From NCBI RefSeq assembly GCF_022539665.2, contig NC_081333.1:12834001-12898000 (forward strand): DNA of 64,000 bases, written 5' to 3'. How positions within the stretch are numbered: position 1 is the stretch's first letter; each line of letters opens with the position of its first letter. The notes below the pieces were generated by a model. That model was given only the letters and a program-made list of their open reading frames with translations. It was not told the DNA's origin and ran no database searches. A program made the position numbers and the translations under genes. The DNA is from Daphnia carinata. Taxonomy: Eukaryota. Shown piece by piece: positions 1 to 64,000 of the stretch.

Positions 1-113
1 CAAAATTTACATAGCTCCGTAGGAATATCCACCTTCAGCAACACACTGCTTTAACACCATACTCCCTTAACCGAACTTTTGGCATTTGAACAGCTCTTGC
101 TAAACGCACCAAG

Positions 114-745
114 ATGCTAAATAAGTTTGGTGGCAAACTGACCACAAGGTTTTTAGTTCGCTACCTGATTGCATTTAGCGTCATGTCGTTCTTTTCCATT
201 TTCACTTATCATTCGCACCGTACCAACATACTAGTAGATTTATTGATAAAAAGTGTTATTGACGGTGCTCGTTCTACAAATCTAGAGTATGTTTAAACCT
301 AAATTTATCTTTATTCTTTATTATGGTGATATTTTTGCAATACGAAGGTCATTCTTGGTGCGTGAATTACGTAATATTACGACTGCGCTGTTTAAATTAG
401 TGTATTTCACTCTGCCTCTTCAATGACGTTTTCTCAGCTTACGTAAATTCAACTTGAAGACATTTCTCTGATAGATGCCGTCCAACTGACAAGATTGCCT
501 TTATGAAAATCCACAAATGTGCCAGCTCTACCGTCGAAAACATCTTATTCAGGTAAATTACGACCTATAAATAGCTGACATGTAACTGATTCTAAATTTT
601 AATCCCCGTATAATGCTTTTAGGCATGCTCTGAGGGATAAACTAAATTTAGCCCTTCCATCTCGTAGTAACTATTTTTCTCGAGTGGAGCTGTTCCATCG
701 GGATTCCGTGTTAACTACAAATGGGGCCATCTGCCAGTTAACGTA
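114..745 (+). pseudogene. Truncated duplicate of the 5' part of the downstream galactose-3-O-sulfotransferase gene
   Basis: Colinear with about 1445-2025, including introns (MLNKFGG..., KIAFMKIHKCASSTVENILFR, HALRDKLNLALPS). A 1-nt deletion at about 718 (ttaactacaaatgggg vs ttaaatacaaaatgggg) shifts the frame, and similarity stops at about 745. Confidence 0.85.
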
Positions 746-1423
746 TAATAAAATAAGTGTTCATGTTTTATTTTAGCATAGCAACGCTTCTCATTTGAAT
801 GTGTATCACCTTGACTACTATACTAAGCATAGTTGTGCTATACGACAACATTTAATCAACTGACGGATGCACAGTCGTGAACTTAACGTAGTTGGCCTTG
901 AAATTATTTACGTGAGCTTGGTCGGCTTTCCCATTTACGTTTCGTGACAATACAAAAAATTAATAAAAACAAATCTTTGGCTAGTTGATACTATTGTAGC
1001 TTCGATCCGGTTTTTAAAGATGGGCTTAGTTACGGAAGAGGCCTTGGCAGCTTGTCAAACAGGTTAGAGTGGTACTTTCCCAAAAACGTAAGGTGACTCA
1101 AAACTTGCCTAGGCCTGTTTCGAAATGAAAAATTTCTACCATCAAAACTAGACGTTGCCCTCTTCGGTCACCTATAGAAATAACTAGATCGCATTTTTGA
1201 ATTTTTAGTTACTCGCCCTGTCCTTCCTCTCCACCCTGCGGGTCATGCAAGCATTTTATTTCCATACGCTTGTCCTTTGTTAAGAATTAAATCAGTCTTC
1301 TAAACATAGCCAGTCGTTTCGGGTGCAAGCGAAGGAATTGAGCGATTATTTGATCGTATGGTCAACAGTGACGCGTCATTTTCACGAGGCTCAATTGAAT
1401 TTTTACTTCGAAAAGATTCAAAA

Positions 1424-2956
1424 ATGTTTGTCAAGCGTACGAAGATGTTGAATAAGTTTGGTGGTCAACTGACGGGAAGGTTTTTAGTTCGCTACTTGGT
1501 TGTATTTAGTGTCACATCGTTCGTTTTCGTTTTCACTTATCATTCGTACCGTAACAGCATATTAGAAGATTTGCTGGTAAAAAATCTTATTGACGGTGCT
1601 CGTTCGACGGATCTAGAGTATGTACAAGCCCAGTTTTATTTTACCTATTTATTATTTCTAGTGATATTTTTCGGAATACCAATTTCATTTTTGTTAAGTG
1701 AAAGGCGTGAATCCCAGTTCACGGAAATTCAACTTAAAAACATTTCTCTAATAGATGCCGTCCAACTGACAAGATTGCCTTTATGAAAACTCACAAATGC
1801 GCCAGCTCTACCATTGAAAACGTCTTATTTAGGTAAATTACGACTTCAATAACTGAACTGTCTTTAAACGGATGTTGAACTTTAAATTCATGTAATACTT
1901 TCAGACACGCCTTGAGGGACAAACTAAATTTAGCTCTTCCATCTGGAGGTAACTATTTATCCCGAGTCGAGCTGTTCCATCGCAATTCCGTGTTAAATAC
2001 AAAATGGGGTCATCTGCCAGTGAACGTTTTCACGCTGCACAACCGCTGGAATTATCAGGAAACAATGGCGCTGATGGGCAAACCAACATTTACTTTCACC
2101 ATCATCAGGGATCCCGTTGACCAATTCGAGTCGCTTTACGTTTACATGGGGCTGAACAAATTCTACGGGAAAGATTTCATCGATTTCGTTCGAGCGTTGA
2201 AAAGTAACAAATACAACGTGACCGACGTGAATCGACGAGCGGTGGGTGGCCTATTTGGGCGCAATCAAATCGCATTTGATTTGGGCATGTCTCCGTCTGA
2301 ATTCGACAACAAGCCACGAAAATTGAAAGAATGGATTGAACACTTGGACGACCAATTCGAACTGGTCCTCATTGCTGAAAGGCTGGAAGAGTCGTTAATC
2401 CTTTTGGCCGATTATCTCTGCTGGCCTCTAGAATATGTTACGCACTTGGAGTTGAACGCGCGTAAACCTGAAATGAATGTGCGGCTGACACAAGACGAGC
2501 GTAATAGCCTCGCAAAGTGGCTAAATGTAGATACAATGCTATACCGTCATTTCAGAGAGCGTCTAGACAACCACATCACTAAATTCAACGAGCGCAACAA
2601 GCCCGATTGGATGGAAGAACAGATCCGAACATTGCGTCGGCTAAACAGTCAGATCGTGGAACGTTGCGTCATCGAGCGAGTCGGAAATGAAAAACTGAAA
2701 GGAAAATTCTTGGAAACGAGCAACACTATAATGGGATACCTCATTCACCAGTAAGATAAGCCATTACAAAAAATTATATTAACTTCATAACTGAAAAGGT
2801 TATTACCATAAATTTTGTTTTGTTATAAACAGAAATGTACCAGAATGCGAATTCTACGCCATGAGCGAACCGGCTTATCTCAACATCTTTCGAGAAAGAA
2901 TGGCACAACTTGCTGCCGTCACACCAAGAAATCACACATTCACAAAGTTCTGGTGA
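1424..2956 (+). CDS. Galactose-3-O-sulfotransferase family (galactosylceramide sulfotransferase-like) type II Golgi membrane protein; exons 1424-1617, 1755-1832, 1905-2750, 2833-2956
   Basis: N-terminal TM segment, 5'-PSB motif FMKTHKCASST, 3'-PB motif IIRDPVDQFESLY, RNQIAFDLG and FELVLIAERLEESLILL. GT-AG introns join in frame. The start could alternatively be 1445 or 1358. Confidence 0.88.
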
Positions 2957-3109
2957 TTATTTTTATTGGCAAGAAGAACATCTTTAATTAAAAACATCAC
3001 ATATGTTAATGCTAAAAGACATTTCAACCTAAACCTGTTCGAATTCTACTTCAGCATGGCGACTTAATGCGTTGTGCCAGAAAATGATGCTTAGAACTAT
3101 AAAGCTTAC

Positions 3110-6100
3110 TTAGTGTACCAAGAATTTCGCTAGTAAAACAACGGCAAAAATCGATGTGAAATCCATTTTTGTAAATCTGTAGCCAGCCGACGGTGTCGTA
3201 GGAGCTGGTGTAGTAGTCGTAGAAGTAGTCGTGGTACTAGTCGAAGGTGTGGTAGTCGTAGTTGTCGAAGATGTTGTTGTTGAAGGTGTGGTAGTCGAAG
3301 TCGTCGAAGATGTACTTGTTGAAGGTGTCGTAGTCGAAGTCGTCGAAGATGTAGTTGTTGAAGGTGTCGTAGTAGTGGTAGTTGGAGGTGGTTCTGTTAT
3401 TGATGGATCCACTAACCAAGTTCCAATCTCTTCTTGATGCAGCTCCATCCACTTGATGTTCTCTACGATAATGTCGATACCTTGTTGTACAGTGTTCGAA
3501 TTTCCAAGGATGTCGAAGTGATCAGTACGTAATTTCAGCAACTGGAAATCCAAGCGGAACGTATTAAGACAATTCATTTAGCCAAGACTCATATCGGGAT
3601 TGAACTGCTTACTCTGTCCAACTGGGTCTGCGTGTTCTGGCGGTCGCAAACGTAACGGAAGAAGTTGACAAAGTAATCAGTGCCCAACCTAATGAGAAAG
3701 AATCACGTTGAAAAACATTCCGTACATTCGTTTTTGACAAGTGAAACCTGCGTACCATGAGTGTTCAATGTCATACCAACGGTTGACAAGGAAATCAGTA
3801 GCAATAAGATTACCCAGCGGGTTCGAGGCAACGTTTTTAAACAAAGTGTTGACATCGTTGAGACGGATACCAGATGCGCTGTCCAACATCATCTCTAGTA
3901 AACTGTTCAATTCATTTGATTTAACGCACTAAAAATTATTTTTTAAAGGCATTTAAAGTATATACTTGTAGAGACGGCTACTTTCTCTGCTGCAAGTGGC
4001 GGCGATCAGGAAAGAAGTGTCGTATTTGCTCTTGTACTGATCAAAAGCAAAATCCCATTCTGATTTGCCACCGTTTTCCACGCCTGTCCTTAGAATGACG
4101 CTCTTTTGGTTGGGCGACAAGATCCTAGTTGAATTCATCCAGTTAACGTTTACTTCAAACATGGTTGTAACTCAAGACAAAAATGTAATACCGGCTGTTG
4201 TCTGGGTCGTTCATCAGTTCTGCGTATTTGGCTTTTGAGTTATCGACGCAATCAGCAATCTTAAGTCTACACGCCCAACTCATGGCATCTGTACGAGCGT
4301 AAATGGTGAGCTGTGCATCCGTATCCGATTCTTGGAACCCAACATGATTGTAATATGGAGTCACTATATTTGTCATGTGAATCTGGACAAAAGAAATGCA
4401 TCATCATTTAGAAAAGATTAAAATGAATACAAGATCCTTATATTATTTAAACTTACCGTCCAATCTGGGAACTGTGCTTTATTGTGCAGCATAGAATCGA
4501 TATAGTTGAATTCGGCGAGGACAGCGTTCCATGGTACGTACTCCTTTTCTTGAGCAAGATACAACGACAAATCCAGAGCATTTTTGTATGGAACAATGTC
4601 CACTGACGCCAGAACGAAAGTGTCGTCCAAAAGCTGTGCTCGATTGTTTGGAACAATTCGTTCGTGATCGGCCATAAGCTGGGCGGTGAGAAGGTCGTAA
4701 TTGGTGCCATCATACGCAACGCGGTAATAGTCTATACAAGTTGAACTCGTTAAACGGACAATGAGAAAGCTAAAAGCACAAATTGTAACACTAACTTTGT
4801 TGGTCGACGTTGAAAATGACCCATTGATCGGCATCTGCTCCCAGATCGTTCAACGACATGCTAACGTCGTCTTTCGAAAGCCATTCAGACACCTTTTGGG
4901 AAGGCTCAAGTCCAGCATTCGTGTAAGTGAGGGGCACCCACCACTGGTAAACTGTTGGGTCAATCTCCGTTGTATTCATTTTCCTCAGCAAAAACCTTTC
5001 CTATAGGGCGGACGAAATAATGAAATGAAATCAGCGACTGCTTTGTCTGTTTTCAAGTCGTTTACTTGGGTAACTTGCGCGCCTCCTGATGCATAGTCTC
5101 GCGTCACCTTGATGACGGGATAGCCCATTTTGTAAGTCCAGGTGTCCATGATCTCTTTGACGCTAGCAGGTAAAACGATGTTTTCCTCATCAGCCTGTTC
5201 TTGCATCGCTTGCCAAAGATCGTCCTGCTGGGCATTGCCATAAGCGCTATTCAGGGTAGCAATTGCGTGAAAGATTATTGTAATAATTATTCATAAAATA
5301 GTAAAGCATACTTGTTGTTGAGGTAGCGTGTAAGTCCTCGTTTAAATGCATCAATGCCCAGCATATCGGCGCACATGCGAACGACGCAGGACCCTATAAG
5401 ATGGCCAATGCGAAATGTTAATAAAATCAAAAGCCAGTCTGTACATTTCTACCCAACCTTTCGGTACCTTTTTCATAAGAAATGGCATCAAAAAGTGATG
5501 AGATCTCCGCAGGTGTGTTCACTTCGATGTTGATGGGTCGAGACGTCTCCAACGCATCGATTACAAAAACGTATTGTAAATTTTCGACAACAAATTGGTC
5601 GTTCATTTTGAAATCGGGTTCAACCTGTCGTCGCAAAATGGACATTCATTTGAGTTTGTATTATATCATGAAGAACATATTGTTCTATACGTACCGAATC
5701 CGTGCCGATGAATTCCATGTAGCTGGCGAAACCTTCGTTCAACCAGATTGCGTTCCACCTTTTTCGAGCGCAAAAGCCATAATGAACATTGGTGTTTAAA
5801 CGTCTATACTTGTTAAAGAATAAATATTTACCACTCCATGGTAACAAGGTCGCCAAACCACTGATGAGCCAACTCATGGGCACTCACGATAGCAACGCGT
5901 TGTTTTTGACGAGCACTGGCCGTCTCGGTGTCAATCAATAAATCGGACTCTCTAAAAGATTAGAGAAATTTGATGAAGGTGAAACAACGTGCATGTGATT
6001 GCGCAATTTACCTGTAGGTGATCAGACCCCAGTTCTCCATGGCCCCTAAATTTGGAAAAGGAATAATCAACACATCAATATTGGATCATATATAACAAAA

Positions 6101-7484
6101 GAATATTAAAATTTACCAGCTGCAAAGTCGGGAATGGCTGCCATATCTTGTTTGGCTAGCGGATAGTCTATGTTGAAATAACTTTCAAAGTATTCTAGAA
6201 TTCTCGGTCCAATATCGATGGCGTACCTAATAAAATCCACCAATAACAAAATAAAGTTGATAATACAAGAAGCTAGTATAAACAGCTCACGTACGTTGTA
6301 AGATTTCTAGCATTTGCCCGAGCCCAGATACGAAACTGGACATTGCTGACCCCTGGCTTGGCCGAAATATTGATAAAATCAGATACTAAGAAGGCCACCA
6401 AATAGGACGACATCTTAACCGACGGTGCAAAGGAATCCCAATTGTATCCCGGTAAATCGGTGCTGTAAATATTGAAACAATTCTCCATCACTTGTTCATT
6501 AATGATATAAAAACGTGACTTACACAGGCCCACTGTTAATCTGCTCCATGTTACTAACAGAAGACATCGCACTTTTACGTCCTAATGCAATTGTAAAATT
6601 TGCCTTCATACTCGGCTCATCAAAACAGGGAAAGGCTCGTCGTGCATCCGTCGCCTCGAACTGGGTTACAGCTAACCACCTTGTATAGCACAATAACAAT
6701 TTTTGGAAAAAAGAATTATCTTCAACTCAATGAGCCAGTTACTTCCTAACGCCTTCTTCCATGTAAGAGGAGCGGTAAAACCCACGCAGATCGTCGTTGA
6801 GAGTCGACGTGAAGGTCATAGAGATCGTGTATCGTTTACCCGCTTCAAGCATTGAGGCCGTTTGAATAGTTATGATTTCACGAGTTGATTGCTCGTCGAC
6901 ATAACCGACCACCGCCAATGGGCTGTTTGTTTGCATGTCCACGATCTACTTATTAAGTTAAAAATTAAGAGGATTCTTGCCAATGACGGAGAACTAGAAA
7001 ATTGGTTTACCGATACAGTGCCCCAACGAATGACAAGTTCGGCGCTGTTAATTGAAATGTTTGCGGTGGATCTGACGCATTCGACGACGATCACGACGGA
7101 GCCTTCGGTTGTGTAGTTTCCGGATTCGATGAGCTCAACGAATGGCAACATGCGGACGTCGTACGAGATAGGAATAATGTCACCGGGCAATCGCATGTCT
7201 TCGCCTTGTTTGTTGGTCTTTTCATTATTATGTTGCTCTTCCAGTTGTTTGATCGCCTTATTGAAACGATGTTTGTATATGTGAGCTTTCCGCGATGGAG
7301 TGTACCACCATTTGCTTCCATTTTGGGGTTCCGCAACGATCTGGGGCTCCATCAGCTCCGTTTCATCGTCGATATTGTAAGTTGGTTTTAGAATTGCAGC
7401 GTCTTCTCCGAGGTTGGCGAAACCACTTGCGGCCATTGCATGCAAGGCCAGCGCCAGAAAAAAGAGATGTTGAGTGCGACCCAT
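3110..7484 (-). CDS. Aminopeptidase N-like M1 metallopeptidase (APN-1), multi-exon, with signal peptide, Thr/Ser stalk and GPI-type C-terminus
   Basis: [39 protein letters not shown] (about 6012-6046), [16 protein letters not shown] (about 5832-5879), [19 protein letters not shown]1-C NRAQLLDD, hydrophobic C-terminus. Confidence 0.93.
3243..3372. repeat. 39-bp coding tandem repeat (about 3.3 copies) encoding the [13 protein letters not shown] mucin-like stalk of APN-1
   Basis: Unit gaaggtgtggtagtcgtagttgtcgaagatgttgttgtt repeated with few substitutions. Confidence 0.9.
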
Positions 7485-8741
7485 GTCTCTGCATATTTCA
7501 ACAAACACAAACCAGCGACTATTATTTCAAGTTTGCTCATAATATGATTACATAACGCACTAAGTCGTGGCTTTGATTGTGTAGCATGCACAAAATACAG
7601 CGGGATATATCAAAATGTATAACTCACCTTAAATAGGGCCTGGTAAGAGATGTTAAAGGACGACTAATCGTTCTATCGACCTTATAACAACTGAACAGTA
7701 TAATGGCAGCATCGGGATAACCGATACCACACGTCACATGAAGACGTTGTACATCAGCTTGTGATATAAATATTATCTGGGTTAACGAATGCACAATACA
7801 CCATTATCGAATCATCGCTTACATAAAGATACGGATGCAGAGCAAAAAACAATGCTGTTGTATCATCTCGGTCTTATCTACAGGTGATTGCTGTGCTCAG
7901 CGAGAAACAAGATAAACATTTTTGACGGGAAAACTGATATACACAAAATAATTGATATTAAGTTATATTACTAAAATAGAATATAGTTTAATGAATATCC
8001 TCATCATTTTGTTACAATTTAACCAATGAAGAAATAAAACTATTTAAATGCTTGCACGAACAGCACAAAAGAAAGCTTTCCTTTTTATGCTTTACGTTTC
8101 TTACCAATGTAACCAATTCTTATTTACATTTTGTGATGCATCTGCTGTAAAAGAAAAATCTCAGCATTCCTTTCTTGGCATATTTATTATCATGTCCCGG
8201 AATCATATCCGCAGTGGCATCAAGCCACTTACCGTTTACCTTTGATCTCTCGTTGACGTCGATATCGTAAGAATATAACAACATAAATTTTTATCGAGCT
8301 GACTGATCCTGTCCAACTGTCAAGATAGTTTTGTCACGTGGTCCGTCAGTGACTGAAGCAGAAAAATGATCCCGGATGTCAAAGTGCTTTTTTTGGGTCA
8401 AAGATTTTTTAAATTGGAATCTCGCCCTATCAATTAGCTTCTAACCTATGTGTAAGAGAAAGGCCTTTCCATAATACTTTGTACCGCAGAAATCCTTGAA
8501 TCTCAGGCGCCTGTCATCTGTCTCCAAAATGTAAAAAACAGATCAATCAAAACGGTATGTTCTTATATCTTACTGTATTTGCCTTATGTGTTTGCTAAAA
8601 TGGTGCACAGTGTTTGCAATACCTGTGTTGTTTTGCCAATTCAAAAGCGCACAGTATAGAAGTAAGGACTTCATGAATTCAATAACGCTATTCAGTATAC
8701 ATTGTCGTAATGGTCACAATCTACATCGCGAAACAGCGTTA

Positions 8742-11700
8742 TCAGTGGCGGAACACCCATTGTCCCAAAACAGCAAACAAGAAAGCAAGATATAGGCATG
8801 GTTGAACAATGACACCGGAAGAGGGAGTGGTAGGTGCAGGGGTAGTGGAAGTGGTAGGTGCCGGGGTAGTGGAAGTGGTAGGTGCCGGGGTAGTGGAAGT
8901 GGTAGGTGCAGGGGTAGTGGAAGTGGTTGTACTAGTTGAAGTCATTTCAGTAGTTGCTTCTGTTGTAGGCAAGGCTGTTGTCGTTGAAGGATCTTTTAGC
9001 CATTCGCCAATTTCCAATTGATTCGCATTCATCCATTCAATATTAGTTTGGATAACATAAAGACCTTGCTCGACCGTTGTCGAATTACCCAGGATGTCCA
9101 AATGCTCATCGCGCAACGCCACCATCTATTACCAGACCCATTTCAAAACCACGGAAGAATAAAAAAAAAATTTTAATCTAAATGAATTACCTGTTCATAT
9201 TGTGTCGGCTTATTAAGACGATCACACAGCGATCGGAAGAATGTAACAAAATGGCTCGTTCCAAGCCTGCACGTTTGTGAAGAACAGTTAACTGTGATTC
9301 CCAATTCAGCAAGTATAAGATAACACTTACGCTTTTTCGATTTCGTTCCAGCGCCGACTTAAGAAATCAAGAGCCATAGTGTTACCTAACGGATTGGCCG
9401 CCAAGTTGGTGAATACCTTGTCAACGTCTTCGGAACGAATGGAATTAGGATCGAGCATCTTGCCCAGCAAACTTTCAAGTTCCATCAAAAAGACGAATGA
9501 AAATTTGGACTTGCCAGATAGGTATGCAAATTAAAACAGAATTCTTACTCATAGACGATGCTGCTCTCTCTCGTGTAAGTCATGGCAATGAGGAAACTGT
9601 CCGAATCTGAGGCACGGTATTGCTCGTATGCAAAGTCCCACTCGGCTTGGCGGCCGTTTTCGACACCCGCACGCAAGATGAAATCTCTCTGGTTCGGTGA
9701 TAGTCTCCTATATCGCAATTTGAATTAGTGAGTCATGCAAATTCGATTCTTAATGTTACAGAGGTTTAATATTCTGGGAAAGGGCGTACATGTCGGGCTG
9801 CTCCATCAATGCGGTGTATTGGCTCTTCACATTTTGGACGCAATCGGCAATTTTCAATTTGCACGCCCAGTTCAAAGCGTCCGTTCGAGACAAGATGGTT
9901 AAATGAGCATCTGAATCCAATTCTTGGAATCCAACATAGTTGTAGTACGGTGTCACCAGAGACGTCATGTAAACCTTCCAGTCCACATATTGCGGCTCGT
10001 TGTGCAGCATAACGTCGAGGTAATTGAGTTCGTCAAGGACAGAACGCCATGGAACATACTCCCGTTCGTATTTCAAATAGAGAGTTAGATCCATTGCAAT
10101 GTTGTACGAGATCTTGTTGATTTTGGCCAGCACGAAAGCGTCATCGAGCAGCTGGGCCCGGTTAGGAATCGAAATGTGATCGTGAGCAGCGATCAGCTGG
10201 TCGGCAATCATGTTGTAATTGGCCTCATCGTAAGCTACTCGATAGAAACCTGCTTGATTGACGTTAAAGATGACCCACTGATCACTTGTAGCTGCAAGGC
10301 TAACAAGTGTTCTGGTGGGTGTTGACATCCAGGCAGTTGTAGGGTGGAGGCTAAAATCATGGCTGTAAGTCAACGGCACCCACCAAACAGTGTCCTCTGG
10401 AACAGGACCTCCTTCGTTGCTTGGTAGCACGAAACGACTCTGCTCCAACAATAATAAAATGAGTTCCACACATTGGTTTAGGGAAATATTGAATTCGGCT
10501 CAAACCTGCGAAACTATAGCTCCATCGCCTTCAATGTAAGTGCGCTTAACGCTGATGAGTGGATAGTTAGTTGTCTGCGTCCAAGTGGCCATAATCTTTG
10601 CCAAGGAGTCCGGAAGGATCACACCATCTATGGCAGCCTGTTCTTCAAGCGTATTCCACAGGTCTTCCTCCACTGCGTTGCTGTACGCGCTGTATATGTT
10701 CGACGCACAACAAAATGTTTCATTTTAGATTTCAATCTTTTATCAGCCTGTGGCCTTTAACGTCATACTTTCTGGTGAGATAGCGATTGAGGCCACGGCG
10801 GAAGGTATCCATTCCGAGGAAGTTGGCACACATGCGGATCACGCTAGCACCTTTGTCGTATTCGATCGTGTCGAAAACTTGGCTTTTCGTCTCAGGATAG
10901 CTCATTGGATGCGTTGAATCGAGAGAATCGGACACGAGCACGCGCTGTAACGTGTTTACGACGAATTGCTCGTGCAGTTTGTAGCTAGGTTCAACCTGAA
11001 ATAATTATAGGTTATGGTATCGTTTCAACGCATATTGAGACGCATTCTGTATACCGAGTCTGCTCCAAAGTATTGCAGATAACGAGCAAACCCTTCGTTC
11101 AGCCAGATATTATTCCACCTTTTAAATCCAAAAAAAGGGTAAAAAATGAGGTCCACATGTGCACAAAAATCAAAAATCACCATTCCATAGTAACAAGATC
11201 CCCAAACCACATGTGAGCCAGTTCGTGAGCAATAACTTCGCTCACGCGTTGTTTGCTGGATGCGGTCGTGTTCTCATTCACAATTAAATAGCTCTCCCTA
11301 TGTTTAGAATAAAAATCATTGTTACAGCCACGAAATCTAAAAAGCCTATGACATTTATATGACAAACCTAAAGTCAATGTGTCCCCAGTTCTCCATGGCT
11401 CCCGGTCCGAAATCGGGAATCGCTGCCAAATCTTCCTTGGCCAAAGGATAAGCGACTCCGAAAAAGGTTTCAAAATATTCCAGAATCCTCGGTCCGACGT
11501 TGGCAGCGTATCTGTACAAACAGAATTAATTAATGCAATGCCATAGCGCGGAACATTATAGTTGTTTTCAAAGTCTTTACGTAGCATCTTCCTGTAGTTC
11601 GGGTCTCGTTAGAACGCGAAATTTCACATTGCTCAACGCAGGATCCGATGGAGTGCTAACAAATTCAGAGACCATCATGGCTACCAAGTAAGTCGACATG

Positions 11701-12865
11701 ACTGGAGTTGTGTCGAAGAAGTCCCAGACGTATCCGGGCATGCCTTCACTGTGGATAATTCATGTGGTTAAATAAGAAAGCGAGTGATAGCGAAAAAGCA
11801 ATGGCTTTACATTGGATTGGTTCTGATTTTAGGCATGTTACTAGAAGACTTCCAGGATTCTTTGCGGCCCAAAATAATGGAGAAACGAGCTTTCATATCA
11901 GGCTCATCAAAACAGGGGAAGGCGACACGAGCGTCGGCGGGTTCCATGTCGGAAGTCGCCAAATACCTACATCATAAAAATTGTATTAACGTCTGGTTGG
12001 ACAAATGACAAACTCGCCGCAGGTTGGCGGTGAAAAGCTATAGATTGGATAAACGTGAGAATGCGAAACAATGTTTATTGTATTGCGTTGATGTGTTATC
12101 TTATATATCTGCTGAGAAGATAGTTATACTTTGATGCTTGTGTGTTTATGCGTCAATCAGTTTCAACCTTTATCTTATTTGTGGCAATACAAAGACTACT
12201 TACTTGGTTTCATCATTTTCAACGTAGGAAGAACGGTAGAACCCAACTAGTCTATCGTTCAGGATGGAAGTGAATCCCATGGAGATCTTGTAACGTTTAC
12301 CAGCTATTAAACTCTCTGCCGTTTTTATGATAACCTTCTGAAGAGTGGTTTGCTGATCCTCACAGCCAACCACTGCCAGCGGAGCATTTGCTTCTAAATC
12401 CAGCACCTAATAACAGTAAAAGCATGAACGATTAATGGTTTACTTTAGGGCGTCGTGTTATATAACATGACTTACCGTGATTGATAATTCATGGATGTCG
12501 ATATCGACGCTGTTGAGTACAATGTTCTTGGTATCGTTGACGCAGTCGACGTATATTTCAATGTAGCCATCGGTAGTGAAATTACCTTCTTCGATGAAGG
12601 GAAGTAACCGAATAGTGTAAACGCTTGGCAAAAGATCTCCGGGTAGTCGGTATTCCGCATCATCCCAATCAACGGCCGATGGCTTGCTTTCACGATTGGC
12701 GTTGATCTTCCAAGAGGGCTGCTCAGACCAACTAAACGGATCATAGCTACCTTCTTTTCCATTGTCTAAAACCTTGTCTTTCAAATTCACCGACAAAGCC
12801 GAGCAGTTAGCAATCAGGCTAGTTAAAGCCAGAGCCATCAAAAGGGAATTTAAAACTCTCCTCAT
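8742..12865 (-). CDS. Aminopeptidase N-like M1 metallopeptidase (APN-2), with signal peptide, Thr/Pro stalk and GPI-type C-terminus
   Basis: [38 protein letters not shown] (about 11370-11415), [39 protein letters not shown], hydrophobic tail. Confidence 0.93.
8827..8925. repeat. 24-bp coding tandem repeat (4 copies) encoding TTPAPTTS in the APN-2 stalk
   Basis: gtggtaggtgc(a/c)ggggtagtggaa x4. Confidence 0.92.
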
Positions 12866-14351
12866 TCTAACGTTTTTCCGTTTGGTTGCAATTTGCGACG
12901 CCAAACAGGTTTGAAAAAGTGTGGTTTCAGAAACCAGTTCCACTGTTCTGAGGACGATTTATGATGTCGTTTGAGAGTAATCTCCAATATATTTGGCGTC
13001 TTATCATGATCTGTCATTGAAGACAAATATCGGAGCCTGATTGCTTTTTCAAACGTAAAGCCAACTTAGAATAGCATAACCTTGCAGCATATCTTAGCAA
13101 ACGCTTCAGATTTCTTTGGTTGCATCTCATCATTTTCCGATACCTAGTTTGACGTGCAGCATAAGGTGTACGTAGCAGGCTGGACTCTTTACATTGCCCA
13201 ATCTTTCTGAAAAAAAAAATCCAACTTTCGTCAACCGTCCAAGTTTCTTGTCAGAGGAAATGACATGCGCACATGACAATCTAGAAAGTTTATATCTATA
13301 CTAGTATACCTAGCATTGGCTATGACTTTGGAATAGGTTTCACGTGATGGACATTTCCTGACGACGCGTTGTTTGTTCCCTGTTAGAAAGTAACTTTGGA
13401 CATTACAACAGGAACTTACAAATATTTCTGTGACACTTTGGATGCATGACATCATTACTTCTGACTAAGAAATCCAAGGCTTATGTAGAAAACAGATTGC
13501 TTATTCAGGGATCCATTCCGTGAACCATTATTCGAAATAATGTGAATTAACCCGGTTACCGCAATCAGCTCGGAAACGAAATTCACTTGTTTTCTTTGCT
13601 GCCATAGTCTGGCAAAAATAAGGGTCCTTTTAAAATGGCAGCAATTGCAAATATGTTTGGAGAAGGCAGAGTAGAGAAAAATAAATAAAGCTAGCAAACA
13701 TGAACCTTTAGTACTGCGATTATGGGAAAAACACATTACGTAACGCTGATGAAGAGTGGTTCGGAAATGAACTTTGTAGAGGAAATCTGTTTTCCTGGAA
13801 CCTAATTGCGTCCGGTGTTTCTGAAGAATTTTCTTTTTTCAACGACATTTGTGACCTTTGCATAATTGATTTCAGAATCTATTGGACGCTAGCCTTTTTT
13901 TTGTGCTCCTCTTCAGGCATCTGTGTTTGACGAGTTGTCAGTCTGCGTTGTTATCGCCAGTACAGCAACGCCTGACATAGACGATAAGAAACTGAAATCA
14001 AAATATTGTGTTGTTTGTGAAAATGATGAGTGTGAATTATACAATGAATTTTGCAAACTGGTAGCATTATTGGCAATTTTCGCTTCAGGAAATGATTTAC
14101 GTGTTTTTATTTTTCACAGCGCTGATGTTTGTCATCACATATGTTTATACGTCCGAGTAATGTATTTTATAACATTCGTATCATGAAGCACGACGTCTGT
14201 GGAACCACAAACGCAACTAGGCAATTGCAAACGTGATATCGTAGCTAAAGCTCGCTTGCTTCATTCACAACCACGCATATGGAGGACTGATCGACTAAAG
14301 AAAAATGGAAGCTAATACTTTTACAGGTAAAACATAAACAAGCTGCATAGA

Positions 14352-17300
14352 CTAGAATCCGGTGAATGTCGCAATTGCTGCCATCAAAATGACGAAATGA
14401 TTAACGAATGTACTGGTAGCTGAAGACGGGGTGGTGGCCACTGTCGATTGCGTAGTCGGGCTGGTACCTGAACTTGCTGTCGTCTCTTCTGGCGCTGGGT
14501 TTTGACTCTTAAGCCAATTGACGATGGTGTCGTAATGTTTCTGAACCCACTTAACATTCGTTCGTGCCAATTCGATTCCTTGTCTGGCTGATGCAGAATT
14601 AAACGAAGTCGGGTGATCGGTCGACAATTTGATCAACTATAAGGATCAAACAGCAGGTTAAAAATCTCGTAGTGAAATTGTTTGAATGCAAATACCTTAT
14701 CGAGTTTCTCGTCGGTATTGACTCGGTTGCATAGCGCACGGAATAACCTTGTTATAGCATCTCCACCGAAGCCTTCGTAACTGCCGAAACTGCGAGCCAA
14801 GACATTTCTTATTAGGTGTACCGTAATACATCGATCTACAGAAATTTTGCGCTTACTAAGCAACAATGTCGTCCCAGCGGTTAGTCAGGAAATCGAGTGC
14901 TACACCATGTCCAACTGGATTGGCTGCAATGTTGCTGAAAAGAGTATTGGCGTCTTGAAGCCTGATGCCAGACGTTGACGTGATCATCATTTCGAGCATT
15001 CTGCATGATAGAAGTTCAAAAAATGTGTTAAGTACCAACTCTTTTTGTTTTGAGACATAGCATTTGTTACTCGTTGAGGATGCCAATGTCTTGGCTGCAT
15101 GTTATTGATCTCAACAATTCCGTCTTCTCGTTGGCCAAAGTCGAGTCCAAGTATCTGTTGAAGCCGAATTGCCATTCGGGTCTACCTCCCTGAGCGATGG
15201 CCGTGCAAGAAATCAGCCGACGTAAATTGGGCTGTAATCTGCGAAGGGAAACACCAAAATTTCATTATAGCACACCGTTTTTTCCTATGTTTGCCAAGTT
15301 TATTCCGGGTTTATACTCTTTGGTGGCGTCCGCCATCCAGGCGTGGTAGTCTCTGTTTGCTTTGGTAATACAGTTACTTATGTTCAGTCTGCCACAGGCC
15401 CAGCTGACAGCTTGCGAACGTGTAAATACGGTTAGATGTGCGTCACTATTGCTTGCTTCATATTTGACGTAATCGTACAAGGCTGTCACCAAGACGGTCA
15501 TGTAGTTCTGTAAACGATACAAATTAGTGATTTCTAGTCATTTCTTTCGGCTAATAAAATAAACTATTGTTAGTTACCTTCCATTCTCGTTCATCTGGAT
15601 ATCCATAGAGCATAATATCAATGTAATCGAGAGCTACAGAGGCAGCTGTCCACGGTGCGTAGTCTCGTTCGTGTGACAAGTAGCGGGTCAGTTCCATGGC
15701 GGTCACGTAGGTCGTAAGGTTTGAGCGAGCCATGTTCAAATAATCGTCTAAAATCTGAGCTCGATTCTTTTTCGAAATGGCTGCATGGTTAGTCATCAGT
15801 TGATTTCGGATCATTTCGATATTTCGCTCGTCATAAATCACACGATAGTAACCTGTTAAATCATCTTTGTCACAATTTCTGGATTATTGAAACTAGTTTA
15901 AATCGACCTTCTTGGCCGACGTTGAAAATGACCCAGTTGGCCGACGAGCCTGGAAGCGATTGGATCACGTTGACACCGCTGCCACTGGGCATCCAATGTT
16001 TGCGGATGTCAACGAAATTGCTGGTGTACGTAAGCGGCACCCACCAGCTATAGTCGTTGTTGTCAGTTGAATTCTCGTTTTTCCTTAGCAAGAATCTTTG
16101 CTAGAAATTTGAGAAAAAGCAAAAATAATGATTAACATAACCAACGTCTTTTATAGCGTCAGTTTTACCTGCGAAGCTACGGCGCTGTTTGTCGAGTCGT
16201 ACAGCCTAGAGATATTAATAACAGGGTAACCCATCTGCCTTGTCCATGTTTCCATAATTGTTTCGACGGGGGCTGGAAGTTGGACGTTTTCAGTAATCGC
16301 CTGGGTATTTAGCGCATCCCACAGATCTTTTTGGACCGTATTTCCGTAAGCGCTGGACATTAACAGGTAAATTGTTAATATTTTTAGATCCCACCTTTTG
16401 CATGTATAACATACTTTTTATTGAGGTAACTGGTCACACCACGCCGAAAGACTGGTTCTCCCAAAAAATCTGCGCACATGCGGATGATGCAACTGCCTGT
16501 TAAGGTATAATTATTATTTATCTTTCGCGATATCCGACCTGTTCTGCGAAACAAACCCTTCCATACCTTTCTCGTAAGAAATGGCGTCAAACATTTGATT
16601 AATTTGACTAGGTGTGTTGACTTCGAAATCAATGGGCCGCGACGTTTCGAGTGCATCAATGCCAAACACGTAATGCAAATCAGTTACGGTAAACTGTTCA
16701 TTCATTTCAAACCCAGGCTCCACCTGTGTTTAATATGTCATTACAGAATAACACTCGAGTTGTCTAATCCCATTTAATCAATATTTACGTAATCAGTGCC
16801 AGGGTATTCCATGTAACTAGCAAATCCTTCGTTCAACCAGATAACATTCCACCTGTTACCCCCACAAAAAAATGTGAGTTAGCGCTACGTGCCCAAATCG
16901 TAAATGAAAGAAACCTACCAATCCATTGTGACTAAATTTCCAAACCACTGATGAGCTAACTCGTGCGCAATAATAATGGCTACCCTTTGCTTAGCACTTG
17001 CCGAAGACCGTTTTTCATCGTACAGCAAATCCGTTTCCCTACGAAATCAACGAACAATGATTACAAAGTACACTGACGCAATTCATGTCGACAAGTGTTA
17101 TACCTATAAGTGATAAGTCCCCAGTTCTCCATGGCACCTGCGTGTGCAACAAAACAAATTAGAGTAAAAGGCAAAGAAATATGTGTTAGTACAAAACCGG
17201 ACCAGCGGCAAAATCGGGAATAGCTGCCATATCCACCTTTGGCAAAGGGAATGGAATATTGAAATATTTTGTAACGTAATCGTTGAGAATCCTCGGACCA

Positions 17301-18544
17301 ATATCTGCCGAGTATCTGTTAACCGAAATAATCATTAGAAAATCAGAAATGATGTTCAGAAAGCAATTGGAATAGGCACTTTGTTTGATTGCGGAAACTT
17401 GGCCGGGCCCAGATCTTGAATTGGACACCAGGACTTAGTGAAGGATTAGAAAGTTCACTAACGAATTCGGAGACCATCTAAATAAGGGATTAATTCACAT
17501 AAGCGAGAATGGATTCGGCTGAAATGCTACGATTTTCCAGACGTACCATAGCAACGAGATAAGACGACATTTTGACGGACGGTTCGAAATGGTTCCACAC
17601 ATAGCCTGGCATGTTTGGACTAAATAAAATGTTTATAATTGCACCCTAAACAGCAAACGTGCAATACACTATAATTGTTATCAGGACAACAATACTTACA
17701 TGGGTTCATCGGATTTTAGAGGCATGTTACTAATGGCTGACATAGTCGTCTTGCGACCGACGGTAATCGTGAAGGTGGCTTTCATATTTGGCTCGTCGAA
17801 ACAAGGAAAAGCACGGCGGGCATCGGGGGCTTCCATTTGTGACACTGCCAAATACCTTGTACACGAAAATGGTTGTTTGTAAAGTGTTCGTTTCTCGGAT
17901 TGGTACGATTACTTATTAACGTTGTTTTCGACGTATGTGGACCTATAAAAGCCGCGCAAATCTTCATTCAAGTATGAAATAAATTTCATCGATATCTTGT
18001 AAGTTTTCCCGACAACCAATGGGGTTTTCAAGTTGATGGTGATAATTTCTCTTGGGTCTTGTTCGTCATAGAACTTCTCGACATCCCACTGTTTGCTGTC
18101 TGCAATGTCGACGACCTAAACAAGAACGATATAATCGGCCCATATGTTTCATCCTACCAGTTCATTTGGCTCGTATACCTGTATCGATTCTTTCTTAATG
18201 TCGAGTTCAGCGGCATTCATCGATATATTCGTGGTAGCAACTTTGCAATCAACTAATATTTCGATATAACCATCCGTGGTGAAATTACCCTCTTCAATAA
18301 ACGGCAGCAATCGGATAGTGTACGACGATGGCAACACCTCCCTGGGCAGGCGCATGTTTACCGTTTGAGTAGCTGCAGCTCTCACTAATCGCTCACGCAG
18401 TCCTTGGTACTTGTGCTCGTAAAGGGGTGCTTTCCGTGAAGGTGCATACCACCAAACGCTCTCATCCTTGGTCGATTGCACGAGCTCTCCGACAGCGATT
18501 GCAAAGACTGTTGCTAACAACAGCCCCAGTAAGACAACTTTCAT
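14352..18544 (-). CDS. Aminopeptidase N-like M1 metallopeptidase (APN-3), with signal peptide, short S/T stalk and GPI-type C-terminus
   Basis: [39 protein letters not shown] (about 17104-17138), [39 protein letters not shown]. Confidence 0.93.
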
Positions 18545-20089
18545 TTCGAACTTTATCCACGTTGCAAAAGATATTTTTAAGAAACGCAAACTTAAAGGGA
18601 ATTGTATGATTTTTACAAATGTTACCTGTGATGCACGTCGACTTGAGTCCGATGAAGAGGCTAAGACAGACCCCGAGAGAATAAAGCGGCATTTCCCCTA
18701 GACGTTCGTTTAAAAACACTAAAATGCTATTTGGATTCATTTACAATGCAATCTATTTTTGTTGGGTCTTCAGTTACAAATTCTTATCTTTTCAGTAGGT
18801 TATATTGGGGTGCCGATCAAGCCGAGTAACGCAAGTCAAGCTATCGCACGCTTGGCCTTCATCGTTGCGTGTAATAACCAGCAATTTACAACATCAACTA
18901 ATCTCCGGCATTAAACCCTATACTTTAGCTGATGCACTCCTGTTTATTGCGCGAGCGGTATCCTCCAATAATTTTTCAACGTGCATTTATCATCTTACAA
19001 TCGCACCCACTTATTTATGATTCGTACAGCATAAAAATTAATCCTGGAAGAAACGTGTTTCATCCGGCCATCTATCCTTTAAGTTTCTGGATTCTATAAC
19101 CTTCAGTTTCACCTTTAGGTGGTTTGAGAACGAAAACTAGCTGACAAACACGTGACATCATTAAAGATTTTTAAACCGTTCCCTGTTTTTCTTTGGTCAA
19201 ATATATCGGCTTTGTCCTTTGGCTGTCAATGACAATCCAGAGGAAGGGTAACGAAACGATAAGAACAACGGGCTCATTACCTTGCGTTCAACATTTCGAA
19301 AAAGGTAAGTTCATCACCCCTCCCCTTCTCTGCGCAAAAAATAGAAAGAGGTGACCCGTTCACACGTAATGTTGTAATCAGACGGAAGGGAACGCGACCA
19401 GACCTGTCACCAATTGGATTTTGCATCAAAGTAAAAAATGACGCGATGCAATCATCAACGAAACTTAATGTAAGCCGAGGCACGTCAGTGATAGTAAGTG
19501 ATTGATCGCTGAAAACGATTAAGGTTTTGAGACCATCAAGTGGCTTTCTGCGGTATAATTTTCCAGTTAAACAGAATGCGGGCTTTCTGTCCTGTTACAT
19601 TTTTTCAAGTGGAACGAGTTCACGAGCTATAACCAGATTCAGCGGGCATAAACACAATGACAGGTAAGTATTGTTGGCTTTATTAGTGGTTTTTTTTTCT
19701 TCTAAACCGCTGTTATTCTTTTGCCTCGTATCTGTCATTATGTCCATTTGCGTATAGTGGTAAGGTGGCCGTAAAGTGATGAGCATCCTTAACAACGAAA
19801 GTAACGAAATCGTGGTTGGCTGACAGCACTTGCCGGCCAATGCCCGTCAGTGACACAGTTCCCGTACTTCCTGCTTGTATGTATCATTTGCCACAATAAT
19901 TCCGCCTGTTTATTCTTTGAATGCTCCATTGAGTCATAGCCGATAGCCAATATGTTGTGGCACAGGCTTGTATGCCAAAGTCTTCCTTATTGCCAATCGC
20001 CCCATGTTGCTCACGTATTGTATAAAACTACCAGTCGTCTCAAAGCCAACCAACAGTCACCTGGACAAGCTCCATCAGAAATAAGCCTA

Positions 20090-23000
20090 ATGCTGCTCCA
20101 GTGTTGTCGTGCGTTTGTGCTGGTTTCGTCGCTGCTGGTCGTCGTCACCGCAGTCGAACCCGATACAGGTGTGCGTTTACCTCGTCATTTAATTCCTCGT
20201 CATTACACTGTTAGATTGTTGCCGCACGTCCTGGACGAGAAAGAAAATGCCACTCTGGACGGCTCTGTACAAATCGACGTCCTTTGCATCCAAGATACTC
20301 CACAAATTTTCCTGCATGCTGTCGGCATTCGAGTGAATCTGGAATCCATCAAAATCTACGACCGAGGGTCCAAAGAGCGTTTTCCTGTCCAGAACATCAC
20401 AGAGGATGTTGAGAACCAGTTTGTTATTCTTCACCTAAGACGAAAGTATCTCGTCAAGGGAGCCAATTATGTGTTGGCCATGACTTTTATCGGTCGTCTC
20501 AACAATCAAGATCATTCCCGAGGTTTCTATCGTTTGAGGTACATGGAAGCTGGTCGACCGAGGTATGTTTCATTTTAAGAATTAGCGAAATTCAAGTGGT
20601 ACGTTTAGCTTTTTATTTCTAGCATGATGGCGTTGACACAAATGGAGCCAATCGACGCTCGGAAAGTCTTCCCATGTTTTGATGAGCCTGATTTGAAAGC
20701 TGATTTTAGCGTCATTGTGGGTCGACCCGGTCACATGATTTCTGTTAGCAATATGCCTCTGTACAGAACTTTACCTATGTAAGTAAAGACCTGGCTGACT
20801 TTTCATTCGCATTTAATTGAAAGTGGACCCTCAACCTCAAATGGATTAATATGCAGGTATGGAGAAGGATTTCCTGGTTATGAATGGGACGTTTTCCATC
20901 GTTCATATGCCATGTCAACGTACCTAGTCTCTGTGGCTATATTGGACAGCGCTTCTTGGTTGAGTATGTCAGACGGAAATGTCAACTTGAGATTGTGGGC
21001 TCGTCCGTCGCTTCTTAATCAAACAAGGTTTAAAATTTTTCCCGCTCAAGTCTCAGTTTAAGATGATTTCATTTTCACTTTCTTAACAGGCATTCTTTGA
21101 AGGTAGCTAGAAAACTGCTTGATTTTTACCAAAACTATTTGGCGCTGGATTTCCCACTACCCAAACAGGACATTATCGCTGTCCCCAATATAGAAACTGC
21201 CATGGAAAACTGGGGCCTCATCATTTCCGGCGAGCAGTTCCTCACACAGGAAGAGGGGGTTACGTCAGAAGCCAAGAAAGAAATCAACACCTTGGTGATG
21301 GCTCACGAAATGGCTCACCAGTGGTTTGGAAACCTAGTCACGTTGAACTGGTAATCTTTGCTCGTTCGGATTGCCTTTTGTTGGCAAACAAGCAATCGTA
21401 ATTATTTACTTTTTGAATTTTGAAGGTGGACAGACATCTGGTTGAACGAAGGATTAGCTACTTATCTTTCCTACGTTGCTGTAGACCAGGTGAAATTGGT
21501 CAATATTGAATGTATTTCACTAAACGTCAAAGTAATATCGTTTTGTTTATTCCAATACCGAATCAGGTTTATCCCGATTACAAAATGATCGAAAAATTCG
21601 TTCTCAGTGAGATGCAAAAAGTGATGTTCGATGACGCCTTATTAACTTCCCATCCCGTTTACCGAACGACTAATCAGACAGAAGAAATCACTTCAGTCTT
21701 TGATGTCATTTCGTACAAAAAAGGCGCTTCCATATTGAGGATGTTGAACGAAATGATTGGTCACAAAACTTTCAAGCAAGGGCTAACACGCTATTTAAAA
21801 ACTCTGTAAGCGTATTCTTCCTTTCGTTTAAACTATTCACTTCCAGCCTTGTAACTCATCCTTTGATCTTCGTTAACATCCAGAGAATACCATAACGCTG
21901 TACAGAATGATTTGTGGTCAGCGTTCACAAGACAGGCAGTCATTAACAAGGTGAAACTGCCCTATGATATAAAAACGATTATGGAGACCTGGACGCATAA
22001 CGTTGGCTATCCAGTTGTGACGATAGCTCGCAATTATTCTGCCCGTACGGCCACGGTAGCGCAATCCCGTTTCCTTTTATACCAAGACAAGAATTCCTCC
22101 ATCATAGACGATGGTGAAGAAAATCTTTGGATCATTCCATTAACTTTTACCACAGCACCCTCTGCGAACCAGGAGCCTCAACTGAGATGGTTGCCTCAAC
22201 TGTCGCAAGCAGAGAAAATAGCGGATTTCAACGTTCCCGCTGACCAATGGGTTATCTTCAATGTGAATCGTACAGGTAATATATATTTCATAGTCTTTCA
22301 TTGGACGAAAACTGGAAATGTATGAGTGCAGAAGTTGTAGTCTGATCACGCGCCTATCGTAAAAATGCCAACGCTTTTATCTTCACATCGCTTTAGATAA
22401 TCACGAACTAGGTGTATCTGTTTTTTTATTGCCCAGGATTTTTTCGAGTGAATTACGATGAGCGCAATTGGAATTTAATCTGGGCTCAGCTACTTCATGA
22501 TCCACGACAGATTCCCACTATAAGCAGAGCCCAAATTATAGATGACGCGTTTCATTTGGCTCGAGCTGGTCTCTTACCATATCAAATGGCTTTTAATTTG
22601 GCCAATTATTTGAAGAAGGAAACAGACTATTTGCCATGGAAATCCGCTTTGGACGCCTTCAGTTACATTAATATGATGCTGGCTGGCTCGCCGACTACCC
22701 ACGAAGCGTTTAAGGTATTACAACTACGAAATGCTCGTTTCGTTTTTGGGATACTAAGAGCTGTATAAATTCATTTTTCCTTTATGTTTTGCAGCAATTT
22801 GCAATTGGGATTCTGACGCCAATGTACCAACAAATGAAAGTTTTAGGCAGCAATAACAAAGACCCCGTGGCTCGGCAACTTCTTTCAGAGGCCACTAAAT
22901 GGGCCTGCCAATGGGATCAGACAGATTGCGTCGAATACGCGCTTTCCGCTTATCGAGACTGGATGGCCCAATTAAACGGCTCTGCAGTTATAGTGCCAGC

Positions 23001-23733
23001 TGATCTGAAACGCGTCGTTACCTGCACAGCGATACGTCACCTGAACTTGTCCGAATGGCAGTTTGCTTGGAAAAAATTCCAGGAATCCAACATTCACTCG
23101 GAAAAGGAAGATCTGCTTGCGGGAATGACTTGTACCACCAACACATCTCTTTTATCCACGTACTACTTGTTTATTATCAATGGAATCTCTAATAGCCAAA
23201 ATTATTTTTAATAATGAAATTTCTTTTCACAGCATGTTGCAATGGACGCTGGGGAACTCTTCCCACCGGTTGGACAGCATTCACTTCCTCGATGTCATTA
23301 AGAATATTGCATCGGAAACGTTAAAGGGCAGAGATTTTGCCTTTGAATTCCTAGCTTCTCACTGGGATTTGCTAAAATTCAGGTTCTTATTTAATAATTT
23401 ACGCTTTAAATTGAAATTAAACTAAATTTACATGAAATGCAATAACTGGTTACAGATACAATGATCGACCAGACTCGGCACTAGAAATGGTCGCTTCATC
23501 ATTCAACACTTTGTCTGATTTGGAAAAGGTATGCACATTTAAAACAGGCTTTCTGAATTATTCCTTTCTAATAAATAGTCACAAACATTCGTTTATAGAT
23601 GGATGCTTTCAACAGTAATCATGGGGAGGGCGATCTGATTTCGTACCTTTATAGTGTAACCGAGGCCAACATTCAGTGGATGTCGAAACATTATCAAGCC
23701 ATTGACGAATGGCTTCACCAGTTGCTAGTTTAA
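20090..23733 (+). CDS. Aminopeptidase N-like M1 metallopeptidase (APN-4), divergently oriented; signal peptide, no stalk or GPI tail
   Basis: [75 protein letters not shown]. The last exon ends ...NIQWMSKHYQAIDEWLHQLLV* at 23733. Confidence 0.92.
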
Positions 23734-24359
23734 ATTAAAGCTTACATTAAATTATTATAAAGTGTTATGTTTATAAGGAACTTCTATGTACCGACGAAAA
23801 ATTAAAACGAGTAGAACAACAATACACATAAAATTGTTTGCAGCTAAAAAAAAGTGCAAAAAAAGTATTGAAAGGTGTGATCTTTATGCATTTATTGAAT
23901 TTTTAATAATTTAGCTTACACGCCACCTTTAAAGCTGTAAATCATGAAGAAACGAAGGGAGTTCCCCGAGGACGATCGTTAAAAAAATATCACCTGTTGG
24001 AACTACTTAAAAATTATATTATTTACTCAACATTAAACGCTGTCGGAGAAAGTTACAATTTTTTCATCGAAATTGATAGTTTTTTTAATATACCGAACAG
24101 TTGTGCTGTGTAACGCTAGCGCAGTTTTTTATGCTTATTCAAAGAAACTTCAGGTTCCACGTGAAAATGAAACTGGGAAGGCAGGTAAAAACACTACAGA
24201 AAGGTTAATAGTGTTCTTTGAGTTGTTTACGTCGTTCATTTTTCAACTAGCCTTATAGTTTTTGCACCAAACGCCAAAAACGAATAATAGTGTCGCTAAT
24301 AGCAGTTTGTTTTCTTTTGATGTCGAAACGGCTGGTTTAAGGAGAAAACGAATCGCTGA

Positions 24360-24890
24360 ATCGAAATCAGCGTTCAATTTTCATTATACTGTGTGAGTTT
24401 CATCGCATTCCAAGGGATGTCTTTTTTGGCCGATTTTGACAAAAGTGAGAAGGCTATACCCTTACCACTTTTGTCAAAATCAGCCAAATACCTAAATCTC
24501 TTGGAATACGTTAAAAATCACGCACTGTACTCGGAATTTAATGTTGATTCAGGAAAAGTGATTCGTTTTTTTCGTCAAATCAATTGCTTTTGAAATATAC
24601 CTAATAAATGAGATGTAAAACATTAGCGCCGGAACGTGCTAGCGCACAACTATGTTAACCCGTTTTTGGCGTTTATTTTTAAAACCGCAAGTTTTGCGTA
24701 AAAATCAAGTCGATATATGTGATTCCCGTTTAATTTTGAATCGAAATATTGTATTTTTAACCATATCTAGAGTTTGGCGAAAAATGAAAAGGAGTCAAAA
24801 TCAGGTTGTCAAAATCGACAAAAAACGAAATCTCTTAGAATTCGATAAAAGTTACACTGCATTGTCAAAATTAAACGCCGATTTCGATTA
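24360..24890. mobile_element. Foldback/MITE-like repeat with nested inverted repeats
   Basis: Palindrome ttggccgattttgacaaaagtg...cacttttgtcaaaatcagccaa centred at about 24456. 24360-24441 is also inverted relative to 24807-24890. 24683-24790 recurs as a direct repeat at 31275-31385. Confidence 0.6.
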
Positions 24891-26778
24891 TATTAGTGGT
24901 ATTTTCATTAAATCAGCCGTTTTATTGATATTATTTGTTTTATAGAAAAGTCGGGCTTATTATTTTGTCTGGCTTTTCTTTCTATCGAACCTACTTTCAA
25001 GCGCCGTAGGATACTGGCGCGCTAGTTAATAAGCCGCAAAAAGGAGTGATGCCTAAATTAATGGATGTATTGTTGCTAGATGGCAGTGCAGGATAAAATC
25101 AACCGAGAGAAATTGTAAACAAAATAATAGCAGTTTTCAAAAAAAGAAAAAATGCATCAAATGCCGATACGTAGACGTGAGACTCAGTGTCGTAGGAATA
25201 CTAACAGTATGTAGCAACAAATCTAACACTTATTTGCAAACACAATAAGTCACGTTCTGATATAATTGAGAAAGAATGTTTCTTTTACCTACGCCGACTA
25301 TAAGTGTTTGCATTACTCACGGCGGAAATGGTACCCTTACCGAATTAGTTCGAAAGCGCGTTGGCGCAAGTTTCTACCGAACAAATTTATATAACCGTAT
25401 TCGGTTACAACATAATGGACGTGCGCACTGGTGGTAACATTTCCAGCTCATTTTTTCGTAGTAACCTACATTAAACTTTGGGTTTGGAAAACGTTTTTAA
25501 ATGGTACCATACGATGAAGAAGAAGGCTGTAATACCTTGTTTCAAAAATGGAACCATTTTGGATTCGCCCTTTAGCTTTGAGGTAAAAAATATAAATATG
25601 TAAAAAAAGGGAAGGGACTTGTTCGTGTAACTTGAATCGCAACAGTTAGTTGACCACCGCAGTGTGAGCGTAATAGTCGCCACAGGACCCTTTGAGTTTA
25701 CCGGGGATCCCCCACCCGGCTCTCAGCAGTTGCCTGACCCAGACGAATCTGTACCTAGCTGGATGTTTCTTCCAACGGAACTGTTCTCACATAGTCACGT
25801 GATTTACCATCATATCCGTGCATAGCTCGAATATCACAGTGTGGATGGGGGACCATCCATCACAGAAATGATCATCGACAATTCCGCATCTGTCTCCAGT
25901 TTTGGCCATCTGGACGATTAAAGAACCTAGCCAGCTCCATGACGCTTACCACGACTCACATGCAACACGGTGGGACCAACTGCTTGTTCAAGCCGGCTTC
26001 ATGACTAGAATGTGTAATGTAAGGTACTTGGCGATCAGATCTCTCATCCAGCCCTCCTTTCATTCTACACTCAGTCGCCTAATGTACTAGGGAAGAATCC
26101 TTAGTCACTAGCTAGCCCCGACCCTCAAAGAAGATGTTTCATCAACGTTAATATACCGTGAAACGCAGAGTATAAAAGCGCTGCTGCTGAAATCGTCACT
26201 ATTACAGTCAAAAGGGGGAATAATATAATTTTGGAGGTACATCAAAGTAAAATGAAAAAGTGAACTGTATTAAGAAAATTATATTCCTTTTGTTTGCAGA
26301 AACACCAAATGAATGTATTGATTTCCAGATTTATAAAACAAATTTTAATTGTGAGCACAGTACGGAACGCCGCTTGATCCATTTTTGTATAGCCAACTTG
26401 TTCTCCATGGTTGTCCGTTTATTTGGCAACTCCGCTAGTCGTCTCGATCATTTAAGATTTTTCTCATAGATGGTGCCAGCAACCAATGGTGAAACAATAA
26501 CAAATGTAACAGTTGATGGTTGAAAAGATTCACAAATGAGTCATATTGGCCAAGAGAAACTACACTCAATATACAACTTTACCAAGCTTAGTGTCTGTTT
26601 TAGGATTAGCTATTAAGTTTTGTACACATGTAAGACATCCATTAATTCTTGTTTGGAGCTCTCTTACGTCATGGATGAACAGATACCGAAGGAGATTAAC
26701 AGCATTGCTAACATTAGGAGATTTAAGTCCAAGCCAAAGCTAATGTTATCAAACTGAACAGGATTTACAAGGTCATGT

Positions 26779-28296
26779 GCCTTATTAACTTCCCATCCCG
26801 TTTACCGAACGACTAATCAGACAGAAGAAATCACTTTAGTCTTTGATGGCATCTCATACAAAAAAGGTGCTTCCATACTAAGGATGTTGAACGAAATGAT
26901 TGGTCACAAGACTTTCAAGCAAGGGCTAACACGCTATTTGAAAACTCTGTAAGCATATTCCTCCTTTTGTTTAAACTATTCACTTCCAGCCTTGTAAGTC
27001 ATCCTTTGATTTTGTTAACATCCAGAGAATACTGTAATGCTGTACAGCATTATCTGTGGTCAGCATTCACAAGACAGGCAGTGATTAACAAGGTGAAACT
27101 GCCCTATGACATAAAAACCATTATGGAGACCTGGACGCATAACGTTGGCTATCCAGTTGTGACGATAGCTCGCAATTAATCTGCGCGTACGGCCACGGCA
27201 GTGCAATCCCGTTTCCTTTTATACCAAGACAAGAATTCCTCCATCATAGAGGATGGCGAAGTAAATCTATGGATCATCCCACTAACTTTTACGACAGCAC
27301 CCTCTACGAACCAGGAGCCTCAATTGAGATGGTTGCCTCAACTGTCGCAAGCAGAGAAAATAGCGGATTTCAACGTTTTCGCTGACCAATGGGTTATCTT
27401 CAATGTGAATCGTACAGGTAATATATATTTCATAGTCTTTCATTGGACGAAAACTGGAAATGTATGAGTGCAGAAGTTGTAGTCTGATCACGCGCCTATC
27501 GTAAAAATGCCAACGCTTTTATCTTCACATCGCTTTAGATAATCACGAACTAGGTGTATCTGTTTTTTTTATTGCCCAGGATTTTTTCGAGTGAATTACG
27601 ATGAGCGCAATTGGAATTTAATCTGGGCTCAGCTACTTCATGATCCACGACAGATTCCCACTATAAGCAGAGCCCAAATTATAGATGACGCGTTTCATTT
27701 GGCTCGAGCTGGTCTCTTACCATATCAAATGGCTTTTAATTTGGCCAATTATTTGAAGAAGGAAACAGACTATTTGCCATGGAAATCCGCTTTGGACGCC
27801 TTCAGTTACATTGATATGATGCTGGCTCGCTCGCCAACTACATACGAAGCGTTTAAGGTATTACAACCACCAAATGCTCGTTTCGTTTTTTGGGACAGTA
27901 AGAGCTTTATAAATTCATTATCCTTTATGTTTTGCAGCAATTTGCAATTGGGATTCTGACGCCAATGTACCAACAAATGAAAGTTTTAGGCAGCAATAAA
28001 AAAGATCCTGTGGCTCGGCAACTTCTCTCAGAGGCTACCAAATGGGCCTGCAAATGGGATCAAACAGATTGCGTCGAATACGCGCTTTCCGCTTATCGAG
28101 ACTGGATGGCCCAATTAAACGGCTCTGCAGTTATAGTCCCAGCTGATCTGAAACGCGTCATTACCTGCACAGCGATACGTCACCTAAACTTGTCCGAATG
28201 GCAGTTTGCTTGGAAAAAATTCCAGGAATCCAACATTCACTCGGAAAAGGAAGATCTGCTTGCGGGAATGGCTTGAACCACAAACACATCTTCTTT
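26779..28296 (+). pseudogene. Internal genomic (intron-containing) duplicate of APN-4, corresponding to 21636-23152
   Basis: Near-identical to the parent including three introns. It starts and ends mid-exon, lacks the GAMEN/HEXXH region, and has stops TAT>TAA at 27177-27179 and TGT>TGA at 28274-28276. Confidence 0.93.
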
Positions 28297-28300
28297 TCTC

Positions 28301-28630
28301 TGCTAGCCCAATGAGCCAATCTAAAATTTCAGGCCTTGTTCCTTTTGGGAACGGGCAATCAAGATCAGTCATATATTGCTCAAAAGCTTGGTTCCACTGT
28401 ATAGCAGTTGTGTTTCTAAGTAGTTCTCTGTCTTCAATCTTATAGTGGTGGATTTTTTGATCTTCCAGCCACACGAACACACGATTGTGCTTCGAAATTT
28501 CTTTTCATATAGAAATTATGATCTGTTTACTGTGGAAAAGAAAATAAACAATTTTAAAGAACAAATACCGGCTGTGTTTAAAGTATCCGGATTAGGGAAG
28601 CCAAGAGCTTTGCAATTTACGCTTGAACAT
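28301..28630 (-). pseudogene. RTRAF: 5' fragment of RNA transcription, translation and transport factor (C14orf166/CGI-99, tRNA ligase complex subunit)
   Basis: MFKRKLQ/ALGFPNPDTLNTA, intron, then EKKFRSTIV/WLEDQKIHHYKIEDRELLRN...DLDCPF...ILDWLIGLA matches the RTRAF N-terminus. Frameshifts occur after codon 7 and at a tcgtgtg duplication (about 28470-28486); the gene is truncated at the APN junction. Confidence 0.85.
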
Positions 28631-29566
28631 TTTGAACAGATCTGAGTTGAAAAATTTGGAGGCCTAGAATGTTTAAAAAGAAGTTCACAGTATTTCATCC
28701 AGTTGTTTTTTAGTTATTCGAAATAAGAAATATATTGATATTGCAACAATTGAATAAGTCGGGTTGCTGGGTTTCAAGTTTATTTTAAAATCGGCACCAA
28801 CATTACAACAAAATCTGCACAACTAGTACTTGTGACGGCTACAGGGGGACTCTCTACGGGCAGCTCAGGCGCGGGTTTTTTATACCACGCTTTAGCTTGG
28901 GGACGCCAAAGTTAGCGAAGGGACGCTAAAGTTCGCGTGGGGTCAAAGAACAGAAACAGGATGTTACGCGAGAAGCGGGGTCAACTGATTTATGTCCTGT
29001 CGTTGACACCCTGTTGTGCGTAAAAATGGTAATAAAAAAAACGAGACAAGAGATAAGAGAGTCAGTGGGGGGCGGAGGGGGAAAAATCAACATATGCAAT
29101 ACATCACATAGTCTAGTTTATCGTGAGTCCTTACAATATGATATGATAAAAACGAAATGGGTGACTGAAAAAAGCTGGCTTTCAACATGTTCTGTCACGG
29201 TTATGTATGTTAAATATTGAGTAGGATTTGATAAAATAAATACATTGCAATGTATTATGTAATGTGCTTATCATTTTCTCCTTGCATTCGCCGTGATCTG
29301 ATTTTTAATCAAATAATTTTTTTCAAAGACATTTCAGTTATAAAACATATTCAAACAGGTTTGAACAACATTTCTAAAAATTGGAATGTTAATATTCCCT
29401 ATTACTTTTGCAGTAAAAAATAACATATAATGACATAGAATAGATTTTATGTCGAAAACCCACTTCGCAGTGGACTAGATGCACCCTCTTGTAATAAATA
29501 AGCTGAAGCCATAATTAAAATTATGTTTCTAATTTGCCTATCAGTGTTCTATTACAAGAATCCGAG

Positions 29567-30598
29567 ATGGGCAAAGCGAAAACTAACAGTGAAGCCTCTA
29601 CGTCTTCAAGAGTAGTACGAACCGTAGTAACAGAACAACAACTTAAGGACGCACCGATAGTCCAACGCCTAGCTGAGCAGTTGATTTTACCTGAATCGGA
29701 ACCGGAATCGGAATCTGACGTAAGTACAGAAGAAGTAAATGCGGACGTTATTTATATAGCAGAAGCATTATTCTTCTGCCTTACATATTTTGTTACCCCT
29801 GCGGTGCGGACGTTCTTGCGCAGAAAGGAACTTATTTCAAGTGCAGCAATTAATTGCGACTTCGCTGTTATAATGGAAATATTAAGTTCCAATAACGACA
29901 TCGATGGCACTTTTCTCATCGACCCCCTCTCCTACTTGGAGCTTCGCAGCGCAGTCATTGCTAGAAATGGGGTTTGCCATCTCAACCTAGCTGAAGTGAA
30001 CAAAAACTGGTCAGAGAACTTTTCCATTTGGATAAAACTTTGTAAAGGTGTCGGTGACGAAGATAGTGCCACTAATGTGGAGACTGTTCACAACTGCCTC
30101 ATGGAGGGTCTATATCAGTATGCCGTGCCAGATAAACCAATTTTCTGCACGACGGTCACTCATGATGAAAATGCCGCGTTTGGCCTTAGCTTTCTCTTAT
30201 ATAGCTGCCTCCTAAGACATGTGGCTCCGTCTCTAAGGAACTTCTTGATACAAGAAAAACAACTACCTTCATCAACGCCTTTGGATGCCTTCAAAAACTT
30301 GAAATATATCATAGAGCAGCAAAAAACGGACGCAAATTACCTTGCAGACGGTGCTTACCAAAGGGGTGATGCGGTAATGCTGAAGGCTGCTTTTACCGGT
30401 AGGAACGCGACGTGTCACGGTAAATTTTCACAAGTTTTGGGGCTTTGGGAAAAGTTCCTACAATCGTGGGTAAATCTACTAATAACTGTTAACGCAAAGG
30501 AAGCTGCAGGAGAGGTTAAGAATGTTCTCAATGCTATCGTTATCTCTGAGAGATACGCAATGAAGATACTGCCATCAGTGATTCTTTTCCAAATCTAA
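29567..30598 (+). CDS. Intact intronless 343-aa protein with two tandem HEPN-like (Swt1-type) domains; putative RNase
   Basis: Long uninterrupted ORF in AT-rich surroundings. Internal duplication with RNGVCH (29963-29980) and RNATCH (30401-30418) Rx4H motifs. Acidic low-complexity N-terminal segment; TATAAAA at about 29340. Confidence 0.7.
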   Translation: MGKAKTNSEASTSSRVVRTVVTEQQLKDAPIVQRLAEQLILPESEPESESDVSTEEVNADVIYIAEALFFCLTYFVTPAVRTFLRRKELISSAAINCDFAVIMEILSSNNDIDGTFLIDPLSYLELRSAVIARNGVCHLNLAEVNKNWSENFSIWIKLCKGVGDEDSATNVETVHNCLMEGLYQYAVPDKPIFCTTVTHDENAAFGLSFLLYSCLLRHVAPSLRNFLIQEKQLPSSTPLDAFKNLKYIIEQQKTDANYLADGAYQRGDAVMLKAAFTGRNATCHGKFSQVLGLWEKFLQSWVNLLITVNAKEAAGEVKNVLNAIVISERYAMKILPSVILFQI

Positions 30599-30944
30599 AA
30601 TTGTATTTTTTATTTCGGTACACGGTTCGACGTAGCTCGCTGCGACGCGACAATGTTACCTGCTAATCGTTTCTACAAACTATGCAACAATTACTGGTGT
30701 CTATTTACCGAACTCAAATAACCGAATATCGAAGATTGCGAACGAGTAAGTTGAACCTAAATAATCATTTTCCCAACCTAGGGTGAATTTTTTTTTTAGG
30801 TTAACTTGCTCGACGCAGTCGACGTCGGTGCGACAATGTACTACAAAACATCTCGAACGTTATGCAGGTAAGGTTTTGTACAAAATTTTGTAAGAAATCA
30901 AAATTCAATGTCGAATAAAAAGGTTCTGTCCTTAAACATACGCT

Positions 30945-32209
30945 TGTGTATTATTTTCACACCGCAACAACCAATAACGACTTTATATCCAGACATATTA
31001 TTTATACCTAAAACACGCAATCATTCTCATTGCTATTAGAATTACATTCATCATAATTGCTGCAGCCCAAATGGAAAGTTAATAGTAATAATAATTAAGT
31101 TAAGCAAGTAGAATATAACAAAACAATTACTGTATAGTTATATGTTACAAAAATAAAGTAATTAATTTTAAAAAATTACATATTTATATTGCTGGAATAT
31201 GTAAAGTTGTATTTAGAGACTATTAGAATCTGACAGGTAGATGGCGGTAGGTGTAAAAAAGAATTTTTTTTTTTAACCGCAAGTTTTACGTAAAAATCAA
31301 GTCGATATTCGTGATTCCCGTTTAACTTTGAATCAAAATATTGTATTTCTAATCATATCTAGATTTTGGCGAAAAATGAAAAAGTGGGAAGGCTATCGCG
31401 CCCCCCCCCTGAATATTTCTAGTGCATCGCGCTAGCGCCCGTTTAATTTTGAATCGAAATATTGTATTTTTTAACTATCTAAAATTTGGCGAAAAATGAA
31501 AAAATGGGAAGGCTATCGCGCCCCCCCCCTGAATATTTCTGGTGCATCGCGCTAGCGCTGTACCGTACTGGCGCGCTAACAGTGCTCTAAATATTCGATG
31601 TATTTCAAAAACCATTAAATTAATTTAAAAATTAGCAATTTCCCGGGAATAAACATTCAATTATGGGTATCTCCTGTGATATTCAACCAATTCCGACGGC
31701 TGTCAGTTTTTTCCGAAAAAAATATTAAGCCCGAATAAATAAACCCGAATAAATAAACCCGAGCGCCAGTACACTACAGCGTTAGCGCAATGTAGCAGAA
31801 ATACTCGGTGAGTATATTTAGAGAATTAACTAGAATCCTGACCGGTAGACGGCTTATTTCGTTGTGCTTAAAATTTTTATCGAACCTACTTTTAAACGCC
31901 GTCGCGTACTGGCGCGCCAAGCAGTATTAAGTTTTTCTTGTTTCCTTCAAAAATCGCTGATCTCATGAAAAATACACTGTAAATCTTCGTGATTCTCATT
32001 GGTTTAGAATGTAAAGCACATTTACTCATCGATAATCAAACATTTTTGAAAATTACAAAATTGATGGAAAAGTCGGGCTTATAAATTTTGTCGGGCTTAT
32101 TTTTACCCAGCGAATATTTCTGACTTAATAAATCTGACCGGTAGATGGCGAAAGCAGTAAAACAGAAAAAACATTTTTGTCTGTTTTTATTTGGGTAAAA
32201 CGAATTGCC
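30945..32209 (+). mobile_element. Right-hand portion and terminus of an upstream copy of the GGCAATCC TIR family, interrupted by nested repeats
   Basis: 30945-31260 is a diverged direct copy of the subterminal region 38062-38450. It ends in aatctgaccggtagatggcg...gggtaaaacgaattgcc (32131-32209), like the 38417-38550 terminus. No matching left TIR was found in the window. Confidence 0.65.
31318..31557. repeat. 120-bp tandem duplication (2 copies), followed by an inverted repeat 31529-31574 / 31763-31808
   Basis: ccgtttaa(c/t)tttgaatc...ggctatcgcgccccccccctgaatatttct...gctagcgc is repeated at an offset of 120 bp. Confidence 0.88.
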
Positions 32210-32439
32210 ATAAATCTATGGCAATCCGTTTTATATGGCAATCCGTTTTACATAAAAAAAAAAAAAAAAAGGCGGGAAAAAAAAAATCGTACTTTTTTCT
32301 TTTTTTTCTACCCGTAGCCATCTATCAGTCGGTTTCGTTATTACAGGCATGTAAGCAATTTCAGTTAATTGTATCCCATTAGCAGTTAATTGAGTAGCGT
32401 GGCTGGAGAACAACGCTTGGCTGGAGGAACAATTGAAAA

Positions 32440-33610
32440 ATGGATAAGATAATAAAACAAAAAAATGGTAAGTATAAACATTATTATATTGGTTTTCAAT
32501 GATTAATTATTGTTTATTAGATCAAATTATGAAGCTGCAGGCCCAGTTATTGGAACAACACAAAATATTAGATAACAAAGCTAAGGATCGTAGGCCTAAC
32601 ACGTAATGATTCTATTTATTTGCTTTTATTCATTCGTGTTTTGTAGCTCAAATTTTGAGTCTTCAAGCTCAGCTAGGGGAAAAGAACAAATTGGAACGGA
32701 ACAGTTTCCAAACAGTGAAGGAGGTTTTTCAAAACTCATCTCTAACTGAACGTAAGGATGAGTTGGCATTAGGCGAACACAGCCAGGTACCTAAAGTTTT
32801 CAAATAAGAATTCAAAATAAGTATAGAATTTTAAAAAACAATTATTTATTGCTTAGTTATTCAGTCCACCACCTGACAGTGTGTTAAATTTAAATTCTGT
32901 TAGTGCTGCACTAAAAGAATCGTTAGTAATAAGCTCATGCAGTGAAGGAATTGAACAATTGTGGGAACGTATTTGGGCCGAAAATGGGTGTGGTACAGAA
33001 ACCCAGAAATGGCACAAGTTCAACATGAAACATGGATTAGGTACTTTTCGGTTTTTTGTCTATTGAAAAAGTATTTTTAATGCTATTATTTTGCATTCAC
33101 AGAATTATAGTGGGGGATCAAATCAAGTCTGGAAGTGTTACAGGATGGAAGAGTGAGCCTACAGATGAAAAAACACTGAGAGTGCATTACCGTAAGGTGT
33201 GAGGTAAATTAATAGAGTAATGCAAATTGCCTAATGAGAAGTACCATCTTGTGTTAATGAATCCAGTACAACAGCAATCCTTTATAGTTCTGTCACAGCT
33301 AGAAGCCTCAAATAATTCTGCTTCTCTGTCTAAAGAACAACTTGTCCTTTACGTTCAGAGTGTTGGGGAAACTGGGTACTTAAATGGCCCTAAAGATGTT
33401 TTAATTTTGCTGCTATTGCAGAGATGAACATCATACATGGACTCTTTAGGTATGAAAGGATTTTTCTTCAAATAATTTTGAATTTATGACGAAGAATTTC
33501 TCCTCCTTTTGCCAACCAGGTCTTATCTACCAAAAAAAATTTTATCCAATAGGAAAGGATTTTCATGTACTGGGAACACAACTATCAACAATGCAACATT
33601 CTACAGGTGC
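32440..33610 (+). pseudogene. Spliced gene or gene fragment of unknown function inside the TIR element (coiled-coil-like N-terminal exons; 3' exons appear degenerate)
   Basis: Series of short GT-AG introns (32469-32520, about 32590-32646, 32787-32856, 33041-33102) joins MDKIIKQKN-DQIMKLQAQLLEQHKILDNKAKD-...QILSLQAQLGEKNKLE...LWERIWAENG. No recognisable family; intactness is uncertain. Confidence 0.45.
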
Positions 33611-34572
33611 TAGTTTATCATTCAAGAGCCTTATACAATGAAGTTAATCTGCAATTTGTATGTCCTTTCCCAAGCTTCCACCAGAAGTTGAATCTATGAG
33701 TCATGTAAGTTCCATGATCAACAATTGATGTGTTTAACGGTGTTGTTTTCTTTTCTCAATATAGGTTAATAGTAACATTGGATCTGAAAAGATTCTTGGT
33801 TGGGGCAAGACACTGAATAAATTGTATTGATTGGATGGATGACATGACATTGCTATACTTAATTCGGATTCCCCAGACGGTATTTGATATTTAAAAAATT
33901 GAAGTGCATATCTGGGCTCCCTTCTTTTCTGAAGCCCCGTTTCCCCTTGACACGTAAATAAGCCCGTAGGGGGTCATGCCCCTACTGTACGGTATATATA
34001 AAAACAACATATACCGAGGTTTGGAGGGCTCTGGCCGGAAAGGGGACGTGGGGTGCCGCTTCGTCCGATGATGTGTTCACGGAGGGTGACGTGGCTGCCC
34101 ACAAATCCGAACTAAAGGTTAATCGCTCCTGTAAAAATGTTCCAAATCTTCAGCTCTTCTTCCGGCTTCTCTTAGCCAATCACCGGGTAATCTCCCCGGT
34201 GGGTCAACAAGGCAGTGTCTCCCCCTGCCTGGGTTGACGGCAACTTTTGAAAGGGCTATTGTGCCTTTTTAAAGTTGCAAAAATAATTGTAATGTGCAGA
34301 GAATTGTCAATAAATTTTTTTTATAAAATGTTTTTTGCAAAATTTTTTTCTTTCATTGTCTGTGTTCGCTTTGTTCACACATTACATTTATCAACTTTTT
34401 TTTTATTTATCTTGCTCAATTCATTTTTATGGTTTTTGCCACCGTTGTATCGCTTATCTGTTAGTATTCAATTAGTATTTATTACACTTCTTGAATTCTT
34501 GAACTTAGACAAGGAACAACGTGTGATACCTGGATATTTTCTGAAGTAATTTTATACTTGTACATTGTTTTA

Positions 34573-34640
34573 CTGGTATGGGAATCGATCCCCAGACATT
34601 CAGCGTGCAACGCCGATGCTCTAACATTGAGCCACGAGAT
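34573..34640 (-). ncRNA. Degenerate tRNA-like element (tRNA pseudogene or SINE head; Ala-TGC-like loop)
   Basis: The minus strand reads GTGGCTCAATGTTAGAGCA-TCGGC GTTGCAC GCTGA-ATGTC-TGGGGATCGATTCCCA: A-box, anticodon arm and B-box-like T arm, with a poor acceptor stem. Confidence 0.6.
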
Positions 34641-34745
34641 ATATATATATCATATTATATCTATTATCGCAAATCATATGTTATAGTCTAGGATGTTTAT
34701 GTAGTCTTTCACAAGTATATATTTATCTTTGTATAGCTTTCATAA

Positions 34746-34816
34746 GGTTCATAGCTCTGTGGTAGAGCATTCAGCTGCGGTAACTGTTACCCTGGGTTCA
34801 AACCTTAGTAGATGCA
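34746..34816 (+). ncRNA. Degenerate tRNA-like element at the palindrome centre
   Basis: TAGCTCTGTGGTAGAGCA (A-box) ... CTGGGTTCAAACCT (B-box) at tRNA spacing. Confidence 0.55.
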
Positions 34817-34897
34817 TAAAGATCTACGTTTCAATTTTATTCAAAGTGTAAATGCAAGTCCGCAAGTGACTAGAAAAAAGCTAACCTGACATCATAT

Positions 34898-34962
34898 GAT
34901 TCATGGCTCATTGGTATAGCATCGGCGCGGTATGCCGAACATCCTGGGTTCGATCCCTGGAT
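34898..34962 (+). ncRNA. Degenerate tRNA-like element, the inverted counterpart of 34573-34640
   Basis: TGGCTCATTGGTATAGCA-TCGGC GCGGTAT GCCGA-ACATC-CTGGGTTCGATCCCTGG: A-box, 5-bp anticodon stem and canonical B-box. Confidence 0.6.
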
Positions 34963-35819
34963 AATAATTGAATGCTTACAAATAAACGATAAACCAATGG
35001 AAACAATGCTTACCATCAAAGGTGGCATAAACAATAAAGGTGAATTGAGCAAGCTAAATAAAAAAAAAGTTGATAAATGTAATGTGTGAACACAGACAAT
35101 GACAGAAGAAAATTTTGCAAAGATAAAAAAAAATTTTATTGACAATTCTTTGCACATTACAATTATTTTTGCAACTTTAAAAAGGCACAATAGCCCTTTC
35201 AAAAGTTGCCGTCAACCCAGGCAGGGGGAGACACTGCCTTGTTGACCCACCGGGGAGATTACCCGGTGATTGGCTAAGAGAAGCCGGAAGAAGAGCTGAA
35301 GATTTGGAACATTTTTACAGGAGCGATTAACCTTTAGTTCGGATTTGTGGGCAGCCACGTCACCCTCCGTGAACACATCATCGGACGAAGCGGCACCCCA
35401 CGTCCCCTTTCCGGCCAGAGCCCTCCAAACCTCGGTATATGTTGTTTTTATATATACCGTACAGTAGGGGCATGACCCCCTACGGGCTTATTATGAGTCA
35501 AGGGGAAACGGGGCTACGGAAAGGAAGGGAGCCCAGATATGCACTGCAAATTATGAAAAATTTAATACCGTTTTTAATTGGGAATCTGAATGAAGTATGG
35601 AAATTCCATGTAGTGTATCCAAACATAATAATTTATTCAGGACCTTGCCCCAAACAAGAAACCTTTTCAGATCAAAATTTATTGTTCATCTATAATAAGA
35701 CAATAAAACACCATTAGGCATAAAAACTCTTAATTCATATATATAGTTCATACCTTACATGATTCGTGAGTTGATTGCGAGCATATTCTTCTGTCAGAAG
35801 CTTCAGTAGAGACATTTAC

Positions 35820-37700
35820 GATTTTCGTTTACGCTCACCATGGATGTTGGTAGACTAGACATTTAAAGTTAAGACACTTTGCCCAATTCCAACAGTTTTG
35901 ATTCTTACTTGTAAGTTGTTATTGCACGAGAATGCAGCGACGAAATCCGCGGTCTTTTTGCTGTTGACAAAAAGGGTAGTCTTGGCACCACCGAGATCTT
36001 GTAAAACTTCGATCAGCTTAGCTCTCTTATCGCTTTTCGAGCACTGAAAAAATAGCTGTTCAACACCCGGATTGGTGCCATCGACAATGTCTGTTATGAC
36101 GAATATGTAGTCTTCCATGTACGTCGCAGCCAGCTCTTGCACTTCATCTGGGAATGTAGCCGAAAACATACAAACACGACGGATTCCCTACAGAGAAACA
36201 AATAATATTACATCAATCAAATCTCATACTCAAAAGCCATCGAGGACATACTTTCGGATGCATCGTTGGATGATTGAAAATTTTTTCAACATTGGGACCG
36301 AAACCCATATCAAGCATTCGATCAGCTTCATCCAAAATTTAAAACCTGACTCCCGAGAAGTCAAATACTTCACGGTCGAGAAAATCATTGAATCGCCCCA
36401 CGGTTGCGACAAAAATATTGCACCCAGCTTGAAGATTTGACCGCTGATGGCTCGTGAGAGTTCCTCCATATATAATCACAGACTTTAAAACCGAACTGTA
36501 GGAGAATTTATACGCCTCGCGGTGAATTTGAATGGCCAATTCACGAGTGGGTGCGACAATTACAACTTCTGGCTTTTGCCCCATGGCATGAGACGCACCA
36601 ACAACACCTTGTTCTAACAATATGTTCATAACCGGTACCAAGTACGCCGCCTGCATGAAAAAATGTAAAATTTTAGATGATTTAATCAACGAATATCACG
36701 AAGGGTTTGTTGAGTATCTTACATGCAATTGGACCTTTTAGTAGTCGCAATCACCGGCATGCCCACTAAAAATTACTTTTACTTCAACTTACCCAGTTCA
36801 TACCGACCCATTCGAATCAAGTCAGTACGAGGGCATCAAGGTTTCAAAATTACACAGTGTTAATTAGTTGGATTACCGTTTTCCGGAGCCCATGACCGCA
36901 CAAGCAATTAAACCTCTTTTGGCAAGAATAACTACAACTGAAGCTTTCTGAACAGGTGTTGGTTTTATGTAGCCAGAATTCTTAATGTTTTGAAGTAGTA
37001 GTTGATGCAGGCCGGCTTCTTCGAATGATGTTATGTATTGAAGTACATCTTTTCCTGTAGCCTAAAGCAAGCACAATAGATATTTAAAAAAAAAATACAG
37101 TTTCGAGAAATGGCGTACATGGAGGACGACTTTATCAAAATTGTTAAAGCTTTCCCTAAGACAATGCCCTTAAACAGTTCCTATTCACCGCATGTCACAG
37201 CTTCTGGAATGTATTGCTCATGTGGCTTTCCATCTTCTGTCAATTCACTGAAGAGATTCGGGCAGCCTATCGAGCTGTGGTCAGCTTCATTACACTAGGA
37301 GTAAAACAATGAACACTGGAACATAAATAGTTTTGTGAAGATGTAATTGGTGTTTACATCATAACAGTTGCTGCCACCAATGCTTCCTCCTTGAGGAAAA
37401 TCCCTTGCTATATTGCCCTCTTCTTCGTTAAAAATGAGCACTAAAAATGATGTTTTTTTTGTTTTTTGTTTATCTCATGGCAGGTACGACTTTCACCACC
37501 GCCGCGACCCTCTTGCGGACAATCCTTCGAGACATGTCCCCCTTTCCCATACTATAAAAAGCACCAAGAAGTTAAGTTCGAACACATGTTTCGATATTTT
37601 CATCTTACTTTGTGACGTCAACGGACCACTACCGCCGCCTCCACCATCTTGTGGACACTTTGGCAAAATGTCTTTCACACTGTTAAACAAAACCATAGTT
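35820..37700 (-). pseudogene. vas: vasa/DDX4-like DEAD-box RNA helicase pseudogene (intron-containing, 3'-truncated)
   Basis: Decayed CCHC knuckles and Gly-rich N-terminus (...PKCPQDGGGGG, GGHVSKDCP). Q-motif SGYIKPTPVQK, GSGK, VAPTRELAIQI, IYGG, VATVGRFNDF, VRF*ILDEADRMLDMGF (in-frame TAA at 36339-36341), MFSATFPDEVQ, TTNIHG, then truncation. Knuckles plus this core favour vasa over PL10/belle. Confidence 0.85.
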
Positions 37701-38344
37701 TAAAGTAATCACACTAGGAATACAAGAAAACACTTACCTAGTGACCTTGGACAGAAAAAATGTAGAACAGAATGAAACAAATAAGATTATATAGAGAGGT
37801 CAAGAAGTAAAATCTAGCGAGGACGGTCTATCTAGCGAGTAAAGGTAGACAGCAGACTACACGCGTTAAGCCAATCTAAAAATATGCCTGAAAAAAAACT
37901 GTCCGATGAGCCACGGTTTAAGGCGCCTCTTGTGGACGCAAAAGTCATTACGAGAAATTTTATCCGCCACAAACTAAATGTTTTTAAACATTTAAAGTAC
38001 TTATCCAAATGAAAATTTAACTTAAGAAAATTTATATGTTTGAGTAATATAAAGACGTTATTGTGTATTATTTTCACATCGCAACAACCAATAATGACTT
38101 TATATTACTCAAACATATTATTTATACCTAAAACAAGCAATTATTCTCATTGCTATTAGAATTACATTCATTATAATTGCTGCAGCACAAAATGGAAAGT
38201 TAATAGTTAATAGTAATAATAATGAAGTTAAGTAAGTAGAATATAACAAAATAATTATTGTATAGTTATATTTTAATGAAATAAAGTTATTAATTAAAAT
38301 AAATAATAATTCAGATTCAATTCAGAAATAATAATAATTCAGAA

Positions 38345-38409
38345 AATTTTCTAAATACTACTTTACGAATTCTAGCGGCTAGAATTCGTAAAGTAGTATT
38401 TAGAAAATT
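38345..38409. repeat. Perfect 65-bp palindrome (32-bp arms, 1-nt spacer) in the right subterminal region of the TIR element
   Basis: aattttctaaatactactttacgaattctagc g gctagaattcgtaaagtagtatttagaaaatt. Confidence 0.95.
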
Positions 38410-38464
38410 AAGTAGGAATCTGGCCGATAGATGGCCATAGCTGTAAAAAAGAAAAAAAAGGCCG

Positions 38465-38519
<55 letters not shown>

Positions 38520-38590
38520 GGGGGGGGGGGGGGGGGTAAAACGGATTGCCATATACTATAGCAAGAAGTGTTTGTTTGTCTCTTAATTTA

Positions 38591-39400
38591 ATGGCGAACA
38601 TAGTGAAAACCGAAAGTGGCATTGATCTTTTACAAAGATTTTCTGTCAGGCCGAAACTTGTTGGGTTGCAAGTAGAAGTCTTTGGAGAAAATGGACCACT
38701 GCCCGGAGACGTGATAGAGATCAACGAAAAAGATACAAATTTTAAAACTATCCTGTTGACCCAGTGGATTATAAAATGTATACTTCCTGCAGCTTGGAGA
38801 GGTGTGCAAATTGGCGGGCTTGAGGTGGGAGTGGTGTTTCTGTCTACTGATCATCATTTTTCGTCATTAAACTTGGTCACTTTGCTTGAGAGAAGGTTGA
38901 AAAGAACTCTTCGGCAATGTCAGCAACTTCCACCTGGCTCAGGGCTTACTATGATGAAAGAAATTACCAAAGATTCTCTAAAGAGACTTTCCTTATATGA
39001 AAGCTTTTGTAAAACAGAGCTCCTTTTTAACTTCTGTTCTACCAAAACCTACATTCTGTCTCATTCTCAGTCTTCAGTGGTGATAGTTGATAGCCTTTCT
39101 GCATATTATTGGGAAGACCGATTGTCATCGTCAACCATGCAGAGCCTAGACAAATATTGCCAATCTCTTCTGCAGTCTCTTATTGAAAAGTTGAAACAAA
39201 CCAATATTACCATCATATACACTGTACAGCAATTCCTCAGAGAACTTCATGAAAGAGAAAGTAGTGATGCTCAATTGTTTATTTATTCCCTTTCTATAGA
39301 AAATCCACTGCAAACTGTAATTCACGTAGAAGATAGAAGGACTGGTAGTAAATTTTCAAAGAAAATTGAGTCTCTCAAAGGAGACTTGTTGTTAAAATAA
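38591..39400 (+). CDS. XRCC2: DNA repair protein XRCC2 (RAD51 paralogue), intronless
   Basis: ESGIDLLQRF, PLPGDVIEI, KCILP..GGLEVGVVFLSTDHHF, VVIVDSLSAYYWEDR are characteristic XRCC2 segments. Confidence 0.9.
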   Translation: MANIVKTESGIDLLQRFSVRPKLVGLQVEVFGENGPLPGDVIEINEKDTNFKTILLTQWIIKCILPAAWRGVQIGGLEVGVVFLSTDHHFSSLNLVTLLERRLKRTLRQCQQLPPGSGLTMMKEITKDSLKRLSLYESFCKTELLFNFCSTKTYILSHSQSSVVIVDSLSAYYWEDRLSSSTMQSLDKYCQSLLQSLIEKLKQTNITIIYTVQQFLRELHERESSDAQLFIYSLSIENPLQTVIHVEDRRTGSKFSKKIESLKGDLLLK

Positions 39401-39675
39401 AACTTTGAACAACAGAAAAGATTATAATATTTATTCATACCGGATGCAATTCGCACAACGAAACGACAAAGTGAAGTATCGAATCAGCAATAGTTTCATC
39501 TTGGCTGATTTTCTGAATATCTGTATCGATTTTAATGACCATAGAATAAGATCAACCATTATCATGTACAAGAATCACATTAAAACATGAGGCACATTCT
39601 TCCCGTTATTGAAGGCTTTTCGAAATGTAGCAGTAATAAAAAGGAAAAAAGGAAAATGTATTATAATAATAATAC

Positions 39676-42600
39676 TTAATGGCTGCCATGATTAGCCTGT
39701 TCCAGAAGGCCCCGAGCCTAATAATAAATTGAATAAAATTAAGTTTTTACAGTTGTCGGCCTAAATTTGTCAAGCACCGTACCTGGCACAGAATGTTATG
39801 TGTTTTTCCCAATTCCTTGTTGAGAGCTCGATCAACCTTTTCCTTGCGCACATTGGCAGCTTGGAGTTTCTCGAGTGTAGCGGCCAACGTATGCTTAGCT
39901 TTGATATACTTGTTTTCCCATCTGGTACAGCTGGCGCAACCAGAAGAATTCAAGACGTCTGGCGAAACACCATCCTTGTGAATTGTTGATTCGGTTTGCT
40001 TGGGACTCACTAGAATAAGTTTGTTAGAGGTTATGTCACTGGAAATAAGGAAAGCAACAAGTACCTTTATTAGTAGTCCAATCGCTAAAGCCGCGAGCAT
40101 CCTTATGCTCCACAGCTGAATGTTCAAGGCTGGAGAACCGGCCAGGGTCGGAATCGATTCCTAGGTCTGGTGACAGATGAAGTGCTGAAGGTCTCGAAGT
40201 ATTCGTGTTCGTGTTTTGCTCATTTCTCCCGGCCTGTTAAAGTAATCGTCATTTAAATATAGAAAACAATGAATTAATAAATTATTTTAACCTGCATGAC
40301 AGGATAAAGATCTTCAGGGAACGGTGGATCTGATACATAATCCGACATTTGACTTGCCTGTCGCTGAATGCCTTGACTATTATTCCGATAACTTGTTGAC
40401 GGTGGTGCAGCATGTGTTGGAGAGTTTCGCGACACGTTTGCATTAGCTGTTTGTTCCCTGAGATTCTCCAACTCATTTTGTAGTCGATTACGTTCTTCTC
40501 TGACTGTTTCCAAATCTTCCTTCAATACACGAACTTGTTGTTCAAGTAAGGACATTGATTGTATCAAAAGTTCTTGCTGGGATTTCAGTTCATTCTCCAC
40601 CTGACGCATCGTCTTCTGACCATCGTTATAAGACGTCTCCCACAGCTGAGCTTTCATGAATGCAGTGCGAAGCTCCGTTTCACGTGCATCTAGCGTACCG
40701 CGAAGCTCCGCGATTTGACGTTCCTTGGTGGCATTTGTTGACATCCATTGCGATTGAGCTTCGATCCAGCGGGCTTCAAGCAATTCCACTTCCTTATTCT
40801 TCTCGACTAGCCTCTCTTGTGTCTCCTTGAGAAGCAACTGATTTTCGCATGCCTGGAAATATTTTTCTTTGATTTTGAATTCGAGTTGCGTCGTCACATC
40901 TTTCGCCTCCCGCAACCTCAAGTCTCTTCGCTTGATGACGTCCTTCATTTTAAGTAAACGATTTTTCAGCGCATTGATGATGTACTGGGCGGTAGGTATG
41001 TCACCAGCGCCAGAAAGATCGTCTATCGAATTTCGCCTTTCACTGCCATTTAACGAATCTTCTTTCACTTGTGACTCTTCTAGCAGGAGCGATTCTTCTT
41101 TTGAAAACTGGACGTCGTAAGTGGAACGTAAACAAGAAACTAACTCTTTTAATTGCGAACGAAGTCGACTGTTTTCTTGTTCGAGTAACCGCAATCGATT
41201 GCCAGAACGTTTAACTTCACATGGATCAGACTTTGAACGTCGTGCTAGAGAAAATAAGATCTCATTAACCGAATGATTTCAACCGATACTTAAGTTTGTA
41301 TCTTACCTGCTCGTTTGGACGAGTCACTACTGTCGGCTGCTGTCGGCAGACCGGCGTTGGAATGTGCAACGGGTTTCTTGTTGGTTAATAGAGCCGCGAT
41401 CGAGTTCATCTCAACGTGATGTTGAAACGGTAAACCAATGCGAGCGAATGAAACTGTACGATCTGGCTCCGACCAGGCTTCAGATTCCGAAGCTGCAACT
41501 TCATGAGGTTTGGGTTGCAATTGCGCCTTTCGAGGGCTAGTGCTTTCTTTCGCAGAGTAATTAATGGAATCGGTGGGTTCCAGGGGAAAGAGTTCGCTGG
41601 AAAAAACAGCTGGCTGAGGTTTTTTTCCTCTTGTCAATGCCACTGGAGAGAGACTCGTAGTTTGTCCGGCAGGAGGGCGATGATAAGGTGTGCTACTGAT
41701 GAGCATGTTTTTGTTTTGGCATTCGGGTGCCAATGAAAGCCGATCTGTCTGCATGGATTTATTGTTAACTGTCGGGTTGGCCATTTTCATCTTGGCTATT
41801 TCTTCATCGCGTAGTTTGATCTGGTGTTCTAAATCGATGACTGCTGTACGCAGTTGATCCAACATTATTTCATGATGCGAATCTTTAGTTTCCGAAAGTG
41901 CTGCCAGCTGGACTTGGCAACCGATTTCTTCTGTCGCAGGCGGACTATCAACAGATTTTTCTCGGCTTGAATTCACGGGATGCTCGTTGCTTTTGGCGCT
42001 CGAGTTGCTACATATCGAAACGGAGCTACCTGAGTGTTGTAGCTGCTCTTCGGGATCGATGCCAATCATTAGCGATTGGGAAAGAGTTCGAGACAATTCC
42101 CGGCTTTGTAAAATGGAATGCTGGAGCGCTTGTCTCCGTTTACTGGCAGCCGACCAATTGCTGAGATTAAGAAGTTCTTGCTGGCTCATCGACAAAATTT
42201 CCTCCAAAAAGTCGGCCATCTCCTCCAGCCGCGTCCGTAACAAATCGCAAGCATTCGTAGAATCAGCCAACCGCTGTCGTAAAACCGTCAACTCTTTCTT
42301 GTAGGAACGCGCTTGATGGTCACCTGCCCCAGGCTGTAAACTTTCATTACAATTGGTTTCTGCTTTCTTCTTCCAGCTACGAACCTCTGCCTTTAATCGT
42401 TGCAGCTCTACATCCAAATGCTTGGCTTTTTCTTGCGACTCTTCATATCGTTTTTTCCATGTAGCCGTTTCACTCACATCACCATTTTGATAGGCCACTA
42501 ATTGATTTTTCAGACTTTGAATGGTTTCCGTCAACTCCTTGCGCTCACGTACGTAAGCTGCCAATTGAGTGGCCAAAGCGTTTGGTTGTTTTTGTTCCAT

Positions 42601-44251
42601 CGAATCTAAGGAATGCCTAGGATTGTTGTCTGAGCGATGAGGAATAGCTGACCTAGAATTCATTTCTTGTTGAAGATCCATCACCTGGCGTTTGAGGATT
42701 GAAATTTGCATTTCAGCTTCAGCAACAGCTTGTTCTTTCTGGTCTACAGCTTGCTTCAATGAAGCCAATTGGTCTGCATCATGCTGTAAAACAGCTCTTT
42801 GTTGTTCAGCAGCACTGAGAAGTTTCTTTTTCTCTTCCAATTCAGCCCATAAACGTTCGTTCTCCTCTTCGGCCATGGCTTTGATGTTGTCTTCCTTACT
42901 CGAAACCTCCGTTTCCCATTTAGTTTTATTGATCAGCTCTTGCGCTTCTTTCAGTTCGGCTGTCAAATCCTTCACACGTTTATCTTTCTTGCGGCCTTCA
43001 GCTTTCAAATGTTCCAATTCTTTCTCTTTCTTCTGGATATCGGTCACGAAACCTTGAAGTGAACGACCAGCTTTGGATAAGCTTTTTTCTAACTCTCCAA
43101 CTTTCTTCTTCTTGTCGTTGAGCGATCCTTCTAGTTCTGCAATCTGCTTCTGTTTTTCGTCTAATGTAATTTGGATTTCAACTAGGATTTTATTTTGTTG
43201 TTCAAGTTGCTGTTGCTTTTCTTCTATGATTTTATCCTTTTCAACAGCCGGCTGTCGGACATCACTGATTTTGCCCGCTTTAGTTTGGCTGTCCAGCTGG
43301 GAAGTTAAATTGGCAATTTTCAAATCTTTTTCCGCTCGGATGCTTTCCATATTGGCAACATTACTTTCGAGCGTTTGCACACGCTGCTGATATTCTTGCA
43401 ATTGTACCTGGAAAACAATAAAATCAAGTGATTTTCGATATGCAAATAGAACCACTAATACCTGTGAATGACTGGCTGCCTTGGTTAGTTTTGCCATTTC
43501 TTCTAATTGGACTGTAGCATCACTGACGAGCTGATCTATTTTTGCTTGTAACTGATCCATCTCCGTTTTAGTGTGATGATCGGGATGATTGCAGGTAAGT
43601 TGATTCGGGTTTAGTAAAAATGAGCCAAAGGCCTGGGCGTACAAGTCGGTGGATTCATCCGGAATAAGACTGGCACGATTGTTAACACGAATCTCTTCCG
43701 CATCAGCCAAGTCCTGTAAAATAAATTAGCAAAAAACTTGGAGATTGAATGTTGATCTAAAATACCTTTTGAAGTTTTTGTATTTGTTGTTGGAGTGATA
43801 GTATTTCGGCTTGGTGAGCAGCCAAAGATGAGCGCTGTTGATTTTCAAGTTCCTCGATAGCACCAGATGCTTGCGACAACAGTTGACACTTTTCTGCCAG
43901 TGATTTTTTCAGTGTTTCATTTTCCACTTTTAGCTCTATGTTGTTCTTGATAATGTCAGCAGCATCAGTCCTGCCCAAGGCTTTGCCGACTCTTTCTTCC
44001 AACAGAAAAACACGAAGCTTCAAGTTGAAATTTTCATGTTGTAGCTGCTGCAATTGCTCTTCATACTCTTTGACACACCGACCACGTAGCGGCGAGGACT
44101 TGCCCGAAGATCGATTTGCCTCTGCCCAACAAAAACGAAATTTCGATAAAAACATTTTGATAAATCACGCATTAAGATCTCAACTTACGGGGTGTCGATG
44201 GGGCACCTTGTGTCTGTTCCAAAGATACTTGCAGATGCGACGGATCGATGC
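39676..44251 (-). CDS. cnn: Centrosomin / CDK5RAP2-family centrosomal coiled-coil protein; first coding exon not resolved (upstream of 44251)
   Basis: CM1 motif VKEYEEQLQQLQHENFNLKLRVFLLEERV, long coiled coils, ESEAWSEPDRTVSFARIGL, SPDLGIDSDPGRFSSLE, and CM2 motif LQAANVRKEKVDRALNKELGKTHNILCQARGLLE. Confidence 0.88.
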
Positions 44252-46902
44252 TACAATAAAAACGAATGGGCAATGAATACAAAGATCAAAATAAACAAAA
44301 ACTAAAGGAAAAAGAAAAAAAGTAGGCAACGCAGTTGTTGTTTCGCTCTGGACAACTGATAAAGCTCAAACGTATACATAACCTGGCACGGATTCAAACG
44401 TCTTCCTTTTGCAATTTAAGGTCTACGTGAGAGAATACTGCCTGTATCGCGTGAGATCGCAAAGAAAGGAAGGCTATACTTAGAGTTCATTATCGCTCAA
44501 ACTATCTTTATTTGTTTTGGTTTTCGAAAGAGACAACCCGAGTTGTTTACGAAACCGGTTTGGCGCAGATACTTTCAAAACTATCCTGACACGAAATGAA
44601 AATCGCAAAAAAAAGAAAAAATAGGTTCAGCAACCTGCCAAAAACTGACTTCGGAGATCACGTTTATCGTTTGATGAGTGAGAAACGGCAGTGACATTCC
44701 CGCAAGTCGGATGACGAATTTCGACAGCCGAAAAAGAGTTGCAACATTCTCATGCCCTGGGCGTGCAGAGACAGATTCTACCAAACTGTAAAAATACCCA
44801 TGGATATAGTGGACTTGAAAAGAAAGGCCACATGTGCATAGGGTGCCAAAGAGAACCTTGCGAGAGTTTTAAATCGGGAAGGTTTGGGTGTCTTGTTCCA
44901 GAAATGTCACCTACTAGTCCCCCAGACCGTTTTTTTTTTTTCTTCTTCTTTTTTGTCGGCCTCACCCACTTCCGACAGGCTTGGCACTCTAAAACGTAAA
45001 AGAAAAAAAGGGGAAACAAGAAACAAAAGGCTGGAAGCAAAACATCTTAGAGCAAAAAAATTATATATAGGCCAAGTGTTGAGGTGGCCAGTATCGATTT
45101 GATGCTGAAAACGTGACGTCAAACGAAACTGCGCACAAATATCATAAACAATCAAACCGCAAAGCACTCCTTTTTTTCGTTCACAATCACCTAAAGGGCG
45201 GCGTGTTATGATGACTCAACAAGCGTCGATTCGGACTCTTCAGCGGACCGAGCCGGAATGAAGCCATCAGTTATTAATATGAAAATTGCTGTTTTCTTTT
45301 GCGTTTCACTATCACGTGGTTTTTACGAATTTCTCCATTACATACCAAAACTAACAACTGACACAATCAAAACGACACCCGCTTTGCACTGATTGGAACG
45401 AACACAATCTTGTAGTGGTCTACACACGGCGGTAGCAACAAATGTTTTCCGTTTCTTCGACGTCTTGTTTCTGCAGCAGATGTCTTTCATCTTGCACTCC
45501 CCACTATCGTCTCTCGTTTTACAACTTCCCACCGGCCACATCTGCGTCGACGCGCCGAGGAGGGAATGCGCGCGGATGTTTGGGAGGAGGGGCTATCGGA
45601 AGGCACGAAACAGAGAAACATCATAGGTACGTTATAGTGAAGGGGCCGGATGGATGAGCGCGTAGATCGACCGTGAGAGAACAGCCTCACTAAACAGTTG
45701 TACTTGAAGGCTTCTGGACACAGTTCAGTTAGTACTTGCTCTCTCCAAAATGTGCGATCTCGGCCAAATATGTAAACTGACAAGAGTCTCAAACATGAGT
45801 CAGCTGGTCTCTGTCCTAATCTTGTCACACATTATTGTCACCTATCTTGGGCTACTCCCTCCAACCCATAAATAAAAATACTGGTGTAATGAAGCATAAA
45901 AAAAATGTGCATTCTGGTGCTGGCACAGGGGGACAACTGTTCAGAGGATTTTGTAAACAAGATTCTAATCTGTAAAACAGTAAATGTTTTAACCAAGGTA
46001 TTAAGCAGCCGAAGATAAATGGAAAAACATGGGAAACTCACCTTACGCTTAAATTGTCCATTCTGGTGGCCCAACACTCCTGCAATAGATCATACAAAAA
46101 TAATTCAATAGACCAACTAGATTGTGTTTCGATGTGACAAAAGTAAGCAGGAAGCAGCCAACTGTTCAGCAAACATAATGAAGCCTGTAATACTTTTTGT
46201 AAATTTTGCATCACTATGCTTCCATTTAAAGCACAGTTATGTAGAAGTTCATTGACTGTATCATTAAAAGGACTACATAACAATTTATAATACTGGCCTA
46301 CTAAATTATGGACACTTAAAATATGAATGTATACCTGCACACAGTTGGAGAAATAATAACGGATAATTCAATAATTAACACCAAGTACTAAAAATTTAAA
46401 AGGAAAGATTGAAGAGTAGAAACACTATTTTAGACTACAAACAAAATTAGGATTTTTAAAGTTGTAGTTTCGACAAAAAACTAAGAACAAAGCGGTTAAA
46501 CTGGGCTGTCTCAACAGATGATTTCTCTAAGTCTTATTTCAAATTGAATGTACATCGTTGCCGCATTGGTAGAACTTGGCGTTAGATGGAATAGAAATAT
46601 GGAAATTGGAAATGCTTAATCTCTTAATAATGCTTACCACCAGAACACTTTATCTTTCATAGGAATTGATATCAAACTACTAGTTTGAGAAAAATTTTAA
46701 TTCCTTTTTGTTTAAAATTTTTTTACTCTTCAAGGAGCGTTTAAATTAATTCTTCAGCGTTCAGAAGTTAAAACTAGGACGCTTAAGAAGCCATCTACAG
46801 ACGTCTGCAATAAACGAAGTGAGTGGTAGGCTTGTTTTTAAAAATAGAAATAGTTGGTTTGGTCCTGTTCGTTTTCACCTAGCTCTACAAATTCATCATA
46901 AA

Positions 46903-48470
46903 ATGGACGAAGAAGTCACTACCTGTGAGTAGTATGGTTTTCTTTCAGCTCCATTAAAATCATTTAAAGTTAAACATGTTTAAAACCCACGCAGCATTCT
47001 GGATCTCATTTTTCGTCGAAGCTGGAATACCTCCTGCAGCTGCAGCAAATTATGCCATTATATTCACGGAAAACCGTATCCAAAAGCATATGCTTCTGGA
47101 TTTGACCAAGGAATATCTTAAAGACATGGGAGTTACTGTCCTAGGAGATATCATCGCAATTCTCAAGCATTCCAAACGTTACCATGAGAAAGTATTTGTT
47201 TACATACAAACACTATAGGTGAATGGGAGACTTATTAGTTTTGGATATATCCTTATCTTTAGGTTGCAAGAGAAAAGGTTCTTGCCATTGACAAAGAGAC
47301 TTCAGTTATCAAAGGTATTTACAGTCATGTTCTCCACCCCCCTCCCCTTCTATGGCTGCATTAAAAGGTGTACTTGTCTTCATTCATATAGCAACAAAAC
47401 ATTTGAATGAAATGCTGCTCAAAGATGATGCACCAAAAACAAATATTGATGTAAAAAAAACAGGTAATTTCCTGCTGATTCCTTAGCCATATTCTTTGCT
47501 CATGAAGCCTGTGTTTGTCGTTACAGCTTCAGAGGTTAAAGTACTTCCTAGGCCTTCACCTCCTAAAAAATTGAAGACTGCAAAAGCTGAGATTGAAAAG
47601 GGGGCAGAAGAGACTGAATGGATAGAAGATATGCCTGAGTTTGAGGAACTAAAAAGGAAAGTCATTCCTCCAAAATTGCAAACTAAAGTTGCTGCACCAG
47701 CTGTAAATGTAACTAAAACTGTAAAAAAGACTTCTGTTTTTGATCGACTTGGTGAGAGCAGTGTGACTAGCACCACCCCTGAAATTCAGGATCCTCCTTC
47801 CACTAGCAAGGTAAATAACCAAAATAGTCAAAGTTACTTACCTTTAATTGTCAAATCATGTACATGACTTAGTTTCAACAGAGTTCAGTTTTTCGACGAC
47901 TGGGTGATATCGAAGGGAAGAAAGAGTCACCATTGGCAGCTAAGACGGTTGCCAGTACATCGACATTACCGATCAAGACGGTTAGAACAGTCGCGGCGAA
48001 ATCTGTCGAGGTCCCAGGTAGTTGTCTCAGCCTTTCATTTCAGAAGAATCCTAATATAAGACAAGTTTTATTTTATTAGATTCAGGCAAGTCTTTTTTGA
48101 GAATGGACATCGAAAGTACAGCTACCAAACAGAGTGCAAGGGAACGACTTGGACTTGACCGGCCCAGCAATACAAAAATCACCATCGCTTCAAAAAATCT
48201 GTCGCCAAAAAATCCCATACGAACAATAATCTCTGCCAAGGTTTACAAAGCTTTTCAGGAGACAGTTTTCCTATGAAAAGTTCTATATATTTCCAATTGA
48301 AATAGGATGGGAGCCAGAAACGACTCGTCAAGCCCCCTCAAGAAGCCGCATCGTCAGTCCGACAAAAGCCAAGCGGAATAAAACAGCGTTTAGGATCTGT
48401 TGCAGTCGTCAACAGCAGCCCGTCAACGACATCAAGCGTCTTCAATCGGTTAGGCGTTAATAAGAAATAA
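46903..48470 (+). CDS. C19orf47-like protein (N-terminal SAM-like domain, VFxRLG repeats)
   Basis: [58 protein letters not shown]; repeated SVFDRLG/SVFRRLG/SVFNRLG; multi-exon, stop at 48470. Confidence 0.82.
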
Positions 48471-48689
48471 CATTTATTGTGATTTTACCTTTCTTCTTTT
48501 CATAAACAATTAAAATCATTGATAATACACTTACCATCTTTACACCTGAAAAAGCAGAAGATATGTCATGACCCAGGATTACAAAGATAATTTTGTTGCC
48601 AATTAAAGAAAATCAAAGTCTTTAAAAAGAGACCACGACGACAATCACTAACTAAAAACATCCCTTTGTACAATAATTGGAACCATAAC

Positions 48690-50678
48690 TTACAGTATAT
48701 CTTTGGGAAGTTTATCTACTACTGTTGAAAAACTCACGACTTTAGAACTTTGTTGTATGTCTTGTAAGCACTCCGGTAGTCGTTCATCACTCAGCACTTC
48801 TATGCTTGAGTCTAACTCACTTTCACTCCCGCTCTCGTCAAATGGTAGGCTACCCTCGAGCTCTTGGATGACTTCTGGCGACAAAGAAACGGTGGAAAAC
48901 TCTGCAGGATTTTTGACCGGATTCTGCACTCGTTCTTCGACAGCCAACTCACTTTCAGTCTCGCTGTTATTAAAAGGTAGGCTACCCCCGAGCTTGTGGA
49001 TGACTGCTGGCGGCAAAGAAACGGTGGAAGACTCTGCAGTATCTTCGACCGGATTCTGCACCCGTTCTTCGACAGCTTGAACTTGAGAGTGAGATTGTCT
49101 AGTTAAAATGGACCGTTCAATACGAAGATGTCGATCTACAGCGTCGCCAATCGCAGATGCATCCATTACGTCTTGGATAGCTCCTGACCGAGGAATGGAC
49201 ACCGGTTGCGATGGACGAATTTTAAACAATGGTAAATGGACTTCATATCGGAAGGTCATCACGAGAAGTAAAAACAATACAACGAGAACACACACGATCA
49301 CGGGAATTTTTTGGAACACTGTTGCCGAATCTAGAAGTGGACAAAAGACAGATTACATGAATTGTGAGATGGAATTTATGAATGCCAGTATGCGTACTAA
49401 GAACTCCGGTAAAAAAGCTTCCCATTTGGTTGCCGATATATCCTAAGGGATGAAGTATTCCGACTACAAGCATGTCCCAGAGAACTGTAAAAGGATTCAC
49501 TTCAAAACTTGGATCGGTCAGCAATACCCTGTGATATTCTTCACAGGGATCCGGATAACCCCAATATGCCTCGAACCTTAGTTTGAGGCTTTCCAGTGTA
49601 CCAATTTGTTCAGGATCACAAGAAGCAGGAATATCCTTGTTCTTCGACTTATCTGAGTATCGTTTTGATGAAGCCATCTATCGAGAAAGAATATTTATTC
49701 GATTAGAAAACTGAACTGCTATCTGAATTCAAATATGACACCTGATGCATGTAGTTCCAATTCCAGAACCAGCATATCATGAAAAATGGCAAAAACGATC
49801 GAGAAAGGATGTCAGAGTATGAATAGCCTTTGATAGTAAGCCAGAAAACAAACCAAAGGCTTGCAACAAACATCATCACCATGCAATCCTAAAGAAATAT
49901 TTTAATTGATAGCTGAATGAAAAGTAAATTTTTTAAAGTTGGTAATAGCCTACCTTGGGTTGAAGAAGGCGATTGTGGAATATCATTTCAACAAATGAAG
50001 GATTAGACTCACATTCTAACTCCTTGCTTGGAAGGAGAAGGTTGGTGAGAATTTCATCTAAATCAGCCAAATGTTTCAGTTGGATTTCTTCTCCTTCCTT
50101 TGTTATCTCATTGAGGACAAATTGGGTTCTTGCATTGACAACTGCTAACAGTGGTATATAAAGAACATCACCATCTTTAATATGTTTTTCCTAATAATTG
50201 TGTAACATCACAAAGATGAACTACATTGAAGGACTTAATTATCACCTACCTTTAACTGTAACACAGTGGTTAAAATTTTAACAAAACGACCAAGAAATGG
50301 TATGTCCAGAGCTGTGTTTTTTGGTTGGGATGAGCAGTTCACAGGCTTATCGTTTAGAAACGCTGGCATGGATTGAATCATTGACTTTTCAGAGAATTCC
50401 ACCTGGTTTGGAGCGCCTACTTCCTCAATAATATTCCTGCTTTCATCTGTTTGACCGTGTGTTGGGCTTTGAGGTATGTTTTCATCGCGGGATGTTTTTA
50501 ATAGCGCCTTTTCTTCCTGAATTTCTTTTCGATTATAATTTAACATGTCATGAGGATCAACATAATTAGATCGATCGATGGATGTAAAGTCTGGGGCGAG
50601 ATACAACTCCTCCTTTTCACTACACATTGTTAACAAAAATAAGGACGAAAATACAAGAACTAATCTTACAGCTTCCAT
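48690..50678 (-). CDS. CLCC1: Chloride channel CLIC-like protein 1 (MCLC family ER membrane protein)
   Basis: Signal peptide, YVDPHDMLNY, DPCEEYHRVLLTDPSFEVNP...ILHPLGYIG...FF, TM helices, acidic tail. Confidence 0.85.
48815..49078. repeat. 132-bp (44-aa) tandem duplication in the CLCC1 cytosolic tail
   Basis: AVEERVQNPVEDTAESSTVSLPPAVIHKLGGSLPFNNSETESEL followed by AVEERVQNPVKNPAEFSTVSLSPEVIQELEGSLPFDESGSESEL. Confidence 0.88.
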
Positions 50679-50867
50679 TTTTTTAGTTTAAAAAACTTTT
50701 TCTTTCCGTCTGCGAAGGCTTTGTACTTTGGCCAAGTCGTCATCTTGCGATAGATATGGTTACTAATTCTGTGGCCCGTTACATTGAGTTGTCTGCTGAA
50801 AAATATACTGAAAGGTTGTTCGGATTTCCCAAATATTTTCTTGGATAAAAATTTGGATCGTCAAACC

Positions 50868-51401
50868 ATGGTTGTTCTCGAAAACAGTGCGGTCAGTTAC
50901 ATAATTTTTTAAAAATAATTTCTGATTAATTTTTAAGTTTGTTGTACAACGATTATAGTTTCTCACGGCGCTCACTTTAATGTACCAAAAAGCCAGGTTG
51001 CAAGGATCAGTAAGGGTGACACTAAAACGATGTAATAATAAACATATCGATTTTATTATGTTTATTATTCGTGAAAACTTGATGCATTTTTTATCGTTTC
51101 AGATGATGGAAGAAAGAAACCGATACCCAGAGTTGAACAAAGCAACAAAGAAGAGCCAGAATACAGTTGCATTTTCAGAGCAACTCTGGGAAGCAAGAAA
51201 ATAAGCACAATAGTAGAAACTTTTTTCTAGAAACTTGTTAAAACTTATTAAACTTAACTTATTCACTCCTAGGTAACTGCAGGTCTTCTATCAGAATTTC
51301 AGACTAGTTTCAGCTCCACTATTCGATCCAACATGGATGGCCTGAAAAAGCAAAAGAAATCTAAGGGGAAACGTAAATCTAAAGCTATGGCCACACAATA
51401 A
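50868..51401 (+). CDS. SRP14: Signal recognition particle 14 kDa protein (4 exons; only partly covered by the ORF track)
   Basis: Spliced: MVVLENSA-FLTALTLMYQKARLQGSVRVTLKR-YDGRKKPIPR...CIFRATLGSKKISTI-VTAGLLSEFQTSFSSTIRSNMDGLKKQKKSK. Confidence 0.92.
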
Positions 51402-51519
51402 CCTATCATTCCCAGATCCAATCTATGGTGGAAAATAAACAAAAGCATTGTATAAAAATGTTTATTGGAATTTATTCACATGCAAAGTCAACCTTTTTGC
51501 AACATGAATTGTTATTAGC

Positions 51520-54500
51520 TTAGACATTAGATAATTTATCCTGTAAATCTTTGTTAAGTTCTTCAAGGACATCAAGTGCCTCTTGTATCCCCTTTGGGAT
51601 GTCAAACACATAGCAAAGCTTAACCTGGCTTATTGCAGACCTTAAACTGAGTTTTGCTGAACTAGCAAGCTGAAGGTTTTCTTTAGACAAATCTTTCCTT
51701 AACAAATTTAGACATCTATCAACATACTTTCTACATAAACTTAGAGTTAACGTACACGACATTATATCCTTTTCCCAATTTTTTTCCTGAATGGCACTCC
51801 GATAGGACTTCTGCATTAGCTGGGCAACCCGAAACATAGTCGTTATGTCCGTATCAGCATTATCAGCTACAAGATCGGCGTATATTTCCCAAACTTGTGC
51901 ATTGTTTGTCACTTGCGACGTGAATCGACCAAGCAGTTTTTGCACCGCTGGAGCAAGCCGTCCAACCGTTTGGCCGTAGTTGTCTTCTTTGTTTTCCAAT
52001 ACGGCTTGTAGTAGAATTTTTAACACCTGTACATCTACATGTTTTTCTTTCAGATCAAGGATGCGGTTGTATGAACGGATGGCCTACAAAGTCAATCATC
52101 ATGGGTATTACGCACCGTAAAAAAAAATAATGTGAAATACCTCTTCATATTCACAGCAGTCAATGGAGACTACCATCAGGTTGTCCCAAATTTTCCAGTT
52201 ATCGTAATTACATTTTACGGCTTCTTGCAGAGCTTTCCAAGCTCGGGTTTTCTGTCCTAGTTTGGTGTAGCATTTTGCCACATTATTCCACGCCTCAAAA
52301 GACTAAGAAAGAAAACAAATAAAAGACGATTTGTTTCAATCGATAAATTCGGTTGACATACCTCTGAGTTTAGCATACAATAGCGACGGTACGCAGAAGC
52401 CGCAATTTCCCAGTCCTCAATTTCCATTGCGGAGAAGGCTAGGCGTATCCAAACACTTTCTTGCAATGAGTTGAGTTTAAGGGATTCTTGAAAGTGCGGA
52501 ATAGATTCCCGAAGCTATTTAAATAATCAGCAAAAGATAACGCACACGTATTTAAAAGTATTAAATAAAATTAAAAAAAAAAAAATAATCATTAATAAAC
52601 TTAAAAGTAAAAAACCTGTTTTTTGTTATAAAAGTAGTAGGCCCAATCTCGCTGAGCACGAGCACTTTTATGCTGGGATAACTCCCAGGCTTTCTCGTAA
52701 CAAGAGACATCATCGGTACAATTGCCAAGTAGGCACCATAGTTTGGGTGTTTCGCCTTTCGCTAATTCTTGCCGCACTATTTCTTCAGCCTAAATTTTAG
52801 AAACACACCTACGATTATGAAAGCGCAATTCCAGCGTAAATAATAGTCTAGACTTACCCTGTGCTTCTTGTCCAGTTGTTGGTAACAAGTAATTACACCC
52901 TCCCATTTATGTAATCGAATATATATGTCCAATGCACTACTGACAGCCCCAAGACTTTGGAGCACTTCAGCCAGTACACTCTGGAGTTCAAATTCAAGTG
53001 GCATCCGCGAAACATAAAAGTACTCAATTCGACGGTTTGCATATTGGCTATCTTTTGATAGAGAATCGGCTAGTTCTTGCAACTGCGACAAAGCGCGTTC
53101 GACCGAGCGGCGATGCGTCGCATCCAATTTTGACCGCATCGTCAAAGAGCTGACATGAAAACTCCAGATTTTCGGGTGGCTTAAAATGCACTGTCAAGTA
53201 ATCATCAATCTGTTACTGTTTCAGAAAAATAAGCCATTAATCTTACGTTCAGTAGCGGTGACAGTTCCTCCCAAAGCAGTTCGTCTTTAGGACAAAATTT
53301 TTCTTTTTCTGTTCTAAAACCAAATACAGAAGAGATTTAAAATTGAAAACGTTTGTGAAAAGTTTAAGCAACTTACGCATGAGCAATCAAAAGAGCCTGG
53401 TACAGAGGAGGCAAATCAGGAAGAATATTGTCATCTTTATTAATAAAGGCAATTTGGTTTAAACGGGTATCATCATCCAATTTGATATCTTTCGGTAGAT
53501 CACTAGCAATTTCTCGTTCTTTATCTACCAGCGCATCATCAATGTCACAATGAACTTTAATCGTGAGTTGAGGCAGCGCGATTTGTTGATGCTGAGTCCT
53601 CTTTCCCATCGCCCCTAATTAGAGAAATATGTTCAGTATTCGAGATTCTAATGGATGCCATTAACTATACCTGTCCATTCACATCTGAAGTTAACAATGT
53701 GATACGCTTTTTCAAAGTGAATCTTGGTTTTCTGCACCTCACCATACAATAAATGTGTGTAGCCCACTTCTAGGTGCAGCAAGGAGCTAAAATGCAGGTC
53801 AGCTTCAACATGCTTTTCAAGTTTATCAATTTCACTAACAATATCTAGAAAAGCTGAATGAAGTAATTGGGATGATTCTTCTAGGACTCGTTGGTGAACA
53901 AATATATACCTAATAAGCCACCAACCAAAGAACTTCCAGAAATGAATGTAAATTAGTGTTTCTTTTAGCTTTACATGATATAAATGCACACCTTAAAGTG
54001 GGTGAACCGCTCCTTTAAGTCATATAAGATTGTTTTGGCAACAAGCAGCAGTTGTAGGTCTTTCGTAGTTGGGAGGAGGCTTTCGGCATCAAGAATGAGA
54101 CCTTGTTTTGACACATCATCTGACCCACTATCTACTGGCATACCAAACTGATTGAAACCAAGCCAGTTGCTCTGGATAAAGCGATGCAAGGCGGAAAGTC
54201 CAATACAAAACACCTGAAAACAACTAGTCAATAGTAAAATTATTGCTAGGAATTTTATTCGCATAGGCTTCCAAAATTTACCTGCTCTCATCATTTGAAT
54301 TGTTGTCAAGAAAATTTTGAACTTCTTGCTTGATGGAAGATTGTTGTACACCAGTTTCAAAAATATTGATTGGACTAAGCTTCAAAATTTCTTCAAAGCT
54401 TCCTTCTTTAAACAATGTTACCAGTTTTTTCAGATCTAAAAATGTTTACAGTTGTTACAACGCTTTTTGATGGAATTCTTATGTCTGACTAATACCATCA

Positions 54501-54592
54501 CACAAATGAGTCAAATCTTTTGATCTGGGCAGTGTATTCAGTAGAGATAATTCCACAGCAGGAGTTATTTGGTTAGAAAATAACTCAGACAT
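51520..54592 (-). CDS. TTC27: Tetratricopeptide repeat protein 27 (Emw1 homologue)
   Basis: [90 protein letters not shown]. Start MSELFSNQ at 54592. Confidence 0.87.
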
Positions 54593-54848
54593 CTTTTTTC
54601 TCGAAGGCTTTTAGGCAATCCAGAATTACAGTGTAAGAAATTGTTCCAACCACAGTCCTTCCTTTGAATAAGCACGTGGAAGACTCCTGTGCAGACGACG
54701 TAAATCGGTAATTCAAACTGGGGGCCTGGGGTTCCTCGGGTCTCTACTCTATAAAGAAACAAGAAAGATATTTAATATGTCCATCACGTTGTGCATTTGC
54801 TGTGAGCACGTTGCTAAACGCAAAAAAAAATTAAAATGTTATAACATC

Positions 54849-54905
54849 TAAGTTTCGAACCCGTGAAATCAGTTTTATAGCCGCGTACTATGCCACAGCG
54901 CCATA
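54849..54905 (-). ncRNA. Degenerate tRNA-like A-box/B-box element
   Basis: The minus strand reads TGGCGCTGTGGCATAGTACGCGGCTATAAAACTGATTTCACGGGTTCGAAAC. Confidence 0.4.
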
Positions 54906-54983
54906 CTTCTTTTACTCACCCTCTGTACATAGGCTGCCTATACCAATGGATGACATCCAAAGCTAAATTTGGTTGGGATGTGC

Positions 54984-55054
54984 GGTCCTGGCACAGTGGT
55001 TACCACCCACGCTTTGTATTTTGTCGGTCCCGGGTTTGATTCCCGCCACCTCCA
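54984..55054 (+). ncRNA. Degenerate tRNA-like element (possible SINE head)
   Basis: GGTCCTGGCACAGTGGTTACCACCC...GGTCCCGGGTTTGATTCCCG: A-box and B-box at tRNA spacing, followed by a C-rich tract and a (CA)n at about 55247. Confidence 0.45.
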
Positions 55055-56094
55055 ATTTCAAGCCCTCCCTCCCTCCATGCTCTCCTCCCACCACCCTCCG
55101 CTCCCACCCACTTCATCGTTCAAGATTCGTCTCAACGGATTCTTCATCTCATCGGATTACGCAAGTTTCTACATCACCATCGCTTCAAATAAAAATTCCA
55201 GAAAGAAGACGAAGAAAAACGAAGAGCCATGCCTACACCTAAAAAAACACACACACACACTTGACACGTTTACAGACGTTTCACATCGATCTGTAGTACC
55301 GTTCGCTACACGTTGAAGATCGACCCACAAACTGAAGGTAGAGAAGAGGTAATCGTAGCTTGTAGGTTGTTCGTAAGTTCTCCCCATGGCCTGAAAGACG
55401 GTTCATGGATGCAGGCAGCTTATCATCGAGCTATGTGACCCTCTTCGATACCCGTAAGTTTTTGTTGGTTCTAACGCCAATAGGGCTTATAAAAAATCAA
55501 GCTATCAAATGTTGTTTATTGCAGTCAATTTAAGCGGATTATAGAAGAGTAGTATCAACTATCAATGTATGACAAAATACAGTTTTTTCAACAAATAAAG
55601 GCATGGATCGGCAATAAATTTCGTTGTAGCCAACCTTAATAAATTCTGCATAGGGAGAAAAAAACAAATGAGGGGAGCTAAAAGAAAAAAAGGGGAGAAA
55701 CGATGCTCATTACAGAGACATTCGAGACTAGTGGAGCAACGGGAATGCAAAGGGTCCTGTGGGAGGGCAAAAAGATACCACGCGTGAATCAAACAACCCA
55801 ATTAGTTTACAAAACTAAACTTACGAGTAATAGGAAGAATTTAAAAAAGCGATTCCCGCAATTGTTAAGGCTTTTAAGACAAATCGATTTGCATAGGTCA
55901 ATCAATGGCGATTGAATGAGCTTTAAGAAGTTTTTTTTAGTATGTGACATACTACAATTGTTTATCGGCTGTTAAAAATAAATATAGGGGCAAAGGGCAT
56001 ACAAATGTAAATTTCACATCATTTTAAGATGATACCCAGTTTTATCCCCTAATAAAGTAACTTATTAAGGTTATTTTTACCTATGAGGAAAATA

Positions 56095-57613
56095 TCAAAG
56101 TGAAACCAGCTTGCGGTTCACAGCTTCAGGACTGGACAAGTCAACAGGCAGGGTGGTTCCATTGCCTCCTGTGTTGCTACGCTGCTGCTGTGTGCCACAT
56201 GATGGGCTAGGCACGACGGGAGTAAGCCCTGTTCCACCCTCCATCAGCGAATCAAAGTTGAATCCCGGAATACCCGATGAAGGTGTTGTTATGGCGATTC
56301 CGGCGATTTCATGCCAGTTATTATTGGAGGACCGTGGTGGAGCATTTGCGAAAGGTGAAGCAACAGGCAACGATGTAGGACGAGGACGAGGAGCTATCGT
56401 CGGTCGCGTGAACTCGATCAATCCATCTGATGAAGAGTCGTCGCTTTCTTGACGTTCCTCTTTAATGGGCTGTTGTTGTGTATGCAAATGCTGCTGCTGC
56501 TGCTGCTGTTGTTGCTGGCCATTTGGTATAGGCATCAAATTAGGCATGGCGGGAAGAACAGGTGCCTTGTTGTTCGGGACGTAATGGGACGTCTTCCGCA
56601 TCATCTTGCACTGAGGTCGGTGAGAATCCAATAACTGTTCCAGCTCTTCTTTGTGTTTTTGCAACTGGCGGATTTCGTTCTGCAAGTTTTGCTTCTTTTC
56701 TTCCCACAGATCAGTTTCCTAGTAGCGTGAGAAATAAAAACGTTTCAAACTTTTTCGCGAGCATAATAAAACTGACAATCAAATTACTTGTTGGAGAGCC
56801 ATGGTATGATCAAGACGTCTCTTGCGGCAACGGGCAGCGGCTTGTTTGTTTCGTTCGCGACGCATCAACCTCTTGCCAGAGTCCTCACCAGGCTAAAAAA
56901 CATGAAACGTATTTTTGAGATCTTGATTCAATTAAGGCAAACCACTAACACGAATACTACCTCTTCCCTGTCGCGATCCTCTTTACGCCGGCCACCACCA
57001 CGGCGTGCGGTACCGGAAGTGAGACTCATCGTGGTACTGCTATAGCCACTGTTGCTACTACTGCTGTTACTGCCTACACTCATCCGTCTTGTTGTATTTC
57101 TCGGTGGAGGAGGTGAATCGCCATTGCTTTGCTGTGAAACAGAGGCACCTAGCCACTGTGGTTTCACATCTATAAACATATATTTTGTTGTAACTTAGAT
57201 TTTTATTTTCCTGTTAACATCAATAATACCTTGCTCAGTCGATGTTGTAACAGTTACAGTATAATTTGGAACTGATGTAGTAAATGAATTTGAAGGTACC
57301 ATTGGTGGTACAAAACCAGCTTCTCTATCATGAGACATCTGGTTCGCCGCCAAATCCAAAAATGTTTGTTCAATATTTCTAAGTGTAGTAGGGGTTAACG
57401 TGGGTGTTGTTCTAGTGGGCACACCAGTAAGTCCATCTAATAAGGACAGCTAAAACCAAAAGAAAAAAAATTGGTTATCAAACACAACAGATTACGAAAT
57501 CAGACACTTACAGTTGTAGGTGTCATTGCGTCAACAGAATTTGCCATTGTAGAGAGGATATCAGCCACCGTTAGGCGAGTGGCATCATGGTTTTCAGGAG
57601 GTGCTGAATACAT
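56095..57613 (-). CDS. kay: Fos-family bZIP transcription factor (kayak orthologue)
   Basis: GVPTRTTPTLTPTTLRNIEQTF, EAGFVPP, basic region KRLMRRERNKQAAARCRKRR, leucine zipper ending LDSHRPQC, RPTSL, FNFDSLMEGGTGLTP, polyQ. Confidence 0.92.
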
Positions 57614-57921
57614 TGCTTTCTGAAAAATGTACAGATATAAGATTAATTAGATTATTGAGGACTTGTGAATTAACTTGAAATCTAAGAAATATGACGCAGA
57701 TGTTAGTGACGCTTAACCATGGTTATTCCGATAAGACAATTCAAGGCCACAATCATACGTTTGGTGGCAGCCATGAATCTCAACGTTTATGGAAAATAGG
57801 GCCTTACAAACTTACTTATTCGGCCTAGTAGATGAAATCCCTGAACGTAAAACTAGTTTAAACGGCTGCAGAACACTAGGTTTGTAATACACACAACAAA
57901 CTTTACTACAACACAAGAGGG

Positions 57922-58204
57922 TGACTCATAATTCCGTACGATTGGGGGAAGCCTTTATACGTTCCATTATTTTCCGACTATACTATCCACCAAGAATATA
58001 CAGAAGCGGCATCCACAATTTAGTGCTACAGGCTGCCAAGCCAACTCATAAGCGATTTCGTTTTTTATCTAGCTCATATAATAGCCGCTGCACTTTATGC
58101 CAAGGAAATAGTTTTCAATTTCCAACCTCTTTTTCCTCTTACTATGTTTGGCGATGATCTCATCGGGCTGAGACGTCACGTGACTAGCGAGACTCGTGAC
58201 GTCA
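57922..58204 (-). promoter_or_regulatory. Immediate-early-type promoter of Fos: TATA, AP-1 and CRE sites
   Basis: TATAAAG on the minus strand at about 57953-57959; TGACTCA 57922-57928; GACGTCACGTGAC 58172-58184; TGACGTCA 58197-58204. Confidence 0.6.
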
Positions 58205-58985
58205 GAGGAAAAAACCTAGCTCTCTCCTCTCGGTGAAAATTCTTGAAATGTTTGTGGCGGGAAAAGGGACATGCATCAGAAATCTAACTAAAATAAATAC
58301 AATTTTTTTATGTTGAATTTTGAAAGTGTCTAATACATCTTGTACAAAATATTTCTCAATAAAAGGGCCTTAATGACGCAGATAAATGTGTACAGATTTT
58401 TAATACGCAGTAATTTGAGTAGTAACTAAACGCTTTGAAAAGAAAGGTGTGCTGCATATCGAAAGATAGAATGTTAGCTTTATCATTGATAAGACTTTTT
58501 TTTCTAGACAAAAGTATCGTTTACGCCTATCTCCTGAAAACCAAAAATGCCACTTTATATGTACTGTACGAAGCTAGTGTTGAAACTCATGATCTAAGAA
58601 GCGTTTTTCACGTGGTTTTACTTCTCTATAATGCTAATTAAAAAACGTCTGGGTTCAAGCAGAATCTTACGTGTTAAGCGTAAAAATAAACTAGTTTTCA
58701 GGTACCATTGATTATAATAACGTAGTTATAATCTCATATATTTTTGTTCATTTGTGACAATAAAATTTGCTGGTAAAATTATGCAAATGCTTAGAAATAG
58801 AAAATTTCAAACATTTTGGCAATATCATTTTGTCAAATCTGGCACTGCTGCAACATCATGTTTGTTAACTATGTTTGGCTAATACTTTAGTTGCGGGTTT
58901 GTTGTTTTCGAGTACGCTAACGTTCAACGTGTTGTTACCTGTTTTGTTTCTTTAGCTATTCGATTTCCTGCTTTAACTTGGTCGA

Positions 58986-60784
58986 ATGCCTCCTACCATA
59001 AATCCACCGCAAAATGCCGACAGAGACCGTCGACGCCAACAGGCGTCATCGGTTACAACAGCGCCTGGAGAGAGAAGGACGGATTTGGTTTGTCGGGTGA
59101 AATATTGCAACACTCTTCCAGATATTCCCTTCGATCCTAAATTCATAACTTATCCATTCGATTCCAATAGGTAATAGATATTTTAAAGTAATATTATTTT
59201 AAGCAGGCTAAATGAGGCATAGGAATAAAAACAATCAATTAATTACCATTGCAGGTTTATACAGTACAATGCCACTTCTTTGGAAAAGAACTACAAGTAT
59301 GAGTTGCTTGCTGAGCATGATCTTGGCATCACTATTGATCTAATTAATCCAGAAGCTTATGCCAAGGAGCAAAATGCTCATTTGGATCCTGCTGATGAAA
59401 GATTGCTGGAAGAAGACTCCCATCATGCACCTCAAGATGCCAAAAGGTAATTTGACAGTGATTGTTTTATCGTGAGGAGGAAATTTACAGTTTTTACCTG
59501 CAGAAAAGCACAACATGCCAAGAATGTATCCTGGTTGAGGCGTACAGAATACATTTCAACTGAAGCCACACGATTCCAGCCTATGACAATTGAAAAAGTA
59601 GAGGCTAAAGTAGGTTATAGCATGAAGAAGGCTCTCAAGGAAGAACATGTATACATGGATCATGAGAGCCAGATTAAAGCTATTGAAAAAACCTTTTCTG
59701 ATGCCAAGAAACCCATTGTGGAGCACAGCAGCAAAAAGGGCGTCACTGCCGTTGAAGTCTTGCCCGTTCTTCCCGATTTCAAGGTTACAGTTTATTATAT
59801 TGTATTACCTTTCTAGCTTATCCTAATTCTACATCTTTACCTTTCTCACCAGTTATGGAAGTATCCATGTGCCCAGGTTATCTTCGATGCAAATCCGGCA
59901 CCCGTGGATCGGCCTACTCACGTGCAAGTTGAGGAAATGTCTCAGGCTATGATTCGAGGCGTGATGGATGAAACTGGAGAACAATTTGTTGCCTACTTTT
60001 TACCAACATCGGAAACCTTGACGAAACGCGCACGAGATGCCTCCCAGTCCATCGATTACGATGACAATGACGAGTATGACTACAAAATGGCCCGTCAGTA
60101 TCATTGGAACGTCAAAAGTAAGGCCTCTAAAGGCTACGAAGAAAACTACTTTATTGTCTTCCGCGACGATGCCGTTTACTATAACGAATTGGAGACGAGA
60201 GTTCGACTGACTAAAAGGCGACCGAAACCTGGCGAGCCTGCCACATCCAACACCCGACTGGTGCTGAAACATCGTTCGTTGACATCGCGTGAGCATCGCA
60301 TGTTCCGTCAGCGCGAAAGGCAGCTGGAACCCGCCAATCAAGCTGAGGACGAAGCAGATATGGAAGAGGATGAAGAAGAAAACGACGACGAAGAAGAAGT
60401 AGAAGTCGGTAGTACACGACTGGCCAAAGAGGACGACAAAGAAGATGAAGATAAAGATGCTGAAAGTGACGCGCGTAGTGAGCGTTCTCGGTCACGCTCC
60501 CGGTCCAAGTCCAAATCTCCAAGATCTGCTAGTAGCGCAGGTTCTAGCAGTCGCTCGCGATCCTCTAGTGCAGCATCATCCCACCGTTCTGCTTCACCAC
60601 CGGCTGCAGAAGTTGACCAGGCGCAGGATAAAAAGTATTGAATATTATATACCTGCAACATCTAGACCTTGTTTTAAATATTCTTCTTGAAAATAGGAGC
60701 AGCAGTGGAAGTGGTAGTTCATCTTCATCGTCCAGTGCCAGCAGTAGCGCCAGCAGCAGTGGAAGCAGCAGCGACAGCGAATGA
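58986..60784 (+). CDS. PAF1: RNA polymerase II-associated factor 1
   Basis: [63 protein letters not shown]; acidic/Ser-rich tail. A final exon 60697-60784 ends ...SSSDSE*. Confidence 0.95.
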
Positions 60785-61277
60785 ATTCGCACAATGAAAA
60801 GAATGAAGAAAAAAAAAAAATGAAATTGAATAATAACAATCCGAGGGGTTTGTATCAATCGGCGGCGTCCATAATACAATGAGAAATGCTTTCACTTCAA
60901 TTTATTTCTCGTCAAGTTCAAGAGGGGATGAACGACTTGAAATAAACGTTCAAGGCTGGTAAAACCTTGTTCTCAACGTCTTTCTCTTGTAGACTGACTC
61001 TTCTTCAACGAATAAAAAGATGAATACAGGATTTCGCGTCTAGTAGTGGCCGAGATGAATAATATTTGCGGATTGGCGAAACAGGTGACACACCAGAAGA
61101 GAAGCAAAACGGTGATGGTGTTTCTTTTCCGGTAGTCATCGCCCATTGTTGCGATACACTTTAACTCGCCTAATCGCTCGTATGTACATAAACATCTATG
61201 AGGGGAGTGCGAATCGAGAACTGGCTATCAATCCCCATCACTCTCTCCTTTAGACAAAATAAAATTCGCGTATTAAA

Positions 61278-64000
61278 CTAGGATCCGTTCGATGCACCAG
61301 TATACGATGAATGACCTGTGCAATGAGATAAAGAAAAAAAAGAAACGGGACGAAAAAGAAAGAAAAAATCTACTCAGTTGACTATAGATTTTTTTTTTAC
61401 GTTTCTTTTTTTTCCTTTTTTTTTTATTTCTCACGACCAAACAAAAGACAAAAAAATGTCAAATTTCTTTTCTCTTTCTTATAATAGCAAATTTTTAATT
61501 ATTAATTTGTTTTTTAGCGTAGCCTCCAAGGGCTCCAAGGAATTACGGACCTGAGTTAGACGGAGTGGGTTTGGGGCTACCAGATGAATGATTAGTGACG
61601 GCCGATGCAGTAGCGGCTGCATTATTTGTAGTGGCTTGTGTACTGGCAGCAGTAGCAGAATTGCGGCATTCCTGCGACGGCCCCCATAGCCGGACCGTGC
61701 CGTCATCTGAAGCTGAAGCGAGCAGATGAGGGAAGCGCGGGTTCCAGTGAACACAATTGACCGTTCTGGAATGACCCGTCAGTGTTGCTAGAGGTAGCTC
61801 ACGACGTATATGCCACACGAAAACTTTGTTATCTGTTCGTATTAAAAATTGCGATAAAAATTTCAATTATGAATACAAAGGGGGAAAGAAATGAAAGCTT
61901 TTCTGTTTCACCTTCGCTGCCACTAGCGATGAATTCCTGTCCTAATCCACCGAAACCTGAGTGGATCGTGTAGAAACCTTGGGTCAATCCTTGGTACTTG
62001 CGCACCAAAATGCGATCCTGGTCACATTCAATCAAATCAAAGATTAAAATTAAGCAAATTGGGATCTGAATGAGAGTTTACCTGAAGATCCCACAGGTGA
62101 ACACCCTGAGTAGCGACGTTGAGCAAAGCCAAACGGCCTGTGCTGTTGACCGTGAACGACATAATTGGATGATCTTCTTGTAGTCTATCATCGTACTCAT
62201 ACAATTAGTGCAAAATAGAAATGATGGAACAAAGCCAAAATCTCTCACATGTTGCAGTCTGTCAGGTCATCAAAGTTATATCCTCTAATGCGATGATGCG
62301 TGTCGGCAGCCAGCACAGTTTTGCCGTCCATCTTCCAGGCCAGCGCTTGAACTCGAACTCCCTCCCAAGATTCCAGCACGTTTCCTTCCAAATCCTGAAA
62401 ATGCAACGCAAAGCGGATTATTAAATTTTTGTTATTTGAATGAAATAAAAATTACGCAGAGATAGAATTGTCCACGACATCCGCCAGCCACAAAACGTCT
62501 ACCATCCGGATGCCAAGCGCACGACGTCAGCGAATCCTCAGAGGCGTGCGACAATTTGGTCCTCAATTGACCCGTCTCGACTTGCCAAACCCACAGTTCT
62601 GGGCAGTCGTCGGGACCACATGCAGCCAGATGACTGCTGTCTGGGCTCCACGACAAATAAGCTACGCCGTACGAATGGCCTTCCAGCGTTTTCAAATGCG
62701 TCAGCGAACAGTTATCCTAAAGCGAAAAGGTCAAACTTAAGCAAATCAAACGTGTAAATAGCCAGATGTTTCGACACGTACCGGATCCACATTCCATATC
62801 ATCACAGTGGTGTCTTTGGATCCGGTTGCCAGTTTGGTGCCGTCGGGCGAAAACCGACAAAACCAAACTTCATCACAGTGATCGTTGAGAACTTGCAGTG
62901 TCTCCAGAGGAAGTTGTTCCCTGAATTCGCGATAACAAAAATAATTTAAGCATACTGAACCTCTTCTTCTAATTAACAAAAAAAGATTATCTATCTTACT
63001 TGGAACACAGGTGATCATTCAACAGAGATACGTTGTCAAAAGGGGCATTCGATTTCACATTATGATAAGGACAACGTTCTTTCTGAGAATCTACTGCTTG
63101 CGTTAATAAAGCGTGAAGCCTAAAATATAAAACACCCACGTTAGTCGAACGATGGTAAGAATCACGACAATAAATCAAATGTAAAAATCAAAAGAAATCG
63201 GTCACCTTCTAGGAGGTAACATGATTGACGCAGGCAAGAAGCGCTGGAGCCTCTCCATGAGAGCTCCCCGTGACAGGTGCCCTTTGCCCTGCCATCGAGC
63301 AATATCACGCAATTCTTCACCACTCGAGCACATCATAAAACCGGAAAGCTCGTGAACGCGAGCGACGTTGTGCCCGAGAGGAGTCAATTCATGACGGAGA
63401 ACGTTCAACGCCTCCATAACCCGCCCGTCTTCCAGGCACTCGAGGTATTTCTGCTCCTGAAGAAGGAATTTCATTTCGACCAAATTCTGAGGGCAGACCA
63501 AGACATTCTTCAGTTCACTCAGATCCATCTCGGCCTTATTCCAATCGCCATCCATGACGTGCTGACAAAACTTGGCAGCTGCGGGGTGATCTAGTCGACA
63601 ACCCGATTCTTGCATAAGGACTTCGGCGCTCCGACTAGAGTGACACAAAAGAAAGTGATGTATCTGAGTCTAAACGATGAAACAGACGTTTGTGCAACTC
63701 ACTGCAGTCCTATCGACGTCAAATGCTGTCCGATTATCCGTACGATTTCCTGGTCAGTTTTCGAAACAGTTTTGGGTTGAATGAGTCCATCCAATTCGGC
63801 AAAACTTTGATCAGCTTCAGCGAACAGTCCTCCATGCTTAGTGCCTCCCACAACGCCGTCAACGTCTTTTAAACCGAACAGAGACTCGGTAGCGGGGCCA
63901 CCATCATTTTTACTACCATTGTTGGCATCTTTTGACGAACAGCCATTCTTGGCCTGGATAATAAAAACAAAAGGAGTTGTAAAAGTAACGGAGGTATTTG
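61278..64000 (-). CDS. WDR26: WD repeat-containing protein 26 (GID7, CTLH complex); 5' end lies beyond the window
   Basis: LisH/CTLH ([44 protein letters not shown]) and WD40 repeats ([48 protein letters not shown]). The stop is at 61278 if the last small exon is used, otherwise 61543. Confidence 0.93.

What the first reader, a model, noticed from the sequence alone, without database searches (positions are those of the whole stretch)
29567..30598. Single-chain double-HEPN protein: candidate stand-alone animal RNase in a mobile island
Seen: the 343-aa ORF is an internal duplication. Domain 1 is LFFCLTYFVTPAVRTFL...D...LRSAVIARNGVCH...V...W...W.KLCKGVG...A..V; domain 2 is LYSCLLRHVAPSLRNFL...D...LKAAFTGRNATCH...V...W...W.NLLITVN...A..V. 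Both keep R-N-x-x-C-H. Established: Rx4-6H, often with N after R, is the HEPN RNase signature. HEPN active sites form between two domains, either by homodimerisation (RNase L, Las1, Csm6, HepT) or in one chain (Cas13). The P.vR.FL helix before the motif and the LL..v.A..AA.ev helix after it resemble Swt1-like HEPN. Inference: a compact pseudo-dimeric HEPN nuclease with no obvious sensor domain. It remains intact and intronless while the recognisable host-gene copies in the island are pseudogenes, which suggests selection or recent arrival. It could be an antiviral, anti-TE or selfish toxin effector, and I know of no characterised animal protein with this architecture.
Basis: partly seen in the sequence, partly recalled or inferred. 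Interest (0 to 1): 0.88.

Follow-up and report, generated by a model that had tools for sequence, protein, structure and literature searches.

The report
Water-flea twin-HEPN RNase family member
This intact gene encodes two related helical domains in one chain that are predicted to pair up as an RNA-cutting enzyme, much as in CRISPR-Cas13; it belongs to a large water-flea gene family that computational studies have already flagged as a likely defence system, and we found no laboratory test of it.

Summary
In detail: a 343-aa ORF with an internal duplication (26% identity) and RNxxCH in each half. HEPN identity is well supported. A confident all-helical model (pLDDT 95.5) ranks a HEPN domain and Cas13a first; Cas13a aligns across both halves in one superposition (modest Z). 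R, H and an upstream D are the most conserved columns among 69 relatives. It is not a lone gene: 105 clusters match, most with two domains, and every organism-named one is Daphnia. It is also not unreported. Anantharaman 2013 predicted a 46-copy active Swt1-type HEPN expansion in Daphnia. Yoon 2024 (Table S2) lists four Daphnia proteins among twelve intramolecular HEPN dimers, one 35% identical to this ORF. The 'mobile island' and 'recent arrival' readings are unsupported: composition is host-like, no element brackets the gene, and intactness beside 4%-diverged pseudogenes is expected 23% of the time by chance. This copy is unusually acidic, so it may be weakened. My searches found no experimental test. 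New member of a known, uncharacterised family.

The parts
29567..30598 (+). Uninterrupted ORF, 343 aa, double-HEPN protein
   Evidence: full-length relatives at 46-55% identity
29567..29740 (+). N-terminal tail (aa 1-58), predicted disordered, with a 12-residue mostly acidic insertion absent from the four closest relatives
   Evidence: pLDDT under 50 for aa 1-56; alignment A1
29741..30112 (+). HEPN domain 1 (aa 59-182)
   Evidence: domain profile hit; model; structural matches to AbiF and other HEPN chains
29858..29860 (+). Conserved Asp98 at the start of helix 2 (helix cap or accessory catalytic residue; inferred)
   Evidence: D in 65 of 66 filled rows
29963..29980 (+). Motif 1, RNGVCH (R133, N134, H138)
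   Evidence: R 57 of 67, N 60 of 67, H 66 of 67 filled rows
30170..30550 (+). HEPN domain 2 (aa 202-328)
30284..30286 (+). Conserved Asp240, counterpart of Asp98
   Evidence: D in 66 of 68 filled rows
30401..30418 (+). Motif 2, RNATCH (R279, N280, H284)
   Evidence: R 67 of 68, N 36 of 68, H 66 of 67 filled rows
26779..28300 (+). Context: truncated, intron-retaining copy of the aminopeptidase gene segment 21636-23156, two in-frame stops
   Evidence: 95.4% identity; 70 of 1524 columns differ; ERAP1_C hit
35855..37700 (-). Context: broken DEAD-box helicase gene fragment
   Evidence: Pfam DEAD E 2.7e-13; in-frame stop before the DEAD motif

Best explanation
The ORF encodes two related helical domains with RNxxCH motifs, is one paralogue of a large family whose named members are all from Daphnia, and is predicted to fold as an intramolecular HEPN-HEPN dimer that likely cuts RNA as a defence effector. 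Shown: duplication, motifs, family size, conservation pattern. Predicted: the two domains pack as in Cas13 HEPN1/HEPN2, placing R133/H138 and R279/H284 in one groove. Inferred from other HEPN enzymes: metal-independent cleavage giving 2',3'-cyclic phosphate and 5'-OH ends, with one His as general base and the other motif positioning the RNA. Fusion removes the need for homodimerisation and lets the halves specialise: across the family domain 1 keeps N and H but sometimes loses R, domain 2 keeps R and H but varies position 2. With no sensor or guide-binding lobe, control would have to come from expression, narrow substrate choice (structured RNA such as tRNA loops or viral RNA), the flexible N-tail or a partner; none of this was tested. 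The gene sits in a repeat-rich, duplication-prone intergenic stretch, as an ordinary birth-and-death paralogue would. My step odds: HEPN fold 0.95, intramolecular site 0.85, family active 0.75, this copy active 0.6, defence role 0.45.
Confidence: 0.5

Rival explanations
1. The family is an RNase family but this copy is weakened, inactive or in early decay: a duplicate that landed among other duplicated fragments and has lost the basic surface needed to engage RNA, or now acts as an RNA- or protein-binding decoy.
For: Seven basic positions shared by at least 4 of 6 close relatives are lost and several acidic residues gained; pI 5.2; its end branches are the longest or among the longest of its closest sisters in both domain subtrees; neighbours are pseudogene fragments; a neutral copy stays open 23% of the time at 4.3% divergence.
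Against: All six motif R/N/H residues and both Asp are retained at 45% or more divergence from the nearest relative; 0 of 12 relative-rate tests are significant (p 0.13-1.0); only 3 of 2000 neutral copies stay open at 20% DNA divergence; other family members are similarly acidic (P0037, P0027, P0028).
Confidence: 0.2
2. The protein is an active RNase with an endogenous job (stress, developmental or germline RNA turnover or processing) rather than pathogen defence.
For: Eukaryotic HEPN proteins Las1, Ire1/KEN, C6orf70 and Swt1 serve core RNA processing (PMC3710099 section 9); no sensor domain for a pathogen signal is present.
Against: Those are conserved across eukaryotes, whereas this family is lineage-restricted, highly expanded and fast diverging (16-57% identity across A3), the pattern the same paper ties to defence.
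Confidence: 0.15
3. The gene is selfish cargo (toxin or addiction module) of a mobile element that recently inserted here.
For: The 15-kb block has many short inverted-repeat elements and duplicated gene fragments; two copies of one short repeat family lie at 24672-24790 and 31264-31382, on either side of the gene.
Against: No long ORF other than this one inside the block; none of 11 fragments from the block scanned with Pfam looks like a transposase; inverted pairs that bracket the gene are 18-23 nt, AT-rich; GC 0.43 and GC3 0.43 lie inside the range of 7 other ORFs of the window; paralogues are annotated on chromosome-scale contigs of two Daphnia species, three of them on one contig; both domains of this clade branch with Daphnia paralogues.
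Confidence: 0.07
4. Both halves are HEPN domains but active sites form between chains (dimers or oligomers), so the protein is switched on by oligomerisation rather than being a ready-made pseudo-dimer.
For: Most HEPN nucleases dimerise between chains (PMC12165695); single-domain relatives exist, e.g. D. magna XP_032789254; oligomerisation would solve the self-toxicity problem.
Against: pTM 0.93 for the two-domain chain implies a confident relative orientation; one superposition on Cas13a covers both halves; family members passed Yoon et al.'s dimeric-HEPN filter; the complementary drift of the two motifs fits one shared site.
Confidence: 0.08

Closest known systems
Daphnia Swt1-family (Ava_2192-type) HEPN expansion, Anantharaman et al. 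2013, PMC3710099
   Same: Daphnia-specific expansion, intact Rx4H, no fused non-HEPN domain, weak HEPN_Swt1 profile hits in relatives; predicted defensive endoRNase.
   Different: The paper calls the eukaryotic members 'solos' and, in the passages and sections I read, does not describe tandem domains. Its member list was not readable (the supplement held is only an index page), so identity of the two sets is inferred, not shown.
Daphnia intramolecular HEPN dimers in Yoon et al. 2024 Table S2 (A0A162SAE3, E9GBY7, E9GQ59, E9HS57), PMC12165695
   Different: They appear as by-catch and as an outgroup; 'Daphnia' does not figure in section 3 of the main text and the text search for Daphnia + Cas13 + ribonuclease lists no paper. 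A0A162SAE3 lacks R in motif 1 and has a long N-terminal extension; this ORF keeps both motifs.
Cas13 / Cas13an HEPN1-HEPN2 nuclease lobe
   Same: Two diverged HEPN domains in one chain, predicted composite site, asymmetry between halves.
   Different: No REC or crRNA-binding lobe, 343 aa against 429-1400 aa, no CRISPR array or Rfam RNA nearby, eukaryotic; the halves arose by duplication within this family.
Eukaryotic Swt1
   Different: Swt1's dyad is fused to a PIN nuclease and is listed as inactive; here there is no PIN domain and both motifs are intact.
Other eukaryotic dimeric-HEPN hits (DUF4209/C6orf70 proteins of sea urchin, midge and a fungus; a Mytilus protein)
   Same: Also listed with intramolecular HEPN pairs in Yoon et al. 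Table S2.
   Different: Different sequence families; none was retrieved among the named hits of my searches.

Membership tests
HEPN superfamily | All-helical domain of about 100-120 aa with HEPN topology | tested here: met
HEPN superfamily | Conserved Rx4-6H motif with polar residue after R | tested here: met
   RNGVCH and RNATCH; R/H are among the most conserved columns
HEPN superfamily | Upstream conserved acidic residue (often Ex3[KR]) | tested here: inconclusive
   A near-invariant Asp lies 35 and 39 residues upstream but is not in an Ex3[KR] context and may be a helix cap
HEPN RNases | Two motifs juxtaposed in one composite site | tested here: inconclusive
   Indirect support: pTM 0.93 and one superposition on Cas13a over both halves.
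HEPN RNases | Metal-independent endoribonuclease activity needing R and H | not testable with these tools
   Needs biochemistry
Swt1-like HEPN (Pfam PF18731) | Score at or above the curated cut-off (27.5 bits) | tested here: not met
   No hit for the ORF; 1 of 5 close members at E 0.024; 3 of 105 relatives at 14.9-16.5 bits. Not filed as a PF18731 member; resemblance only
Daphnia double-HEPN family (A0A162SAE3 and kin) | Sequence homology across both domains | tested here: met
   35% over 283 aa, E 1e-56; profile-profile 100% over 277 columns with the more distant subgroup
Daphnia 46-copy expansion of Anantharaman 2013 | Listed member or orthologue in Additional file 1 | not testable with these tools
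   Supplement held is an index page without the lists
Cas13 (type VI CRISPR effector) | crRNA-binding lobe and adjacent CRISPR array | tested here: not met
   The two HEPN domains fill the folded part of the chain; no array-like repeat family near the gene; no Rfam match at gathering level in 23700-38600
Cargo of a DNA transposon or composite element | Terminal repeats with target-site duplication around the gene, or a linked transposase | tested here: not met
   Helitron-type capture cannot be excluded without the genome

The most novel reading that the evidence does not exclude
Water fleas have turned a bacterial-type HEPN domain into a large arsenal of single-chain, sensor-less, Cas13-like nucleases: dozens of paralogues, each a ready-made asymmetric HEPN dimer with its own RNA preference (tRNA loops or viral structures), acting as a crustacean counterpart of RNase L in antiviral or cell-suicide immunity, with domain pairing having arisen more than once. 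They would be the smallest natural single-chain HEPN RNases and a direct animal parallel to the fusion that produced Cas13.
Probability: 0.25. Interest if true: 0.8.

Novelty: new member of a known kind. Interest (0 to 1): 0.42.

Why it matters
The gene itself is one more paralogue, but the family is a long-standing untested prediction. A 2013 survey proposed that Daphnia's expanded HEPN genes are defensive RNases, and a 2024 structure search met them again as Cas13-like dimers without following up. The compact 288-residue core with both motifs intact and a confident model makes the prediction easy to test in vitro, in a leading host-parasite model animal. If active, these proteins would show how an animal restrains a pre-assembled HEPN site with no sensor, and would give a minimal scaffold for studying asymmetric HEPN catalysis. 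This particular copy is a poorer test case than its basic paralogues.

Tried and rejected
Whole genome and relatives: none held for this window, so copy number, synteny and dN/dS could not be done. Sequencing runs: none was listed; no evidence on expression either way. Complex prediction of domain 1 with domain 2: tool not available. Longer fused forms (602-2000 aa): none among 7990 candidates scored, weak evidence. Related loci: none confirmed in viral contigs, metagenome contigs, prokaryote genomes, phages or plasmids (none; two rows at E 8, chance); these are close-match scans and do not exclude distant bacterial kin. Foldseek on PDB and viral models: nothing at E 0.001 or better. PDB sequence search: nothing meaningful. 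ESM Atlas: scores 0.85-0.91, leads only; named clusters were HEPN_Swt1, HEPN_DZIP3 and DUF4559 on minority shares (that DUF4559 is the CXorf38 family is recalled). Rfam and tRNA scans: only sub-threshold hairpin matches, no tRNA. Earlier findings of this scan: none. Recent horizontal arrival rejected on host-like composition and nesting among Daphnia paralogues. Faster evolution of this copy not significant. Literature: searches for Daphnia+HEPN (4 listed, one relevant), Daphnia+Cas13+ribonuclease, six accession numbers, tandem/intramolecular HEPN and searches found no experimental study; the library lacks most subscription papers, and fig. S1 of PMC12165695 was not visible.

Full report
Observation. 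The ORF at 29567-30598 (+) is open for 343 codons. Its halves align at 26% identity over 117 residues (E 3e-12), with RNGVCH at 133-138 and RNATCH at 279-284. Two such motifs appear in 38 of 200,000 shuffles.

Relatives. A single-sequence search gave 4 hits among 2767 candidates, 46-55% identical and full length; the named ones are Daphnia magna and D. sinensis. A profile of these five found 105 cluster representatives at E 0.001 or better, 63 at 1e-10. An iterated single-domain profile over these 105 plus the first five gave two domain hits in 67 of 110, three in 2, one in 40 and none in 1; several are fragments. I looked up 20 of the 105 clusters: 6 carried an organism name, all Daphnia, and 14 were unnamed assembly records. 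A further search returned three D. magna genes on one contig. Proteins of 311-370 aa called whole on ENA/JGI contigs of up to 7-10 kb suggest that lack of coding introns is a family trait; some of those contigs could be transcripts.

Conservation. I aligned 69 sequences chosen for having two domains (16-57% identity to the query, one row 14%). The five most conserved of 287 columns are R279, H284, H138, D98 and D240 (97-99%, median 31%). R133 is kept in 57 of 67 filled rows, N134 in 60 of 67, N280 in only 36 of 68. Both RxxxxH motifs are intact in 53 of 69 rows, only the second in 13, only the first in 3; four of these 16 are gaps at one motif. The halves drift in a complementary way, as expected if they share one asymmetric site. 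The selection of rows and the profile origin of the hits bias these numbers upward.

What is already in print. PMC3710099 (passages, sections 6 and 9, and the supplement's index page read) reports a predicted-active Swt1-family HEPN, closer to bacterial versions, expanded to 46 copies in Daphnia, and proposes defensive endoRNase roles; it lists Swt1 itself as an inactive HEPN dyad. PMC12165695 (passages, section 3, Table S2, part of S1, search rows of S6 and S7) found twelve AlphaFold clusters with intramolecular HEPN dimers; four are Daphnia proteins. One, A0A162SAE3, is my P0122 and is 35% identical to the ORF over 283 aa. So the family and the architecture have both been seen computationally. 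Eight literature searches showed no experimental work on them; the library is incomplete.

Mechanism. In LbuCas13a one His attacks through the 2'-OH, both Arg and the other His stabilise the intermediate, products end in cyclic phosphate and 5'-OH, tRNA loops are preferred, and basic accessory surfaces recruit substrate (10.64898/2025.12.03.690598, parts 1-3 of 4). Las1 needs three of four R/H residues (10.1101/760058, abstract and conclusion). By analogy the ORF likely forms one composite site from R133/H138 and R279/H284. It has no sensor or guide lobe, so how it is restrained is open. Against activity of this copy: pI 5.2 versus 8.0-9.7 in nine relatives, core net charge -5 (tied second lowest of 59, median +7), domain 1 the most acidic of 59, seven basic positions of the sister clade lost, and an acidic insertion in the tail. 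For it: all motif residues retained, and 0 of 12 relative-rate tests significant.

Context. The block from about 23750 to 38500 holds short inverted-repeat elements, a 95.4% identical truncated aminopeptidase copy with introns and two stops, a DEAD-box fragment with a stop before the DEAD motif and a long inverted repeat at 33741-35713. It has no other long ORF, no transposase hit in 11 fragments scanned and only 18-23-nt AT-rich inverted pairs around the gene. GC and GC3 of the ORF are host-like. A neutral copy would stay open in 465 of 2000 trials at the pseudogene's 4.3% divergence, but in 3 of 2000 at 20%: intactness shows long-term selection on the lineage, not selection since arrival at this site. 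A quick, unfinished tree of 140 domains on 129 columns puts each half of the ORF with the matching half of Daphnia paralogues. I read the region as a duplication-prone intergenic stretch; synteny could not be tested.

Verdict. A real, intact paralogue of a Daphnia double-HEPN family, predicted to be a single-chain Cas13-like RNase, probably defensive. The architecture and family are already noted in computational papers, the mobile-island story is unsupported, and this copy may be weakened. The family is still untested and easy to test. Novelty: new member of a known kind. Interest 0.42.

Noticed in passing
window 33741-35713: Long inverted repeat (713 nt, 89%) with an inner pair of 369-nt arms at 99% (33957-34325 and 35124-35492): likely a young non-autonomous terminal-repeat element nested in an older one; it abuts the broken DEAD-box gene.
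   Followed up: partly
window 30944-31263 and 38061-38453: Direct repeat (79-87%) 7.1 kb apart; the second copy lies just upstream of the 269-aa ORF at 38591 (XRCC2-like by recall, no Pfam support). TAGATGGC occurs at 25077, 31238, 32142 and 38428, possibly a promoter motif.
   Followed up: partly
window 32400-33800: Short coding-like pieces separated by intron-like gaps, no Pfam hit in four pieces scanned; probably a further decayed gene copy.
   Followed up: partly
window 3100-23750: Tandem cluster of several aminopeptidase-N-like genes on both strands (named from the translations and one ERAP1_C hit in the copy).
   Followed up: no
window 29520-29566: A pyrimidine-rich tract ending in CAG about 21 nt before the start codon could be a splice acceptor of a 5'-UTR intron; AATAAA at 30914. 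Untested without reads.
   Followed up: no
proteins P0064, P0072, P0082, P0087, P0088, P0089, P0095, P0102, P0107: A clade of nine relatives that all lost R in motif 1 but keep its H and an intact motif 2: a natural test of the three-of-four rule for HEPN sites.
   Followed up: partly
proteins P0041, P0097, P0051: In the quick tree the two halves of these proteins group with each other, suggesting the domain pair arose more than once in the family (few columns, search unfinished).
   Followed up: partly
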